Source: Acidimicrobiia bacterium (GTDB lineage: Bacteria > Acidobacteriota > Vicinamibacteria > Vicinamibacterales > UBA2999). From it: DNA of 64,000 nucleotides. The notes under the pieces were generated by a model, which had not been told where the DNA came from, made no database searches, and saw only the letters and a list, made by a program, of their open reading frames with translations. The translations under genes were made by a program, and so were the position numbers. The stretch is taken from positions 36,742 through 100,741 of the forward strand of contig JAYQOO010000002.1 of assembly GCA_038144855.1 (NCBI GenBank). The letters are read 5' to 3'. How positions within the stretch are numbered: position 1 is the first letter of the stretch; the number at the start of each line of letters is the position of its first letter. Positions 1-64,000 of the stretch are shown here, piece by piece.

Positions 1-741
1 GCCGCCGGAAATATCTTGCAGCGGCACGCCACCCACCATCAGGCCGCTCGGCAGGAAGAAGCTCGTGCCGGCCACCCGATCCATCACCTGAAAGATTGCC
101 GCCGCTTGCAGCGCGGGGAAGGCGAGCAGCAGCAACAGCGCCGAGATCAACTGCGACCACACGAAGAAGGGCAGGCGCGCCAGCGTCAGGCCTTCGCGGC
201 GGTGCTCCACGATCGTGACGATGACGTTGATGGCATTCAGGCCGGACGACACGCCGATCAGGAAGATGCCGGCCAGCCAGAAGGTCTGCCCGGTGGCCTC
301 GATCACGGCCAGCGGTGCGTACGAAGTCCAGCCCGATCGCGCCGCCCCGCCCTCGACGAAAAAGCTGGCCACCATGATCGCGCCGGCGATTGCGTAGAGC
401 CAGTACGCGACGGCGCTCAGTCGAGGAAACGCCATCCGCGACGCGCCGATCTGGAGTGGGACGAAATAGGTGGCGAACGCGCCGGTGGCCAGCGGCACGA
501 CGGCGAGAAACACCATTACCGAGCCGTGCATCGCGACGAGCTGGTTGTAGAACTCGGGCAGCACGATCCCGCCGGGCGCATTGGCCTCACCGAGGAACTG
601 CGCCAACCACTCCGGGAGCGGCTGGCCCGGCCAGGCCAGTTGCATGCGCATCAGGATCATCAGGAGGAACCCGACGAAGAGGAAGACGAGGGAGGTGAGG
701 CCGTATTGCAGCCCTATCCTCCGATGGTCGGTCCAGCGCAC
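1..741 (-). CDS. ctaD: cytochrome c oxidase (heme-copper oxidase) subunit I, N-terminal ~247 codons; the rest lies beyond the window start
   Basis: Not in the ORF track because it runs off the edge. Reverse-strand translation starts at GTG 741-739, with an in-frame TGA two codons upstream. It reads MRWTDHRRIGLQYGLTSLVFLFVGFLLMILMRMQLAWPG..YNQLVAMHGSVMVFLAVVPL..GASRMAFPRLSAVAYW..RSGWTSYAPL..LPFFVWSQLISALLLLLAFP. These are the conserved TDH(K/R)RIG, MAFPR(L/M)N-like and GWT.Y.PL blocks of subunit I. Confidence 0.85.
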   Translation of the reverse strand, partial: MRWTDHRRIGLQYGLTSLVFLFVGFLLMILMRMQLAWPGQPLPEWLAQFLGEANAPGGIVLPEFYNQLVAMHGSVMVFLAVVPLATGAFATYFVPLQIGASRMAFPRLSAVAYWLYAIAGAIMVASFFVEGGAARSGWTSYAPLAVIEATGQTFWLAGIFLIGVSSGLNAINVIVTIVEHRREGLTLARLPFFVWSQLISALLLLLAFPALQAAAIFQVMDRVAGTSFFLPSGLMVGGVPLQDISGG

Positions 742-752
742 GTTTCAGAGGC

Positions 753-794
753 TATCAGCTTTCCGCTTTCGGCCCTCGGCTTTCGGCTCTCGGC
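753..794. repeat. six tandem heptamers (TATCAGC TTTCCGC TTTCGGC CCTCGGC TTTCGGC TCTCGGC; GCCGARA on the ctaD strand) in the 68-bp divergent intergenic region
   Basis: Read directly from the sequence. There is an uninterrupted 7-nt period over 42 nt between the ctaD start (741) and the M61 peptidase start (810). Confidence 0.7.
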
Positions 795-809
795 TACACT
801 ACTGGCACG

Positions 810-2612
810 ATGAAATCCAAACTGCTCCTTGCCGTCGTGATGCTGTCTGCCGTGGTCTGCAGCGCCGCAACAGCGGCGGCACAGGCCCTCGCGCCGATTC
901 GCTACACGCTGCGCTTCCCCGCGCCGCACACCCACTATGTGGAAGTGGAGGCGGTGATTCCGTCAGCCGGCCGTGCCGAGGTCGAGGTCTACATGGCCAC
1001 GTGGACGCCCGGGTCGTACCTGATCCGCGAATACGAGCGCCAGGTTGAAGCCGTCACCGCGACGGCCGCCAACAAGCCGACCGCCGTCGTGAAGTCCACC
1101 AAGAACCGCTGGAAGATCACGACCGGCGGCGCCGCCAACGTCACGCTCCGCTACAAGGTCTACAGCCGCGAGATGACGGTTCGCAACAACTGGGTCGAGA
1201 CGGCGTTTGCCATGCTGAATGGCGCTCCGACCTTCATCACCCTGGTTGAGCGTGCCGCGCGCCCGCACGACGTGCGCGTCGAGCTGCCGGCGGCCTGGAA
1301 GCGCGTCGAAACCGCGCTCGAGCCGATCAGCGGATCGGCGAACACCTTCCGCGCCGCCGACTTCGACACGCTGGTCGACAGCCCGATCATCATTGGCAAC
1401 CCGGTCACCCGGGAATTCACCGTCGACAACAAGCGGCATACCGTCGTCTTCGAGGGCGACACCGCGATGATCGACGCGGACAAGGTGGTTGCCGACGTGC
1501 AGAAGATCGTGCTCGCCGGCAAGGCGGTGATGGGCTCGCTGCCGTACCCGCACTATCACTTCATGACGATGGTGACGGAGTCCAGCGGCGCGCTCGAGCA
1601 CAAGAACAGCTACCTCGGCATGACCAACCGCTTCGCCACGCGCACGCGTAGCGCGTATCTCGACTTCATCGGTACGCTGGCGCACGAGTACTTCCACAAC
1701 TGGAACGTGAAGCGTCTGCGGCCCGTCGAGCTGGGGCCGTTCGACTACGAGAACGAGAACTACGTGAAGACGCTGTGGGTGGCGGAAGGCTTTACCGACT
1801 ACTACTCCGACATCCTGAACAAGCGTGCCGGCATCCAGACGCGGGACGAGTACCTCAATGCGCTTTCCAACCAGATCGAGCAGGTGCAGACGATCCCCGG
1901 CCGCCTGGTGACGCCGGTGGCGATGGCGTCGTTCGACACCTGGATCAAGCAGTACCGTCCCGACGAGAACCTCGCCAACATGAGCGTCAACTATTACCCG
2001 AAGGGCGCGGTGATCGCGTTCCTGCTCGACGCCAAGATCCGCAAGGCTACCAACGGCGCGCGCTCGCTCGACACCGGCATGCAGTGGGCGATGCAACGCT
2101 ACTCGGGAGAGAAGGGCTATACGCCCGAGCAGTTCTATGCAGTGATGAGCGAAGCGGCCGGCAGCGATCTCAAGGGATGGTTCGCGACCACGGCGGAATC
2201 CACCAACGAACTCGACTACACCGAAGCGCTCGAGTACTACGGCCTGCGGTTCCGTCCCGTCGATTCGCGCACCGCGGCCCCGTATATCGGCGGCGGCACC
2301 CGCAATGACGCCGGCCGCCTGGTGATCACGTCGGTGCGTCGTGGCACCCCCGGTATTGACGCCGGCCTCAACGTCGACGACGAAATTATCGCGGTCGACG
2401 ACGTCCGCGTGCGCGCCGACGGTTGGGCGGCGCGGCTTGGCCAGTACAAGCCGGGCGACAAGGTCTCGCTCACCATCGCTCGGCGCGACCGGATGATGAA
2501 GCTCGACGTGACGCTTGGCGCCGATCCAGGTCGTCCGTGGCGACTCGAGGCATTGCCGAACGCCACGCCCGAGCAGGCCGCCCGGCTGGCCGCGCTCATC
2601 GAAGGCAAATAG
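810..2612 (+). CDS. secreted M61 family (glycyl aminopeptidase-type) metallopeptidase with C-terminal PDZ domain
   Basis: Signal peptide MKSKLLLAVVMLSAVVCSAATAAA. Zinc motif LAHEYFHNWNVKRLRP is typical of M61. A PDZ-like segment GIDAGLNVDDEIIAVDDVRV lies near the C-terminus. Confidence 0.85.
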   Translation: MKSKLLLAVVMLSAVVCSAATAAAQALAPIRYTLRFPAPHTHYVEVEAVIPSAGRAEVEVYMATWTPGSYLIREYERQVEAVTATAANKPTAVVKSTKNRWKITTGGAANVTLRYKVYSREMTVRNNWVETAFAMLNGAPTFITLVERAARPHDVRVELPAAWKRVETALEPISGSANTFRAADFDTLVDSPIIIGNPVTREFTVDNKRHTVVFEGDTAMIDADKVVADVQKIVLAGKAVMGSLPYPHYHFMTMVTESSGALEHKNSYLGMTNRFATRTRSAYLDFIGTLAHEYFHNWNVKRLRPVELGPFDYENENYVKTLWVAEGFTDYYSDILNKRAGIQTRDEYLNALSNQIEQVQTIPGRLVTPVAMASFDTWIKQYRPDENLANMSVNYYPKGAVIAFLLDAKIRKATNGARSLDTGMQWAMQRYSGEKGYTPEQFYAVMSEAAGSDLKGWFATTAESTNELDYTEALEYYGLRFRPVDSRTAAPYIGGGTRNDAGRLVITSVRRGTPGIDAGLNVDDEIIAVDDVRVRADGWAARLGQYKPGDKVSLTIARRDRMMKLDVTLGADPGRPWRLEALPNATPEQAARLAALIEGK

Positions 2613-2731
2613 TTACAAACGCGGCTTCGTAGCAATTCCGGGGCAATTTCGCCAGAAGGTGCGAGTTGCCCCGCGCCTCCGCGCTCGTCCCCCCAACCTT
2701 TCACTCCTCACTTCCGTCTATTCGTGTGCTT

Positions 2732-5326
2732 ATGCGTTTCTTGAATGGCGGCCTTATTGCGGCCGCATGTGTACTGCTGGTTCCCACGACATCCTTTGGC
2801 AACGAGCGTTCGGCGAACGAGCGTCGAGCTGCCTCCCTGACAAAGGCGGCGGTGGAGGCGGTGGCCGTTCCGGCGACCAGCCCGATCGTGCTCGACGGCA
2901 AGCTCCATGAGGAGATCTGGCAGCAGGCGCCGGCAATCGCCGAGTTCGTGCAGCGCGATCCCGCCGAAGGTCAATCCCCCACGATGACGACCGAGGCGCG
3001 CGTCGCCTACGACGACAACGCCCTCTACGTGGCCGGGCGCGCGCACGACACCGATGCGTCGAGGATCGTCGGCATCCTCACCAGGCGCGACCAGCGTTCG
3101 CCCTCCGACTGGATTCGTATCGTCGTCGACTCGTACTTCGACAAGCGCACGGCGTATGAATTCGGTGTCAATCCGGTAGGCGTCAAGACCGATCGCTACT
3201 ACTTCAACGACGGACAGAGCGATGAAAGTTGGGATGCGGTGTGGGACGTTGAAGTTGCGCGCGATGCCACCGGCTGGAGCGCGGAGTTCCGCATTCCGTT
3301 TTCGCAGTTGCGTTTCAACAGCGCCGGCACCGGCGGCCCGGTGGGCTTTGCGGTGACGCGGGAAATTGGCCGGTTGGCGGAAACGTCGACGTGGCCACTG
3401 CTGTCGCGCAACGCCAACGGCTTTGTCTCCCAGTTCGGTGAACTACGCGGCCTGAAGATGTCGGGCACGCCGAAGAAGTTCGAGCTGCTGCCGTACACCG
3501 TCGGTGACTTCCGCACGCAGCCGGACGACGCCGGCAATCCGCTGAGCAACCCGCGCGATCCCGGTGCGGCCATTGGCCTCGACATGAAGTACGCGTTGAC
3601 GCCGGGCCTGACGCTGACGGCGACCGTGAACCCCGACTTCGGTCAGGTCGAAGCCGATCCGGCGGTGGTCAACCTCGACGCGTTCGAGACGTTCTTCCAG
3701 GAACGCCGTCCGTTCTTCGTCGAGGGTTCAGGCACGTTCCGCTTCAACATGGACTGCAACGACGGCAACTGCACCGGCCTGTTCTACTCCCGCCGGATCG
3801 GCCGCGCGCCGCAGGGTTCCGCCAACACCTCTGGCGATGAGTATTCCAAGCAGCCGGACTCGGCCACGATCATCGGCGCCGGCAAGCTGACCGGCCGCGT
3901 GGCCGGCTTCTCGATCGGCGCGCTGACCGCGGTCACCGCGCGCGAAGACGCTGAGATCGCTGCGGCTGGCTCGCTGTCGCGGCGCGACTACACCGTGGAG
4001 CCGCTGACCGGGTACACGGTCCTCCGGGCCCGCAAGGAATTCAGCAACCAGTCGTCGCTTGGCTTCATGACCACGGCGACCAACCGCCAAAACGATCCGG
4101 CCACGACGTTCCTCGCCAGCCACGCCTACGCCGGCGGCGTTGACTACGACTGGCGCCTCTCGCCGAAATACAACATCAGCGGCTACTGGGCGACGAGTCA
4201 CATCCAGGGTTCGACCGAGGCGATCACCCGGTTGCAGGAGAACACCGTCCACAGCTTCCAGCGGTCGGACGCCGACTACGTCGAGACCGACCGGTCCGCG
4301 ACGACGATGCGAGGCCATGCCGGCTCGGTGTCGATCGGCAAAATCGCCGGCGAGACGATTCGTTTCAATTCGTTCTTTGGCTACAAGTCGCCCGGGTTCG
4401 ACTCGAACGACCTCGGCTTCATGCGCCGGGCCGACGAGCGGCAGCAGTCGAACTGGATCCAGTGGCGCAACTTCCGGCCAGGCAAGTACGTCCGCACCCG
4501 CAACTTCAACATCAATCAGTACGCGGGCTGGAACTTCGGGGGCGATCGCACCTACTCGGGCGGCAACATCAACTCGCACTGGACGTTCACCAACTACTAC
4601 AGCATTGGCGGCGGCATGAATGTCGACGCAGCGCCGTTCCGCGATCGCGTCACCCGCGGCGGTCCCGGCGTGCTGGGCAATCGCACCAGGTTCAACACCT
4701 GGTACTACGCCAACACCGACAATCGAAAGTCGGTGTCGTTCTTCTTCAACGGCAATCACTGGGCCGACACCAAGGACAGCTCCCGGCACGGCTATGGTCC
4801 CGGTTTCAACTGGCGCCCGACCTCGTCGATGTCGTTGAACATGGGCTTCTGGTACAACACCAACAAGGATGATTCGCAGTGGGTAACCAACGAGACCCGC
4901 GCGGACGGCAGCAAGCGGTACGTGTTCGGACGCATCGACCAGAAGACGCTGTCGATCAACACCCGCTTCAACTACACCATGACGCCAAACCTGTCGTTGC
5001 AGGTGTACGCCGAGCCGTTCGTGTCGGCGGGTTCGTACTCGAACTACAAGGAGCTGGTTGACGGCCGCGCCGAGCGCTACGAGGACCGCTACCAGCCCTA
5101 CGCCTACGGCGGCAACGCCAACTTCAACATCCGCTCGTTCCGCACCACCAACGTGCTGCGCTGGGAATATCGCCCGGGATCGCAGTTGTTCCTGGTGTGG
5201 CAGCAGGGACGGTCGGACTACCTGGATCACGGCGATTTCAAGATCGGCCGCGATTTCAGCGGCGTGTTCGACGCGCCGTCCAGGAACGTCTTCCTGATCA
5301 AGTTCAGCTACTGGCTGAATATGTAA
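2732..5326 (+). CDS. secreted DUF5916-type protein with an N-terminal CBM9-like domain (probable outer-membrane beta-barrel)
   Basis: From ATG 2732 the sequence MRFLNGGLIAAACVLLVPTTSFG looks like a signal peptide. The N-terminus IVLDGKLHEEIWQQAPAIAEFVQRDPAEGQSPTMTTEARVAYDDNALYV..DSYFDKRTAYEFGVNPVGVKTD matches the CBM9/DUF5916 pattern as I remember it. The Y/W/N/F-rich C-terminal half ends in FLIKFSYWLNM. The track start at 2666 is probably an extension. Confidence 0.6.
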   Translation: MRFLNGGLIAAACVLLVPTTSFGNERSANERRAASLTKAAVEAVAVPATSPIVLDGKLHEEIWQQAPAIAEFVQRDPAEGQSPTMTTEARVAYDDNALYVAGRAHDTDASRIVGILTRRDQRSPSDWIRIVVDSYFDKRTAYEFGVNPVGVKTDRYYFNDGQSDESWDAVWDVEVARDATGWSAEFRIPFSQLRFNSAGTGGPVGFAVTREIGRLAETSTWPLLSRNANGFVSQFGELRGLKMSGTPKKFELLPYTVGDFRTQPDDAGNPLSNPRDPGAAIGLDMKYALTPGLTLTATVNPDFGQVEADPAVVNLDAFETFFQERRPFFVEGSGTFRFNMDCNDGNCTGLFYSRRIGRAPQGSANTSGDEYSKQPDSATIIGAGKLTGRVAGFSIGALTAVTAREDAEIAAAGSLSRRDYTVEPLTGYTVLRARKEFSNQSSLGFMTTATNRQNDPATTFLASHAYAGGVDYDWRLSPKYNISGYWATSHIQGSTEAITRLQENTVHSFQRSDADYVETDRSATTMRGHAGSVSIGKIAGETIRFNSFFGYKSPGFDSNDLGFMRRADERQQSNWIQWRNFRPGKYVRTRNFNINQYAGWNFGGDRTYSGGNINSHWTFTNYYSIGGGMNVDAAPFRDRVTRGGPGVLGNRTRFNTWYYANTDNRKSVSFFFNGNHWADTKDSSRHGYGPGFNWRPTSSMSLNMGFWYNTNKDDSQWVTNETRADGSKRYVFGRIDQKTLSINTRFNYTMTPNLSLQVYAEPFVSAGSYSNYKELVDGRAERYEDRYQPYAYGGNANFNIRSFRTTNVLRWEYRPGSQLFLVWQQGRSDYLDHGDFKIGRDFSGVFDAPSRNVFLIKFSYWLNM

Positions 5327-5336
5327 GAATCGCGGG

Positions 5337-5591
5337 GTGACCCTCCGCGACAACATTCGCGACTTCTTCCACGGCGCGGCTTACGGGGCATACGAACGTG
5401 AGCTGCGCCTGAAGGCCGCCGAGCTGAACGATCTCTTCCTGTTGCTCTGCTACATGGAGATCGTGGGGCTCCCCAACCCGGCCACGCTCTACCTGCTCGA
5501 CATCTACCCCTATCTCCTCGAGCAGTTTCATCTCTGGCACAAGCGGATGGGGATGGATCGCTCCCCGCTTGGCAACCTGCCCTGCTGCTGA
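5337..5591 (+). CDS. small protein ending in Cys-Cys-stop ('cory-CC-star'-like family, function unknown)
   Basis: An 84-aa ORF with high GC3 and a GTG start. It ends ..SPLGNLPCC-TGA. The stop lies 2 nt before the GTG of the ArsA-family ATPase gene. The family name and its ArsA linkage are recalled from NCBI family naming and were not verified here. Confidence 0.55.
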   Translation: MTLRDNIRDFFHGAAYGAYERELRLKAAELNDLFLLLCYMEIVGLPNPATLYLLDIYPYLLEQFHLWHKRMGMDRSPLGNLPCC

Positions 5592-5593
5592 CC

Positions 5594-6526
5594 GTGCGCG
5601 CGCTGATCGAAAAGAAGGTGCTGTTCTTCGGCGGCAAGGGCGGGGTCGGCAAGACCACGTCCGCGTCGGCGATGGCGCTTGCGGCCAGCAAGGCCGGCAA
5701 GCGCGTCCTGCTCGTCTCGACCGACCCCGCGCATTCCACGTCCGATATTTTCGAGCGGCCGATCGGTCCGGAACCGGTCGAGTTGCTGCCGAACCTGCAC
5801 GGTCTCGAGATCGACGGCGAGTTCGAGTCGAGGCGCTATGTCGCCGAGGTGAAGGAACGCATCACCGGGTTGTTCGGCCACAGCATTCTCAAGGAAGCCT
5901 CGCGGCAGATCGATCTCGCCGCCAGCATGCCGGGCGCGGAAGAGATGGCGCTGTTCGACAAGATCGGCGCGCTGGTCCGCGACGGCGATCACACCTATGA
6001 CCTGGTGATCTTCGACACCGCCCCGACTGGCCACACGCTCCGGCTGATCCGCATGCCGGAGTTGATGGAAGCGTGGATCAGGGCGCTGTCCCGGTCGAGG
6101 CAGGCGATGCTCGGCGTCGAGCAGGATGACAAGACCGACCCGGTGATGATCTCCCTCAAGGACCGGCTCGAGCACCTGCGCGAGTTCCGCGCCCGGCTGC
6201 TCAGCCCGCGGGTCTGCGCGTTCGTGCTGGTGCTGGTCGCCGAGCGCCTGCCGATCGAAGAGACCGCTCGCGCGATCGAGCAGCTGCAGGAGGCCGGTGT
6301 GACCATTGGCGGCCTGGTGGTCAACCGCGTGCTGCCCGAGACGAGCCCTGATCCGTTCCTGCGGGCGCGCCACGATCAGGAGTCGATCTACCTCGCCGAG
6401 ATCGCGCGGCGGTTTTCGGCACACTCGAAGGTGCGCGTGCCGCAGTTACCATCGGATGTCCACGGCATCACAACACTCGAGCATCTCGCTCGGCTCTTGG
6501 TTCCAGAAAAGGCGCATTCATCATGA
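5594..6526 (+). CDS. ArsA/GET3-family P-loop ATPase (single-domain)
   Basis: Deviant Walker A FFGGKGGVGKTTSASAMA, STDPAHS, and the signature DTAPTGHTLRLIRMPE. Confidence 0.85.
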   Translation: MRALIEKKVLFFGGKGGVGKTTSASAMALAASKAGKRVLLVSTDPAHSTSDIFERPIGPEPVELLPNLHGLEIDGEFESRRYVAEVKERITGLFGHSILKEASRQIDLAASMPGAEEMALFDKIGALVRDGDHTYDLVIFDTAPTGHTLRLIRMPELMEAWIRALSRSRQAMLGVEQDDKTDPVMISLKDRLEHLREFRARLLSPRVCAFVLVLVAERLPIEETARAIEQLQEAGVTIGGLVVNRVLPETSPDPFLRARHDQESIYLAEIARRFSAHSKVRVPQLPSDVHGITTLEHLARLLVPEKAHSS

Positions 6527-7041
6527 CGATCACCAAGCCTCAGGCTTCAGAGTTTGCAGGGTTTTATGCCGGCTACATCGGCAAGGTGCCAGACAGCGGA
6601 CCCGTGGCGCAGTTGACGTCGCAGATCGAGGAACTCGAACGGCTCCGGGCGCTGCCCGACGACAAGGGCAACTACGCCTACGCCGACGGCAAGTGGACCG
6701 TGAAGGAGGTGATCGGCCACCTTGCCGACGCCGAGCGCGTGTTCAGCTACCGCCTGACGCGGATTGCCCGCGGCGACCAGACGCCGCTGGCGGGGTTCGA
6801 CGAGAACGCCTGGGCCCTGACCGCGCCTCACGGCAGGCGCAAGATGTCTTCGGTTGTCGATGAAATGATCGCCATCCGCCGCTCGACGCTGGCGCTGATC
6901 GACTCCCTGGACGAGGCCAGCATTGCCAACAGCGGCGTGGCCAACAACAACCCCGTCACCGCGCGTGCGATCTGCTGGATCCTGGCCGGGCATAGCCGGC
7001 ACCACCTCGACATCCTGGTGGAGCGTTACGGGGTAAAGTAA
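6523..7041 (+). CDS. DinB-family (DinB_2/YfiT-like) metal-dependent four-helix-bundle protein
   Basis: A His triad pattern VIGHLADAERVF .. ILAGHSRHHLDIL in a length of about 170 aa. The start overlaps the ArsA-like stop (ATGA at 6523-6526). Confidence 0.75.
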   Translation: MTITKPQASEFAGFYAGYIGKVPDSGPVAQLTSQIEELERLRALPDDKGNYAYADGKWTVKEVIGHLADAERVFSYRLTRIARGDQTPLAGFDENAWALTAPHGRRKMSSVVDEMIAIRRSTLALIDSLDEASIANSGVANNNPVTARAICWILAGHSRHHLDILVERYGVK

Positions 7042-7049
7042 AAAGACCA

Positions 7050-8504
7050 ATGAAATTCGCCCCCGAGTACGTCACCCACGTACTCAACGAAAACTTCGAA
7101 GACGCCAAGGAGCTGCTGTTGTCGCCGCTCATGGCGATCAACTACGCGCACCTGGTCATGCTGGCCGAACAGGGAATCATCTCGAAGGAAGACGCGCGAT
7201 CGCTGCGCGACGCCCTCGACGGGATCTCGCTCGACCAGGTCCGCCAGGTGCTGTACGACGGCACCTACGAAGACCTGTTCTTCTACATCGAGCGGCTGAT
7301 CGACCAGGCGTGCGGCGTCGACGTGGCGGGGCGGCTGCACACGGCGCGCAGCCGCAACGACCTTGCGATGACGATGTATCGCATCCGGCAGCGTGAGTTC
7401 ATTGCCGGCCTGGCGGAGGCGGCGCTTGAGCTTAGGGAAGCCCTGATCGCCCTTGCCGAACGCCACAAGCAATCGATCTACGGCGCGCACACGCATACCC
7501 AGCCGGCCCAGCCGACGACGATTGCGCACTACCTGCTGGCGATCATCGAGCAGCTCGAACGCGACATGACGCGGCTTGGCGCCGCGTTCGAATCGACCAA
7601 TCGCAATCCCCTGGGCGCCTGCGCCATTACCGGCACCGGATTCCCGATCGATCGCAATCGCACCAGCGAGCTGCTTGGCTTCAACGGGCCGACCTGCAAC
7701 ACCTACGGCAGCATCGCGACCGTCGACTACCTGCTCGAGAGCGTCTCGGCCACCAGCATCATGATCGTCGGTCTCGGCCGCGTCGTGCAGGACCTGCTGC
7801 TGTGGTGCACGATGGAGTTTGGCTACCTGCGCTTGAGCGACGGCTTCGTGCAGGGCAGCAGCATCATGCCGCAGAAGCGCAACCCGGTGGCCCTCGAGCA
7901 CTCGCGGGCGATCGGCAGCAAGGCCGTCGGCCAGGCCCAGGCGATCACCACCACCGTTCACAACACGCCGTTTGGCGACATCAACGACACGGAAGACGAC
8001 CTGCAGCCGCTGGTGGCTTCGATGTTCCGTGATGCGACGCGCATGGTGACGCTGGTGGCGGCGGCGATGAAGCTGGCGGACTTCAACGTCGAGAAGCTGG
8101 CCGAGCGCGCCGGTGAACACGGCACGACGCTGACCGAACTGGCCGACACCCTGGTGCGCGATCACGGCCTGCCGTTCCGCAATGCGCACGCGATCGCGGC
8201 GCTGTTGCTGAAGGCCCGGACCGAAGATCCCAACGTCGCGCTGTCCGGGGCGCTGTCGAAAGCCTCGTCGGCGATTCTTGGGCGGGCCCTCGAATACAGC
8301 GAAGGCGACCTCCAGAAGATCATGAGCCCCGAACACTTCGTGCGCGTCCGCACGACTTTCGGCGGTCCATCTCCTTCGGAAACCGCGCGAGCGATCACCG
8401 AGTCCGCGCGGTTGCTGCAATCGGATCGCGCCAGCTGGCAGGCAAGGCGTCAACAATTGCAGCGCGCCGAAGCGGATCTGAAGGCGAGAGCCGCAGCCCT
8501 ATGA
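7050..8504 (+). CDS. argininosuccinate lyase family (fumarate-lyase superfamily) protein; atypical N-terminus
   Basis: LHTARSRNDLAMT, HTHTQPAQPTT and the superfamily signature GSSIMPQKRNP are present. The usual ArgH N-terminal LWGGRF segment is missing, so assignment to true ArgH function is uncertain. Confidence 0.7.
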   Translation: MKFAPEYVTHVLNENFEDAKELLLSPLMAINYAHLVMLAEQGIISKEDARSLRDALDGISLDQVRQVLYDGTYEDLFFYIERLIDQACGVDVAGRLHTARSRNDLAMTMYRIRQREFIAGLAEAALELREALIALAERHKQSIYGAHTHTQPAQPTTIAHYLLAIIEQLERDMTRLGAAFESTNRNPLGACAITGTGFPIDRNRTSELLGFNGPTCNTYGSIATVDYLLESVSATSIMIVGLGRVVQDLLLWCTMEFGYLRLSDGFVQGSSIMPQKRNPVALEHSRAIGSKAVGQAQAITTTVHNTPFGDINDTEDDLQPLVASMFRDATRMVTLVAAAMKLADFNVEKLAERAGEHGTTLTELADTLVRDHGLPFRNAHAIAALLLKARTEDPNVALSGALSKASSAILGRALEYSEGDLQKIMSPEHFVRVRTTFGGPSPSETARAITESARLLQSDRASWQARRQQLQRAEADLKARAAAL

Positions 8505-8596
8505 GCAACGTGCGTACCACCTACGTCAAGGTGATTGCCGTGTGGGCGATCACGCTGGCCGCGTTGTACGCATTCCAGGTGTATTTCTCGCGCTGA
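8501..8596 (+). CDS. 31-aa single-pass membrane mini-protein (unannotated, below the ORF-track cutoff)
   Basis: MSNVRTTYVKVIAVWAITLAALYAFQVYFSR. 26 of 30 codons end in G or C. The ATG overlaps the lyase stop (ATGA). Its TGA overlaps the symporter ATG (TGATG at 8594-8598). Confidence 0.4.
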   Translation: MSNVRTTYVKVIAVWAITLAALYAFQVYFSR

Positions 8597-10287
8597 TGTC
8601 CGCCATCGACTGGTCGATCATCGGGCTCTACCTGGCGTGGATCGTGTGGGACGGCATCCGCATGAGCCGCGACACCGGCAAGATCGAAGGCTATTTCCTG
8701 GCCAGCAAGAGCCTGCCGTGGTGGGCGGTCGGCCTGTCGGTCATGGCGACGCAGTTGTCGGCGATTACCATGACCAGCAGCACCGGCCAGGGGTATGCCG
8801 ACGGCATCGGCCTGCTGCAGCAGTACTATGCGCTGCCGATCGCGATGATCATCATCTCGGTCACGTTCGTCCCGTTTTTCCGCAACGCCAATATCTACAC
8901 CGCCTACGAGTATCTCGAACGCCGCTTCGACGCCCGCGTGCGCTCGATGACGGCGCTGCTGTTTCTGTTCTCGAGAGGCATGAGCACGGGCGTCGTGATC
9001 TCGGCGCCGGCGGTGGTGTTGTCGGTGCTGATCGGCGCCGATATCAGCACCATCTGCGTGCTGCTGGCCGTGCCGACGGCCATTTACACGATGTATGGCG
9101 GCGTCCAGGCGGTGGCCTGGACCGACGTCAAGCAGATGTACTTGATCGTGTTCGGTCTCGTCGCGGCGACCGTGACGCTCGTCACCGGCCTGCCGGACGC
9201 GATCAGCGTCAACGATGCGCTGACGCTTGCCGGTACTGCCGGCAAGTTGCAGGCGTTCAACTTCTCGACCGACCCGTCGGTCCGGTTCACGTTCTGGACC
9301 GGCACGCTGGGCGCGCTGTTCCTGTTCCTGTCGTACTTCGGCACCGACCAGAGCCAGGTGCAACGCTACTTGACGGCGAAGTCCGACGCCGAGGCGCAGA
9401 CGTCGCTGTTCATGAGCGCCTACTGGAAGATTCCGCTGCAGGCGCTGGTGATGGTCATTGGCGTGCTGATGTTCGTGTTCTACCTGTTCACGCCACCGCC
9501 CATGCTGTTCAACTCCGTGCACGAGCAGCGCGTGCGCGCCAGCGCGCGGGCGGGCGAGTATGCCGGTCTCGAACAGCGATTCAGTGTGGCCGTCGATGCC
9601 CGGTCCGCTGCGGCGCAGCAGCTGGCGCAGGCGGAGCGCGCCGGCGACTCGACGGCGATCGCCGCCCAGCAGGCCGCGTTTCGTGACAGCGAGGCTCAGG
9701 TCAAGGGCGTGCGCACCGAAGCAATTGCACTCGTCAAGGACGTCACCGGCGACCGTTCCTACAACGACGTCAACTACGTGTTTCCGACCTACATCGTGAC
9801 GCAGATGCCGGTCGGACTGATCGGCCTGTTGATGGCGGCGATCTTTGCCGCCGCGATGTCGAGCATCGCCGGTGAGCTGTCGGCGCTGTCGACGTCGACG
9901 GTGATGGACTTCTATCGCCGCTGGGTCAGAAGCGATGCCGATGACGCGCACCTGTTGCGCGTGTCGCGATTTGCGATGTTGTTCTGGGCACTGTTTGCCT
10001 CGATTGTCGCGATCTGGGCGGCGGAGCTGGGATCACTGATCGAGGTGGTGAATCGGTTCGGGTCGTTCTTTTACGGCTCGATTCTCGGCGTGTTCCTGCT
10101 GGCGATTGGCTGGAGCCGTGCCAATGCGATCGGCGCGCTGGTTGGCCTGGTCGCGGGGATGAGCGTGGTGGCCTGCTTCACGCTGTATACCAACGTCGCC
10201 TTCCTCTGGCACAACCTGATCGGCGCCGTTGTCGTTTTCGTCGTCGGCATGATCGTCAGCGAAGTCACCGGGCCGCGAAAGGCGTAA
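8596..10287 (+). CDS. sodium:solute symporter (SSS) family transporter
   Basis: A polytopic membrane protein. The N-terminus MSAIDWSIIGLYLAWIVWDGI is typical of the SSS family. GYFLASKSLPWWAVGLSVMATQLSAITMTS matches the SSS signature region. The track start at 8542 is an out-of-context extension. Confidence 0.85.
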   Translation: MSAIDWSIIGLYLAWIVWDGIRMSRDTGKIEGYFLASKSLPWWAVGLSVMATQLSAITMTSSTGQGYADGIGLLQQYYALPIAMIIISVTFVPFFRNANIYTAYEYLERRFDARVRSMTALLFLFSRGMSTGVVISAPAVVLSVLIGADISTICVLLAVPTAIYTMYGGVQAVAWTDVKQMYLIVFGLVAATVTLVTGLPDAISVNDALTLAGTAGKLQAFNFSTDPSVRFTFWTGTLGALFLFLSYFGTDQSQVQRYLTAKSDAEAQTSLFMSAYWKIPLQALVMVIGVLMFVFYLFTPPPMLFNSVHEQRVRASARAGEYAGLEQRFSVAVDARSAAAQQLAQAERAGDSTAIAAQQAAFRDSEAQVKGVRTEAIALVKDVTGDRSYNDVNYVFPTYIVTQMPVGLIGLLMAAIFAAAMSSIAGELSALSTSTVMDFYRRWVRSDADDAHLLRVSRFAMLFWALFASIVAIWAAELGSLIEVVNRFGSFFYGSILGVFLLAIGWSRANAIGALVGLVAGMSVVACFTLYTNVAFLWHNLIGAVVVFVVGMIVSEVTGPRKA

Positions 10288-10385
10288 TGGGCAAGCCGCT
10301 GCTGATCGCGCTGGTCGGCGTGATTGCGCTGATGGTCGCGTCGTGGACGCTCGGCGAGTTTCTGAGGCAGAGGAAAGATAAGTAG
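10287..10385 (+). CDS. 32-aa single-pass membrane mini-protein (unannotated)
   Basis: MGKPLLIALVGVIALMVASWTLGEFLRQRKDK. 27 of 31 codons end in G or C. The ATG overlaps the symporter stop (TAATG at 10285-10289). It has a basic C-terminal tail. Confidence 0.4.
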   Translation: MGKPLLIALVGVIALMVASWTLGEFLRQRKDK

Positions 10386-10428
10386 CCAGTAGCCAGAAAG
10401 GACAAGAGCTCTTCTGGCTACCGGCTAC
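10382..10428. terminator. long hairpin between convergent genes (candidate bidirectional terminator)
   Basis: GTAGCCAGTAGCCAGAA (10382-10398), a 13-nt loop, then TTCTGGCTACCGGCTAC (10412-10428). This gives a 17-bp stem with one mismatch. There is no U-tract. Confidence 0.45.
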
Positions 10429-10439
10429 CTGGATACTGG

Positions 10440-10736
10440 CTACTTCAGTTGATCGAGCCCCTCTTTCCCAATCACCACGTTCCACACCAGCAACTCGTAC
10501 TGCACGACGCCGGCGGTGTAGTACGGATCCGCGTCGCGAATCGCGTCCAATGACTTCTGGGGGCTGTTGTCGTCCACGCGCAGCAGCATCATCCCGCCGA
10601 ACCGCGGATCGTGCGGGCCGGCGGCGAGGAGCTTGCCCTCTTCCTTGAGCTGGCGCTGGAACGCGCGGTGCGCTTCCTGGTGGACGACGACCTCTTCGAT
10701 CGGGCGGCGGTAGCGGATCAGGGCGAGTGCATACAT
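10440..10736 (-). CDS. YciI-family protein
   Basis: MYALALIRYRRPIEEVVVHQEAHRAFQRQLKEEGKLLAAGP..DPYYTAGVVQYELLVWN is about 98 aa with the YCII-like pattern. The ATG at 10736 is preferred over the track start at 10784. Confidence 0.7.
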   Translation of the reverse strand: MYALALIRYRRPIEEVVVHQEAHRAFQRQLKEEGKLLAAGPHDPRFGGMMLLRVDDNSPQKSLDAIRDADPYYTAGVVQYELLVWNVVIGKEGLDQLK

Positions 10737-10886
10737 GGCTGGAACAGGATAGCTCAGTCCCACAAACGGACACCCTTCCGGCACCTGCCAACCGTTTCAA
10801 CTCCGTAACCGTCCATTAATCAGCGGGTTACACGAAGAGGGCAGATTGGTACGGTACTCGCTACATAGCAGCCGGACACAGGCAGC

Positions 10887-11138
10887 ATGGCCACCCTGAA
10901 AGTCACGACCGACCGCCCTCGACAGCTCCCCAGGAGCCGTTTCTGGCCCCGTGTCTTCGGGGCGGTGAGTGTTGGCGCAGTGGCTCTTGCCCCGGTGGCG
11001 ACCCTTGCGCTGTGGCTTCTGCTCACCGACCCGGTGACCGCGGCCGCCGTGATGGAGCGTGGCGATCTGCTGCCCGTGGTTTCGGCGATGCTCAAGCTGT
11101 TGGGCAAGGCGCTGATGTCGGTGATGTCCGCGCTCTAG
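10887..11138 (+). CDS. hypothetical small membrane protein
   Basis: An 83-aa ORF with a basic N-terminus followed by a hydrophobic span VFGAVSVGAVALAPVATLALWLLL. No recognisable family. Confidence 0.35.
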   Translation: MATLKVTTDRPRQLPRSRFWPRVFGAVSVGAVALAPVATLALWLLLTDPVTAAAVMERGDLLPVVSAMLKLLGKALMSVMSAL

Positions 11139-11206
11139 GCGTCAGCCTTCGCGAGAATCTGTCCCGGCCGAGGCAGATTGGTGCCGTTAGTAAATAAAAT
11201 ACGGCG

Positions 11207-12580
11207 ATGCCGACGCTGACCTTCCTGGGGGCCGCCCGCACTGTGACGGGCTCCAAACATCTCCTCGAGGTCGACGACCGGCGCATCCTGTTCGACTGCG
11301 GCATGTTCCAGGGCCTCAAGGAATTGCGGCAGCGAAACTGGTCGCCGCTGCCCGTGCCGCCAGACACGATCGACGCGGTCGTCCTCACCCACGCGCACAT
11401 CGATCACACCGGATGGTTGCCGCGCCTGGTGGCGCAGGGCTTTACGGGGCCGATTTACTGCACCGAAGGCACGGCAGACTTGTGCCGGCTGGTGTTGCCC
11501 GACGCGGCGCACATCCAAGAGGAAGACGCGAAGTTCGCCAACTCGCGCGGCTACAGCAAGCATCACCCCGCGTTGCCGCTCTACACCGAGGCGGACGCGG
11601 CCGAAGCGCTGACGCGCCTTCGTCCCTGGAAATTCAATCAGAAGCTGGCCATCGGCCAGGGTCTCGAGGCGGAGTTCATCAACGCCGGTCACCTGCTTGG
11701 ATCGTCCTACGTGCTGGTGACGCGCGCGGATGGTAGCGGCGGACGCATCCTGTTTGGCGGCGATCTCGGCCGCTACTCCCGGCCGATCCTCCCGGATCCT
11801 TCCCCCGCTGTGGACGCGGACGTGCTGCTGGTTGAGTCGACCTACGGCGACCGTCTTCACGCTCCGGAGGATGACGGCGCGAAGCTGGCGAGCATCATCA
11901 GCGATACGGCCGCCCGCCGCGGCAAGGTCATCATTCCTGCGTTTGCGATCGGCCGCGTCGAAGAGCTGCTGTACTGGCTGTTCAAACTGGAAGATGAAGG
12001 CCGGCTGCCGAAGCTGCCGATCTATGTCGACAGCCCCATGGCGATCAAGGGCCTCGAGTACTACGCGGCCCACGCCGGTGAGCTCGATCCCGAGATCACG
12101 GCCATGCGGCGTAAATTGCCTCGCTTCACTTCCATCAACTCCGCCCGCGAGTCCAAGGCGCTGGTCGAGAACGATCACCCCGCCGTGGTGATTGCCTCGA
12201 GCGGCATGGCCAGCGGCGGCCGCGTGGTGCATCACCTGTTTGCAGGACTACCGGATCCGCGAAATACGGTGCTGTTTGTCGGGTTCCAGGCGGCGGGCAC
12301 GAGGGGCCGCCTGCTGATCGAGGGCGCCCAGCACGTGAAGATGTTCGGCCAGAGCGTACCGGTCCACGCCAGAATAGAGAAGATCAACGGCATGTCCTCG
12401 CACGCCGACGCGGGCGAGATCGTCCGGTGGTTGCGCACGTTCTCGCGCCCGCCGAAGACCACGTACCTGGTGCACGGCGAACCCGTGGCCCAAGACGCGC
12501 TCAAAGCGCGCATCGTGAAAGAGCTTGGATGGACAGTAGAGATCCCGACGCACGGGCAGAGAGTCAACCTGCCGCTGTAG
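11207..12580 (+). CDS. MBL-fold beta-CASP family hydrolase (RNA-metabolising metallo-beta-lactamase type)
   Basis: VVLTHAHIDHTGWLP (the HxHxDH motif). The length and C-terminal SSHAD motif are typical of beta-CASP ribonucleases. Confidence 0.8.
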   Translation: MPTLTFLGAARTVTGSKHLLEVDDRRILFDCGMFQGLKELRQRNWSPLPVPPDTIDAVVLTHAHIDHTGWLPRLVAQGFTGPIYCTEGTADLCRLVLPDAAHIQEEDAKFANSRGYSKHHPALPLYTEADAAEALTRLRPWKFNQKLAIGQGLEAEFINAGHLLGSSYVLVTRADGSGGRILFGGDLGRYSRPILPDPSPAVDADVLLVESTYGDRLHAPEDDGAKLASIISDTAARRGKVIIPAFAIGRVEELLYWLFKLEDEGRLPKLPIYVDSPMAIKGLEYYAAHAGELDPEITAMRRKLPRFTSINSARESKALVENDHPAVVIASSGMASGGRVVHHLFAGLPDPRNTVLFVGFQAAGTRGRLLIEGAQHVKMFGQSVPVHARIEKINGMSSHADAGEIVRWLRTFSRPPKTTYLVHGEPVAQDALKARIVKELGWTVEIPTHGQRVNLPL

Positions 12581-14493
12581 CCGCGACGCGGCGTTATCTC
12601 CTCGAACAGATCGAAGAGGCCGCGGTCGTGCAGTTGTACGCCGACGGGTTCGAGCGCCTGCCATTACAGGAGAAGACGCTCGTCTATCACCTGTACCGCG
12701 CGGCCCTGGCCGGTCGAGACATCTACTACGACCAGCGCCACCGGCATAACCTCGGCATCCGCCACCTCCTCGAGCAGGTGCTTCGCTACTCGAAGGGCGT
12801 GCCGTCCGCGACGCTGGCCGAGCTGACGCGTTACACCAAGCTGTTCTGGCTCAATACCGGCCCGTACAACAACCTGACGGCGCGGAAGTTCCTGCTCGGC
12901 CTCGACCGCCAGCGACTGATCGAGGCGATGGAAGTCGCGGCCATCAATGGCGCGGACTTCCAGCTGGCGGGCGAGACGATCGCGGCGCGCGTCGAACGCT
13001 ATGCGCGCATGCTCTTCGATCCCGACTTTGAGCCGATGGTGACCTGCAAGACGCCGGGCGACGGCATCGACATCCTTTCCGCGAGTGCCAACAACCTCTA
13101 TGACGGCGTGACGATGGCCGACCTGGACGGTTTCGAAGAGAAGAATCAGTTGAATGCGCGGCTCGCCAAGCGAGACGGCACGCTGGTTGAAGAAGTCTAT
13201 AAGGTCGGCGGGCTCTACGATCGCGAACTCTCGGAGATCGTCCGTCACCTGCGCAACGCGATTCCGTTGGCGCCGGAGCCGTTCGCGAAAGCGCTGAGCG
13301 GGTTGGTGACGTGGTACGAGACCGGCCTCGACAGCGATCGCGAAGCGTTCGACATTGCCTGGGTGCAGAACCGCGACTCCGCCGTCGACACCATGAATGG
13401 CTTCATCGAGGTCTACATGGACGCGCGCGGCATGAAGGGCGCGTGGGAAGGCATCGTGTATTACACCAACCACGAGAAGACGGCGAAGATCCGCACGCTG
13501 GCCGAGCACGCGCAGTGGTTTGAAGACCACATGCCGATCGATCCCAAGTACCGCAAGCCGATCGTCCAAGGCGTGTCGGCCCAGGCCATCGAAGTGGTCG
13601 TCGAGGCCGGCGACTCGGGTCCGATCACGCCGATCGGCGTCAACCTGCCCAACGACCAGCGAATCCGCGAACAATACGGCAGCAAGTCCGTGTCGTTGTC
13701 GAACGTGCTCGACGCCTACGAGCAGTCGATGCCCGACGCGTTCCGTCACGAATTCGCGTGGGACGACGCGGAAGTGGAACGCGCCAAGCGGTGGGGCGGA
13801 TTTGCCGGTGAGTTGACGACGGAGATTCACGAGGTGCTGGGCCACGGCTCCGGCCGCATGGCGGAGCACATAGCCGTCACGCCGCAGGACCTGCTGAAGG
13901 AACAGTACTCGGCGCTGGAAGAGACACGCGCGGATCTTGTGGCGTTGTGGTTCGTCGCCGATCCGTACCTGGCGCAGATTGGCCTCGTCCCCTCTGATGA
14001 GCAGCGGGCCGTGGTGCAGACCGAGTACGAAGCCTACGCGCGCAACGCGCTGACGCAGCTGCGGCGTGTCCGCGTCGGCGCGCAGCTCGAGGAAGACCAC
14101 ATGCGCAACCGCCAGGCGATCGTGCACTGGCTCCTCGCCAACACCAAGGCGATCGACGTGCGCCGCCGCGACGACAAGACCTATTTCGTCGTCGTCGACA
14201 CCGACGCGTTTCATGACGGTGTGGGTGTACTCCTGGCCGAGGTGCAGCGCATCAAGTCGGAGGGCGACTACGCGGCGGCGAAGGAGCTGTTCGAGACCTA
14301 CGGCGTGCACTTTGATCCCGACATGCGCGACGAGATCGTGGCACGCGTGGATCATCTGAAGCTCCCGTCGTACACCGGTTTCGTCATGCCCAAACTGGAA
14401 GCGGTCACGGACGCGAGCGGCTCGATCACCGACGTAAAGATTTCGTACCCTTGCGACTTGACCACGCAAATGCTCGAATACTCAGCGCCGTAA
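12529..14493 (+). CDS. peptidase family M49 (dipeptidyl-peptidase III-like)
   Basis: HEVLGHGSG (HExxGH) and EETRADLVALW (EExRAD) are the two M49 zinc-binding motifs. The start is uncertain. ATG 12529 overlaps the upstream gene by 52 nt, and the track start at 12427 adds an Arg-rich extension. Confidence 0.75.
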   Translation: MDSRDPDARAESQPAAVAATRRYLLEQIEEAAVVQLYADGFERLPLQEKTLVYHLYRAALAGRDIYYDQRHRHNLGIRHLLEQVLRYSKGVPSATLAELTRYTKLFWLNTGPYNNLTARKFLLGLDRQRLIEAMEVAAINGADFQLAGETIAARVERYARMLFDPDFEPMVTCKTPGDGIDILSASANNLYDGVTMADLDGFEEKNQLNARLAKRDGTLVEEVYKVGGLYDRELSEIVRHLRNAIPLAPEPFAKALSGLVTWYETGLDSDREAFDIAWVQNRDSAVDTMNGFIEVYMDARGMKGAWEGIVYYTNHEKTAKIRTLAEHAQWFEDHMPIDPKYRKPIVQGVSAQAIEVVVEAGDSGPITPIGVNLPNDQRIREQYGSKSVSLSNVLDAYEQSMPDAFRHEFAWDDAEVERAKRWGGFAGELTTEIHEVLGHGSGRMAEHIAVTPQDLLKEQYSALEETRADLVALWFVADPYLAQIGLVPSDEQRAVVQTEYEAYARNALTQLRRVRVGAQLEEDHMRNRQAIVHWLLANTKAIDVRRRDDKTYFVVVDTDAFHDGVGVLLAEVQRIKSEGDYAAAKELFETYGVHFDPDMRDEIVARVDHLKLPSYTGFVMPKLEAVTDASGSITDVKISYPCDLTTQMLEYSAP

Positions 14494-14525
14494 TGGCCAC
14501 TTTGTAACGGGGACAGACCCCACAC

Positions 14526-16577
14526 ATGCCGAAAACGATTCACATTCTGCCGATCGCGCTGTTCTGCTTTGCAGCATCGGCCTACACACAGACGCTCCAG
14601 GAGCGCATGCTCCAGGCCGAAGACGCGCGTCCGACGACCGAAGCCGGCCTGGCCGCGCTGAAGGAAGGCCTGCAGGGCGGTGGGCGGCGAACCGCGATCC
14701 GCGCGATCGGGCGACTCGAGCGGCCGGAGATGATCGCGTTGATCGCTCCCGCCCTCAACGATGGTGTGGGGATTCGCGCCGAGGCGGCCAACGCGCTGGC
14801 GCAGATGGCACGCACGCCCGCGGCGGTTGCCGAAGTGCAGAAGCTCCTGCTCGCGCGCGCGGCCACCGATGCCGGACTCAACACCTGGGAGTCGTGGGGC
14901 GAGATTGCCGCCGCGCTCGGACGCTTGCCATACGACACGGCGGCGCAGGTCACGGAGACCGAAGCGGTCCTTGTCACGGGCCTGCCGTCGCCGGACTCGA
15001 TGAACGAGCCGGAGACCGCCGCGCTGATCGGATCGGCGCGCGGACTCGAGTCGCTCGCGCGCACCGTGCGCGCAAAGAAGCTGCCGCCGCTCGGCGATCG
15101 CACGTGGGACCTGCTGCGGTGGGCCGCGACCGCGCAGCGATCGGCCACCGACCCGCGATCCGCATTGACCCGCCGCCTCGCGATGGCGGCCCTGGTGACG
15201 GGTAACCAGGCCACGACGTCGATTATCGAGCGTGGGCTGAACGACACCGATTCAGAGGTGCGCCGCTTCGCGGCGGCCGCCGCGGCGACCGATGCGCGCA
15301 TCGACGAACGTGAGCGCGTGATCAAGATCGCGCTGGCCGACAAGGAGCCCCGTGTTCGCTTCCAGGCGCTGCAGGCCTGGGGCCGCCATTTCCAGAAGAC
15401 GTCGTGCGCACCGGTGATCGCGGCCGTGAAGGACGCCAACATCCACGTGCGGCTCCAGGCCATCGACCAGCTCGGCAACGCCTGCCCGGCGAGCGAATCG
15501 CCCGTTGCCCAGTTGCAGGCGATCGTCAGCACGCTTGGCCCGCAGGCTCGCATCTGGCATGCGCCCGCCCACGCCATCGTCGCGCTGGCAAAAATTCAGC
15601 CCGAGGTGGCTCGGGCGGCCATCGCTCCGTTTGTCGCTCACCAGACCTGGCAGGTTCGGATGTACGCTGCGCGCGCGCTTGGCGTCTTCGGGTCAGCCGG
15701 CGATCTCAACGCGCTCGTGGCCGACAAGGTTGATAACGTCGCCGAGGCGGCGCTGTCGGCGCTGATCGACAAGAAAGCGCCCGAAGCGCAAGCCGCCGCA
15801 ATCGCGCTGCTCGATCGCAACGACTACCAGGTGATCCTCACCGCCGCCCGGGCGCTCGAAAACTCCGCCACCGCGACCCGCGCCACCGCGACGCTGCTGA
15901 CGGCCCTCGGACGAATCACCAGGCAGAACAGGGACACCTCGCGCGACCCGCGCATGGCCATTCTGAATCGCCTGCAATCCTACGGAGACACGTCGCAGGC
16001 CGTAAATCTCGAAGGCTACTTGCGCGATTTCGATCCGGCAATCGCACAGAAGACCGCCGAAATCCTGACCGCGTGGACCGGCCGGGCGCGCACCGCAGCG
16101 CCGCAGCCGCTGACGCCGCCCGGCGTGACGATGGCGATGGTGGCGGCGCTACGGGGCAAGTCGCTGCGCTTTCACATGGCCGGCCGTGGCCACTTCGACA
16201 TCGGGCTCGATGTCGATGCCGCGCCGCTCACCGCCATCCGCATCGCCCGCCGCGCTGGCGAGGGCTACTACAACGGCCTGACGTTCCATCGCATCGCCCC
16301 GAACTTCGTGATCCAGGGTGGCAGCCCTGGCGCCAACGAATACATGGGCGAGCCGCACTACATGCGCGATGAACCGGGCCTGCACCTGCGCGGCACCGTC
16401 GGCATCTCGACGCGTGGCCGCGATACCGGCGACGCGCAGATCTTCGTCAACCTGGTCGACTCACCGCGCCTGGATCACATCTATACGGTGTTCGGCACGG
16501 TTGTCGCCGGCATGGATGTGGTTGACGACACGATCGAGGGCGACGTGATCGAGCGGGTCGAAGTCGTCAATCGATGA
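14526..16577 (+). CDS. secreted HEAT-repeat protein fused to a C-terminal cyclophilin-type peptidyl-prolyl isomerase domain
   Basis: Signal peptide MPKTIHILPIALFCFAASAYT. There are repeated Ala/Leu-rich HEAT-like units (..VRRFAAAAA.., ..VRFQALQAW.., ..VRLQAIDQL.., ..VRMYAARAL..). The C-terminus reads YYNGLTFHRIAPNFVIQGGSPGANEY..TVFGTVVAGMDVVD. Confidence 0.8.
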   Translation: MPKTIHILPIALFCFAASAYTQTLQERMLQAEDARPTTEAGLAALKEGLQGGGRRTAIRAIGRLERPEMIALIAPALNDGVGIRAEAANALAQMARTPAAVAEVQKLLLARAATDAGLNTWESWGEIAAALGRLPYDTAAQVTETEAVLVTGLPSPDSMNEPETAALIGSARGLESLARTVRAKKLPPLGDRTWDLLRWAATAQRSATDPRSALTRRLAMAALVTGNQATTSIIERGLNDTDSEVRRFAAAAAATDARIDERERVIKIALADKEPRVRFQALQAWGRHFQKTSCAPVIAAVKDANIHVRLQAIDQLGNACPASESPVAQLQAIVSTLGPQARIWHAPAHAIVALAKIQPEVARAAIAPFVAHQTWQVRMYAARALGVFGSAGDLNALVADKVDNVAEAALSALIDKKAPEAQAAAIALLDRNDYQVILTAARALENSATATRATATLLTALGRITRQNRDTSRDPRMAILNRLQSYGDTSQAVNLEGYLRDFDPAIAQKTAEILTAWTGRARTAAPQPLTPPGVTMAMVAALRGKSLRFHMAGRGHFDIGLDVDAAPLTAIRIARRAGEGYYNGLTFHRIAPNFVIQGGSPGANEYMGEPHYMRDEPGLHLRGTVGISTRGRDTGDAQIFVNLVDSPRLDHIYTVFGTVVAGMDVVDDTIEGDVIERVEVVNR

Positions 16578-17734
16578 TTTCGTCGCGTCTTCCGAAGAGC
16601 CTCGAGCCGAACGCCGTGGCACGCGCGCTTGCCGCGCGCCGCCACGGGCGGCCGATCATCGACCTCACCGCCACCAATCCAACCAGCGCCGGCTTTTCCT
16701 ATCCGGCAGACCTGCTGCAGCCGCTTGCCGATCCGCGCGCGCTGGATTACGAACCTCAGGCCCTCGGGCTGTGGCCGGCCCGCGCGGCCGTGGCCGCCGA
16801 CTTCCGACGCCGTGGCTGCATCATCTCCGCCGATCGTGTGGTGTTGACCTCGAGCACCAGCGAAGCCTACGCGCTGCTCTTCAAGCTGTTGTGCGATGCC
16901 GGCGATGCCGTCCTGGTGCCGCAGCCGAGCTATCCGCTGTTCGAACACCTGACGCAACTCGAGTGCGTGACCGCGATTCCGTACTTGCTCGAGTACCACG
17001 GCAGTTGGCGAATCGACATCGATTCGATCGCGCGGGCCGCGACCGACCGCGTGAAGGCCATCCTCGTGGTATCGCCGAACAATCCGACGGGGTCGTTCCT
17101 CCATCGCGATGACTTCGCGGCCATTGCCACACTTGCGGCCGAGCGGGGCTGGGCGATCATCGGCGACGAAGTGTTTGCGGACTACCCGCTCGATGCCGCG
17201 CCCGATGCGGTTTCGGTGCTGCCGGGTGCGGAGGTGTTGACCTTCAGCCTCGGCGGCCTGTCAAAGTCGTCTGGCCTTCCGCAACTGAAACTCGGATGGA
17301 TCGGCGTGGGCGGTCCGCCCGACGTCGTCGATCGCGCGCTGGCTGCCTACGAAGTGGTGGCCGATACGTATCTGTCGGTGTCGACGGCGGTGCAAACCGC
17401 CGCCGCCGAGCTGATCGAGGCCGGTGCCGGGATTCGCGCGCAGATCCTCGCGCGCGCGCGTCGCAATCTCGATCGGTTGCGCACGGCGGCCTCAGCCCAT
17501 CCCGCAATCGACGTACTGCGCGTGGAAGGCGGGTGGTCGGCCGTGATCCAGGTGCCGCAGATTCGATCCGAAGAGGCGCTCGTGCTCGAGCTGCTCGACC
17601 AGGACGACGTGCTGGTGCATCCCGGCTACTTTTTTGACTTCTCCCGTGAGGCATTCGTCGTCGTCAGCCTCCTCGTCGAGCCGGTGGCGTTCGACACCGC
17701 GGTTGCGCGACTGCTGAAGCGAGCGTCGGCATGA
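16574..17734 (+). CDS. class I/II pyridoxal-phosphate-dependent aminotransferase
   Basis: SPNNPTG, and FSLGGLSKSSGLPQLKLGW containing the PLP lysine region. The start overlaps the upstream stop (ATGA). Confidence 0.8.
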   Translation: MISSRLPKSLEPNAVARALAARRHGRPIIDLTATNPTSAGFSYPADLLQPLADPRALDYEPQALGLWPARAAVAADFRRRGCIISADRVVLTSSTSEAYALLFKLLCDAGDAVLVPQPSYPLFEHLTQLECVTAIPYLLEYHGSWRIDIDSIARAATDRVKAILVVSPNNPTGSFLHRDDFAAIATLAAERGWAIIGDEVFADYPLDAAPDAVSVLPGAEVLTFSLGGLSKSSGLPQLKLGWIGVGGPPDVVDRALAAYEVVADTYLSVSTAVQTAAAELIEAGAGIRAQILARARRNLDRLRTAASAHPAIDVLRVEGGWSAVIQVPQIRSEEALVLELLDQDDVLVHPGYFFDFSREAFVVVSLLVEPVAFDTAVARLLKRASA

Positions 17735-19221
17735 CACCGCGCGCGAGCGGCATCAGCGTGCCGCTGTTCTCGCTGGCCTCGAGACACGGCTGGGGCATCG
17801 GCGAGTTTGGCGATGTGCCGGCGTTTGCGCGCTGGCTGCTGGAGGCGGGGCAGTCGATCGTCCAGATCCTGCCGATTCACGAAATGCCGCCGATCGAGAC
17901 CTCGCCGTACTCGGCCATGACGGCGATGGCGCTTGATCCGATCTACATCACGCTCGCCAATGTCCCCGACTACACCGGCCAGGGCGGCGACCTGGCACTC
18001 GATGGCGCCGAAGTGTCGGAGATTGCGAGACTACGGCAATTGCCGAGTGTGGACTACGCGTCGATCCGGCGGCTGAAGGACCGGTGGCTTCGCCGGTCGT
18101 ACGATCGGTTCCTCAAGCTCGAAGTCGCGCGCGGCTCACCGCGCGCGATCAGGTTTGACGGCTTCGTCCGCGAGCAGCGCTGGTGGCTCGACGACTACGC
18201 GTTGTTCCGCGCGCTGCACGCGCTGCACGAAGAGTTGCCCTGGACGAAGTGGCCTGATCTGCTGGCGCAGGCCGATCCGACAACGCTGTCCCAGGCACGC
18301 GGCGCATTGCACGTCGAACTCACGTATCGCCAGTATCTGCAGTGGCTGGCCGCTGAACAGTGGGCCGACGCAAAGCGGCTGTCGTGGCCGATCCGCATTT
18401 ACGGCGACCTGCCGTTCATGATCTCGTCCGATAGCCCAGACGTGTGGGCACGGCAGCACGAGTTCCGGTTCGATGCCACGATCGGCGTTCCGCCGGATGC
18501 GTTCAGCGAGACCGGGCAGGACTGGGGTTTGCCGCCGTGGCGCGCAAGCGTGATGGCGCAAACCGACTACGCGTGGATGCGCGCTCGCGCCCGGCGCTAC
18601 GCCGATCTCTACGACGGCTATCGCATCGATCATCTCGTTGGCCTGTACCGCACCTACGTGAGGCCCATCGACAAGTCGGTCCCGGCGTTCTTTGACCCAG
18701 CCGACGAAGCCGATCAACGCCGGCTCGGCGAAACGCTCGTTACGATCTTCACCAGCGCGGCGTCGAAGCCGGGCGTGATCGCGGAAGACCTCGGCTCCAT
18801 CCCGCCATTCGTGCGCGAGTCGATGGCACAGCTCGATCTTCCTGGGCTGAAGGTGTTGCGCTGGGAGCGGCACTGGGATCAGCCCGGGCGGCCGTCCATC
18901 GACCCTGCAACCTTCCCGGCTCGCTCCGTCGCCACGACCGGCACGCACGACATCGAACCGCTTGCCGCGACGCCGGAAGGCGACACCGAGGCCAAGCGGC
19001 AGGGCATCGTGCAATCGCTGCTGGCGTCCGGATCATTCCTGACGCTGATGCCGGTGCAGGACGTGTTTGGGTGGACCGATCGCATCAACACGCCGGCAGT
19101 GGTTGGCGAGATCAACTGGACGTGGCGCCTGCCATGGCCGGTGGACACGTGGCTCGATCGCGAGGACACCGTGGCTCATGCCGACCAACTGAAGGCCTGG
19201 ACAAGGGCTGCCGGCCGATGA
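17731..19221 (+). CDS. malQ: 4-alpha-glucanotransferase (amylomaltase, GH77)
   Basis: GISVPLFSL.S..GWGIGEFGD, YDGYRIDHLVGLYRTY and IAEDLG are GH77 blocks. ATGA overlaps occur at both ends. Confidence 0.85.
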   Translation: MTPRASGISVPLFSLASRHGWGIGEFGDVPAFARWLLEAGQSIVQILPIHEMPPIETSPYSAMTAMALDPIYITLANVPDYTGQGGDLALDGAEVSEIARLRQLPSVDYASIRRLKDRWLRRSYDRFLKLEVARGSPRAIRFDGFVREQRWWLDDYALFRALHALHEELPWTKWPDLLAQADPTTLSQARGALHVELTYRQYLQWLAAEQWADAKRLSWPIRIYGDLPFMISSDSPDVWARQHEFRFDATIGVPPDAFSETGQDWGLPPWRASVMAQTDYAWMRARARRYADLYDGYRIDHLVGLYRTYVRPIDKSVPAFFDPADEADQRRLGETLVTIFTSAASKPGVIAEDLGSIPPFVRESMAQLDLPGLKVLRWERHWDQPGRPSIDPATFPARSVATTGTHDIEPLAATPEGDTEAKRQGIVQSLLASGSFLTLMPVQDVFGWTDRINTPAVVGEINWTWRLPWPVDTWLDREDTVAHADQLKAWTRAAGR

Positions 19222-21176
19222 CCACGCGCGCGATGGTCGCCGCCGCGATCGCCCTGCTGGCCACGCTCGAGGGCGGCGCCCAGCTGGCGGGATCGTCGCA
19301 AGCGAAGCCGGGTGAAACGACCCTGATCGTGTCGCTGATCAACCGGCTGGTGGGCAGAGAGACGTTCACCGAAACACGCGACGGCGACTCGACGGTCTAC
19401 TCGGGCGCACTCGATCTCACGGAGCGAGGCGGACGTCTGCAGGTGGCGTCTTCCCTCAAGCTGGCAGACGACCTGACGCCGCTGTCGTTCGACGTCAAGG
19501 GGAAGTCGTACCGGTTCGTGAATGTCGACGCGACCGTACGCGTGAGCGGCGGCATGGCCACGGTCACGAACCTTGGCGAGACGCGAACCTTTGAAGCACC
19601 GCGGCGATTCTTCACGGCCGAGAGCTATTCACCGCTGTCGGCGCGAGCATTGCTGGTTCGTTACTGGGAACGTCATGGCCGTCCTGCCGTCATTCCAGTA
19701 CTGCCAGGGCCTCGTGATGTCCGTATCACCTTCCGCGGCAGCGACCCGGTCATCGTGCGCGGCGTGCCGCTCACGTTCCGCCGTTTCGACGTCGATGGTG
19801 TCGTGTGGGGCCGTGAGACGGTGTGGCTCGACGAAGAAGATCGTCTGGCCGCGATCGTGTCGCGGATTCACATCCTGCCGCTCGAAGCGGTCCGCGAGGA
19901 TCTCGTCGGCCAGTTGCCGGTCTTGCAGTCGCACGCCACTGCCGATCGCGTTGCTGATCTCGCGCAGCAGTTGAAGGACATCCCTGCCGTAGCCGATCGA
20001 TCGTACGCGCTGGCGGGCGCGCGGCTGATAGATGGCACGGGTCGAGCCGCCGTCGACGATGCGGTGATCGTGGTGCGCGACCGGCGCATCGAGGCAGCCG
20101 GCCCGCGATCGACCGTGAAGATCCCGCCGGGTCTCCGGGTGATTGACGTGAGGGGCGCGACCATCGCGCCCGGGCTGTGGGACATGCATGCCCACGCGGC
20201 CCAGATCGAATGGCTGCCAGCCTATCTCGCCTCCGGCGTCACGACATTCCGCGACATGGGCGGTGAGCAACCGTTCCTCGTCGCGATTCGCGATGCGGTG
20301 GCCAGTGGGAAAGGCCTCGGCCCGCGCGTGCTTCTCGCCGGCCTGGTCGATGGTGATGCTGACGGCGCCTTCGGAGCGGTGGTGGCATCCACGCCGGACC
20401 AGGGCCGGGCGATCGTGGAGCGCTACCGGGCGGCCGGCTTCGATCAGATGAAGCTGTACTCGCTACTGCAGCCGGACGTGGTGCAGGCGATCACTGGGCG
20501 CGCGCACGAGTTGGGCATGTCGGTGACTGGTCACGTGCCCACGTCGCTTGGCCTGCGCCGGGCCGTTGAGGCTGGGATGGATCACATCGCGCACATGCCC
20601 GTGAACGGCGATCCCGCCTCGCCCGAGACCAAAGCGATGATCGGGTTCCTGGCGAGCCGCAAGACAGTGTTCGATCCGACGATGCCCTGGAACGAGATTC
20701 TTGGCCGTGCGCCCCAGACCGCTCTCGAGAGCCTTGAGCCCGGTTTTGCGCATGCGCCACCGGCCATGCGCGCCAACTACCAATCCGTGTCGAACACGAC
20801 CGATCCGGCTACGGCGAGACGGCGGATCGTCGATTCCGGCCGGACCATGAAGGCCCTCTTCGATGCCGGGGTCCCGATTGTCGCCGGCACCGACGGCGGT
20901 CTGCCCGGCTACAGCCTGCTGCGTTCAATCGAGATGTATGTTGATGCCGGCATGTCACCGATGCAGGCGATTCAATCAGCGACGAGCGTGCCGGCCGGCG
21001 CCATGGGCCTGTCGAAAGACACCGGCACGATCGAAGCCGGCAAGCGTGCCGACCTGATCGTCCTCAACGCCGACCCCCTGGCCGACATTCGCAACATCCG
21101 CAAACTGCGTTGGGTCGTGGCCAATGGCCGGGTGATGGAGCCCGCCGGCTTGTGGCGCGCGGCTGGATTCCAATGA
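19218..21176 (+). CDS. secreted amidohydrolase-family protein with an N-terminal extra domain
   Basis: From ATG 19218 the sequence MTTRAMVAAAIALLATLEG looks like a signal peptide. GLWDMHAHA, HVPTS, HIAH and GTDGG metal-ligand blocks of the amidohydrolase fold are present. The track start at 19071 lies inside malQ. Confidence 0.75.
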   Translation: MTTRAMVAAAIALLATLEGGAQLAGSSQAKPGETTLIVSLINRLVGRETFTETRDGDSTVYSGALDLTERGGRLQVASSLKLADDLTPLSFDVKGKSYRFVNVDATVRVSGGMATVTNLGETRTFEAPRRFFTAESYSPLSARALLVRYWERHGRPAVIPVLPGPRDVRITFRGSDPVIVRGVPLTFRRFDVDGVVWGRETVWLDEEDRLAAIVSRIHILPLEAVREDLVGQLPVLQSHATADRVADLAQQLKDIPAVADRSYALAGARLIDGTGRAAVDDAVIVVRDRRIEAAGPRSTVKIPPGLRVIDVRGATIAPGLWDMHAHAAQIEWLPAYLASGVTTFRDMGGEQPFLVAIRDAVASGKGLGPRVLLAGLVDGDADGAFGAVVASTPDQGRAIVERYRAAGFDQMKLYSLLQPDVVQAITGRAHELGMSVTGHVPTSLGLRRAVEAGMDHIAHMPVNGDPASPETKAMIGFLASRKTVFDPTMPWNEILGRAPQTALESLEPGFAHAPPAMRANYQSVSNTTDPATARRRIVDSGRTMKALFDAGVPIVAGTDGGLPGYSLLRSIEMYVDAGMSPMQAIQSATSVPAGAMGLSKDTGTIEAGKRADLIVLNADPLADIRNIRKLRWVVANGRVMEPAGLWRAAGFQ

Positions 21177-22423
21177 AGAGGATGTCGCGGCGCTTCGTGC
21201 TTGCGCTTGCGTTGCTGGCGGCAACGGCCGCGTGCCGCGTACCGGCGCAGCAGGCGGCGACGGCCGCGCAACCGATCCTGATCCTGGTTTCCATCGATGG
21301 TTTTCGGTGGGACTATCTCGACCGCTACCGCCCGGCCAACCTGCTCAAACTTGCAAACGCTGGTGTGCGTGCCGAGGGCCTGATTCCGCAGTTTCCGTCC
21401 AAGACGTTCCCCAATCACTACACCATCGTGACCGGCCTGACGCTTGCGCATCACGGCATCGTTTCGAACAACATGAAGGCGCCGGACATTCCAGGGGAGT
21501 TCACGCTCTCCAATCGCGAAGTCCAGAGCGACCCGCGATGGTGGGGTGGAGAGCCGATCTGGAACACGGCCGAACGCCAGGGGCTGAAGTCGGCGGCCAT
21601 GTTCTGGCCGGGTTCAGAGTTCCTGATCGGCGGGCGTCGCGGCACTTACTGGACGCCGTATGAAGACGGCATGCCGCATCAAGAGCGGCTGAATCGCATT
21701 CTCGGCTGGCTGCAGTTGCCGGAAGGCGAGCGACCGTCATTCCTCACGCTCTATTTCAGCGACGTCGACAACTCCGGGCATCGTTACGGCCCCGAAGCCG
21801 AGGAGACGCGAGCCGCGATTGCCAAGGTCGATCAGTCGATGGGGGAGCTGGTGGCCGGAGTCGAACGGCTCGGCCTCACCGATCGCGTCAACTACGTGAT
21901 CGTCAGCGATCACGGGATGTCGGCGGTGAGTACCGAGCGAACGATCGTGCTGGATGACTACATCGATGTCCCGAGGGTCGACGTGATCGACTGGTCGCCG
22001 ATGCTCGGCATCAACGCGCTCGACGGCGACAACGAGAAGCTGTACCTGGCCCTCAAGGACAAGCATCCGTCACTGACCGTCTATCGCCGCAGCGAAATCC
22101 CGGCGCGCTATGGCCTGGCAAATCATCCGCGTGTGCCGGCCGTGTTTGGTGTCGCCAGGGATGGATGGCAGATTGCGTCGAAGGTCGACGTGGGCCGCTG
22201 GCAGCAGCATGATCGCCGTCCTCCGGGTGGTGCGCATGGCTACGAGATCACCGATCAATCAATGCAAGGGCTGTTCATCGCAACAGGCCCCCGCCTCAAG
22301 GCGGGGATCAGCGTGAAGCCGTTCGACAACCTGCACATCTACGAGTTGATGTGCGAAATTCTTCGATTGCAGCCGGCCAAGAACGACGGCGATCCGGCCG
22401 CAACCCGCGATATGCTGCGCTAA
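21173..22423 (+). CDS. ectonucleotide pyrophosphatase/phosphodiesterase (alkaline-phosphatase superfamily)
   Basis: ILVSIDGFRWDY, FPSKTFPNHYTIVTG, DNSGHRYGP and VSDHGM. The start MKRMSRRFVLALALLAATAAC overlaps the previous stop (ATGA). Confidence 0.8.
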   Translation: MKRMSRRFVLALALLAATAACRVPAQQAATAAQPILILVSIDGFRWDYLDRYRPANLLKLANAGVRAEGLIPQFPSKTFPNHYTIVTGLTLAHHGIVSNNMKAPDIPGEFTLSNREVQSDPRWWGGEPIWNTAERQGLKSAAMFWPGSEFLIGGRRGTYWTPYEDGMPHQERLNRILGWLQLPEGERPSFLTLYFSDVDNSGHRYGPEAEETRAAIAKVDQSMGELVAGVERLGLTDRVNYVIVSDHGMSAVSTERTIVLDDYIDVPRVDVIDWSPMLGINALDGDNEKLYLALKDKHPSLTVYRRSEIPARYGLANHPRVPAVFGVARDGWQIASKVDVGRWQQHDRRPPGGAHGYEITDQSMQGLFIATGPRLKAGISVKPFDNLHIYELMCEILRLQPAKNDGDPAATRDMLR

Positions 22424-22426
22424 CCC

Positions 22427-23704
22427 ATGACTTCTTCGGACCGCATTACCGCTGCCGGCTGGAAAATTGTCCTGCTCGCCAGCCTGGGTGGCACCCTCGA
22501 GTTTTACGACTTCGTGATCTTCGGCGTGTTCGCCCGTGACATCGCGCAGGCCGTGTTCCCCACGACCGATCCACTGGTCTCGTTGATCTTGTCGTTTGCG
22601 ACGTTTGCGGTCGGCTACCTCGCCCGCCCGATCGGCGGCATTGTGCTGGCGCACTACGGTGATCGCTACGGCCGCCGCGCGGTGTTCCTCTGGTCGGTGT
22701 TCATCATGTCGGCGGCCACCCTGGGGATGGGCCTGGTCCCTGATTACGCAACGATCGGCGTCGCGGCCGCGCTGCTGATGGTCACGCTGCGCCTGATCCA
22801 GGGTTTTTGTCTGGGTGGAGAACTCCCCGGCGCCCTCACCTACGTCGTCGAAACCGCTCCGAAGATCGCGCCGTTTGTCTGCGGCGTGGTGTTTTCGTGC
22901 GTGACCATGGGCGTGGCGGTGGCAACCGGCGTGAGCTTGTCGGTGCGCACCTTCATGGATCCGGCGATGGTGCCGGCGTACGGCTGGCGCATTGCCTTCG
23001 TGCTCGGTGGCCTGGGCGGCGTGCTCAGCTTCGTCCTGCGCCGTTCGCTTGAGGAGTCTCCCGAATTCGAACGTATGAAGAGCCTGGCGGCACGCCAGCC
23101 CTTCAAGGAGCTCCTGAAAGCGAATCCCAAGCACGTGCTGGTGGGGTGCTTGATCCTCGCCGGCACCGGCTGCTTCAACGGGTTGTTCTTCTCGCACCTG
23201 CCGGCGTACCTCTCCGGCGTGCTGCAATACGATCCGCGGCAGGCGGTGTTGTCACAGACCGTTGGCGTGATCGCGTCGGCGATCGGCATCCTCGTGACGG
23301 GCTGGCTCGGCGATCGCATTCCGCCGCGCTACCTGCTGCGCGCTGGCGTCGCGATGCTACTGGCGTTTGCGTTCCCGTTCTACGGAGCGCTCGAATCGCG
23401 ATCGATGGATCTGACGCTGATCTGCGTGCTGGCCGGCCTGGCCGCCGGGCTGACGAACGGATCGTTCGCGGTGCTGTTGACCGACTTGTTCCCGACGCGG
23501 GTGCGCTTCACCGGCGTGGCGCTGGTGTTCAACGTCAGCTTCACGCTATTCAGCGGGACCGCGCCGCTGATTGCCACGACGCTGATCAGGGATACCGGTC
23601 TCAACACCTCGCCCGCCTACATGATGATGGGCAGCGCCGCGCTGGCGTTGATCGGCAGCATCTGGATCCACCAGTTCGGCGGCAACGTCATCAAGCGCGC
23701 CTGA
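22427..23704 (+). CDS. MFS transporter, metabolite:H+ symporter-like
   Basis: Twelve predicted TM segments. GYLARPIGGIVLAHYGDRYGRRAVFLWSV is the MHS-type loop 2-3 motif. Confidence 0.85.
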   Translation: MTSSDRITAAGWKIVLLASLGGTLEFYDFVIFGVFARDIAQAVFPTTDPLVSLILSFATFAVGYLARPIGGIVLAHYGDRYGRRAVFLWSVFIMSAATLGMGLVPDYATIGVAAALLMVTLRLIQGFCLGGELPGALTYVVETAPKIAPFVCGVVFSCVTMGVAVATGVSLSVRTFMDPAMVPAYGWRIAFVLGGLGGVLSFVLRRSLEESPEFERMKSLAARQPFKELLKANPKHVLVGCLILAGTGCFNGLFFSHLPAYLSGVLQYDPRQAVLSQTVGVIASAIGILVTGWLGDRIPPRYLLRAGVAMLLAFAFPFYGALESRSMDLTLICVLAGLAAGLTNGSFAVLLTDLFPTRVRFTGVALVFNVSFTLFSGTAPLIATTLIRDTGLNTSPAYMMMGSAALALIGSIWIHQFGGNVIKRA

Positions 23705-23770
23705 ACGGGGCGGGGTCGGGCCGCGGCACCACTGCGCCCGAGCGCTCGTTGACTCGCTGCGGCTGACAGC

Positions 23771-24682
23771 TCATTTCATGCGGTGCAGGTCGGCTTCGGC
23801 GGCAATGAACCCGAATGCATTCCACCCACTACCAGAAACGATGGTCTCGAACACTGTTCGTGCCTGGGCAATGTTGCCGGTGACGAAGTAGTAGTTCGCC
23901 ACGCCGTAACCTTGCGTGGCAAGCTGCGTCGGATCCGGCGTGGCCGTGTTCAGCAGGGCGTCCGGCTTTTCGAGGCCCTTGTACATCAGCAACCGGCGGT
24001 GATACGCGGTGTTCTCGAGGATGTCCATCTTCGGCGTGATCGGCTCCAGCACTTTCGCCGCTTCGGCCTTGCGGTTGAGGCGCATCAATGACATCCACAT
24101 CCAGTCGCTGTTTGCCACCCTGGAGTCGTCGTTGGTCGAGACCTTCATGCACTCCACCCACGCGTCGTAGGCCTTCGCGTAATTGCCTTGCAGGTAGTGC
24201 GACAGCGCCAGGTGGTACCAGATGTTGAACTGCAGTGTGCTGCGGGGCACACCTGCCGGGTTCGGCGCGCCGTCTGGCTCGATTTCATCCGGCTTGCCTT
24301 TGATCAACGTCACGGCCTTTTCGAAATCCGCCTGTGCCTTCGCGAACTGCCGGATGCTCAAATACCGATGGCCGCGATGGCGGTAGAACTTCGGGTTGTC
24401 GGGATACAGCTCGATGCCTTTCGTGAAGGTCGCGATCGCATCGTTGAAGCGCCACAGGTAGCCGTAGCGGCGTCCGACCCAGATGATGGCTTCGGCATCC
24501 TTCGGATTGGCCGCCAGCGTCTTCTGCGCCTGTGCGAGGTCGCCCTCCAGCTTCTGCTGATTCGGGATCGTCGCCGGAATCATCAGCGGCTTGCCGGAAA
24601 GGGACGTGGCTTCGGGCCTCTGTGCCATCGCGACCGCTGCGGTCGAAACGATCAGCGCGGCGGCCAGTGCAAGTCGGGTCAT
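23771..24682 (-). CDS. secreted tetratricopeptide-repeat protein
   Basis: Signal peptide MTRLALAAALIVSTAAVAMA. Several TPR-like units are present (..YRHRGHRYLSIRQFAKAQADFEKAV.., ..WYHLALSHYLQGNYAKAYDAW..). Confidence 0.7.
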   Translation of the reverse strand: MTRLALAAALIVSTAAVAMAQRPEATSLSGKPLMIPATIPNQQKLEGDLAQAQKTLAANPKDAEAIIWVGRRYGYLWRFNDAIATFTKGIELYPDNPKFYRHRGHRYLSIRQFAKAQADFEKAVTLIKGKPDEIEPDGAPNPAGVPRSTLQFNIWYHLALSHYLQGNYAKAYDAWVECMKVSTNDDSRVANSDWMWMSLMRLNRKAEAAKVLEPITPKMDILENTAYHRRLLMYKGLEKPDALLNTATPDPTQLATQGYGVANYYFVTGNIAQARTVFETIVSGSGWNAFGFIAAEADLHRMK

Positions 24683-25959
24683 GGGTGATCTCCTGAACGG
24701 GTGTCCTTGCCCTGCGCGTAGTCGAAGGGCGTCTCTGCGTCGTCCTGTCCGTCGAGCAAGCCGCGCTGCTGCGGCACATCGAGCTTGCGCGCGACGGTCT
24801 CGAGTGGATCGATGATGGGAATTTCCTTGGCGCTGCCGGCGCCAAGGTCGCGGAACCGGCGCGCCTTCACCAGCACGTTGTTTTCGAACGAGCCGATCAC
24901 CTTGTTGAAGGTCGAGAAGGTGCCGTCCATACGGCGGCGCAGGTCTTCAAGGTGTTCAGCGAGCGTGCCGACGCTCTCGTGCAGCGAGCGGCCAAGCCGG
25001 CTGATCTCCTCGGCATTGAGCGTCAGCCGCTCCTGGCGCCAGCCAAACGAGGCGGCCCTGAGCAGCGCAATCAAGGTCAGCGGGCTGGCAATCAGCACGT
25101 TCTGCTTGACGCCGTAGTCGATCAGCGACGCGTCACGCTCGAGCGCGGCCATGTAAATCGCCTCCGCCGGAAGGAACAGGACGACCAGTTCCGGTGATGA
25201 TGGCAGCGCGTCCCAGTAGGACTTGGCGCCCAGCTTGGTGACGTGATCTTTCACCTGCCGCACGTGATCCGCCAGCTTGCCGCTGCGGATGCCGTCCTCC
25301 GTGGTTCCCTGTGCGTCGAGGAACGCCTCGAGCGGCGCCTTTGCATCGACCACGATCGTGCGGCCACCCGGAAGGTTGATCGTCATGTCCGGGCGGAGAC
25401 GACCGCCCTCCGTGAAGATCGTCGGCTGTTGATCGAAGTCGCAGTGCTCGAGCATGCCGGCCAGCTCGACCACCTTGCGAAGCTGCACTTCGCCCCATTG
25501 GCCGCGCACGCCTGGGGAGCGCAAGGCGCGGACCAGGTTCTGGGTTTCGTGCTGCAGTTGTTGTTGCGTGTGACCGACCAGGTTGAGCAGCGACTTCATG
25601 CTCGCGCTGTCGTCGATGCGCGTGCGCTCGACTTCCTTCAGCTTCGCGTCGACCTGCACGAGCGTGTCCTTGATCGGCGTGACCAGCGTGCCGAGTTCCT
25701 GCTGCCGGCGCGTCAGGTCAATGGCCGCCTCGCGATGCACGTTGCCGATTTTCTGGTCGGCGAGCTTGAGAAACTCGTCAGTGCTGGCTTTGAGCGTGGT
25801 GGCGGCGAGCGCCTGGAAGGCGTTGCGGAGCTGGTCGTCCTGCGAAGCGCGATTACGCGACGCGAGCAGCCATCCGGCGGTAAAGCCAGCGATCAGCGAG
25901 ACGACGGCTGCAACAGCAAGTTCCAATAGCGTGATAGTAGCAGGGATTGAACCCGGCAC
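24679..25959 (-). CDS. rmuC: DNA recombination protein RmuC
   Basis: An N-terminal TM segment and coiled coil, followed by a RmuC nuclease-like C-terminal half (..IVVDAKAPLEAF.., VVLFLPAEAIY.., VLIASPLTLIALLR). A GTG start at 25959 is proposed. The track start at 26229 adds an Arg/Pro-rich extension that overlaps the divergent gene. Confidence 0.75.
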   Translation of the reverse strand: MPGSIPATITLLELAVAAVVSLIAGFTAGWLLASRNRASQDDQLRNAFQALAATTLKASTDEFLKLADQKIGNVHREAAIDLTRRQQELGTLVTPIKDTLVQVDAKLKEVERTRIDDSASMKSLLNLVGHTQQQLQHETQNLVRALRSPGVRGQWGEVQLRKVVELAGMLEHCDFDQQPTIFTEGGRLRPDMTINLPGGRTIVVDAKAPLEAFLDAQGTTEDGIRSGKLADHVRQVKDHVTKLGAKSYWDALPSSPELVVLFLPAEAIYMAALERDASLIDYGVKQNVLIASPLTLIALLRAASFGWRQERLTLNAEEISRLGRSLHESVGTLAEHLEDLRRRMDGTFSTFNKVIGSFENNVLVKARRFRDLGAGSAKEIPIIDPLETVARKLDVPQQRGLLDGQDDAETPFDYAQGKDTRSGDHP

Positions 25960-25982
25960 AGGCGCTGTGAGAGTCTTCGCGG

Positions 25983-28900
25983 ATGCCAAATCACGCTCGC
26001 CGTCACGCGTTGCTCGGTGTGTTGCTGGTGGTGCTGGCCACGACGTCGATCTCGACGCAAATACCGGTCGCGCCGCCGCTCGCCGAGCCCGGCATCTCAC
26101 CGGATGGGCGAGAGGTCGCATTCGTGTCCGGCGGCGACATCTGGACGGCGCCGCTTGGCGCGAGTCCGGCGGTGGCGCGCCTGTTGGTGTCGCATCCGGC
26201 GACCGAGTCCCGCCCGCTCTATTCGCCACGCGGTGACGCCCTGGCGTTTGTCTCGACGCGCACCGGCAATGGAGATATCTACGTGCTGCGGTTCACGGAT
26301 GCGTCGCTGACCCGCATCACCTTCGACGACGCCGCGGAAGCGCTGGACGGATGGTCACGCGACGGCTCGTCGTTGTTCTTCTCGATGACGACACGGGACA
26401 TCGCCGGCATGAACGACGTGTTTCAGGTCTCGGCCTCCGGCGGCACCCCGATGCCGGTCACCAACGAGCGCTACACCAACGAGTTTCAGGGCGCGATGTC
26501 TCCCGATGGGAAGACGTTGGCCTTCAGCGCGCGCGGCACCGCGTCAGGCCAGTGGTGGCGAAATGGCCACAGCCATCTCGATCAATCGGAGATCTGGCTG
26601 GCCACAGCGGGCGCCCCGGCCGCGTCGCGCTACCGGAAGATCGTCGATCGCGGCGCCAAGGCGCTTTGGCCGATGTGGGCGGCGGACGGCAAGTCGCTGT
26701 TCTTCATGTCCGATCGCAGCGGTAGCGAGAATGTGTGGCAGACGTCGATCGACGGCCCGGCCAGGGCCGTGACCGCGTTTCCCAGGGGCCGCGTGCTGTG
26801 GCCAAGCATCACGACCGACGGCAGGACCATCGCGTTCGAGCGCGACTTCGGCATCTGGACCGTCGACACCGCGAGCGGCCGGACGACCGAGCTGAGGGTG
26901 GAGTTGCGCGGCACCGCCGCGGTGCCGGCGGTTGAGCACCAGCGATTCACCAATCAGTTCACCGAACTCGATCTCTCCCCGGACGGCAGGAAGGTCGCGT
27001 TGGTGATTCGGGGTGAAGTGTTTGCCGGCAACGCGAAGGAGGCCGGCGACGCCGAACGCGTGACGTCATCGCCGGCACGGGAATTCGGCGTGACGTGGGC
27101 GCCCGACAGTCGCCGCCTGCTGTACATCTCCGAGCGCGATGCGCTCAGCAGCCTGATCGCGTTCGATTTTGCGACTCGCGCTGAGACGGTGCTGGCGACG
27201 GGAGCCGACGAGTTCGGGTCACCGGTAGTGTCGCCTGACGGCAAGTCAGTCGCCTATGTGGTGGCGCGGCGCGAACTGCGCGTGCTGACGATCGATTCAA
27301 AGCAGTCGCGCACGGTGGCGACCGGAGAATTTCTCGCCGGATTCGAAGCCAGCAACCCCGTCGAATGGTCGCCCAACAGCCAGTGGATCGCCTATCTGTC
27401 ACGCGGCACGCGCGGCTTCTACAACATCAGCGTGGTGGCGGCCGCGTCCGCAACACCAGGGCCGGCGCAGCCAGTCAGCTTCCTCGCGAACCTCAACACG
27501 GACTCCATCGCGTGGTCTCCGGATGGCACGTTCCTGACGTTTGCGACCGGCCAGCGTACTGAGCCCGGACAGGTGGCCCGGGTTGATCTTGTGCTGAGGA
27601 CGCCGAAGTTTCGCGAAGACCGGTTCCGATCGTTGTTCGATCAAGAGACGCCAAAACCCGCGCCCGGTACGCCGCCCGCCTCCGCTGCGCCTCCCGCACC
27701 CGTCACACCTGCCGCGCCGGTCGCTCCCGTGATCGTCTTTGAGGGAATCCGCCAGCGCCTGAGCCTGGTTCCGGTCGGCGTGGACGTGCAGGATCAAACG
27801 ATCAGCCCCGACGGCAAGCTGCTGCTGATCACCGCCAACGCTGCGGGCCAGACGAACCTCTACACCTACACGATCGACGAACTCGCGCGCGAGACCCCGG
27901 TGGCACGGCAGTTGACGTCGACGTCCGGAGGGAAGTCCAGCCCTCAGTTCTCCCCTGACAGCAAGGAGGTCTACTACCTCGAGGCCGGCCGCCCGCTCTC
28001 GATCGCGATCGAGGAGCGGCGCGTGCGGCCGCTCGAAGTGACCGCCGAGATGGACGTCGACTTCGCGCGCGAGAAGGCGTCGGTGTTCCAGCAAGCTTGG
28101 CGGATGCTCAACGACCACTTCTTCGATGCGAAACACAATGGCACCAACTGGGCGGGCGCGCGCGAGGCCTATGGCGTGCGCGTGCAGCAGGCACGCACCC
28201 CCGACGAAATGCGCCGCGTCACGCAGTTGATGATCGGCGAGCTGAACGCGTCGCATCTCGGATTCTCCGCGCCGGCTGGCGCAACAACGCCACCATTCAC
28301 GGGACGGCTCGGCGTGCGTTTCGATCCGGTCGAGTACGCGTCCAGCGGCCGATTGCGCGTGTCTGAGGTACTGCCGCTGGGGCCGGCGGCCGTCGCCGGG
28401 ATCAAGACCGGCGACGTGATCGTGGCCGTCAACGGTACCCGCCTCACCGCCGCCACAAATCTGGACGATCGCCTGCAGCACACCATCGGCACACGCGTGT
28501 CGCTCGGTGTCAGCAGCGGCAGCGCGGAGCGGGAGGTGGTGGTACGGCCCGTAAATCTCGCGACCGAGAAAGGCCTGATGTACCGCGGCTGGGTGGAAGA
28601 AACCCGCGCGCTGGTGGCGAAGTTGAGCAACAACCGCCTCGGCTACGCGCACATGCCCGACATGAGCCAGCAGTCACTCGATCAGTTGTACGTGGATCTC
28701 GACGCGGACAATCACGGCAAGGACGGTGTGGTGATCGACGTGCGCAACAACAACGGCGGCTTCGTCAACGTCTACGCCATCGACATGCTGGCACGCCGCA
28801 GCTATTTCGACATGACCCTCCGTGGCTCCGGGCGCGTGCCGTCGCGGTCGGTCCTCGGCCAGCGTGCGCTCGAGCGGCCCACGGTGCTCGTGACCAACCA

Positions 28901-29213
28901 GCACTCGCTTTCCGACGCGGAGGACTTCACCGAAGGCTACCGCTCGCTCAAGCTTGGATCGGTGGTGGGCGAACCAACGGCCGGGTGGATCATCTTCACC
29001 TGGAACACGCCCATGATGGACGGCTCCGTCCTGCGGCTGCCGCGGATGCGCATCACCGCCACCGACGGCGCCGACATGGAGATGAAGCCGCGAGCGGTCG
29101 ATGTGCCGGTGACGCGCGCGTTGGGAGAGGGCCCGCAAGGCCGCGACAGCCAGATCGAGGCCGCCGTGAAGACGCTGCTGGCGCAGCTCGACCGCCGCGC
29201 GACGCCGCGCTGA
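25983..29213 (+). CDS. tricorn-protease-like S41 peptidase (beta-propellers + PDZ + S41 core)
   Basis: A 1076-aa protein with a signal peptide. It has many PD40/TolB-like repeats (SPDG..VAF.S..DIW), a PDZ segment (AGIKTGDVIVAVNG) and an S41 core (VLVTNQHSLSDAEDF). Confidence 0.85.
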   Translation: MPNHARRHALLGVLLVVLATTSISTQIPVAPPLAEPGISPDGREVAFVSGGDIWTAPLGASPAVARLLVSHPATESRPLYSPRGDALAFVSTRTGNGDIYVLRFTDASLTRITFDDAAEALDGWSRDGSSLFFSMTTRDIAGMNDVFQVSASGGTPMPVTNERYTNEFQGAMSPDGKTLAFSARGTASGQWWRNGHSHLDQSEIWLATAGAPAASRYRKIVDRGAKALWPMWAADGKSLFFMSDRSGSENVWQTSIDGPARAVTAFPRGRVLWPSITTDGRTIAFERDFGIWTVDTASGRTTELRVELRGTAAVPAVEHQRFTNQFTELDLSPDGRKVALVIRGEVFAGNAKEAGDAERVTSSPAREFGVTWAPDSRRLLYISERDALSSLIAFDFATRAETVLATGADEFGSPVVSPDGKSVAYVVARRELRVLTIDSKQSRTVATGEFLAGFEASNPVEWSPNSQWIAYLSRGTRGFYNISVVAAASATPGPAQPVSFLANLNTDSIAWSPDGTFLTFATGQRTEPGQVARVDLVLRTPKFREDRFRSLFDQETPKPAPGTPPASAAPPAPVTPAAPVAPVIVFEGIRQRLSLVPVGVDVQDQTISPDGKLLLITANAAGQTNLYTYTIDELARETPVARQLTSTSGGKSSPQFSPDSKEVYYLEAGRPLSIAIEERRVRPLEVTAEMDVDFAREKASVFQQAWRMLNDHFFDAKHNGTNWAGAREAYGVRVQQARTPDEMRRVTQLMIGELNASHLGFSAPAGATTPPFTGRLGVRFDPVEYASSGRLRVSEVLPLGPAAVAGIKTGDVIVAVNGTRLTAATNLDDRLQHTIGTRVSLGVSSGSAEREVVVRPVNLATEKGLMYRGWVEETRALVAKLSNNRLGYAHMPDMSQQSLDQLYVDLDADNHGKDGVVIDVRNNNGGFVNVYAIDMLARRSYFDMTLRGSGRVPSRSVLGQRALERPTVLVTNQHSLSDAEDFTEGYRSLKLGSVVGEPTAGWIIFTWNTPMMDGSVLRLPRMRITATDGADMEMKPRAVDVPVTRALGEGPQGRDSQIEAAVKTLLAQLDRRATPR

Positions 29214-29362
29214 TCGGCCGATTACTGATTCGTCACCGACCCGCCAAACGCGTCATCGCCCCGCCCGGACCGGGGGCTGAGAGAATTGCGTAACTGCTTG
29301 GCTCGCTTCGGTTTACCATAGCGGCGAAGGCGGCAATTGCGACTGGAAAGCCCGTTGCACCG

Positions 29363-31041
29363 ATGACCCGAGTGCTCCCCGCTCAAAACGCGCCCGTGCC
29401 CACGGCCCACGACGGGTTTGGCGTCCGGACGGTCGGCATCGACTCCGATTCCGGAGACGAAGTCGAGGTGCTCGCGCTGTCCGCCGAACTGCTCGAGCAC
29501 CCCGGATTTGTCACCGCGCTTGGCGAACGCGTCGCGCGATTTGCCGCCGTGCGACACGCGTCGTACGCGAACCTGCGACGCCTGGATCGCCCCGACGCCG
29601 ATCGACTCGAACTCGTGTCGGATCACGCTCCGGGGTGGCGCCTCTCCGAGTTACTGAGTGAGTCGCACGCGGCCGGTGTTCCCGTCGACATCACGATCGT
29701 GATCGGCCTGATGCGGCAGTTGCTGCCGGCCGTCGCGCTCTACGGCCGCCACAATCGCGACGCCGCGATCTGCGCGCTTGCCGTCGAGCGACTGATCGTC
29801 ACGCGGCAGGGGCGCCTGGTGATTGCCGAACATGCGTTTGGCCCCGCGCTCGAAAAGCTCAACCTCGGACGCGAAAAACTGTGGCGGCAGCTTCGGGTGG
29901 CGATGCCGCCGTCTGCCGGCTTGCCGCGCGCCAATCAGCGCGCCGACGCCCACGCCGTCGGCATCGTCGGCTTGTCGATGTTGCCGACGTGCGTACGGCA
30001 TTTCAGGCGCCGTCGGACGCCCAGCTTGCCTTCGAAGCAGTGTTGGCCAGCGATCGCTCGTACGTGACGTCGTCGGCCAGGCTCGAGGAGTGGTTGTCCG
30101 CGCTCGGCGCAGCCATCGACGAGAAGAAGGCGCCGAAGCCGGATCCCGAGGTTCTGCGCCGGCAGGAAGAGGAACGCGCGCGCGAACTCGAGCGGCAGCA
30201 GGAGGAAGAGCGTCAACGCGAGCTGGATCGGCAGCGCGAGCTCGAGCGACACCGCGCGGAGGAGCTCGAGCGGCTGCGCGAGCAGGAGCGCCAGACCGCG
30301 CGTGAAGTCGAACGTCTTCGCGAGCAGGATCGGGAGCGCGAGCTGGAATTGGAGCGGGAGCGTGAGCGCGCTCGCGCATTGGAGCTGGCCAGCGTTGCGA
30401 CGCCGGTCGCGCTCGACGAGGCCGCGCCGCGCGTTGAGGCCGCGCCGCCCGCACCGCTGGCCCCGCCGGTTGAACCCGTCAGCGTGGCGCCCGCACCGGT
30501 GGCCGCAGCGTCATCACGAAGCCCGATGGTCTATCTCATGGCGGGCGCGGTGGTGTTGCTCGTGGCGATCGTGGGCTGGCTCCTGGTGACCCGCGACAGC
30601 GGCGGCATGCGGGAGGGCGAGGGCGAGCTGGCTGTGCAGTCGCGTCCCCAGGGTGCCCTCGTGGTCGTCGACGGCAAGGAGCAGGGCGTGACACCGCTCA
30701 CGGTTCGCCTCAACGCCGGGGCGCACGTGCTCGAAGTGCAGGTCGGCAAATCAGAGCCTCGCGTGATTCCCTTGAACATCCAGGCCGGCGTCCAGACGTC
30801 GCAGTACATCGAACTGCAGGGCGTGACCGGGACCGGCACGCTCGAAGTGCGGAGCGAACCTTCGGGCGCTCGGGTGACGGTCGATGGCCAGCCCCGCGGC
30901 ACCACTCCGGCAACCCTTCGCGACCTCACGGCCGGTGACCACACTGTTGTGGTCGAGGCCGGTGGCCGAAAAGCCACCCAGACCGTCAGGATCGTCGCGG
31001 GAAGTACCGCGCAGTTGGTGGTACCGCTGCCGCGCCGTTGA
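29363..31041 (+). pseudogene. pseudokinase-like domain / Glu-Arg coiled coil / TM / 2x PEGA protein with the reading frame broken near 29980-29995 (alternatively two overlapping genes)
   Basis: Track ORFs 29363-30067 (frame 2) and 29881-31041 (frame 1) overlap. GC3 stays high in frame 2 up to about 29985 and then switches to frame 1. The frame-2 tail (LPTCVRHFRRRRTPSLPSKQ..) and the frame-1 head (MAAASGGDAAVCRLAARQSARRRPRRRHRR) both look non-coding. The C-terminal half has a TM segment and two PEGA-like units (GALVVVDGKEQGVTPLTVRL, GARVTVDGQPRGTTPATLRDL). Confidence 0.5.
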
Positions 31042-31094
31042 GACGTTTTGCATCCTATTTCAACGCCGTATTTGTTAGGATTTACCAACTTTTC

Positions 31095-32351
31095 ATGCGC
31101 AAGTCGCTCGTCATTCCGCCCATCGGCCTGCTCGGAGTCTGCCTGTCGTCCGCCTTTTGGCTGGTTTCAGCCGCGGATCCGGCTGAAACCGTGCGCGCGT
31201 ACGACGTCCCGCTTGAAAAAGATTCCGATTACCTGACCGGTTACGTCCCGGCCCGCACCACCATTGCGCACCTGTTCGAGAACCATATGGTGCAGAACGC
31301 GGATACTCCGGTCCTGGTGTCGTCGCTTGGATCGGCGATGGATCTTCGCCGCCTCCGCGCCGGGCAGCCGTACGCGATCGATCGCCTGCTGGACGGCCGT
31401 GTCCGCCGCTTCGAGTACGAAGTCGACGGCGACAAGCGCATCACCCTGACGCGCGCTTCGTACGACGGTGCGCCGCGCTTCATTACTGCCGTCGAGCGCA
31501 TCCCGAAGCAGTCCACGGTTGTGGCGATCGAGGGCAGTATCAATCGCGAGACCAACTCGCTGTCGGCGGCCATCGACAAGGCCGGCGAGCGCATCGACCT
31601 CGCGCTCGGCATGGCGGATGTCTTCGCCGGCGAGATCGATTTCAGCTCCGACCTTCAGCCCGGCGACAGCTTCCGCGTGCTGGTTGAACGGCAGACGCGT
31701 GAGGGCAAGCTGGCCGGCTATGGCCCGATCCTCGCCGCTGAATTCATCAACGACAATCGCAAGCTGAAGGCGATCCGGTTTACCCCGGAAGGCGGCTCGC
31801 CGGGCTACTACGACGAGAACGGCAATTCGCTGAAGCGCTTTTTCCTGAAGTCGCCGTTGAAGTTCGAGCCGCGCATCACGTCGCGGTTCTCGAGCTCACG
31901 CAAGCACCCGATCCTCGGCTATGCGCGCGCCCACAACGGCGTCGACTACTACGCCCCGGCCGGCGCGCCTGTCGGTTCGGTGGCGCCAGGCGTCGTGACC
32001 CTTGCCGGGTGGACGAATGGCGGCGGACGCACCGTGAAGGTCCGCCATCCCAACGGCTACGAGACCGAATACCTCCATCTGTCGGCGATCACCGTCCGGG
32101 CCGGCGCCCGCGTCGGACAGGGCGAACTGGTCGGCCGCGTCGGCAAGACCGGTCTGGCCACCGGCGTGCACCTGCACTACGGGCTGAAGCGCAACGGCGC
32201 CTACGTCAACCCCGTGATCGAGCATCGCAACATGCCGCCTGGCGAACCGGTCGCACCGACGCTGATCAACGCCTTCATGTCCGATCGCGACCGCTACTTC
32301 ACGCTGCTGTTCAACCCCACCGCGTCACGCGCGGCGAATAACAACAACTAG
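31095..32351 (+). CDS. M23 family metallopeptidase (peptidoglycan DD-endopeptidase type)
   Basis: HNGVDYYAPAGAPV .. GKTGLATGVHLHYGL (the HxxxD and HxH motifs). Signal/TM segment MRKSLVIPPIGLLGVCLSSAFWLVSA starts at ATG 31095. Confidence 0.85.
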   Translation: MRKSLVIPPIGLLGVCLSSAFWLVSAADPAETVRAYDVPLEKDSDYLTGYVPARTTIAHLFENHMVQNADTPVLVSSLGSAMDLRRLRAGQPYAIDRLLDGRVRRFEYEVDGDKRITLTRASYDGAPRFITAVERIPKQSTVVAIEGSINRETNSLSAAIDKAGERIDLALGMADVFAGEIDFSSDLQPGDSFRVLVERQTREGKLAGYGPILAAEFINDNRKLKAIRFTPEGGSPGYYDENGNSLKRFFLKSPLKFEPRITSRFSSSRKHPILGYARAHNGVDYYAPAGAPVGSVAPGVVTLAGWTNGGGRTVKVRHPNGYETEYLHLSAITVRAGARVGQGELVGRVGKTGLATGVHLHYGLKRNGAYVNPVIEHRNMPPGEPVAPTLINAFMSDRDRYFTLLFNPTASRAANNNN

Positions 32352-32367
32352 CCGGCAGTCCTGGCTT

Positions 32368-32835
32368 CTATCTCCACGTATACCCGACGCCGAATTTGAA
32401 TTCCGGCGAATCGATCGCGCCGACCTTGAATTCAAAGAACAACCCGCGCGACGACTCCAGTCCGATCAGCGCGTTCAGTCCGCCTTCTGTCTCCGCGTCG
32501 TTGTCGCCGGGTCCGTCAAACATGTAAACGTTCAACGCCGGGCCGGCACCCGCGTAGAAATTCCACGGACGGCGCGCGGTGAACTTGTAGATGAATTCCA
32601 TGTTCGCGGCAATCACCGTCAGGTCGTCGCCAAATCCGACTTCGACGTTTGGCCGGAAGTGGAAACGATCGACCAGCGGCGACGTTTCAAGGTGCGCGCC
32701 GACATAGAACTGATCAGGGTCGATCGAAAGACCGCCACGGATACCCGCGTCTTGCGCCGCAGCCGGCGTCGCAAACAGCACGACCCCGAGTAAAAACAAC
32801 AAACCTGTCACCCAACGAGTCACAAATTGGCTCAT
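32368..32835 (-). CDS. small outer-membrane beta-barrel protein
   Basis: Signal peptide ..LLFLLGVVLFATPAAA. The sequence has an alternating beta pattern and a C-terminal FKFGVGYTWR. Confidence 0.65.
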   Translation of the reverse strand: MSQFVTRWVTGLLFLLGVVLFATPAAAQDAGIRGGLSIDPDQFYVGAHLETSPLVDRFHFRPNVEVGFGDDLTVIAANMEFIYKFTARRPWNFYAGAGPALNVYMFDGPGDNDAETEGGLNALIGLESSRGLFFEFKVGAIDSPEFKFGVGYTWR

Positions 32836-32928
32836 GCATGCCTCCAGCTACAGGCTGTAGTGCAAGACGCCTGCCGTTCGCCTTCCGGCCATGCGTGCGC
32901 GAGGGCAGGGCTTATACTCAACGGTTCA

Positions 32929-34125
32929 ATGTCTGCGATTTATCCGTTCGCCGCGCTTCGGCCGACTCCAAAGTCCGCGGCCGCCGTGGCCTCCGTGCCA
33001 TACGACGTTGTGAACGCCGACGAAGCTCGAGCGTTGGCGTCCGGCAACCCGCTGAGCTTCCTTCACGTGTCACGCCCGGAGATCGACATGGGTGCCGGCG
33101 CGGATCCGCACTCCGACGCGGCCTACCAGCAGGCCACACGCGCCTTTGCCGCCCTCAAGTCGGACGCTCCGCTGGTGGTCGAAGACACGCCCAGCTTCTA
33201 TGTCTATCGATTGACGATGGGCGCACACGTGCAGGCCGGTGTGGCGGCGTGCTACTCGATCGACGAATACGACAACGACCTCATCAAGAAGCACGAGAAG
33301 ACGCGACCGGACAAAGAAGACGACCGTACGCGTCACATGATGGCGATCGGCGCGCAGACCGGGCCGGTCTTTCTGACCTATCGCGCCTCGAAAGCCGTCG
33401 ACGCCGTTGTCGGCCGCGTTGTCGGCGGCGCACGGCTGTTTGACATCACCGCGCCGGACGGCGTGCGTCATGAAGTGTGGCAGGTGCCGCCAACCGAGAA
33501 TGCAGCGATGGTGGACGCCTTTGCCAAGGTCGACGCGCTGTATATCGCCGATGGCCACCACCGCGCAGCCTCAGCGGCGCGCACCCGCCGCGCGCTGGCG
33601 GCCAAGGGCGCCGGCGCGCACGATGGCGTGCTGGCGGTAGCGGTTGCAGGCGGCCAGATGCAGGTGCTGCCCTACAACCGCGTGGTACGCGATCTGAACG
33701 GGCTTACCCCGGAAGCGCTCAGGGCGGCGATCGACCAACGCTTCGCGGTTCGATCGGGCGGTCCCGAAACCCCGGCCGCGAAGGGGACGGTCGCGATGTT
33801 CCTTGCTGGCCAGTGGTATTCGATCGAGCTGAAGACCGCCAGCGACGCGCTGGATGTCGACGTGCTGCAAACCGCCATCCTGGAACCGATCCTGGGCATC
33901 AAGGACGTGCGCACCGACAAGCGCATTGATTTTGTCGGCGGCATCCGCGGCACGTCGGAGCTCGAACAAGCGGTGAACGCCGGCACCTACGCCGTCGCGT
34001 TTTCGCTCTATCCCGTCTCGGTTACCGACTTGATGCGCGTGTCGGACGCCGGTGGCATCATGCCGCCAAAGTCGACGTGGTTCGAGCCAAAGCTGCGCGA
34101 CGGCCTGCTGTCGCACCTCATTTAA
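32929..34125 (+). CDS. DUF1015 family protein
   Basis: MSAIYPFAALRPTPKSAAAVASVPYDVVNADEARALASGNPLSFLHVSRPE .. LYIADGHHRAASA is the DUF1015 N-terminal pattern as I recall it. ATG 32929 is preferred over the track start at 32827. Confidence 0.75.
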   Translation: MSAIYPFAALRPTPKSAAAVASVPYDVVNADEARALASGNPLSFLHVSRPEIDMGAGADPHSDAAYQQATRAFAALKSDAPLVVEDTPSFYVYRLTMGAHVQAGVAACYSIDEYDNDLIKKHEKTRPDKEDDRTRHMMAIGAQTGPVFLTYRASKAVDAVVGRVVGGARLFDITAPDGVRHEVWQVPPTENAAMVDAFAKVDALYIADGHHRAASAARTRRALAAKGAGAHDGVLAVAVAGGQMQVLPYNRVVRDLNGLTPEALRAAIDQRFAVRSGGPETPAAKGTVAMFLAGQWYSIELKTASDALDVDVLQTAILEPILGIKDVRTDKRIDFVGGIRGTSELEQAVNAGTYAVAFSLYPVSVTDLMRVSDAGGIMPPKSTWFEPKLRDGLLSHLI

Positions 34126-34149
34126 GGGCGAGGAATCGGGGATCACGGC

Positions 34150-35373
34150 ATGAAGGTTCTGGTAGCGGACAAGTTTGAGAAGTCGGGTCTCGAGGCGCTG
34201 AAGGCCGCGGGCTGCGATGTGGTCTTCCAGCCGGATGCGTCCGGCGACGCGCTGGTGGAGGCCATTCGATCGACCGAGGCCGCGGTGCTCGTGGTGCGGT
34301 CGACCCAGGTCACCGGGCAGATGATGGATGCCGGCACGCTGTCGCTGATCGTCCGCGCCGGCGCGGGCGTCAACACCATCGATGTGGCCGCGGCGTCGCA
34401 ACGCGGCATCTACGTCTCGAATTGCCCCGGCAAGAATTCGGTCGCGGTGGCCGAATTGACGATGGGCCTGATCCTCGCGCTCGATCGCCGTATTCCTGCC
34501 AACGTCGCCGAGCTCAAGGCGGGCAAGTGGAACAAGAAGGAATACTCGAAGGCGAAGGGCCTGATGGGCCAGACGCTGGGCCTGCTTGGCTTTGGTCACA
34601 TTGGCCGCGAGGTCGCAAAGCGCGCCCGGGCATTCGGCATGCCGGTACTGGTGTGGACGCGTCGTTTCAGCGCGGATGCCGCGGCGCGCGAGGCGGCGCA
34701 GGAAGAGCTCGGGATCCACGTCGTCTCGACGCCTGAAGAGCTGATGGCCCAATCCGGCTTCGTCAGCGTGCACGTCGCATTGACGAAGGAGACCCGCGGT
34801 TTCGTGAACGCCGCCCTGCTGGCCAACGCCAGGCAAGGCGCGACGATCATCAACACCGCTCGCGCCGAGGTGATGGATTACGCAGCGCTTGCCGAGGCCG
34901 TGAAGACCAAGGGTCTGCGCGTCGGCCTGGACGTGTTTGAAAACGAACCCTCAAGCGCCACGGCGGATTTTGTTGATGCGCTGGCCGGCCACGACAGTGT
35001 GTACGGGACCCACCACATCGGGGCGTCCACCGACCAGGCGCAGGAAGCGATCGCCGAGGAAACGGTTCGCATCATCCGCACCTACAAGGACACCGGCAAG
35101 GTGCCGAACGTCGTCAATCTCGCCAAGCAGACCCCGGCCACACACATGCTGGTGGTACGGCATCGCGACAAGCCGGGCGTGCTCGCGCACGTGTTCGAGT
35201 ACTTGCGCGTCGCCCACCTCAACGTTCAGGAAACCGAAAACATCATTTTCGACGGCGCGCAGGCCGCCGTCGCGCGCATCAATCTCGACGGCGCTCCGTC
35301 GGCGCGCGCGCTCGACGCCATGCAATCTGGTAACGCGGACATCCTCGACCTTCAACTCGTCAAGCTTTCGTAA
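34150..35373 (+). CDS. serA: D-3-phosphoglycerate dehydrogenase (2-hydroxyacid dehydrogenase fold + C-terminal ACT-like domain)
   Basis: NAD motif GLLGFGHIGREVAKRA. Catalytic region TPATHMLVVRHRDKPGVLAHVF (ACT-like). It is adjacent to serC. Confidence 0.8.
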   Translation: MKVLVADKFEKSGLEALKAAGCDVVFQPDASGDALVEAIRSTEAAVLVVRSTQVTGQMMDAGTLSLIVRAGAGVNTIDVAAASQRGIYVSNCPGKNSVAVAELTMGLILALDRRIPANVAELKAGKWNKKEYSKAKGLMGQTLGLLGFGHIGREVAKRARAFGMPVLVWTRRFSADAAAREAAQEELGIHVVSTPEELMAQSGFVSVHVALTKETRGFVNAALLANARQGATIINTARAEVMDYAALAEAVKTKGLRVGLDVFENEPSSATADFVDALAGHDSVYGTHHIGASTDQAQEAIAEETVRIIRTYKDTGKVPNVVNLAKQTPATHMLVVRHRDKPGVLAHVFEYLRVAHLNVQETENIIFDGAQAAVARINLDGAPSARALDAMQSGNADILDLQLVKLS

Positions 35374-35387
35374 ATCACAAATCGCAT

Positions 35388-36482
35388 ATGGCCACCACGA
35401 CACATCGCGTTCATAACTTCTCAGCCGGTCCCGCCGTCCTGCCCGTTCCCGTCCTCGAAGAGGCGCAGCGCGACCTGGTCTCCCTGCCGGGGGTCGGCAT
35501 GTCCGTCCTCGAGATCAGCCACCGCTCCAAGACGTTCGAGGCGATTCTCGCCAAGACCGAGCAGGATCTGCGCGCGCTCGGCAACGTGCCGGCGAACTAC
35601 AAGGTGCTGTTCCTCCAGGGCGGCGCGTCGATGCAGTTCTCGATGGTGCCGTTGAACCTGCTGACGGCCAGCTCGACCGCCGACTACATCGTAACCGGCG
35701 GCTGGTCGCAGAAAGCGGTGAAGGAAGCGCAGCGCGTGGGCACGGTGAACATTGCCGGCTCCACCGAAAGCGAGAACTTCAACCGCATTCCCCGCCAGGA
35801 CGAATTGAAGCTGACGCCGGGCGCCGCCTACGTGCACATGACGACCAACAACACGCTGTTCGGCACGGAGTGGGCGGCCGAACCGGCGGTCGGTGACGCT
35901 CCGCTGGTGGCCGACACGTCTTCCGACATGTTCAGCCGTCCGATCGATGTGTCGAAGTACGGGCTGATCTACGCCGGCGCCCAGAAGAACCTTGGCCCCT
36001 CCGGCGTCACGCTGGTGATCATCCGCGAAGACCTGCTGGCTCGCTCACAGAAGTCCCTCCACACGATGTTGAACTACGCGACGCATGCGGAGAACGGCTC
36101 GATGTACAACACGCCGCCGTGCTTCGGCATCTACCTGATGGGCCTGGTAATGAAGTGGGCGCTCGCCGAGGGCGGTTTGGACGCCATCGGCAAGCACAAC
36201 GAGCGCAAGGCGTCGAAGCTGTACGCGGAGATCGATCGCAGCGGCTTCTATCGCGGCACGGCCGACAAGAACAGCCGTTCGCGCATGAACATCACCTTCC
36301 GCCTTCCCAGCGAAGAGCTCGAGAACAAGTTCGTGAAGGAGTCGACGGCGGCCGGTCTCGACGGCCTGAAGGGGCACCGCTCGGTGGGCGGCATGCGCGC
36401 GTCGATCTACAACGCGTTCCCCGAGGCCGGCATCGACGCGCTCGTCTCGTTCATGCAGGAGTTCGAGAAGAAGAACGGCTAG
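35388..36482 (+). CDS. serC: 3-phosphoserine aminotransferase
   Basis: HNFSAGPAVLP, SHRSK.F, FLQGGAS.QF, YAGAQKNLGPSG and GGMRASIYNA are canonical SerC blocks. Confidence 0.9.
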   Translation: MATTTHRVHNFSAGPAVLPVPVLEEAQRDLVSLPGVGMSVLEISHRSKTFEAILAKTEQDLRALGNVPANYKVLFLQGGASMQFSMVPLNLLTASSTADYIVTGGWSQKAVKEAQRVGTVNIAGSTESENFNRIPRQDELKLTPGAAYVHMTTNNTLFGTEWAAEPAVGDAPLVADTSSDMFSRPIDVSKYGLIYAGAQKNLGPSGVTLVIIREDLLARSQKSLHTMLNYATHAENGSMYNTPPCFGIYLMGLVMKWALAEGGLDAIGKHNERKASKLYAEIDRSGFYRGTADKNSRSRMNITFRLPSEELENKFVKESTAAGLDGLKGHRSVGGMRASIYNAFPEAGIDALVSFMQEFEKKNG

Positions 36483-37909
36483 TCGGGCGTCTTCTGTCCG
36501 GGTCCACCACGTCGGCGGCGTCCGCGCCGCCGGCGTCGTTTTCGCCGCCCGTCTCCAGGGGCGCGCTCGCCATCCGCCGACGGCTCCTGCGGGGGTTCAG
36601 CCTTGATCGCCTCGATGAAGCCCTTCCAATGCTCGACGACGGCGGCGGCATTGCCGTGGATCTCGAACCACGTCAGCGAATCCTCGAACGGTCCGCGATG
36701 CATCAGCGAGCGCTTCGCGCGCGGCGACATCTCGACGTCGGCAAGCCGTGATTGCAGCGACAGCATCTGGCGCAGCCGCTCCGTATCGCCACGCGCGATC
36801 GGCAGCATGCCGATCTTGAGGATCGGTTCCTTTGGCGGGCGGCGGAACTTCGGCCGCGCTTTGGGCTGGACCAGGTTGCCGATGTTGTCGTCGTCCTGTT
36901 CCTCGTCAGGCTCCGGCTCCCAGCGCTGGCGCTCCTGGCGAGGCATCAGGCCAAGCGGAATCAGCATCGTGCCGAGCAGCACCGGGTTTCGCAGAGTGGC
37001 CGGGGCGCTGTCGAACTTGCGGCGATAGCTGTCGAGCGCAGCCAGGCTGCTCCACAGGCCGTCGTTCCGGGAGCCGCGCTGGATCTCTGGCGTCACCGGT
37101 TCGAGCAGGCGATGCTCGGCCAGCAGACGGAAGGTCTGCTCCGCATAGCCCGAGCGGAGAATCTTGTAGTACTCCTCGATCATCCGCGCCGGCGACGCGG
37201 TGGCGATCAGGTCGCGATGCGTCGCAATGGCGTCGACAATCGGCGCGTCCAGCTTGAAACCGAGCCGGGACGCGAACACGATCGCTCGCAGCATCCGGAC
37301 CGGATCTTCCTGGAAGCGCTCGTTTGGATCGCCGATGCAGCGGATGACGCCGTCCTTGAGATCCTGCAGACCGCCGACGTAATCGATGATCGAGTAGGTC
37401 GCAATGTCGTAAAACAGCGCGTTGATCGTGAAGTCGCGCCGGAAGGCGTCCTCTTCGGGGGTGCCGAAGGTGTTATCGAGCGGCTGTTTCGGGTTGAGGA
37501 GCGCCTGCGCGTCGGCGCGGCCCTGTGCGACGGGATCGAGCAGCGGCACGGCGTCCTCTTGCCCAACCTCCGGCTCGGCGGGTTCACCCTCGCTCCCGGC
37601 CGGCACGTTTCGGCGGAAGGTGGCAACCTCGATGGTCTTCAGCCCGAAGCGGACGTGGGCCAGGCGAAAGCGGCGGCCTATGATCCAGCAGTTCCGGAAC
37701 AGCTTCTTGACTTGATAGGGGTGCGCCGACGTGCCGATGTCGAAGTCTTTGGGACGGCGGCTGAGGAGCAGGTCTCGCACGCTGCCGCCAACTAGGTAGG
37801 CGACGTTTCCGGACTCGTGCAGGCGATACAGGACCTTCAGCGCGTCTGAGTCGATGTCCCGGCGTGAGATCGGGTGCTCAGCCCGCGGGACGATCACCGG
37901 TTCGGTCAT
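36479..37909 (-). CDS. pcnB: poly(A) polymerase I-type tRNA nucleotidyltransferase family protein
   Basis: AYLVGGSVRDLLLSRRPKDFDIGTSAHPYQVKKLFRNCWIIGRRFRLAHVRF..IEVATFR and RRDFTINALFYD closely follow the PcnB pattern. It has an Arg-rich C-terminal tail. ATG 37909 is preferred over TTG 37918. Confidence 0.8.
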   Translation of the reverse strand: MTEPVIVPRAEHPISRRDIDSDALKVLYRLHESGNVAYLVGGSVRDLLLSRRPKDFDIGTSAHPYQVKKLFRNCWIIGRRFRLAHVRFGLKTIEVATFRRNVPAGSEGEPAEPEVGQEDAVPLLDPVAQGRADAQALLNPKQPLDNTFGTPEEDAFRRDFTINALFYDIATYSIIDYVGGLQDLKDGVIRCIGDPNERFQEDPVRMLRAIVFASRLGFKLDAPIVDAIATHRDLIATASPARMIEEYYKILRSGYAEQTFRLLAEHRLLEPVTPEIQRGSRNDGLWSSLAALDSYRRKFDSAPATLRNPVLLGTMLIPLGLMPRQERQRWEPEPDEEQDDDNIGNLVQPKARPKFRRPPKEPILKIGMLPIARGDTERLRQMLSLQSRLADVEMSPRAKRSLMHRGPFEDSLTWFEIHGNAAAVVEHWKGFIEAIKAEPPQEPSADGERAPGDGRRKRRRRRGRRRRGGPGQKTPD

Positions 37910-37918
37910 TCCAGCCAA

Positions 37919-39475
37919 TCATTGTATGGGAGACTGCGCGACCTGCTCGAACAGTTTCGGATCGATCGGCCTGATGTCGGGCCGCTTGGGATCCTTTTCC
38001 GAGAAGATTTCCAGCCGGATCGACGCGCAGTGCGCGCCGAGCGCGTTGAGCGCGAAGACGTACATCCCTTCTTTGATGGTCTTCTGCTCGTCAATCGGCC
38101 GCTCGATCATCGCCCGTTGGATCGGCGTCACCTCCGTGTCGCCGCAGAAGGTCCGCATGCGCGCGAAATTCGCCCGAAAGCTTGGCAGCGGGGGCAGCGC
38201 CACGCCCTGCGTCATGGCGGCGCCGCGCGCGATCGTCCGCCACACGCTTTCCTCGAACTTCGGCGTGACCCGGATCACCATCAGCGGGGGCGCGTCGGCC
38301 AGGTAGTCGTTCCAGTTGGCAAAGTCGGTTTTCGCGGTGGAACCCGTCGACCCTGACTGTAGGTGCCAGGGCGTCAACAGCGTGAGGTCGAAGTCCGCCG
38401 CCGTCAACGACACCGGCAGGCGTTTCTGTTCGGCCGCCTTCTTCGGCGTCAGCACCTCCACGCGGGTGCTGCCTTGTACCGGCTCCATGGGCAGGTGGAC
38501 GGGTCGCGGCGGATTGCCCGTCATCTTCGACGTGGCGATGTCGACGCCGGCACAGACCTTGTCGATGGGCACGACCCAGGCGTCGGTCCACCGCTTCTGA
38601 TCCTCGCGCCGTTCTTCGAAGGCGCCGAGGCCGATCAACTCGCCGCGCTCGTCGAAGACCGGTGCGCCGCCGCTGTCTCGCGCCAACCGCAGGTCGGCAT
38701 AGATCGCCTGCTCGGTGACCCGCGTGACCGAGCCGTCGCTGAGGCTTTTCGGTGCCAGCATTGGCGCCGCGATCGCCATGATCGGGTCCTTGAAGGCGGC
38801 CGCGCGCGCACGAGGAGTGCACGCCGGCGCGATCGGGCGTCCGGCGACCGAGGGGTCGATCCAGATGATGGCCGCGCCCGTGAGCCGCTCAGAGAGCAGC
38901 ACGGTGCCGGGCACCTTGAGCCGCTCGCGACCCGCGGTGATCTGCACGTCGACGGCCGTGGCGCCGTTCAGTGCTCGATGGCTGGTGGCGATCAGCCCCC
39001 TGGCATCAATGACGAATCCCGACGCATGCGAGGTCGGCGTCCAGATCTCGACGACACTGTCGCGCCACAGGGCGAAGACTTTGGCGGCGTCGCCGCTGGT
39101 CGCGGGAGCCGCGCCGGCGTCGACATCCTCGCTGGCGTTGACCGCGCCGAGGTCAAGGGTGACCTCCTTACCGGCGATCACATCCAGTGTCTGCGTCCAC
39201 GCAAACAGCCGCCCGCCAAGCGAGACCGGCTGGTCCGACTCGACCGTGTAAGAGCCTGCCCGAAGCCTCAATTCAATCGTGCCGTCGTTTGACGTCCGTA
39301 CCCGGCGAGGCTCTGAAGTGGACGGGTTGTCGCTCACCAGCAACACCACGCGCGGCATCGGTATCAGGCCGCCTGAACCATCGGGCATGGCCACGCGGAT
39401 GCGAAGTACGCCCGTGTCCTGGGAAGCCGTCAGCGTCATCAATAGCGCGAGCGTTGCCGCGATCTTGGCCACCAT
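37919..39475 (-). CDS. secreted trypsin-like (S1) serine protease with N-terminal carboxypeptidase-regulatory-like domain and unknown C-terminal domain
   Basis: Signal peptide MVAKIAATLALLMTLTAS. SGFVIDARGLIATSHRAL carries the His. ARDSGGAPVFDERGELIGL carries the GxSGG Ser. The C-terminal ~220 aa has no recognisable motif. Confidence 0.6.
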   Translation of the reverse strand: MVAKIAATLALLMTLTASQDTGVLRIRVAMPDGSGGLIPMPRVVLLVSDNPSTSEPRRVRTSNDGTIELRLRAGSYTVESDQPVSLGGRLFAWTQTLDVIAGKEVTLDLGAVNASEDVDAGAAPATSGDAAKVFALWRDSVVEIWTPTSHASGFVIDARGLIATSHRALNGATAVDVQITAGRERLKVPGTVLLSERLTGAAIIWIDPSVAGRPIAPACTPRARAAAFKDPIMAIAAPMLAPKSLSDGSVTRVTEQAIYADLRLARDSGGAPVFDERGELIGLGAFEERREDQKRWTDAWVVPIDKVCAGVDIATSKMTGNPPRPVHLPMEPVQGSTRVEVLTPKKAAEQKRLPVSLTAADFDLTLLTPWHLQSGSTGSTAKTDFANWNDYLADAPPLMVIRVTPKFEESVWRTIARGAAMTQGVALPPLPSFRANFARMRTFCGDTEVTPIQRAMIERPIDEQKTIKEGMYVFALNALGAHCASIRLEIFSEKDPKRPDIRPIDPKLFEQVAQSPIQ

Positions 39476-39512
39476 TGCCTCCCCAATTGTAGAGAAAGGA
39501 GGGCGGGTTTTC

Positions 39513-40334
39513 GTGTTATCAAAGCTGTCTGTGAAATCTGTGCCTTCTGTGGCCCTGGCTCTGGTTTTGGTCTCTGCGCTTTCTGCCTCGGCGCAACGCG
39601 CCGACCTCGCTCGCGCCAGGACGGCCTACAACCAGCGCCAGTTCGACGTGGCGATTGAAGCCGCTGGAGTGGCGCAGAAAGTCCAGGCCACGGCCGACGC
39701 GGCGGCCGTTGTGCTGGCGCGCGCGCATCTCGAGCGATATCGCGAGCGCGCCAATCCGGACGATCTGTCAGCGGCCCGCCTTGCCCTCGGCACCGTGCGC
39801 GTCTCCAACCTGGAGCCGCGCGACAACGTCGACTACCTGATGGCGCTCGGCGAGGCGCTGTTCTTTGAAGACGACTATGGCGCCGCGGCGACGTTGTTTG
39901 AGAGCGGCATTGACGTGGCCGTGGCGCAGGGTGTGCAGACCGGCGAGGCGATGCTGGAATGGTGGGGAAGCGCGAGCGAACGCCATGCCGACGCCCTTGA
40001 GCGCGAGGCGCGGCGGTCTGCTTTCGGGCGACTTCGCGAGCGCATGGCGAAGGAGTTGTCGCGCAATCCGGGTTCAGCGGCCGCGGCGTACTTTCTGGTG
40101 GTGGCGATTCGCGGGACCGATCAGCCGGTCGATGCGTGGGAGGCGGCGATTGCCGGATGGGTCCGCGCGCGCATGGCCGGCGCGCGATCGGCGACATTGC
40201 GCGCCGATCTCGACAAGTTGGTCCTGGAAGGCATCATCCCGGATCGTGTTCGCGCCGTTGCGGCCGACAAGCGCGCACAGACCGAATCAGAACTGCGCGG
40301 CGAATGGGCCGTGGTGAAGGAGCGGTGGAAGTGA
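39513..40334 (+). CDS. hypothetical secreted all-alpha (TPR-like) protein
   Basis: GTG 39513 is preceded by AAGGAGGG at 39496-39503. Signal peptide VLSKLSVKSVPSVALALVLVSALSASA. The track start at 39279 lies inside the convergent protease gene. Confidence 0.55.
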   Translation: MLSKLSVKSVPSVALALVLVSALSASAQRADLARARTAYNQRQFDVAIEAAGVAQKVQATADAAAVVLARAHLERYRERANPDDLSAARLALGTVRVSNLEPRDNVDYLMALGEALFFEDDYGAAATLFESGIDVAVAQGVQTGEAMLEWWGSASERHADALEREARRSAFGRLRERMAKELSRNPGSAAAAYFLVVAIRGTDQPVDAWEAAIAGWVRARMAGARSATLRADLDKLVLEGIIPDRVRAVAADKRAQTESELRGEWAVVKERWK

Positions 40335-40360
40335 AGAGCGGCGGGAGCCGGTAGCGCGAA

Positions 40361-43048
40361 TCACCCCTTGGCTGCCGTCCAGTTCTCGCCAATCCCCGCA
40401 TCGACATCGAGCGGCACGCTGAGCTTCACCGCGTTCGACATCTTGTCTTTCACCAGCGCCGCGACATCATCGGCCTGATCCTTCGGCGATTCGAACAGCA
40501 GCTCGTCGTGCACGGTGAGGATCATCTTCGCCTGCGGATGCGCGCTCGCCAGCGCCGACGACACATCGATCATGGCGCGCTTGAGGATGTCGGCCGCCGT
40601 GCCCTGGATCGGCATGTTGACGGCAATGCGTTCGGCGCCGGCGCGAATCTGGAAGTTGCGGCTGGAGAGCTCCGGCACAGGACGCCGCCTGCCGAACATC
40701 GTCTTCACGACGCCGCTGGCTTGCGCGTCCTCGAGCGTGTTGTCGATAAACGCGCGCACGCGCGGGAATCCAGCGAAGTAGGCATCGATGAACTGCTGCG
40801 CGGCCTGCTGCGACACGCCGATGTCTTTCGAAAGCGTGAACGCCGTCTTCCCGTAAAGCAGGGCGTAGTTGATGATCTTGGCGCGCCGCCGCAGTTCGTA
40901 CGGATCGAGCGTGCTGTCCGCCCCGAACACCCTGGTCGCGGTCTGGTCGTGGATGTCGTCGCCGCGCACGAAGGCTTCGGTGAGCGTTTCGTCGCCAGAC
41001 AGGTGCGCCAGCACGCGCAGCTCGATCTGCGAGTAGTCCGCGGAGATCAGCACGTGGCCGGGATCGGCAATGAACGCGCTGCGGATCTGGCGGCCGATCT
41101 CCGTGCGGATCGGGATGTTCTGCAGGTTCGGATCGCTGCTGCTCAAGCGCCCCGTCGCCGCAACCGCCTGGCTGATCTGCGTATGGACACGGCCGGTCTC
41201 GGGATTCACCAGCGTCGGCAGCGCGTCGATGTACGTGCCCTTCAGCTTCGACAGGCCGCGCCAATCGAGGATGTGGCGGCAGATCTCGTGCTGGGCGGCC
41301 AGCTCCTCGAGCACTTCGACCGCCGTTGACGGCGCGCGCGAGGTGCCGGTGCGCTTCAACACCGGCAGTTGCATCTTCTCGAACAGCACCTCCGCCAGTT
41401 GCTTTGGCGAGCCGATGTTGAATTCCCCACCCGCCTGCTCGAAGATCAGGCGACTGAGGTCGCTCATTTCGCGATCGAGCACGACCGACTGCGACGCCAG
41501 CGACCTGAAGTCAACGCGGACACCGATGCGTTCGATGGCGGCGAGGATCGGCACCAGTGGCAACTCGAGGTCACGGTAGACCGCTTCGAGTTCGTCCTTG
41601 ATCAGGACCGGCTTCACCTTGTCGGCGAGTTGCAGCGCGATGTCGGCGCGTTCCCCGGCGTAGTCAAGCACGCTGTCCACGGGCACCTGCGCGAAGGGCA
41701 CCGCCTTGACGCCCTTGCCGCGCACGTCCTCGTCGGTGAGGGCCTTGTAGCCGAGCTGCTCGAGCGCGAGCGGCTCCAGGTCCTGGCTCGAGCGATTCGC
41801 GTCGACCAGGTAGCTGGCAATCATCGTGTCGAACCCGTTCGGATTGACGACGTCGACGCCATGGCGGCCGAGCACGATCAGGTCGGCCTTGAGGTCGTGG
41901 CCGATTTTTTCGATCGCCGGATCGGTCAGCAGCGGCGCGAGGATCGCCAGCGCCTCGGACTTGGCCATCGACACACCGCTGCCAAAGCCTTCGTGGCCGA
42001 GCGGCACGTAGCGGGCCTTTGCTCCGGTGATCGAGATTGCAATGCCGACCAGCGTCGCGCGCACCGGCGCGGTTCCGTCGGTAATCACCTTCATGCTGAA
42101 GCGCCCGGCCGCCTTCATCTCCCCGGCCAGCGCCTTCAGTTCGTCCGTCGATCCGATCAGCGCGTAGTCCTTCTGCACCGACGCGGCGGTTGGCGCGTAT
42201 TCCGGGACCAGCGTCCGGAACTCCATCTTCGAAAACAACTGGTAGCAGCGTTCGCGATCCGCGCCCTTGAAGCGGAACTTCTCCAGATCGAACGGCACGT
42301 CCAGTTCCGTGCGGATCGTCACCAGCTCGCGGCTCTGGCGCGCCTGGTCGGCATAGGTCACAAGACCCTCGCGCTGGCGCTTGTTCTTGACTTCCGACGC
42401 GTGAGCGAGCAGCGACTCGAGCGTCCCGTACTCGTTGATCAGGCCAACCGCGCCTTTTTCACCGATGCCAGGGACGCCCGCGACGTTGTCGATCGAGTCG
42501 CCCATCAGCGCCAGGACATCACACACTTGCGACGGTTCGACGCCCCACTTCTCCTTCACGCCCTGTGCGTCGTACCAGGTGCCGTCGTCCTTCGGGTTGT
42601 AGACGCGGATGCCGTCTCCCACCAGCTGGAAGAAGTCCTTGTCGCCGGTGACGATGGCGGCATGCAGGCCGTGGGCCTTGGCCTTCGTCGCCAGCGTGCC
42701 GATCACGTCGTCGGCCTCAAAGCCTTCGAGCGTCAGGATCGGGACGCCCATCCCCTCGCACGCCTCGTGGACCCATGGCACCTGTTCGGCCAAGTCGCCG
42801 GGCATGGGTGCCCGGTTGGCCTTGTAGTCGGCAGCCACGTCCGACCGGAACGTCTTGCCGCGCAGGTCGAACGACGCGAGGATGTACTGCGGCTGGTGGT
42901 CGGCCAGCAGCTTGCGCAGCATCGTGATGAAGCCGTAGGTGGCGTTGGTGGACTTGCCGTCAGACCGCGTCAGCCCACGGATCGCGTGGTAGGCGCGATA
43001 CATCTGGTTGCTGCCGTCAATGAGAAACAGGGTGGGGCCGGCGGCCAT
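40361..43048 (-). CDS. polA: DNA polymerase I
   Basis: An 895-aa protein. It has a 5'-nuclease N-terminus (LFLIDGSNQMYRAYHA), a 3'-5' exonuclease-like middle region, and polymerase motifs (ADYSQIELRVLAH, RRRAKIINYALLYG, VHDELLFE). Confidence 0.95.
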   Translation of the reverse strand: MAAGPTLFLIDGSNQMYRAYHAIRGLTRSDGKSTNATYGFITMLRKLLADHQPQYILASFDLRGKTFRSDVAADYKANRAPMPGDLAEQVPWVHEACEGMGVPILTLEGFEADDVIGTLATKAKAHGLHAAIVTGDKDFFQLVGDGIRVYNPKDDGTWYDAQGVKEKWGVEPSQVCDVLALMGDSIDNVAGVPGIGEKGAVGLINEYGTLESLLAHASEVKNKRQREGLVTYADQARQSRELVTIRTELDVPFDLEKFRFKGADRERCYQLFSKMEFRTLVPEYAPTAASVQKDYALIGSTDELKALAGEMKAAGRFSMKVITDGTAPVRATLVGIAISITGAKARYVPLGHEGFGSGVSMAKSEALAILAPLLTDPAIEKIGHDLKADLIVLGRHGVDVVNPNGFDTMIASYLVDANRSSQDLEPLALEQLGYKALTDEDVRGKGVKAVPFAQVPVDSVLDYAGERADIALQLADKVKPVLIKDELEAVYRDLELPLVPILAAIERIGVRVDFRSLASQSVVLDREMSDLSRLIFEQAGGEFNIGSPKQLAEVLFEKMQLPVLKRTGTSRAPSTAVEVLEELAAQHEICRHILDWRGLSKLKGTYIDALPTLVNPETGRVHTQISQAVAATGRLSSSDPNLQNIPIRTEIGRQIRSAFIADPGHVLISADYSQIELRVLAHLSGDETLTEAFVRGDDIHDQTATRVFGADSTLDPYELRRRAKIINYALLYGKTAFTLSKDIGVSQQAAQQFIDAYFAGFPRVRAFIDNTLEDAQASGVVKTMFGRRRPVPELSSRNFQIRAGAERIAVNMPIQGTAADILKRAMIDVSSALASAHPQAKMILTVHDELLFESPKDQADDVAALVKDKMSNAVKLSVPLDVDAGIGENWTAAKG

Positions 43049-43067
43049 CCAACGATATTATTCGATA

Positions 43068-43784
43068 GTGCGTCTTGCTTTTGCGCTAGTGCTGATTACG
43101 GTGCTCACGTCGATGGCGTGCAGCAACGTCATTGCCAGGAAATACGAATACGAAGAAGAGATTTTCCTGCGTCTCGACGGATCGGCGACCGTCTACGTGA
43201 ACGCGTCCGTGCCGGCGCTAGTGGCGCTGCGCGGCGTCTCGCTGCCGCTCGATCCGGCGGCGCGCCTCGACCGGATCGCGGTTCGCGATCTCTACCAGAC
43301 GCCGGTCACGCAGGTTGAAAGCGTCACGACCTCGCGCCGTGAAGGCCGGCGCTACGTGCACCTGCGCCTCAACGTCCCGGACGTCCGCAGGCTTGGCGAG
43401 GCGCCGCCGTTTGCATGGTCGACCTACCGCTACGTCGAAAGCGACGCGTCGTTCGAGTTCAGCCAGAAGATGAACGACGCGGCCGGCACGGCGGTGGGCA
43501 ACGCCGGGTGGGAGGGTGACGAACTCGTCGCCGTGCGCATGCACCTGCCCAGCGTGATCACGTTCCATAACGCGCCGTCACGAACCACCGAGCGCGGCAA
43601 CATCGTGACCTGGGAGCAACCGCTCGCCGAACGGCTGAAGAGCACGCCCCTCGACATCCAGGCCACGTTGGAAAAGGACTCAATCCTGATCCGCACACTC
43701 GCGCTGTTTGCCGCGATGGGCGTGCTCGTCATCCTGACGTTCATCGGCGCGATCTGGTTCGTGCGATCGCGCAAGCCCGCCTAG
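43068..43784 (+). CDS. hypothetical lipoprotein with C-terminal TM anchor
   Basis: From GTG 43068 the sequence reads VRLAFALVLITVLTSMAC, which is lipobox-like. A C-terminal TM segment LALFAAMGVLVILTFIGAIWFV is present. The start is uncertain (track start 43008). Confidence 0.45.
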   Translation: MRLAFALVLITVLTSMACSNVIARKYEYEEEIFLRLDGSATVYVNASVPALVALRGVSLPLDPAARLDRIAVRDLYQTPVTQVESVTTSRREGRRYVHLRLNVPDVRRLGEAPPFAWSTYRYVESDASFEFSQKMNDAAGTAVGNAGWEGDELVAVRMHLPSVITFHNAPSRTTERGNIVTWEQPLAERLKSTPLDIQATLEKDSILIRTLALFAAMGVLVILTFIGAIWFVRSRKPA

Positions 43785-44341
43785 TTGCTCTTCCGCGGCT
43801 CCATCGACTCGCGCACCTCGGCGTCGGTCTTCAGCGCGTTTTTGACGTCGAACTCACCGAAGCCGGACGCCAGCGATCGCGCCAGCATCCGCTCGACGTT
43901 GCTCTGCACCACGCCCTCGAGCGACACGTGCCCGCCGTTGACCACGATCCGGATCGGCGGGTTGGCCATCGAGGCGTATTGCCAGAACGACGAGTGGCCG
44001 TAGATCGCACGGGCGATCCTGAAGCGTAGTTGATCATCCCAGGTCGACGCCGGCAGCACGCCGATCTTGTTGTCGACATCCGTCACGCTTTCGACCTTGC
44101 GGACGCGCTTCTCGATGTCGTCCTTCTTGAACGGCATCGTCACCCATCCGCTCAGCACCACCTTGCCGTCGGTCACCGACGCAGAGATGCTGTCGAAGAT
44201 GGTGAGCTGCGTGTAGCGATTGACTTGATCGGCGACGTCGTTGGAGACCTGCAGATCCTTGCGTTCGGGTTGCGGGACTTGCGCCGACGCCTGGGAGAGA
44301 GACAGGACCGAGACCAAGACAGTAGCGAATAGCGTTCTCAT
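43781..44341 (-). CDS. secreted BON-domain protein (two BON domains, OsmY-like)
   Basis: Signal peptide MRTLFATVLVSVLSLSQASA. Two units are present (..ISASVTDGKVVLSGWV.., ..IRIVVNGGHVSLEGVV..). GGAGG lies 6 nt upstream of the ATG. Confidence 0.8.
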   Translation of the reverse strand: MRTLFATVLVSVLSLSQASAQVPQPERKDLQVSNDVADQVNRYTQLTIFDSISASVTDGKVVLSGWVTMPFKKDDIEKRVRKVESVTDVDNKIGVLPASTWDDQLRFRIARAIYGHSSFWQYASMANPPIRIVVNGGHVSLEGVVQSNVERMLARSLASGFGEFDVKNALKTDAEVRESMEPRKSN

Positions 44342-44400
44342 GTGAAACCTCCGACGCCATTCGCTACTGCGATAGTTATGCCAGCCTGTTCTGTCCTCGT

Positions 44401-45495
44401 TTACGGAGTGGCGACGTAGCCTTTCCGCGCGCGCACCTTGAGGTTGGGATCGCGCAGCTCCACACGAATCGTGTGCCAGCGTCCGTCCTTCAAGCCGAGG
44501 CTCGGGTACCCCAGGTAGTACTGCTGACTCAGTTCATCGGCAATGCTGCCGATGGCCGGATCCAGGTCGCGCGTGTCGCGCACGATCTCGGTGCGGCCGC
44601 CGCTGTCGTCGGTCATCTCGCGCAGCGCCATCACGTTGACGCGATCGTCATTGCCGACCGAGTAGGTGCCGCGGCCGCCGGTGCTCGGCGGATATCCACC
44701 AACGCCTCCTGTTCCCGGAGGAATACGGGCACCGCCGCCGCGTCCCGACCCGCCGCGACCGCCGCCGGGAAACGGCAGCGGAATCGGCAGGCGAGGCGGC
44801 GGCTGTTGAATCACCGGTGGCTGCTGACGCGTAAACGTGGGTGTGCCCTGGCCGTCGATGCCGACGGCGTAGACCAGCACTTCGGTTTCGCGCACCACCT
44901 GCCTCACGTCGGAGACGCCGACGCGGCTGCTGGTGTCGTTGCCGTCGGAAATGATGACGACGGCCTTCTTGCGATTCTGGCCGCCCTGCGCCATTGGCAC
45001 GGCTTCCGAGACCGCGTCATACATCGCGGTGCCACCGTTGGGATGCACGCGGCCGATGGCCACCGCCAGCCGATCCCGATCGTTGGTCCAATCCGCCACC
45101 AGGTCCGCGTTGCCGCTGAAGCGGTAGAGGAAGAACTCGTCGAACTCGTTCGACATCATCCGGAAGAAGCGGTCGATCGAGTTCACCGCTGCCGACCATT
45201 TTTCGCCAGACATGCTGCCGCTGGTGTCGACGACAATGCCGAGGCTGACCGGCGTGCGTTCGGCGTTGAAGTGTGTCACCTCAACCGGCTTGTTGTCTTC
45301 GTAGACGAGAAAGTCTTCCTTGCGAAGCTTGCCGTAGAAGCGCCCGCTCCGATCGGTGACGGTGGCCGTCACGTTGATCAGCTCGACGCCGCTCTTGAAC
45401 TTGAAGCCTTGCTCCTGCTGAGCGGCCAGCGTCGCGCATGCCAGCGCGATGGTCACGACCGAGAGCCCAGTTCGTTTCACCATGGCGGTCCTCAC
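44401..45495 (-). CDS. VWFA-related acidobacterial-type domain protein (von Willebrand A) with RGG/Pro-rich insert
   Basis: The N-terminal FKSGVELINVTATVTDRSGRFYGKLRKEDFLVYEDNKPVEVTHF pattern fits the TIGR03436-type family, from memory. A MIDAS-like VVDTSGSMSG is present. There is a low-complexity GGGRGGSGRGGGARIPPGTGGVGGYPPSTGGRG insert. The start is GTG 45495 (overlapping the upstream stop) or ATG 45483. Confidence 0.8.
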   Translation of the reverse strand: MRTAMVKRTGLSVVTIALACATLAAQQEQGFKFKSGVELINVTATVTDRSGRFYGKLRKEDFLVYEDNKPVEVTHFNAERTPVSLGIVVDTSGSMSGEKWSAAVNSIDRFFRMMSNEFDEFFLYRFSGNADLVADWTNDRDRLAVAIGRVHPNGGTAMYDAVSEAVPMAQGGQNRKKAVVIISDGNDTSSRVGVSDVRQVVRETEVLVYAVGIDGQGTPTFTRQQPPVIQQPPPRLPIPLPFPGGGRGGSGRGGGARIPPGTGGVGGYPPSTGGRGTYSVGNDDRVNVMALREMTDDSGGRTEIVRDTRDLDPAIGSIADELSQQYYLGYPSLGLKDGRWHTIRVELRDPNLKVRARKGYVATP

Positions 45496-46298
45496 TTTGC
45501 GGCCACGTTGACGGGTTGGTCGCCTGCCGCCGGCTCGGGCGACGCCTCACGCCGGTCGATGTGCGGCACGATGCCCTCGTCGGTGCGGAAGCTGACGCGA
45601 TAGCGCGACACCGTAGCGGGCGCGTCGAGCGAGACCACGAACGGCGATTCGTCGCCGGCGCCAAGCTTCAGGAAATCGACATTGGCCTTCGAGCTGGTGA
45701 TGAACGTGCCGGCGCGATCGAACAGGAACACGACGGCCGAGAGGCGCTCAACGGGATGCCCCGCGACCGGATTGCGTACCAATCCTGAGACGGCGATTTT
45801 CTGATCCTGGCGCTGGTGCGTCAGCGATACGAGTTCGAGCGGCGCGTGTGGTCCAACGGCGGCGGCCGACGTCCCGCGTGGCTCAGACATCATCCAGGCT
45901 AGTCCGCCAGACAAGACGACAAACAGCACGACGGCGGCAAACGCGAGCGTTGTTTGCCCGCTGCCGGTGGTGCGCTGCGACTCAGCCGCTCCCAGAAACC
46001 CCGTGGCATGGCCGAGCGACGGTGAAGACGGCGCAGCGGGCGCCGAGGGTGACACGAGTGACGCCGCTGTCACTCGCGGCGACGACCACGGCGCTTTGGA
46101 AAGTGTCGGCGCGGCCAGCGGAAGGTCCTGAGCGAGCCTCGGTGGGTTGACCGCGTCAGCGTCCGCCGCGAGCGACAGCGCCGCAACCCGCGCTGACGAG
46201 CGTTGCTTTTCTTCGCGCAGCAGTCGCGACGCGGTCACGCTCATCACGAATGCGACGATCAGCGACACGACGGTAATGGCTAACAGGATGATGTCCAT
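45492..46298 (-). CDS. hypothetical two-TM membrane protein with C-terminal beta-rich (FxLYD-like?) domain
   Basis: TM1 MDIILLAITVVSLIVAFVMSV and TM2 TLAFAAVVLFVVLSGGLAWMM. The C-terminus ..KIAVSGLVRNPVAGHPVERLSAVVFLFDRAGTF.. resembles FxLYD-type domains, but the similarity is weak. Confidence 0.5.
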   Translation of the reverse strand: MDIILLAITVVSLIVAFVMSVTASRLLREEKQRSSARVAALSLAADADAVNPPRLAQDLPLAAPTLSKAPWSSPRVTAASLVSPSAPAAPSSPSLGHATGFLGAAESQRTTGSGQTTLAFAAVVLFVVLSGGLAWMMSEPRGTSAAAVGPHAPLELVSLTHQRQDQKIAVSGLVRNPVAGHPVERLSAVVFLFDRAGTFITSSKANVDFLKLGAGDESPFVVSLDAPATVSRYRVSFRTDEGIVPHIDRREASPEPAAGDQPVNVAAK

Positions 46299-46300
46299 GG

Positions 46301-47398
46301 CTATCGCAACCTGAATTCAACGCCCACTTCAACGATCACATCGACGGCGACGCCCTTCATGCGGCCTGGCGCGAAGCGCCATTGCCGCACGGCCTGCACC
46401 GCGCGATCGTTGAGGCCGCCACGCAGTCCGCGCACGATCTTCACCTCGCCGACCGTGCCGTCGCGCCGCACCACGATCTCGAGTTCGACTTCGCCTTCGA
46501 TGTTTCCGCGGCGCGCCTCGTCGGTGTAGTCGGCGCGCACTTCGCGCAGCAGTCGCGGCGGTTCGACGCCGCTGCCGGGACGGAAGGGGCCGCCGCCGTA
46601 GCCGCCGCCGGTTCCTTCTCCAACGCCGCTGCCGTCACCTTGTCCGAGACCGGTGCCCTGGCCCGATCCGGTTCCTCCGCCAGTGCCGGTGCCTTGTGTC
46701 GGCGGCGCTTCGGGTGCCTTCGCCAGCACGCCTTCGCGGTCCTCGACTTCCGCCTTCTTCGTGGGAATCGGCGCCATCACCGGCGTGAGCACCTTGGCCT
46801 CGAGCGGCTTGGGAGGCTCTGGCGGTTTGGGCTCCGGCCGCATCGGCGGAGGCAGCTTGCGCGCGGGCAGCGGACTACTGACTTTCTCGGGGCCCTTGCG
46901 CATGGCTTTGGGAGGCGGTGTCTTGAACTTCAGTCCACCTCCACCACCGCCACCGCCTGGGCCGGGCGCGACGAGAAACACCATGCGGATCGGCTCGGGT
47001 TCCTTGAGCGGTTCGGTGCGTTCGTCCGCGACGGCAAAGCCGAGGCTCGCGACGAAGAGGATCGCGGCGACGGCCAACCCGTGCAGGCTCGTCGACAACA
47101 GCAGCGGCACCGCCGTCGATCGCTCCGCGCGGGCCGCCTGGGCAAACAACTCGCGCCCGAGGCCGAGCGTGCCGGCCACGCCAACGGTCGATCCCTTTTT
47201 CAGCGCGCGGACGGCGCGGATGGCTTCACCCTGCGCGACGTAGGCGGCAAGCGCCGGATCGACGGCGATGGGGAGTTGCGCGGCGACGGAGCGGATCTCG
47301 CCGCGTGCGATCAGCTGCAGGACCCGGGGCTCGCTGACCCCAGCCGCTGTCGCGATATCCCGGGCGGTGTAGACGTCCGGCGGAAGGGAAGCAGACAT
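46301..47398 (-). CDS. TonB C-terminal-domain protein with N-terminal cytoplasmic helix-turn-helix (excisionase/HTH_17-like), one TM, Pro- and Gly-rich linkers
   Basis: The N-terminus reads DVYTARDIATAAGVSEPRVLQLIARGEIRSV. The TM segment is AVPLLLSTSLHGLAVAAILFVASLGF. Linkers are PPPMRPEPKPPEPPKP and GTGTGGGTGSGQGTG. The C-terminus ..NIEGEVELEIVVRRDGTVGEVKIVRGL..LNDRAVQAVRQWRFAPG is a TonB_C domain. Confidence 0.75.
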   Translation of the reverse strand: MSASLPPDVYTARDIATAAGVSEPRVLQLIARGEIRSVAAQLPIAVDPALAAYVAQGEAIRAVRALKKGSTVGVAGTLGLGRELFAQAARAERSTAVPLLLSTSLHGLAVAAILFVASLGFAVADERTEPLKEPEPIRMVFLVAPGPGGGGGGGGLKFKTPPPKAMRKGPEKVSSPLPARKLPPPMRPEPKPPEPPKPLEAKVLTPVMAPIPTKKAEVEDREGVLAKAPEAPPTQGTGTGGGTGSGQGTGLGQGDGSGVGEGTGGGYGGGPFRPGSGVEPPRLLREVRADYTDEARRGNIEGEVELEIVVRRDGTVGEVKIVRGLRGGLNDRAVQAVRQWRFAPGRMKGVAVDVIVEVGVEFRLR

Positions 47399-47547
47399 GG
47401 CAGTGCTGACCCTTATCGCAATTTCCTTGCCGTCACTGGCAGGCCGGGAATGGAGTCCATCATTGGGCTTTTCGGCCGGAAAAGCCTAAATCTTTGGCCC
47501 GCTGGTCCCAGCAATCTGTGGTGGTTTAAGGACGGTCCGTCCAATCT

Positions 47548-48381
47548 ATGATGCAGCCCATGCGTGCCCCCGCGCCAACGGTCAGATCCCTCCGAATCGG
47601 CCACCGCCGGTTCGTGCTGGCGCAAGGCGCCAACACGATCGGGCGCGATCCCGGTTCAACGGTCTGCGTCAACGACGCGAGCGTGTCGCGCGTGCACGCG
47701 TGCATCACCATCGAAGGCGATTCCGCCCAGCTGCAGGATCTCAACAGCAAGAACGGCACCCAGGTGATGGGGCAACCCATCACCGGCCCGACGCCGCTGC
47801 ACGACGGGGACGAGATCGAATTCGGCAGCGTCAAAAGATGGTTGCTGGAGCAGCGGCCTCGGGTCCTGAACAAACAGGAATTGATGAACGGGCTCTGGCC
47901 CGGCACCTTCGTGGTCGAGGCCAACCTCCCGGTCCTGATCGGTGAGCTTCGCGACGCCCTCGGCGAAAAGACGCGCGGCGGCGTGATCAAGACACATCAC
48001 GGTATCGGCTACAGCTTTGCCGCCGAGGTCGAGGAATTGCCGGCCGGACGGGCGGCGCGGCCGATCAGCCGCGATCGAATCTTTCTGGTTGTTGAAGGGG
48101 AGCGGCAGCGCCTCGCGACCGGCGAGTACCCGGTTGGCCGAGAGCCGGACTGCGAAGTGTTCCTGAATCACCCCGACGTTTCGCGCCGGCATGCGCGGCT
48201 GACGGTCGAGGCCGGCACCGTCACGGTCGAGGATCTGGAGAGCAAGAACGGCACCTGCCTGAACGGCAAACGTATCAAGCAGGCCAAGCGCCTGGTGAAT
48301 GGCGACACCTTGACGTTCGGCACCGTGGAGACGACGATCGAGATCTGGGATCCGACGCCGTCAACGGTCACGATCGGCTGA
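47548..48381 (+). CDS. FHA - OmpR/PhoB-type winged-helix - FHA protein
   Basis: FHA1 is IGRDPGSTVCVNDASVSRVHACITIEGDSAQLQDLNSKNGT. The wHTH is VLNKQELMNGLWPGTFVVEANLPVLIGELRDALGE..IKTHHGIGYSF. FHA2 is VGREPDCEVFLNHPDVSRRHARLTVEAGTVTVEDLESKNGT. Confidence 0.75.
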   Translation: MMQPMRAPAPTVRSLRIGHRRFVLAQGANTIGRDPGSTVCVNDASVSRVHACITIEGDSAQLQDLNSKNGTQVMGQPITGPTPLHDGDEIEFGSVKRWLLEQRPRVLNKQELMNGLWPGTFVVEANLPVLIGELRDALGEKTRGGVIKTHHGIGYSFAAEVEELPAGRAARPISRDRIFLVVEGERQRLATGEYPVGREPDCEVFLNHPDVSRRHARLTVEAGTVTVEDLESKNGTCLNGKRIKQAKRLVNGDTLTFGTVETTIEIWDPTPSTVTIG

Positions 48382-48921
48382 TCAGGTCGTTCGCAACCCT
48401 TCGACAAAGCGCAGCCCGTCGCGCTCGGCCAGCACCCGCACCGGCTTGAAGCCGGCGGCGATCAGCAGGGGCACGAAGTCGATCGGCCCTTTGGGCGACT
48501 TCTCGAGGGTGATGATCTCGATGCGCCCGCCCTGGCGCGCGGCGCTGAACGCCTTGCGCAGAATGTCACTCGATCGCTCGAAGGCCCGGAAGCCATCGTC
48601 GGTATCGTCAATCACAACGAGGTCGTAGGCCGCGTCTTCGAAAGGCCATTCGCGCCCCCCCTGGATGTCCTGGATGTCGATCAGGGCGCCGACCTTCCGG
48701 CCGATCGATTCCGCGAGTTTGACCTGGCCTGGGCCGGTGGCGGCAACCGCGCAGGCACCGCTCAAACCAACCTTGGCGGCCAGCCCCGAGAGCAGGGCCT
48801 TGTTGTTGCAGCCAATCTGCAGGAAGCGTTCGCCCATGCGGACGCCGGTCATCGACACGTGGAGCGGATCCATGGCCGGACCGCCCTTGTTTCGCGTCAG
48901 GAGCCGGAGCAAAAACATCAT
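48382..48921 (-). CDS. class I SAM-dependent methyltransferase-like protein (degenerate motif I)
   Basis: ERFLQIGCNNKALLSGLA is motif I-like, YDLVVIDDT is a motif II-like acidic strand, and GGRIEIIT is also present. The assignment is tentative. Confidence 0.45.
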   Translation of the reverse strand: MMFLLRLLTRNKGGPAMDPLHVSMTGVRMGERFLQIGCNNKALLSGLAAKVGLSGACAVAATGPGQVKLAESIGRKVGALIDIQDIQGGREWPFEDAAYDLVVIDDTDDGFRAFERSSDILRKAFSAARQGGRIEIITLEKSPKGPIDFVPLLIAAGFKPVRVLAERDGLRFVEGLRTT

Positions 48922-48989
48922 CTGTAGCCATTAGAACCCGGATCCCGGACATCGGGGGCCGGGAACCTGCGAAGTGATATATTTCCAAG

Positions 48990-50303
48990 GTGAAATCAGC
49001 CTCAGAAATCGCTCCTGCCCAGGGTAAGTTGGGCATTCTCCTCGTCGGCCTCGGCGCGGTCAGCACCACCACCATCGCGGGCGTCATCGCCATCCGCAAG
49101 GGCCTGGCCAAACCCATTGGATCGCTCACCCAGATGGGCACGATCCGCCTCGGGAAGCGCACCGACAACCGTTCCCCGAAAATCAACGAATTCGTGCCGC
49201 TGGCGTCGCTGGACGACGTCGTGTTTGGCGGCTGGGACATCTTCGAAGAGGACTGCTACGCCGCGGCCTGCACGGCCGGCGTGCTCGAGCGCTCGCTGCT
49301 CGATTCGATCCGCCCCGAGCTCGAGGCCATCAAGCCGATGCCGGCGGTGTTCGATCAGCGCTACGTCAAGCGCCTCTCGGGTCCGAACGTCAAGAAGGGC
49401 AAGAACAAGAAGGACCTTGCCGATCAGTTGATCGCCGACATCCGCAACTTCAAGCAAAAGCACAACTGCTCGCGCATGGTGATGGTGTGGTGCGGCAGCA
49501 CGGAAGTCTTCATGAAGGAAGGCCCCGTGCACCAGTCGCTCGCCGCGTTCGAGAAGGGGCTGGAACTGTCGGATGACTCGATCCCGTCGAGCATGATTTA
49601 CGCCTACGCGGCGTTGAAGGAAGGCCTGCCGTTCGCCAACGCGGCGCCGAACCTGACCGCCGACATTCCGGCGATGCTCGAACTCGCGGCGCAGACCGGT
49701 TCACCGCTGGCCGGCAACGACATGAAGACCGGACAGACGTTGATCAAGACGATCATCGCGCCCGGCCTCAAGGCGCGCCTGATCGGCGTCAAGGGTTGGT
49801 ACTCCACCAACATCCTCGGCAACCGCGACGGCGAAGTGCTGGACGATCCGGAGTCGTTCAAGACCAAGGAAGAGAGCAAGAAGTCGGCGCTCGACTACAT
49901 CTTCCAGCCGCACCTCTACCCGGATCTCTACAAGGATCTGTCCCACGTCGTGCGCATCAACTACTATCCGCCGCGCGGCGACAACAAGGAAGGCTGGGAC
50001 AACATCGACATCGTCGGCTGGCTCGGCTACCCGATGCAGTTGAAGATCAACTTCCTGTGCCGCGACTCGATCCTGGCCGCGCCGATCGTCATTGACTCGG
50101 CATTGTTCCTGGATCTGGCGAAGCGCTCGGGGATGTCCGGCATCCAGGAATGGCTGTCGTTCTACTTCAAGGCGCCGATGCACGCGAAGGATCTCTATCC
50201 CGAGCACGATCTGTTCATCCAGTTGATGAAGCTGAAGAACACCCTTCGCCACATGATGGGCGAAGAGTTGATCACGCACCTCGGGCGCGAGTACTACGAC
50301 TAG
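48990..50303 (+). CDS. ino1: inositol-3-phosphate synthase (myo-inositol-1-phosphate synthase)
   Basis: GILLVGLGAVSTTTIAG is the NAD-binding N-terminus. GWDIF, SCLKS-like region, TNILGNRDG and SKKSALD are MIPS blocks. GTG start. Confidence 0.9.
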   Translation: MKSASEIAPAQGKLGILLVGLGAVSTTTIAGVIAIRKGLAKPIGSLTQMGTIRLGKRTDNRSPKINEFVPLASLDDVVFGGWDIFEEDCYAAACTAGVLERSLLDSIRPELEAIKPMPAVFDQRYVKRLSGPNVKKGKNKKDLADQLIADIRNFKQKHNCSRMVMVWCGSTEVFMKEGPVHQSLAAFEKGLELSDDSIPSSMIYAYAALKEGLPFANAAPNLTADIPAMLELAAQTGSPLAGNDMKTGQTLIKTIIAPGLKARLIGVKGWYSTNILGNRDGEVLDDPESFKTKEESKKSALDYIFQPHLYPDLYKDLSHVVRINYYPPRGDNKEGWDNIDIVGWLGYPMQLKINFLCRDSILAAPIVIDSALFLDLAKRSGMSGIQEWLSFYFKAPMHAKDLYPEHDLFIQLMKLKNTLRHMMGEELITHLGREYYD

Positions 50304-50334
50304 CCCGGCGGCGTGAACGCGTAGGTCCTCGAAC

Positions 50335-50829
50335 ATGCAACCGGCCAGACTGCAGCCAGCGTTGCTTGGCGGAGTGGTGATCGGCGTGCTGTCAGCGCTG
50401 CCGGTCATCAGCATCGCCAACTGCTGCTGCGCGTGGATCCTGTTTGGCGGTGCCCTCGCGTCCTACCTGATGCAGGCCAATCATCCGGAGCCGATCCACA
50501 TCGGCGACGGAGCGATCGTCGGCTTGATGGCCGGCCTGACCGGCGCCTTCGCCTGGTTGATCCTGTCGATCCCGATCAACATGGCGATGGCGCCGTTCCA
50601 GTCGCGTCTGGTGCAAGGCTTCCTGCGCGATACATCGAACCTGTCTCCAGAAGTTCGCCAGATCTTCGAAGGCATGTCGGGAGCCCCGCAGATCGGCATC
50701 GGGCTGCTGTTCGGCTTCTTCGTGATGCTGGTGGTGTCGACCACCTTCGGCATGCTCGGCGGCCTGTTCGGGGCGCTGATGTTCAAGAAGAAGCCCGCTC
50801 CGGTGATCCCGCCGCCTATTCCGCAGTAG
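50335..50829 (+). CDS. hypothetical four-TM membrane protein (Cys-Cys-Cys motif in TM1)
   Basis: Hydrophobic spans GGVVIGVLSALPVISIANCCCAWILFGGALASYL, AIVGLMAGLTGAFAWLILSIPI and IGIGLLFGFFVMLVVSTTFGMLGGLFGALMF. The tail is Pro-rich. Confidence 0.55.
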   Translation: MQPARLQPALLGGVVIGVLSALPVISIANCCCAWILFGGALASYLMQANHPEPIHIGDGAIVGLMAGLTGAFAWLILSIPINMAMAPFQSRLVQGFLRDTSNLSPEVRQIFEGMSGAPQIGIGLLFGFFVMLVVSTTFGMLGGLFGALMFKKKPAPVIPPPIPQ

Positions 50830-50856
50830 CGTTCCGTCCGATAGGACGAACGGCAA

Positions 50857-51696
50857 ATGGTGTCGCCGTTCAGCCTCACTCCCGATCCACGGTTCTACTT
50901 CCGGAGCCGCTCGCACGGTCGTGTGTTCGACGCGCTGTCGGCTGCCATCAACCGGCGCGAGAACCTGATGCTGGTGATGGGCGATCTTGGCGTCGGCAAG
51001 ACCACGCTCTGCAAGACGCTGCTTGAGTCCCAGGAGCGCAAGGCGCGCGCCGCACTTGCCGGCAACGCCCTGCTGTCCCCGGAAGATCTGTTGCGCCTCA
51101 TACTGCAGGACCTCGGTGCGATCACCAGGGAAGAAGCCAAGCAGGGTCGGTTGACCGGTATGCCCCGAGCCGACCTCGTCGAGATGTTCGATCGCTTCCT
51201 CGGGCATCTCCGCGCGACCAGCAGCGGCGCGGTCATGATCATCGACGAAGCGCACAGCCTGCCGCACGCGACCAAGGAACAGATCATCGCCATCGCATCG
51301 CTCGAGTCCAATCGCGACCGGGTGCTGCAGTTCCTGCTGGCCGGCCAGCCGGCGATTGGCGGCGGCGCGCTGTTCCCGGAACTGGACGGCGATCGTCGCG
51401 GCGTGCGCGCGCGCCTGCTGCCACTCGAGCGCGACGAATGCGAACGCTACATCGCGCATCGCCTGGCGGTGGCCGGCGACCGTGCCGTGCAGTTTGCGGC
51501 CGACACCGTCGAGGTGATCTATTCGTTGTCAGGCGGCGTGCCGCGGCTGGTGAACCTGCTCTGCGAGCGCGGTCTTCAGGAAGCCACGGAAGCACGCGCG
51601 ACGGTGGTCGAGGCGGGCATGGTCCGCTCGGCGGCATCGGCCCTCGACCTGATTCGACTGAAGCCCAGGCGGTTTCGTTGGTACGGGTCCAGGTAG
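50857..51696 (+). CDS. ExeA/GspA-like AAA (AAA_22) ATPase
   Basis: The N-terminal FSLTPDPRFYFRSRSHGRVFDAL pattern, Walker A GDLGVGKTTLCKTLL, Walker B VMIIDEAH, and GGVPRLVNLLCERGL. Confidence 0.75.
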   Translation: MVSPFSLTPDPRFYFRSRSHGRVFDALSAAINRRENLMLVMGDLGVGKTTLCKTLLESQERKARAALAGNALLSPEDLLRLILQDLGAITREEAKQGRLTGMPRADLVEMFDRFLGHLRATSSGAVMIIDEAHSLPHATKEQIIAIASLESNRDRVLQFLLAGQPAIGGGALFPELDGDRRGVRARLLPLERDECERYIAHRLAVAGDRAVQFAADTVEVIYSLSGGVPRLVNLLCERGLQEATEARATVVEAGMVRSAASALDLIRLKPRRFRWYGSR

Positions 51697-51712
51697 CAAC
51701 GCCACTTCAAGG

Positions 51713-51735
51713 CGGATGCTGCGGCATCCGGCTTT
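51713..51735 (+). terminator. stem-loop with a short T-run after the ExeA-like gene
   Basis: CGGATGC-TGCG-GCATCCG (7-bp stem with a tetraloop) followed by GCTTT. Confidence 0.4.
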
Positions 51736-51768
51736 AGCCTGACAGTTCCGGCAGATATACTGCCGCTC

Positions 51769-53733
51769 ATGTCCGACAGGGTTTCTCCCGAGATTGAGGC
51801 TCTCCTCAAGGAGGATCGCAGCTTCTCGCCGTCATCCGAGTTTCAGTCAAAGGCGCACGTCAGCGACGTGTCGATCTACGAAAAAGCGGCCGCCGACCCC
51901 GAAGCGTTCTGGGCGGGGTTTGCCTCCGAGCTCGAGTGGATGCAGCCGTGGTCGAAGGTGCTCGACTGGAATCCTCCCGACGCCAAGTGGTTTGTCGGCG
52001 GCAAACTCAACATCGCGTCGAATTGTCTCGATCGCCACGTCCGCACCGCGCATCGCAACAAGGCGGCCTTCATCTGGGAGGGTGAACCCGGTGATCGGCG
52101 GACGCTGACCTACTTCGACCTGTATCGCCAGGTCTGCCAATTCGCCAACGTCCTGAAGAAACTCGGCGTGCGCAAGGGCGATCGCGTGGCTCTCTACCTG
52201 CCGCTGATTCCCGAGCTGGCCATTGCCATGCTCGCGTGCGCCCGCATCGGCGCCGTGCACTCCGTGGTGTTTGGCGGATTCAGTGCGGAATCGCTTCGCG
52301 ACCGCATCAACGATTCGTCGTGCAAGGTTCTGGTCACGGCCGACGGCGGCTGGCGGCGAGGATCGATCGTGCCGCTGAAGCAGACGGCTGACGAGGCGTT
52401 GAAGGACACCCCGTCAATCGAGCACGTCGTCATCGTGCAGCGCCTGCACGGCTCACCGATCCCCGTACACGTCGTCGAAGGCCGCGATCACTGGTATCAC
52501 CGCCTGATGATGGACGCGCCCTACGACTGCGCTCCCGAGGCGATGGACGCCGAGGACATGCTCTACATCCTCTACACGTCGGGCACCACCGGCAAACCCA
52601 AGGGCATCGTGCACACGACCGGCGGCTACCTCACCGGTGTCTACGCCACCACGAAGTGGGTGTTCGACCTGAAGAACGACGATGTCTACTGGTGCACAGC
52701 TGATATCGGCTGGGTGACCGGCCACAGCTACGTCGTCTATGGGCCGCTCGCCAATGGCGCCACGGTCGTGATGTATGAAGGCGCGCCGGACTGGCCGCAG
52801 AAGGATCGATTCTGGGAGATCGTGGAGCGCTATGGCGTCACGATCTTCTACACGGCGCCGACGGCCATTCGCGCGTTCATGAAGTGGGGGACCGAGTGGC
52901 CCGCCAAGCGCGATCTCTCATCGTTGCGCCTGATGGGTTCGGTCGGCGAGCCGATCAATCCTGAAGCCTGGATCTGGTATCACCTGCACATCGGCGGCAG
53001 CCGGTGCCCGATCGTCGACACGTGGTGGCAAACCGAAACCGGTGCGATCGCCATCACGCCGCTGCCAGGGATCACCCGCACCAAGCCGGGTTCAGCGACG
53101 CAGGCCTTCCCGGGGATCAGCGCCGAGATCCTGAACGACAAGGGTGAGCGCGTGCCCGTGGGTGGCGGCCTGCTCGCGATCACCAGGCCATGGCCCTCGA
53201 TGTTGCGCACCATCTATGGCGATCACGATCGCTACGTGAAGCAGTATTGGAGCCGCTGGCACAACGGCATCTACTTCACGGGCGACGGCGCGAAGCTGGA
53301 CGACGAGAGTTACTACTGGCTGCTCGGCCGAGTCGATGACGTGCTCAACGTGGCCGGACATCGCATCGGCACCATGGAAGTGGAGAGCGCGCTGGTCGAC
53401 CATCCGAAGGTCGCCGAGTCGGCGGTGGTCGGCCGCACCCACGAGATCAAGGGCCAGGCGCTTGCCGCGTTTGTGACCGTCAAGGAAGGCGTCTCGCCGT
53501 CGGAATCGCTGGCAGACGAACTGAAGAAGCACGTCGCCGCCAAGATCGGCGCCATCGCCAAACCAGACGACATCATCTTCGCGGCCGACCTGCCCAAGAC
53601 GCGGTCCGGCAAAATCATGCGCCGGCTGCTGCGAGACATCGCTGAAGGCAAGGCGCTCGGCGACACGACGACCCTGGCGGACCCCACCGTTGTGGCGAAG
53701 CTGAAGGATCAGTACGAGTCGACGGAGACCTGA
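51769..53733 (+). CDS. acs: acetyl-CoA synthetase
   Basis: A 654-aa protein with [11 protein letters not shown], the WWQTETG block, [23 protein letters not shown]-like block, and [11 protein letters not shown]. Confidence 0.95.
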
Positions 53734-54839
53734 CCGACCCGCGGAGCGCCGCGAAACACCGGCGCCAGGGAGAAGTGATCGGCGCCCGCGCCCTGGTTCA
53801 TCACCACGGCCACCGTCACGCCGGGCTGCGGATCGAACAACAGCAGGCTGCTGCCAAACGTCGCGCCGCCGCTGTGTCCGAACTGCTTGCGGTCCAGGTA
53901 TTCGTATCCACGAATGCCGAGGCCCGACCCTGTTTCACCCTGGATGTTGCCGGCCGCCGCAACCATCGTGCGCATCTCCTGCTGCGATCGTTCGGAGATC
54001 ACGCTGCCACTGAACAGCGCATGCCCCCATCGCGCGACGGTCGAGGCGTTCGACAGCAGGCCGAACGCGCTGTGGCCAATCGACAGCAGCGACAGATGGT
54101 CCATCGGGTTGATCGCGCTGCCGGACGGATACGCGACTGCAACCGGCCGCGTCGGCTCCTCGAGTCCGGGCATCAAGATCGCATCAAGGCCCAGCGGCCC
54201 GAACAGGCGCTGGCGATACAGCTCGGTGATCGCCCGTCCGGTGGCCTGTTCAGCGACCATGCCGAGTAACAAAAATGCCGTGTTGGTGTACTGCGTCGAC
54301 GCGCCGGGGGCGAAGGACGCGGCACCCGCGAAGCGCAGCAGTTCGTGAGGTGTGAAAACGTGCGACGGATCGTCGGCGATCGCCTGGCCGAGCGCGAGAC
54401 CGGCACCGGTGTAGTTGGCGACGCCGCTGGTGTGGTTCAGCAACTGGCGCAGCGTGATGGCGCCATTGACGTTGGCGATCGGTGCGAGCCAGCGGCTGAC
54501 CGTATCCTCGAGACGCAATACACCCTCGTCGACCAGCTGCAGGATTACGGCCGCCGTCATGGTCTTGGTGATGCTGGCGATTTGGGTCAGGTCACCAGCG
54601 TCGAGTGGTACACCGGGCGCCGACTCACCGGCGGTGCCGGCCCACTGCGCACCGTCGGCCAGGACGACGGATGCGCTCACGCCGTGGTGGGTGTCTCGCT
54701 GCGCCCACAGGTCGATGCGATCCTGCAGCGTCCGCACCATCTCAGCGGGCACCTCCGGCGCAGACGCCTGCGTCGTGGATGGACAAGACGCCACGACCGC
54801 AACGGTCAGGAGCGCGGCGGCGCAGATCAGGCGCGTCAT
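53709..54839 (-). CDS. secreted beta-lactamase-family serine hydrolase (class C/PBP4*-like)
   Basis: Signal peptide [18 protein letters not shown]. The S-x-x-K motif is [16 protein letters not shown] is a Y-x-N motif, and HSGG is KTG-like. Its 3' end overlaps the acs 3' end by 25 nt. Confidence 0.8.
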
Positions 54840-55004
54840 CGGAATCGGAAACCAGTAAATAGCATGAATGACCGAGACTTGTTACAAGCCCGCCGAGTCA
54901 CGTGACAATCCCCGGACTGAACGGTCCCGACATCTGTTACCGCCCAAATCTGTGCGAACCGGCGGCAGCCGTAACCGAACCCGGCCGCCGGCATCTGACC
55001 CACC

Positions 55005-56048
55005 ATGACCCCGCAATTCGCCCGAATCGCCGCGGCCATCGTGCTCACGATGCCACTCCTCGGCGCGCAGGCTCCGGCAACCGTCGACACGTCGAAGATC
55101 GGCCCTCAGGTGGGTGCCGTCGTCCCGGCATTCGAAGGCACCGATCAGTTCGGTAAACGACAGTCGCTGGCGTCGGCATCCGGCCCCAAGGGCACCATGC
55201 TGGTGTTCTTCCGGTCGGCCGACTGGTGACCGTACTGCAAAACGCAGCTCGTGGAGCTGCAAGGCCGCTATAACGACATCAAGCGACAGGGCCTCGGCCT
55301 GATCGCGGTGAGCTACGACTCGCCGGAGACGCTCAAGAAGTTCTCCGACTCGCGTGGCATTACGTTCCCGATGATCTCCGACGCCGGCTCGCAGATCATC
55401 CGCAAGTACGGGCTGCTGAACGAAACAGTCGACCCGAAGAACCGCACCTATGGGATTCCACACCCTGGGACGTTCATTCTCGATCGCAAGGGCGCTGTCG
55501 TGTCGCGCTTCTTCGAGGACGCGTATCAGGAGCGAGTCACAACGTCGGCCGTCTTGTCGACGCTCAATCGGAACACCCCGGCCGGCGGTATCAAGGCATC
55601 CACTCGCCACCTGTCGATGGTGATGTCGATCAGCGATACGGCGGCCGCGCCCGGCAAACGGCTGTCGATTCTTGCGGACCTGTCGCCCAATCGCGGCATG
55701 CACGTGTATGCGCCAGGCAAGCACACCTACCAGGTGGTGAAGCTGGAACTGGATCCGCAGCCGTGGCTGAAAGTCCACGAGCCGGTCTACCCGGCGTCGG
55801 AGATCTACCATTTCAAGCCGCTCAACGAGCGGGTCGAGGTCTTCATCAAACCGTTCCGGCTGCGGCGAGACGTGACGCTGCTGGCGACGCCCGAGGCGCA
55901 AAAGCTGCTTGGCGCCACGTCGTCGATCACGATCAGCGGCGCGCTCGAATACCAGGCGTGCGACGACAAGGTCTGCTACAACCCCGAGCGCATTCCGGTG
56001 AGCTTCTCGATCACCACGCAGCCGCTCGATCGTCGCCCTCCGGGTTAG
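55005..56048 (+). CDS. predicted periplasmic selenoprotein: Prx-like/AhpC-TSA thioredoxin-fold domain with U-P-Y-C motif (UGA 55227-55229 read as Sec) fused to a DsbD-N-terminal-like domain
   Basis: Track ORFs 55005-55229 and 55251-56048 share a frame, and the only stop between them is TGA 55227-55229. The read-through sequence ..GTMLVFFRSADW-[TGA]-PYCKTQLVELQGRYNDIKRQGLGLIAVSYDSPETLKKFSDSRGITFPMISD reproduces the F(F/Y)R..WCPYC..L motif. A hairpin at 55244-55260 lies downstream of the TGA. The C-terminal ..ALEYQACDDKVCYNPE.. resembles the DsbD_N/DsbC-corrector domain. Signal peptide MTPQFARIAAAIVLTMPLLGAQA. Confidence 0.7.
55244..55260 (+). promoter_or_regulatory. candidate bacterial SECIS hairpin
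   Basis: GCAGCUC-GUG-GAGCUGC is a perfect 7-bp stem that starts 17 nt after the U of the UGA. The G-U of the apical loop lies about 25-26 nt from the UGA, close to the fdhF-type geometry. The upper pairs may open to give a UCGUGGA loop. Confidence 0.5.
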
Positions 56049-56653
56049 AACTGCACCACGACGGCCGCCGCAACTTCGAAGCGGCGGCCGATCGTCTTGT
56101 TGAGCGGACGATCACCGAAGTCCGCACGCGAGGTGCCGGCCGAGATGCGGCCGTTGACCGGCCCGCGAACTTTCGTCTCCACTCCCACGCCGAAGCGCAG
56201 AAGGCCTTGCTCGTCCTCTTGCGGCGTCACCCCGGAAGGCTGGGTAACGGTGACCTCGAATTGCCGTGTCACTTCGGAGAGATACGCAAACAGCAGCGTG
56301 CGCGATCCGATGGTCGGCCCGGCGTGCAGCTGCCAATGCCATTGCGACTGATTGCGGTAGTCGACGGTGAGATTGGTCTCGCCCAGGTGCAGGTCGCCGT
56401 TGGTGCGGCCCGCGCCGACCTCGCTGCCGATGACGAATCCCCTGCGGTGCAGCCTCGCTCCGGCGAAACCGCTGACCACCAGCCGCGCGTCATCCTGCAG
56501 TGTGCCGACGCCGTTGACCAGCGAGCCGCCGATCAGATGTTGCTGTCCGATCTCGACTCCGAGCAGCGGATCGTTGAAGGTTTGCGCATGCGCCAGTGAC
56601 GGCATGCACCAGAGGACGAGAAAGAGGACAGTTCGAAGGGAAATCGGTCTCAT
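56045..56653 (-). CDS. small outer-membrane beta-barrel protein (hypothetical)
   Basis: From ATG 56653 the signal peptide reads MRPISLRTVLFLVLWCMPSLAHA. The sequence has alternating beta strands and a C-terminal ..FEVAAAVVVQF with a terminal Phe. Confidence 0.6.
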   Translation of the reverse strand: MRPISLRTVLFLVLWCMPSLAHAQTFNDPLLGVEIGQQHLIGGSLVNGVGTLQDDARLVVSGFAGARLHRRGFVIGSEVGAGRTNGDLHLGETNLTVDYRNQSQWHWQLHAGPTIGSRTLLFAYLSEVTRQFEVTVTQPSGVTPQEDEQGLLRFGVGVETKVRGPVNGRISAGTSRADFGDRPLNKTIGRRFEVAAAVVVQF

Positions 56654-56703
56654 GGCGGCAGGCCTATCAAGAGACATGCCCGGCCGCCGTTGTTCGTCCC
56701 TGG

Positions 56704-57840
56704 TTACTGCTGGGACGAATGGTCGCGGGCGAGCGCCTCGACGGCGAGCCGTTCGAGGCGCACGTGGCGGCCGGCGTTGACCGGGTCGAGCAGCCCCTCC
56801 GCCACGAAGCGCTCGATGCCTTCAATATCGGTCTTGAGCAGCCGGGTAGCTTCGTCGATGGAGATCAGCCGCGGCAGCAGTTCGACGTGCTCGACGCGGT
56901 TGCGCCCGCCGACCTTGGCGCGTTCGAGGGCGGCCTCTGCCTCCGACGAAAATTTCTCATGGTCGATCGGTTCGCCTTCGAGCGCGCGCGCGCTCGTCAC
57001 CGCCACGCTAACCGTCACAACCGCGCGCTGTTCGGTGCGGTAATCGCGGAAGGTCAGTCGCTCTTCGACCATCGCGCGGGTGCGTTCCGCCAGCGTCATC
57101 GCGTCTGCCGGGTTGGTCTCCGGCAGCAGCACCGCGATGGTGTCTTCGTCATGACGGAAGACCCAATCGTGCTGGCGGAAATAGGCGCGCAGCAGGATGC
57201 CCATGCGTTCGAGAATGCGATCGCCCACGCCATAGCCGTGGGCCTTGTTGATCGCCGACAGGTTGTCGATGTCGATCAGCATCATCGACAGCCAGTGCTC
57301 GAAACGCTCGGCGCGGCAGCATTCCTTGGGCAGCACCGCGTCCAGCACCGGCCGCGAATGCAGGTTCGTCAGCGGATCCTCGATCGCCGACGCCTGTGGC
57401 GAATACACCATCCGGGTCGTAAACGCGCCGAGCACATCGAAGGCGGCTCGCCGGATGATCTGGCAGGCCTGCGGCCAGGGATCGGTGTTGGCGCCGACCC
57501 TCGGGTCGAGCGAGAGTTCATCGATGGCCGTGCTCATCACGATGTGCGTGAAGGTAAACAGCTGGTCCGGTGTGACCTCGCGTTCCGACACGATGGCGGT
57601 GAGTTCGCTGATGCCCGCGGCGCGGGCGTCAACCCGTCCTCCGAGGATGGCTTCCCCAAACAGCCGCGTGACCTGGTTGCCAAGTCGCATGCAGTAGTTG
57701 GCGTCGAGCCGCCGCGATTCTGCCGACAGGGGGAACGTGGCGACCGTGTCCGCCACGATCACATCGCCGCGGTCGTCGAAATGGTGCGCCACGTGGCGCC
57801 GCAATTCGAGGTCGACTCCGAGTTCAGAAGCGGGCTTCAT
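56704..57840 (-). CDS. degenerate GGDEF-domain protein (GGDEF replaced by DEDTI, RxxD I-site retained) with unknown N-terminal domain and C-terminal HTH_17-like DNA-binding domain
   Basis: DPLTNLHSRPVL .. MLIDIDNLSAINKAHGYGVGDRILERM .. RQHDWVFRHDEDTIAVLLPET .. AALERAKVGGRNRVEHV aligns with the GGDEF fold. The C-terminus reads LISIDEATRLLKTDIEGIERFVAEGLLDPVNAGRHVRLERLAVEAL. ATG 57840 is preferred over TTG 57852. Confidence 0.75.
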   Translation of the reverse strand: MKPASELGVDLELRRHVAHHFDDRGDVIVADTVATFPLSAESRRLDANYCMRLGNQVTRLFGEAILGGRVDARAAGISELTAIVSEREVTPDQLFTFTHIVMSTAIDELSLDPRVGANTDPWPQACQIIRRAAFDVLGAFTTRMVYSPQASAIEDPLTNLHSRPVLDAVLPKECCRAERFEHWLSMMLIDIDNLSAINKAHGYGVGDRILERMGILLRAYFRQHDWVFRHDEDTIAVLLPETNPADAMTLAERTRAMVEERLTFRDYRTEQRAVVTVSVAVTSARALEGEPIDHEKFSSEAEAALERAKVGGRNRVEHVELLPRLISIDEATRLLKTDIEGIERFVAEGLLDPVNAGRHVRLERLAVEALARDHSSQQ

Positions 57841-58052
57841 CAGATCGTCCAAGTGTTTCGGCCGTCCGCAAGGGTAACTCCATATCGTGCGCTTGCCGTC
57901 GGGCCGAAATACTTACAGCGTGACCAGTGATCCCGTGGACGAAACTGCACAGGATTGCCGGGATTGGCGCAGCGGACGAGTTTGCTCAGGTCCGCCGCCA
58001 ATACCTATCATCAGACGTTTACGACGAAGTGTGACGGGAACAGTTCGAGGAT

Positions 58053-60059
58053 ATGCGCAAGAAGCTCGGTGAGTGCCTGATCCAGGCAGGCCTCATCACG
58101 GAAGACGATCTGCAGTCCGCGTTGACGGAGCACAAACGCACGGGCGAACGCCTTGGCGCGGTGCTCGTGCGGCTGAACCTTGCCTCGGAACGGCAGATCG
58201 CAAAGGCGCTGGCCTACCAGCTCGGTTTCCCGTACCTCAATCTCGCCGAAAATCCGCCGGACGCCACCGTCGTGACCCTCATCTCGAAAGAGGTGGCGCT
58301 CAAGCGGTCGTGCGTCGCGATTCGTCTCGACAAGAACCTGCTGACGGTGGCCATGGCCGATCCGCTGCTGTTCAGCCTGGTGCAGGATCTCGAATTCCAG
58401 ACCGGCTATCGCATCAAGCAGGTTGTCGCCACGCGCGCCGACATTCTCGAAGCGATCGCCGCCGGATATCCCGACAAGGCGCTGATCAAGGCGTCCCCGG
58501 CGACGGCCGGCAGCGGCGTGCTGGCGCGGCGCGCGCGCGCCACTGACGAACGCACGGTCAACGAAGCGTTGATGCGGCGTCCCGAGGAGGACGCGGCCAC
58601 CGAGCCGATCGCCGGTCTCAAGGAACGCAGCGAGGCGGCGCCGATCATCGACCTCGTGGATCTCGTCGTGAAGAGCGCCATCAAGGCCGGCGCCTCCGAC
58701 GTGCACGTCGAGCCGATGGAAAAGGGCGTCCTCATCCGCCATCGCCTTGACGGCCTGTTGAAGGAAGTCATGGACCTGCCCAAGTGGGTCCACGAAGCAC
58801 TGATCGCCCGCTTGAAAATCATGGCGGGCATGGATATCGCCGAGAAGCGGCTGCCGCAGGACGGCCGCGTCCGCGTCGCCAACGAAGAAGGCAAGGATGT
58901 CGACTTCCGAGCCTCGACGCTGCGCACGCTGCACGGCGAGAAGATGGTGCTGCGCGTCCTCGACCAGAACCGCGGCGTGCCGCCGCTCGAGGAACTGGGC
59001 TTTTCCGCGGCGGCGTTCAGCGATCTCAAGGGATTCCTCAAGTTCCAGCACGGCATGATCCTCGTCGTCGGACCGACCGGCAGCGGCAAGACCACCACGC
59101 TCTGCTCGGCCCTGATGTCGATGCAGTCGGAGCGCACCAACATCATCACGATCGAAGACCCGATCGAGTACCAGCTGCCCGGCATCAACCAGACCCAGAC
59201 CAACGAGAAGATCAAGCTGACGTTTGCCAGCGCGCTGCGCTCGATCCTGCGCCAGGACCCCGACGTCATCCTAGTGGGCGAGATCCGCGACCAGGAGACC
59301 GCGCGCATTGCCATGCAGGCCGCGCAGACCGGTCACCTGGTGTTGTCGACGCTGCACACCGACGACGCGCCTTCGGTCATGACGCGCTTGAGCGACATCG
59401 GCGTCGAGCCGTACGTGATCGCGTCGGCGACCATCGGCGTCGTCGCGCAGCGCCTCGTGCGCCGCTTGTGCGCGTCGTGCCGCCGTCAGTACACGCCGAC
59501 GTCAGACACGCTGCGGGCGCTGAACATTTCGGACGAAGACGCCGCGTCGATTCCGTTCTACCGGCCGGTTGGCTGCGACGCGTGCCATCAGACCGGCTAC
59601 AAGGGCCGCATCGGCATCTACGAGGTGATGAAGATCACCGACCGACTGCGCCGCATGATCACGCAAAAGGCGTCCGAGGATGCCATTCGCGAGGTCGCGC
59701 AGAGCACCGGCATGTTGACGCTGGGCGACGACGCGCTGGCCAAGGTCAAGGCCGGAGTGACGACTGCCGAAGAGCTGTTGCGCGTCGTGACCGAGGTGCG
59801 CGAGATGCGCAGCGTCTGCCCGGGATGCAGCGGACCGGTGGCGCTTGATTTCGTGGCGTGCCCGGCCTGCGGCCGGCGGCTGAGCGGCGCGTGCCCAGGG
59901 TGCGGTCGCAGCCTGCAACCAGGCTGGATGTTCTGCCCGTACTGCGCGCGGGGCACCGAGCCGCGTTCGGAGCGGCGGCTGCGGGAACGCCGCGTCGCGC
60001 GGGAGCTGCCGGCAGCCAACGTATCGAATGTCACAGAGTTCAAGAAGGGCGCGACGTAA
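58053..60059 (+). CDS. GspE/PilB-family secretion-type ATPase with N-terminal MshEN (c-di-GMP-binding type) domain and C-terminal double zinc-ribbon extension
   Basis: Walker A VGPTGSGKTTT, Walker B DPDVILVGEIRD, His box GHLVLSTLHT, and tetra-Cys CASC..CDAC. The N-terminal tandem motif and the four C-terminal CxxC pairs are described in the findings. Confidence 0.85.
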   Translation: MRKKLGECLIQAGLITEDDLQSALTEHKRTGERLGAVLVRLNLASERQIAKALAYQLGFPYLNLAENPPDATVVTLISKEVALKRSCVAIRLDKNLLTVAMADPLLFSLVQDLEFQTGYRIKQVVATRADILEAIAAGYPDKALIKASPATAGSGVLARRARATDERTVNEALMRRPEEDAATEPIAGLKERSEAAPIIDLVDLVVKSAIKAGASDVHVEPMEKGVLIRHRLDGLLKEVMDLPKWVHEALIARLKIMAGMDIAEKRLPQDGRVRVANEEGKDVDFRASTLRTLHGEKMVLRVLDQNRGVPPLEELGFSAAAFSDLKGFLKFQHGMILVVGPTGSGKTTTLCSALMSMQSERTNIITIEDPIEYQLPGINQTQTNEKIKLTFASALRSILRQDPDVILVGEIRDQETARIAMQAAQTGHLVLSTLHTDDAPSVMTRLSDIGVEPYVIASATIGVVAQRLVRRLCASCRRQYTPTSDTLRALNISDEDAASIPFYRPVGCDACHQTGYKGRIGIYEVMKITDRLRRMITQKASEDAIREVAQSTGMLTLGDDALAKVKAGVTTAEELLRVVTEVREMRSVCPGCSGPVALDFVACPACGRRLSGACPGCGRSLQPGWMFCPYCARGTEPRSERRLRERRVARELPAANVSNVTEFKKGAT

Positions 60060-60074
60060 AATTCACGGTACTCC

Positions 60075-60896
60075 GTGAAGACGCACTACGAACTGCTGGG
60101 CCTCGAACCGACCGCTGACGCCGACGCCATCAAGAAGGCGTTCCGGCGCGAGATTGCCCGCTATCACCCCGACAAGGTCATTCACCTCGGCGCCGAGTTC
60201 CAGGAGATGGCCGCGACGCGTGCCTCCGAACTCACCGTTGCCTATAAGACGCTGACCGATCCGGCGCTGCGCGACGAGTACGACGCGGGCATTACCGGCG
60301 CGATGCCGCTGGCGCATCCCGCCGGCGCCCCGGCCGCGCCGCCCCGCGCCGATGCGCCGTCTGAAGCGCCGCGGGTGGAGGAGACCTTCGAGCCACCGCC
60401 CCAGTCGAGCGGCAAGGTGCGTTTCGCGGCCGAGCGCGCCGACCGTGACCTGATCCTCAAACGCGCCATTGCCGGCCGGGTGCTCGGCATCGTCGAATCG
60501 CTGTACGGCAAGGCTGACACTCCCCCGGTACGCGGCTTCGACCTGGCCATGGTGCCGGTCGCCAAGCCGAGGTTCCTCGGTGCCATGCCGCCGCGCGTGC
60601 TGGTCAAGCTCGTGGACGCCGCCGACGGCGCCGCGGTCACCGAGGCGCACTCAGCCGCCTCGCGCGCGCGGGTGCACGCCGGCAAGTCACCCGTGGTGGT
60701 GCTCCTGCTGTCCAGGGTCATCGCGCCCCAGGGCGAGCTGTCGCGCGCCGTCGATTCGCAGGCCCCCCCGCGGGAGGCGCCGGACGGCCCCGCCGAAGTG
60801 GCGGTGGTCGCGGTTGATATCGCGGACTGGTCCTGCCGATTACCGCCCAATTCCTCGTCGGTTGTGCACAAACTGGCTGCCCAGATCTGCGCCTGA
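60075..60896 (+). CDS. J-domain protein with Pro/Ala-rich linker and unknown C-terminal domain
   Basis: HYELLGLEPTADADAIKKAFRREIARYHPDK contains the HPD tripeptide. GTG start at 60075. There is no DnaJ Gly/Phe or zinc-finger region. Confidence 0.8.
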   Translation: MKTHYELLGLEPTADADAIKKAFRREIARYHPDKVIHLGAEFQEMAATRASELTVAYKTLTDPALRDEYDAGITGAMPLAHPAGAPAAPPRADAPSEAPRVEETFEPPPQSSGKVRFAAERADRDLILKRAIAGRVLGIVESLYGKADTPPVRGFDLAMVPVAKPRFLGAMPPRVLVKLVDAADGAAVTEAHSAASRARVHAGKSPVVVLLLSRVIAPQGELSRAVDSQAPPREAPDGPAEVAVVAVDIADWSCRLPPNSSSVVHKLAAQICA

Positions 60897-60952
60897 GCGG
60901 TTCAATCGTGACGTGTTGAACCCCTGAACCAACATCGTCGTAAACTTGAGAT

Positions 60953-61660
60953 ATGCCGCTGATTGAGACCCGCGACCTCTGGAAGACCTACCAAATGGGC
61001 GACGAGACCATTCACGCCCTGAAAGGTGTGTCGATCTCGATCGAGCGCGGCGAATACGTGGCGATCATGGGGCCGTCGGGCTCCGGCAAGTCCACGTTGA
61101 TGAATCTCATCGGCTGCCTCGATACGCCGAGCAAGGGCACCTACCTGCTCAACAACAAGGAGGTCAGCCAGATGAACGACAACGAGCTGGCCCGAATCCG
61201 CAACGAAGAAATCGGATTCGTCTTTCAGACCTTCAACCTGCTGCCGCGCGCCACCGCGCTGCACAACGTCGAACTGCCGCTGGTCTATGCCGGCATCGGC
61301 AAGGCCGATCGCATCGCCCAGGCGAAGGCCGCGATTGAGAAAGTCGAACTCACGCACCGCATGTCGCACAAGCCGAACGAACTGTCCGGCGGTCAGCGGC
61401 AGCGCGTCGCGATTGCCCGCGCGCTCGTCAACAACCCGTCGATCCTGCTTGCCGACGAACCGACCGGCAACCTCGATTCAAAGACCGGCGTGGAAATCAT
61501 GGGTCTGTTTGCGCGTCTTCATCAGGGCGGCAACACCATCATTCTGGTGACGCACGAGCCCGACATTGCGGCCTACGCGCACCGCGTCATCGCGATTCGC
61601 GACGGCCAGGTTGAGCGTGATGTGCGACAGGAACCGCAGGCGACCTTAGCGGCCCACTGA
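60953..61660 (+). CDS. ABC transporter ATP-binding protein (MacB/LolD-type)
   Basis: [27 protein letters not shown] and [12 protein letters not shown]. No permease gene follows in the window. Confidence 0.85.
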
Positions 61661-62131
61661 GCGTTTCCAGACCAGCGACTGCGTGACGCGGCCGCTGGCG
61701 TCCTTCAGCATCAACGTCAACTGCGCGTTGTCCTTCGATAACTCGTAGTAGCGCACCTGACGCGTTCCCACCCAGCTTGGATTCGACGAGCCATCGACGA
61801 TGTGCGTCACGATCCCTTTGGCTTCCTCGACGACGAACGGCCCGTAATATCCGAGATAGCGGCGATACGCCGCCGCGCGAAGGTCGTCGGTCTGCGGCGC
61901 CTGGTCCGCCTTGTTCGCGGAATGCATCAGGTGAGCCGACATTCGGCCCGAGCGGTCGTAACTGATCTGGCCTTGATCGTACGCGCCCGGGCGCCTGGCG
62001 CCGCCAGCCGCGATGATCTCGTAGGTAATCAGCTCCCAGGAGCCGACGAGGCGTTGCGCGGCCGATTCCTGGGCATGTGGTGGCGCAGCAGCGGAGAACA
62101 GGGCGATGACGGCCAGCAGTAACGTGCGCAT
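61646..62131 (-). CDS. secreted lipocalin-like domain protein
   Basis: From ATG 62131 the signal peptide reads [33 protein letters not shown] .. [12 protein letters not shown] follows the lipocalin-like (YceI-unrelated) pattern. The track start at 62227 is an Arg-rich extension. Confidence 0.55.
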
Positions 62132-62153
62132 GCCGCGCATTATGCCCCAAGGC

Positions 62154-63002
62154 CTACTGCGGCACGATCCGCGCTGACGTCGTGAACCGCCGGTAGTTCG
62201 TGTAGCGCGCCGTTCCACTGCCATCACGGAAGCGCCCCGCGAAAAAGTCTTCCTTCATCTCGTACGGCACGAGCATGCCAAGTTGTTGGTCGGCCCGGAA
62301 ATCGACCCAGATCATGTTGTCGATACCTTGCGTGCCGATGCGCGCGTCACGGGTCTTCACCTGTGCCCGCAGCAGACGACCGGTCTCGGGCTCGATCCAC
62401 GCCGTGACGAGGCTGCGCATCTCGCCCCCATCAGGCCGTTGAATGATCGTCGGCGTCGAGATCTCATCGAACACCATGCGCGCCGTCTGCGTACCCCGGA
62501 TCTTCTCCATGCCGTCCACGCGATGGTGCAGGCGGTGGCGATTGCGAGGATGCAGGAATTCGAGCGGCAGGTTGGGCAGGTTGGTCGTGCGCGGGAAACC
62601 GAGATTGTGCTCGGCGCTCTGCCCGAGTAGCAGCCGCGCCTGATCGTAGTCGTCCTTGGCGCCGTCACTCAGCACCAGCGCCAGGGACGGTCCGGCATCC
62701 GCCAGCGCCTTGCCGTTGACCTTCACCACCCGACGGAAGCCAAGCCAGCCGACGTCGCCGGGCAGGCCGACAAAGGCCACCTCCGAAATGATCTCGCGAT
62801 TTTTGGTGGGCTCCGCGGTCTCGTTGGCGTTGCGATTCGCGCCGTCGCGCTGCGTCATGCGCTCGTCGGCGACCAGCGTGCTCAGCTGCTTCTCGTAGTC
62901 GACCAGGTACTTGTCGAGGCGATTTCGAATCGCATCAGCATCCGCAGGCTGCGACGCCAGCAGCGCGGTACCGACCAAGGTGGCGAGGAGGGTCTTCATC
63001 AT
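62154..63002 (-). CDS. hypothetical secreted protein
   Basis: Signal peptide MMKTLLATLVGTALLASQPADA. GC3 is high. No recognisable motif. Confidence 0.5.
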   Translation of the reverse strand: MMKTLLATLVGTALLASQPADADAIRNRLDKYLVDYEKQLSTLVADERMTQRDGANRNANETAEPTKNREIISEVAFVGLPGDVGWLGFRRVVKVNGKALADAGPSLALVLSDGAKDDYDQARLLLGQSAEHNLGFPRTTNLPNLPLEFLHPRNRHRLHHRVDGMEKIRGTQTARMVFDEISTPTIIQRPDGGEMRSLVTAWIEPETGRLLRAQVKTRDARIGTQGIDNMIWVDFRADQQLGMLVPYEMKEDFFAGRFRDGSGTARYTNYRRFTTSARIVPQ

Positions 63003-63033
63003 CGCAAGCTTCTGTGGCCTTCTGCGGCCGGAC

Positions 63034-63918
63034 CTAGACGGCCGCGAAATGCCCTTCCGAGATCTGCCTCAGCGGCGCCGCGCGGTTCACCTGCGTCGGA
63101 TCGAGCTCGATGCGGGCGCGCGGCGCGTCGGGGTCGGTCGCGGGCACGGCCGACAGTAACGCCCGAGTATACGCATGTTGCGGGGTGTCGAAAATCTCCG
63201 CGGTGCGACCCATCTCGACGATCTTGCCGAGGTACATCACAGCGACGCGGCTGGAAATATGACGGACCAGGCGCAGGTCGTGTGCGATGAACAGATAGGT
63301 GAGCTTGAGCTGATCCTGCAGGTCCATCAGCAGGTTGATGACCTGCGCCTGGATCGACACGTCGAGCGCCGACACCGGCTCGTCCGCGATGATGAACGAG
63401 GGGTTCAACGCCAACGCCCGCGCCAGGCCGATGCGCTGCCGCTGGCCGCCGCTAAACTCGTGGGGGTAGCGATCCAGGTGTGCGGGATCGAGACCGACCA
63501 GCTTGAACAGGTCAGCCACGCGATCGCGCCGTTCGGACTTGGCGCCGATGTTGTGGATGACCAACGGTTCTTCAACGATCGTCGAGGCGCGCATGCGCGG
63601 ATTCAGCGATGAATAGGGATCCTGAAACACCATCTGCATGTCGCGCCTGGCAGCGCGCATGCGCGCGCTCGAGAACGCGAGCACGTCTTCGCCGCGGAAC
63701 GTCACGGAACCTGAGGTCGGCTCGATCAGGCGGAGCATGCACCGGCCGGTCGTGCTCTTGCCGCTACCGGATTCGCCGACCAGGGCAAACGTCTCGCCTT
63801 CGTTCACGCTGAAGCTGACGTCGTCCACCGCGCGCACGACGGTCTTCTCGCGGAACAGGCCGCCACCGCGCTCGAAGTGTTTGACGAGGTGCTTGACCTC
63901 GACCAGCGGCGCTACCAA
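63034..63918 (-). CDS. oligopeptide/dipeptide ABC transporter ATP-binding protein (OppF/DppF-like)
   Basis: [35 protein letters not shown] and the C-terminal oligopeptide-type extension. TTG start at 63918. Confidence 0.85.
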
Positions 63919-64000
63919 TTGGCCTCCGTCGTCACGCCCTTCAGGCGCGTGCCCGGTTCGCCACCAGGAATCGAGGCCAGCAGCCCCTTCGTGTAGGGAT
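63912..64000 (-). CDS. C-terminal end of an OppD/DppD-like ABC ATP-binding protein (5' part beyond the window)
   Basis: The reverse translation ..[28 protein letters not shown]-stop contains the HPYT..LL.S.P motif of OppD/F C-termini. The stop overlaps the next gene's start. Confidence 0.6.

Follow-up and report, generated by a model that had tools for sequence, protein, structure and literature searches.

The window (here always the whole 64-kb stretch of DNA that was analysed) carries a compact trio of genes on its forward strand: a small gene whose product ends in two cysteines, a gene for a single-domain ArsA/Get3-family ATPase, and a gene of the DinB_2 family. The trio and the genes on either side of it are laid out as follows.

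2666-5326, + strand: CBM9 + DUF5916 gene (Pfam matches); ends 10 nt before the start of the CC-star gene
5337-5591, + strand: cory-CC-star/DUF7990 gene, 84 aa, GTG start (NF041419 88.8 bits; pN/pS 0.18)
5466-5480, + strand: hairpin-turn codons G44-L-P-N-P48, the best-conserved core of the family (turn position from AF2)
5529-5540, + strand: HxWH motif codons H65-L-W67-H68, at the end of helix 2; invariant in alignment A5
5580-5591, + strand: Pro82-Cys83-Cys84-stop (CCC TGC TGC TGA), read directly from the sequence
5594-6526, + strand: single-domain ArsA/Get3-family ATPase gene, 310 aa; starts 2 nt past the CC-star stop
5630-5656, + strand: deviant Walker A motif (P-loop) GGKGGVGKT, ATPase residues 13-21, read directly from the sequence
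6523-7041, + strand: DinB_2/YfiT-like gene, 172 aa, His triad intact; start codon ATG overlapping the stop of the ATPase gene
7050-8504, + strand: argininosuccinate-lyase-like lyase gene (family match); 8-nt gap to the DinB gene
8542-10287, + strand: sodium:solute symporter gene (family match); 37-nt gap to the lyase gene

The initial annotation had described a high-GC3 ORF of 84 codons ending in GNLPCC-TGA, 2 nt ahead of the GTG of an ArsA/GET3-type ATPase gene whose stop codon overlaps the ATG of a DinB-family gene, and it was right in all details of this layout. On re-reading, the small ORF ends GGC AAC CTG CCC TGC TGC TGA, the spacer before the GTG at 5594 consists of the two nucleotides CC, GC3 is 0.87, and the ATGA overlap lies exactly at 6523 to 6526. 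The family name cory-CC-star, which the annotation had given, also proved correct: an HMM search matched NF041419 (CC_star_Cory) to the 84-aa protein at 88.8 bits (cutoff, 80; E = 1.7e-25). PF25952 (DUF7990) is precomputed both for relatives of the protein, of which a database search returned 321, and for the identical gene on metagenome contigs, where independent gene calling predicts the same 84-aa gene beside an identical ATPase. When the ORF was compared with 80 related loci, pS was 0.55 and pN was 0.10 (ratio, 0.18), the Cys83 and Cys84 codons alternated between TGC and TGT, and the stop codon was TGA, TAG, or TAA. Judged from these findings, the small ORF is a real and conserved gene and not a chance ORF; it is held under purifying selection and translated, and its product belongs to the cory-CC-star subfamily of DUF7990. 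No second copy of the module was found within the 64-kb window.

Selenocysteine read-through of the TGA that follows the two cysteines was rejected, because 17 of the 80 loci end with TAG or TAA. Nor is the cysteine pair kept merely through overlap with the ATPase start codon; the window clade lacks that overlap and keeps the pair, with synonymous changes. A RiPP precursor was likewise excluded: the entire CC-star sequence is highly conserved, and there is no variable core.

The CBM9 + DUF5916 gene is syntenic in most Vicinamibacterales loci, and no terminator-like site was seen between it and the CC-star gene, with which it is probably cotranscribed; in other clades, it is outside the module. 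Downstream, the lyase and symporter genes may belong to the operon of the trio in this genome, since the gaps are short. In most related genomes, a gene on the opposite strand stands between the trio and the lyase and symporter genes; read by eye, this insert looks acylase-like. A promoter and terminator scan found no promoter-like site at the module and only intragenic terminator-like hairpins, so the limits of the operon are drawn from spacing alone.

A predicted hairpin with a Cys-Cys tail

AF2 models the CC-star protein (pLDDT, 85) as a helix over residues 3 to 43, a turn, a second helix over residues 48 to 70, and a tail over residues 71 to 84. The predicted fold is thus a hairpin of two helices, hydrophobic at the tip, followed by a flexible 14-residue tail that ends in Cys-Cys-COOH. 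In the turn, N47 and P48 never vary among 67 sequences with identity down to 33%, and G44 and P46 show ≥90% conservation. The Kyte-Doolittle hydrophobic maximum (0.8 to 2.0 in a 19-residue window) falls 20 to 30 residues before the C terminus, and the conserved acidic positions E41 and D/E55 lie inside the hydrophobic stretch that makes the tip. A Foldseek comparison of the model with the PDB gave no match with E < 6, and a PDB profile search with the CC-star alignment found nothing. For the packing of two hairpins, AF2 was also applied to P0391, a natural protein with two of them in tandem (alignment of 4 sequences); the mean pLDDT was 48, and the model was set aside as uninformative.

The terminal cysteines are kept in 118/120 and 119/119 relatives of the CC-star subfamily, the two exceptions being frameshifted or read-through sequences. 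Their presence also tracks the HxWH motif: 296 sequences have both features and 135 have neither, while 26 are mixed, many of these being damaged. In other branches of DUF7990, the tails are rich in His and Asp (for example, ...DEHDYHLHGL). The window protein shares with NF041419 members in general a length of ca. 85 aa, the invariant terminal Cys-Cys, and an adjoining ArsA family ATPase. However, its 88.8 bits place it on a divergent branch (the above-cutoff proteobacterial, actinobacterial, and Gemmatimonadota-type members score 103 to 133), and the residue before its cysteines is Pro, whereas other members have Arg, Ser, or Gly.

The ATPase and DinB partners

The assignment of the 310-aa protein to the ArsA/GET3 ATPases is borne out by TIGR00345 (GET3_arsA_TRC40; 262 bits; cutoff, 135) and PF02374 (260 bits). 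Its nearest solved structures are the archaeal Get3 proteins 3zq6 and 3ug6, which align over the full length, and the Get3-type switch motifs GGKGGVGKT, DPAHS, and DTAPTGHT are all found; the first of these is common to all of the partner ATPases that we aligned. The CxxC zinc motif of Get3 is not in this ATPase (the archaeal CEFC aligns to PDPF), nor is the metalloid Cys triad of ArsA, and its sole Cys is nonconserved among partner ATPases. Against the ArsA equivalog model TIGR04291, which describes a two-half protein of ca. 580 aa, it scores 149 bits where the cutoff is 650. A segment of about 25 residues present in other partner ATPases is missing from the window clade, in which the helical insert/lid segment is shortened relative to both Get3 and other partner ATPases; given this absence, the window-clade ATPase may work differently. 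To our knowledge, BagA and BagB of Mycobacterium tuberculosis (Rv3679/Rv3680) are bacterial Get3/ArsA-like ATPases without a role in arsenic resistance. Their models reach 79 and 73 bits on the window ATPase (cutoffs, 400 and 521) over the N-terminal region only; they belong to a different branch.

Two better-known systems invite comparison. ArsA turns a secondary carrier into a system coupled to ATP, and its arsenic chaperone, ArsD, has vicinal Cys pairs, one of them at the C terminus; the window, too, encodes an ArsA-family ATPase along with a small protein that has vicinal cysteines. The window ATPase differs from that of the ArsD-ArsA-ArsB pump, however, in being single domain, in lacking the metalloid-binding cysteines, and in having no ars genes nearby: none of arsB, acr3, arsR, or arsD is among the genes called within ca. 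8 to 10 kb on either side of the trio, where the called neighbors are peptidases, the DUF5916 protein, the lyase, and the SSF transporter. Get3/TRC40 belongs to the same ATPase family, and the cytosolic hairpin of Get1/WRB is an example of a helical-hairpin partner of Get3. Unlike that of Get1, the window hairpin is a free 84-aa protein and not part of a membrane receptor.

The pairing of hairpin and ATPase recurs well beyond this genome. The ATPase gene adjoins the CC-star gene in all 80 of the Vicinamibacterales loci and in every marine gammaproteobacterial locus with enough downstream DNA. In 166 loci from at least six lineages, spread across phyla, the CC-stop lies close upstream of the ATPase P-loop (33 to 75 nt in the loci listed individually), and the ATPase start is often placed inside A TGC TGC TGA. 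The CC-star gene is probably translationally coupled to the ATPase gene, as the annotation had proposed. In RefSeq, the pair is annotated as cory-CC-star protein and ArsA family ATPase in Pseudochrobactrum, Paracoccus, Cytobacillus, Pseudomonas, Halomonas, and Luteimonas. When metagenomes were scanned with a narrow alignment, one marine clade only was recovered. DUF7990 itself is broad (one search gave >7,800 clusters of proteins at the 90% identity level), and many of its CC-less members pair with the same kind of ATPase, so the CC tail does not define the ATPase partnership. One locus (L180) has two DUF7990 genes and two ArsA genes, and another (L183) has a fused double DUF7990 protein of 180 aa together with a fused double ArsA protein of 690 aa. 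Because duplicated or fused hairpin genes go with duplicated or fused ATPase genes, the gene arrangement implies that hairpin and ATPase would bind 1:1; with one hairpin per ATPase domain, an ATPase dimer would carry two hairpins.

The third gene has a narrower distribution. PF12867 (DinB_2) matches the 172-aa protein at 71 bits (cutoff, 24.8), in agreement with the family named by the annotation, and YfiT (1rxq) is its only PDB relative, with H66 and the H157/H160-H161 positions aligning to the histidines of that structure. The DinB_2 fold and His triad are those of the YfiT/BstA-type thiol S-transferases, but the score against the YfiT equivalog NF009807 is well below its cutoff (42.9 bits versus 160). 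Linkage of DinB to the pair, which the annotation had suggested looking for across phyla, holds within Vicinamibacterales, in 73 of 80 loci, and survives local rearrangement (e.g., in L046 and L048); in two rearranged loci among the 73, DinB lies upstream of the pair. It does not hold elsewhere: DinB is absent near the pair from the 80 marine gammaproteobacterial loci and from all other non-Vicinamibacterales contexts examined.

Association with CstA-type transporters

In other lineages, the pair is found among carbon-metabolism genes, and in 10 of the 14 contexts outside the window clade that we examined individually, the third partner is a short-form CstA. The cstA-linked loci come from Brachybacterium, Pseudomonas, Halomonas, Zhihengliuella, Pseudochrobactrum, Paracoccus, and Cytobacillus and also include a Gemmatimonadales locus, L180 (an Anaerolineales MAG), L170, and L183. 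The CstA proteins beside the pair form a divergent short subfamily of 559 to 638 aa and score far under the cutoff of the Escherichia coli CstA equivalog. With five CstA/BtsT proteins as queries, tblastn found no CstA in the 64-kb window, nor did it in the related loci, of which 80 were from Vicinamibacterales (taken with ±6 kb) and 80 from marine gammaproteobacteria (±5 kb). For the window clade, the transporter link is an extrapolation.

The annotation had described the small proteins as having no known function. This was incomplete, as Castillo and Saier in 2010 described clusters of cstA, a ca. 90-aa cstX, and an arsA homologue and proposed that the ATPase energizes CstA transport (PMC2963123). 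Among their 26 cstA-arsA clusters, 24 had CstX (ca. 90 aa) and some had CstY, a single-TMS protein of ca. 210 aa (PMC2963123). Judged from size, position, paralogue pairs, and the CstY match (a homologous ORF of ca. 210 aa with a single TM segment occurs in both L180 and L183), and not from sequence identity, CstX may be a DUF7990 protein. Those operons resemble the window module in their single-domain ArsA homologue of ca. 300 to 340 aa and small protein of ca. 90 aa (310 and 84 aa here), and they likewise lack ars genes; the small protein was proposed to link ATPase and transporter (PMC2963123). The window and all 80 related loci differ in having no cstA; the window has a DinB_2 gene instead. 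Castillo and Saier also stated that CstX never occurs without CstA (PMC2963123), which the loci described here contradict, and they did not discuss the Cys-Cys end of the small protein (PMC2963123). A literature search on cory-CC-star, DUF7990, PF25952, and NF041419 found no relevant paper. The module is one already described, of which the window holds a lineage-specific, transporter-unlinked, DinB-bearing copy.

A second family of small proteins provides a parallel for the tail. DUF466 (PF04328) is named "CstA-like transporter-associated (seleno)protein," and its members end in Cys-Cys or Cys-Sec-COOH; the C termini of both YjiX and YbdD of E. coli are Arg-Cys-Cys. A small Cys-Cys-COOH protein is encoded right after a CstA-family transporter, yjiX following btsT and ybdD following cstA. 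The gene after yjiX, yjiA, encodes a P-loop GTPase; this SIMIBI-class NTPase of the yji locus is a COG0523 GTPase, whereas that of the window is ArsA-like. In general, DUF466 goes with long CstA proteins (ca. 700 aa) and usually has no NTPase neighbor. YbdD is needed for CstA-dependent pyruvate uptake (PMC5847655; bioRxiv 10.1101/072470). Homology between the two small families was considered and excluded: the CC-star protein gave no Pfam match, and an hhalign comparison with YjiX gave a probability of 6.8%, with the alignment confined to the last 8 residues. Since only these residues align, we read the likeness as convergence. We did not find this parallel between the tails in the literature searched.

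Possible roles of the pair

We give an even chance to the reading that the hairpin-ATPase pair is an accessory of CstA-type transporters, which in the window has become unlinked from cstA, is accompanied by DinB, and acts in trans. One hairpin would bind one ATPase domain, two to a dimer, as the co-duplication and co-fusion suggest. The neighborhoods and the proposal of Castillo and Saier (2010) suggest that the pair would serve a membrane transporter, as a rule CstA in its short form, from the cytoplasmic side, with the hairpin ("CstX") as the adaptor that couples the nucleotide cycle of the ATPase to the transporter; the ArsA-ArsB pair and Get3 bound by the helical hairpin of Get1 are the working models. 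The tail would then be a redox- or metal-active end. We place it on the transporter side, and not on the ATPase, because an unrelated CstA accessory, DUF466, converged on an Arg-Cys-Cys-COOH or Cys-Sec-COOH end and because DUF7990 proteins without the CC end are paired with the ATPase all the same. In the window genome, the pair would no longer be physically linked to cstA and would have acquired a DinB metalloenzyme of the YfiT type; most likely, the pair acts in trans, the gene for its transporter lying elsewhere. The weakest step is the last, in which the DinB enzyme might service the thiol tail or a thiol-reactive cargo.

For the window, these results are mostly clarifying: it holds a recognizable member of a named family, whose DinB partner is specific to the lineage. 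More broadly, the pair adjoins CstA transporters that are important for pyruvate and peptide scavenging. What we add to the earlier description is that hairpin and ATPase are duplicated and fused in step, that the CC tail goes with the HxWH motif, that the same tail is found on an unrelated E. coli CstA accessory, and that some lineages, including that of the window, run the pair without an adjacent cstA. Taken together, these points make of a vague "unknown module" one that is open to experiment in tractable hosts (Pseudomonas, Halomonas, and Paracoccus, for example).

One speculative extension, which we consider unlikely, is that a terminal vicinal dithiol (or Cys-Sec end) evolved twice, in two unrelated families of small proteins that serve CstA-type transporters and that can each pair with a SIMIBI NTPase, and that the tail is a switch which DinB edits. 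Were it true, the tail would act as a mobile switch of the redox or metal type, gating a membrane carrier or else bridging an NTPase dimer. Secondary transport would then be tied to thiol chemistry and to a nucleotide switch in a manner not recognized before. The Vicinamibacterales module would then have been freed from CstA, its DinB enzyme writing to, or erasing from, the tail.

The initial annotation had instead suggested a thiol- or metalloid-handling trio. In such a trio, the tail dithiol would bind a soft metal(loid) or be itself the thiol substrate, the ATPase would receive it, much as ArsA does from ArsD, and DinB would carry out thiol transfer. The ATPase is indeed of the ArsA/Get3 family, ArsD has a C-terminal vicinal Cys pair, the tail cysteines together with invariant His65 and His68 make a plausible ligand set, and DinB, with its YfiT His triad, stays linked even after rearrangement. 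We nonetheless find this proposal improbable: the ATPase has neither the ArsA ligands nor CxxC, and its one Cys is not conserved; its ArsA equivalog score is far below the cutoff; no arsB, acr3, arsR, or arsD is among the genes called within ca. 8 to 10 kb on either side, and the contexts in other lineages speak of carbon metabolism; DinB is missing from every non-Vicinamibacterales context; and the same ATPases pair with CC-less DUF7990 proteins.

It is similarly unlikely that the ATPase is a private Get3-like chaperone that shields the hairpin tip and delivers the mini-protein, as its client, to the membrane or a membrane partner. Such a role would fit the nearest solved structures, which are tail-anchor targeting factors (Get3) of archaea, as well as the loosely tail-anchor-like position of the hydrophobic maximum, the scoring of the small protein as a single TMS by Castillo and Saier (PMC2963123), and the strict 1:1 stoichiometry of the gene copies in L180 and L183. 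However, the hydrophobic stretch is split in the AF2 model, where it folds back as a hairpin at the invariant GxPNP turn; conserved acidic residues sit within the tip, and the ATPase has no Get3 CxxC and, in the window clade, a shortened lid/insert segment. A chaperone with one client would also leave both the CstA linkage and the conserved tail unexplained.

A third alternative places the tails on the ATPase dimer. Two tails in trans could supply four Cys and four His at the 2-fold axis, a bridging metal or cluster site that would replace the Zn(CxxC)2 of Get3 or an NifH/Nbp35-type cluster and leave the dimer metal or redox gated. The ATPase lacks CxxC exactly where archaeal Get3 has one, HxWH and CC co-occur, the modeled tail is flexible, and the His/Asp-rich tails of other DUF7990 branches could be read in the same way; we nevertheless regard such a site as very unlikely, as it comes from structural reasoning only, and DUF466, which shares the tail, usually has no NTPase neighbor, which points the tail at CstA and not at the ATPase.

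A translated cory-CC-star gene and its family

The layout proposed in the initial annotation, an 84-aa ORF ending Cys-Cys-TGA, a 2-nt gap, an ATPase gene, an ATGA overlap and a DinB gene, was confirmed by the window sequence:

5337-5591, + strand: CC-star gene, 84 aa, GTG start, ending ...SPLGNLPCC then TGA
5594-6526, + strand: ATPase gene, 310 codons, opening at GTG 5594, two bases past the CC-star stop
6523-7041, + strand: DinB_2 gene, 172 codons, its ATG inside the ATGA (6523-6526) that overlaps the ATPase stop

The 84-aa protein matched the NCBIfam model NF041419 (cory-CC-star protein) at 88.8 bits (E=1.7e-25; curated cutoff, 80), and all 321 relatives recovered from a 5.8-billion-protein collection carried the tag PF25952, which a look-up gave as DUF7990. 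We are highly confident of the identity of the CC-star module. The family name given in the initial annotation is correct; the accompanying statement that the function is unknown is incomplete, a functional proposal having been published (PMC2963123), and the core of the module, a named family with such a proposal, is already known. The other two assignments are also correct: the single-domain ATPase belongs to the ArsA/Get3/TRC40 family (TIGR00345, 262 bits; PF02374, 260 bits), and the third protein to DinB_2, its metal-binding histidines aligning with those of its sole solved relative, B. subtilis YfiT. It falls far under the cutoff of the YfiT equivalog.

The 84-aa ORF (GC3 = 0.87) is a real gene. 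The same gene was called in independent metagenome contigs carrying the identical locus, and comparison with 80 related loci gave a synonymous divergence of 0.55 and a non-synonymous divergence of 0.10 (ratio, 0.18). In these loci both terminal Cys codons alternate between TGC and TGT, and the stop is any of the three codons, so the Cys-Cys-stop is selected at the protein level; the possibility that the ORF is untranslated is contradicted by the divergence ratio and the synonymous codon changes. A selenocysteine site at this position is ruled out by the same codon usage.

AlphaFold2, run on a 67-sequence alignment reaching down to 33% identity, gave a model with a mean pLDDT of 85, in which CC-star is predicted to fold as two helices, a long one (residues 3-43) and another (48-70), joined by a turn at the invariant G-L-P-N-P, with residues 71-84 as an unstructured tail that would hold both cysteines. 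At its tip the hairpin is hydrophobic (maximum Kyte-Doolittle value over 19 residues, 1.47 in the window protein and 0.8-2.0 in relatives) yet contains conserved acidic residues. Invariant positions include D32, F34, N47, P48, Y52, P58, F64, H65, W67, H68, R70, G72, P77, C83 and C84.

An exhaustive profile search yielded only 187 clusters (50% identity) at E up to 0.001, and, when the most remote relatives were used as seeds, >7,800 clusters at 90% identity were recovered, with PF25952 throughout; sources, where named, were Chloroflexota, Desulfobacterales, Synergistetes and Aminicenantia. CC was missing in 108 of 115 distant relatives. The ends of CC-less members are acidic or His-rich (...DEHDYHLHGL) or read ...QYDF(CC), and their alternative conserved tails (proteins P0388-P0502) include ...REREFTDEHDYHLHGL, ...DITELEELHLIEM and ...AEKAGQYDF(CC/D/G). 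These proteins score under the NF041419 cutoff yet keep ArsA-like ATPases and CstA as partners, and the CC tail is therefore a subfamily feature; the alternative tails suggest that in DUF7990 the hairpin stays constant and the C terminus is a functional end that varies. An HxWH motif and CC were both present in 296 sequences, both absent from 135 and mixed in 26 (many of the last frameshifted), counts that are not corrected for phylogeny. Some UniRef/nr records call cory-CC-star proteins "DNA helicase" (P0313, P0339, P0372), and some JGI records call non-CC members "F0F1-type ATP synthase membrane subunit a"; both names are probably annotation errors.

Gene linkage across lineages

Judged by its best-matching genome loci (87-95% identical, labelled Vicinamibacterales), the window source is a Vicinamibacterales-type acidobacterium. 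The ATPase gene lies downstream of the small gene in 80/80 Vicinamibacterales loci, with DinB directly after it in 71; in two rearranged loci (L046 and L048), DinB instead directly precedes the small gene. Because these genomes are syntenic across the whole region, this is conservation inside one order and not independent recurrence. In a marine gammaproteobacterial clade (small protein ~40% identical to that of the window, ATPase ~36%), 80 contigs were sampled: all those reaching far enough carry the ATPase, and DinB was found in none. RefSeq plasmid records from Pseudochrobactrum, Paracoccus and Cytobacillus likewise list a cory-CC-star protein followed by an ArsA family ATPase. Pairing with an ArsA-like ATPase thus recurs across lineages, as the initial annotation anticipated; the DinB linkage was confined to the Vicinamibacterales.

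The CC-stop lies close upstream of the ATPase P-loop in 166 loci (33-75 nt where listed individually). In many lineages a start codon for the ATPase falls within the final codons of the preceding gene, where N TGC TGC TGA can be read NTG CTG CTG A (M-L-L); ATG, GTG or TTG occupies this -10 position in 100 of the 166 (examples compared: L081-L160, L161-L164, L173 and L174). The window clade differs, its GTG lying 2 nt past the stop. Given these spacings and internal start codons, tight coupling is a family trait.

Fourteen contexts outside the two large clades were read one by one, and 10 were linked to CstA. The order CstA, CC-star, ArsA was found in eight (Brachybacterium, Pseudomonas, L170, Halomonas, Zhihengliuella, Pseudochrobactrum, Paracoccus and Cytobacillus), mostly with overlapping stop and start codons, and CC-star, ArsA, CstA in one from Gemmatimonadales. 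In another (L169, 5001-9841), a 1110-aa IcmF-like fused mutase (B12-binding domain, MeaB GTPase and methylmalonyl-CoA-mutase domain) splits the CC-star gene from the ATPase gene. The remaining four have CC-less DUF7990, with CstA near the pair in L180 and L183 and not in L181 and L182. The linked CstA proteins (559-638 aa; 355-500 bits on PF02554) reach 155-242 bits on the E. coli CstA equivalog (cutoff, 1188) and are a short, divergent subfamily. A split among CstA loci was also seen: short CstA (559-590 aa, 355-500 bits; L161, L163, L165, L173, L175) is followed by DUF7990 and an ArsA-like ATPase, and long canonical CstA (691-701 aa in the two scanned, ~850 bits; L168, L176-L179) by DUF466 (YbdD/YjiX), in most cases with no NTPase.

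Castillo and Saier (2010; PMC2963123) described 26 clusters of cstA with an arsA homologue; 24 of them encode a ~90-aa protein, CstX, and some a ~210-aa single-TMS protein, CstY. They showed that the three proteins co-evolved and put forward a scheme in which CstA is energised by the ATPase, CstX serving as the linker. From size, position, paralogue pairs and a CstY-like ORF we infer that CstX is DUF7990; the reported paralogue pairs match those seen here. The CstY-like ORFs (L180, 3318-3965, - strand; L183, 3323-3952, - strand; ~210 aa, one N-terminal TM segment; 37% identity, E=4e-44) lie in divergent orientation between the CstA and DUF7990 genes and have no match in Pfam or NCBIfam; they come from bacterial clusters and fit CstY, reported by those authors in archaea only. 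The same authors stated that CstX never occurs without CstA. This is contradicted by the CC-star loci lacking it: a search for CstA homologues came up empty in the 64-kb window and in both sets of 80 loci, Vicinamibacterales and marine. The window holds a variant with no linkage to cstA, a shortened ATPase insert and, throughout its acidobacterial order, coupling to DinB_2.

A possible transporter-accessory role

L180, an Anaerolineales MAG, carries CstA, the CstY-like ORF, two DUF7990 genes and two ArsA genes, followed by genes for ferredoxin and subunits of pyruvate:ferredoxin oxidoreductase (6755-8294), which fits a role connected with pyruvate for this type of CstA. In L183, CstA and the CstY-like ORF accompany double versions of DUF7990 and of ArsA, each a single fused gene. 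Such co-duplication and co-fusion, read from gene architecture, are the strongest available evidence for what would be a 1:1 physical complex.

A parallel exists in E. coli, where YjiX ends ...MRCC and YbdD ...ARCC (PF04328/DUF466); yjiX and ybdD directly follow btsT and cstA, respectively, and a P-loop GTPase gene, yjiA, then follows yjiX. CstA-dependent pyruvate uptake requires YbdD (PMC5847655), DUF466 shows cofitness with cstA-like genes (bioRxiv 10.1101/072470), and Campylobacter DUF466 has a Lys-Cys-Sec terminus (bioRxiv 10.1101/2022.07.06.499078). In a profile comparison CC-star and DUF466 aligned over their last eight residues alone (probability, 6.8%), so the two are not detectably related. 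DUF466 accompanies long CstA (~700 aa), mostly with no NTPase neighbour. That two unrelated CstA-associated mini-proteins share a terminal dithiol points to a tail function on the side of the transporter, or in chemistry common to both, and not to one on the ATPase. This convergent tail, the short/long CstA split, the hairpin-ATPase co-fusion and the HxWH-CC coupling may be of use to specialists.

In the preferred reading, the hairpin would bind the ATPase 1:1 and act as an adaptor between its nucleotide cycle and a membrane carrier, the Cys-Cys tail being a mobile element with redox or metal activity. Working models for such an adaptor are provided by ArsA-ArsB and by Get3 with the Get1 hairpin bound. 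In the window organism the pair may act on a transporter encoded elsewhere, and the DinB metalloenzyme could service the tail or a thiol-reactive cargo. Identity and mechanism taken together, we regard the chances of this reading as about even; at the window locus itself, the transporter-accessory mechanism is tentative and somewhat short of that.

The metalloid- or thiol-handling trio of the initial annotation is unlikely; it fits the DinB histidines and the ATPase family, but on the ArsA equivalog the window ATPase fails, with 149 bits vs 650 required, and its single cysteine is not kept among orthologues. A dedicated Get3-type system that delivers the hairpin seems equally improbable. The closest solved relatives of the ATPase are archaeal Get3 (3zq6 and 3ug6, aligning end to end); a ~20-28-residue segment after ...RSRQAM, present in all other CC-star-partner ATPases, is missing in the window clade and maps to the Get3 helical insert region. 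Less probable still is that the tails provide a bridging metal site in trans, although this would fit the sequence of the window ATPase, which reads PDPF where archaeal Get3 has its zinc-binding CxxC.

Surroundings of the trio

Around the trio (window 810-2612, 2666-5326 and 7050-10287; L184, 14751-16715) lie genes for a peptidase M61, a CBM9-DUF5916 protein, an argininosuccinate-lyase-like lyase, a sodium:solute symporter (SSF) and a peptidase M49, which hints at peptide or amino-acid scavenging. Since the gaps from DUF5916 to the symporter are short (10, 2, -4, 8 and 37 nt), with no intergenic terminator-like site among them, a longer operon is possible. Most related genomes have an opposite-strand ORF between DinB and the lyase, acylase-like on by-eye reading. 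The inserted stretch is ~2.5 kb long (L003, about 7722-10230, - strand); the product of its ORF begins with a signal-like sequence, contains a GSNNW motif and looks by eye like an Ntn-hydrolase of the penicillin-acylase type. The stretch is missing from the window and from L001, L009, L011, L022, L029, L037 and L052. The marine gammaproteobacterial pair (L081, L099, L114 and L157, about 6300-9000) is flanked on one side by SNF-type transporter, RatA and RnfH genes and downstream by a small H-x-H membrane protein and a large ORF, taken for a TonB-dependent receptor from its N-terminal sequence alone.
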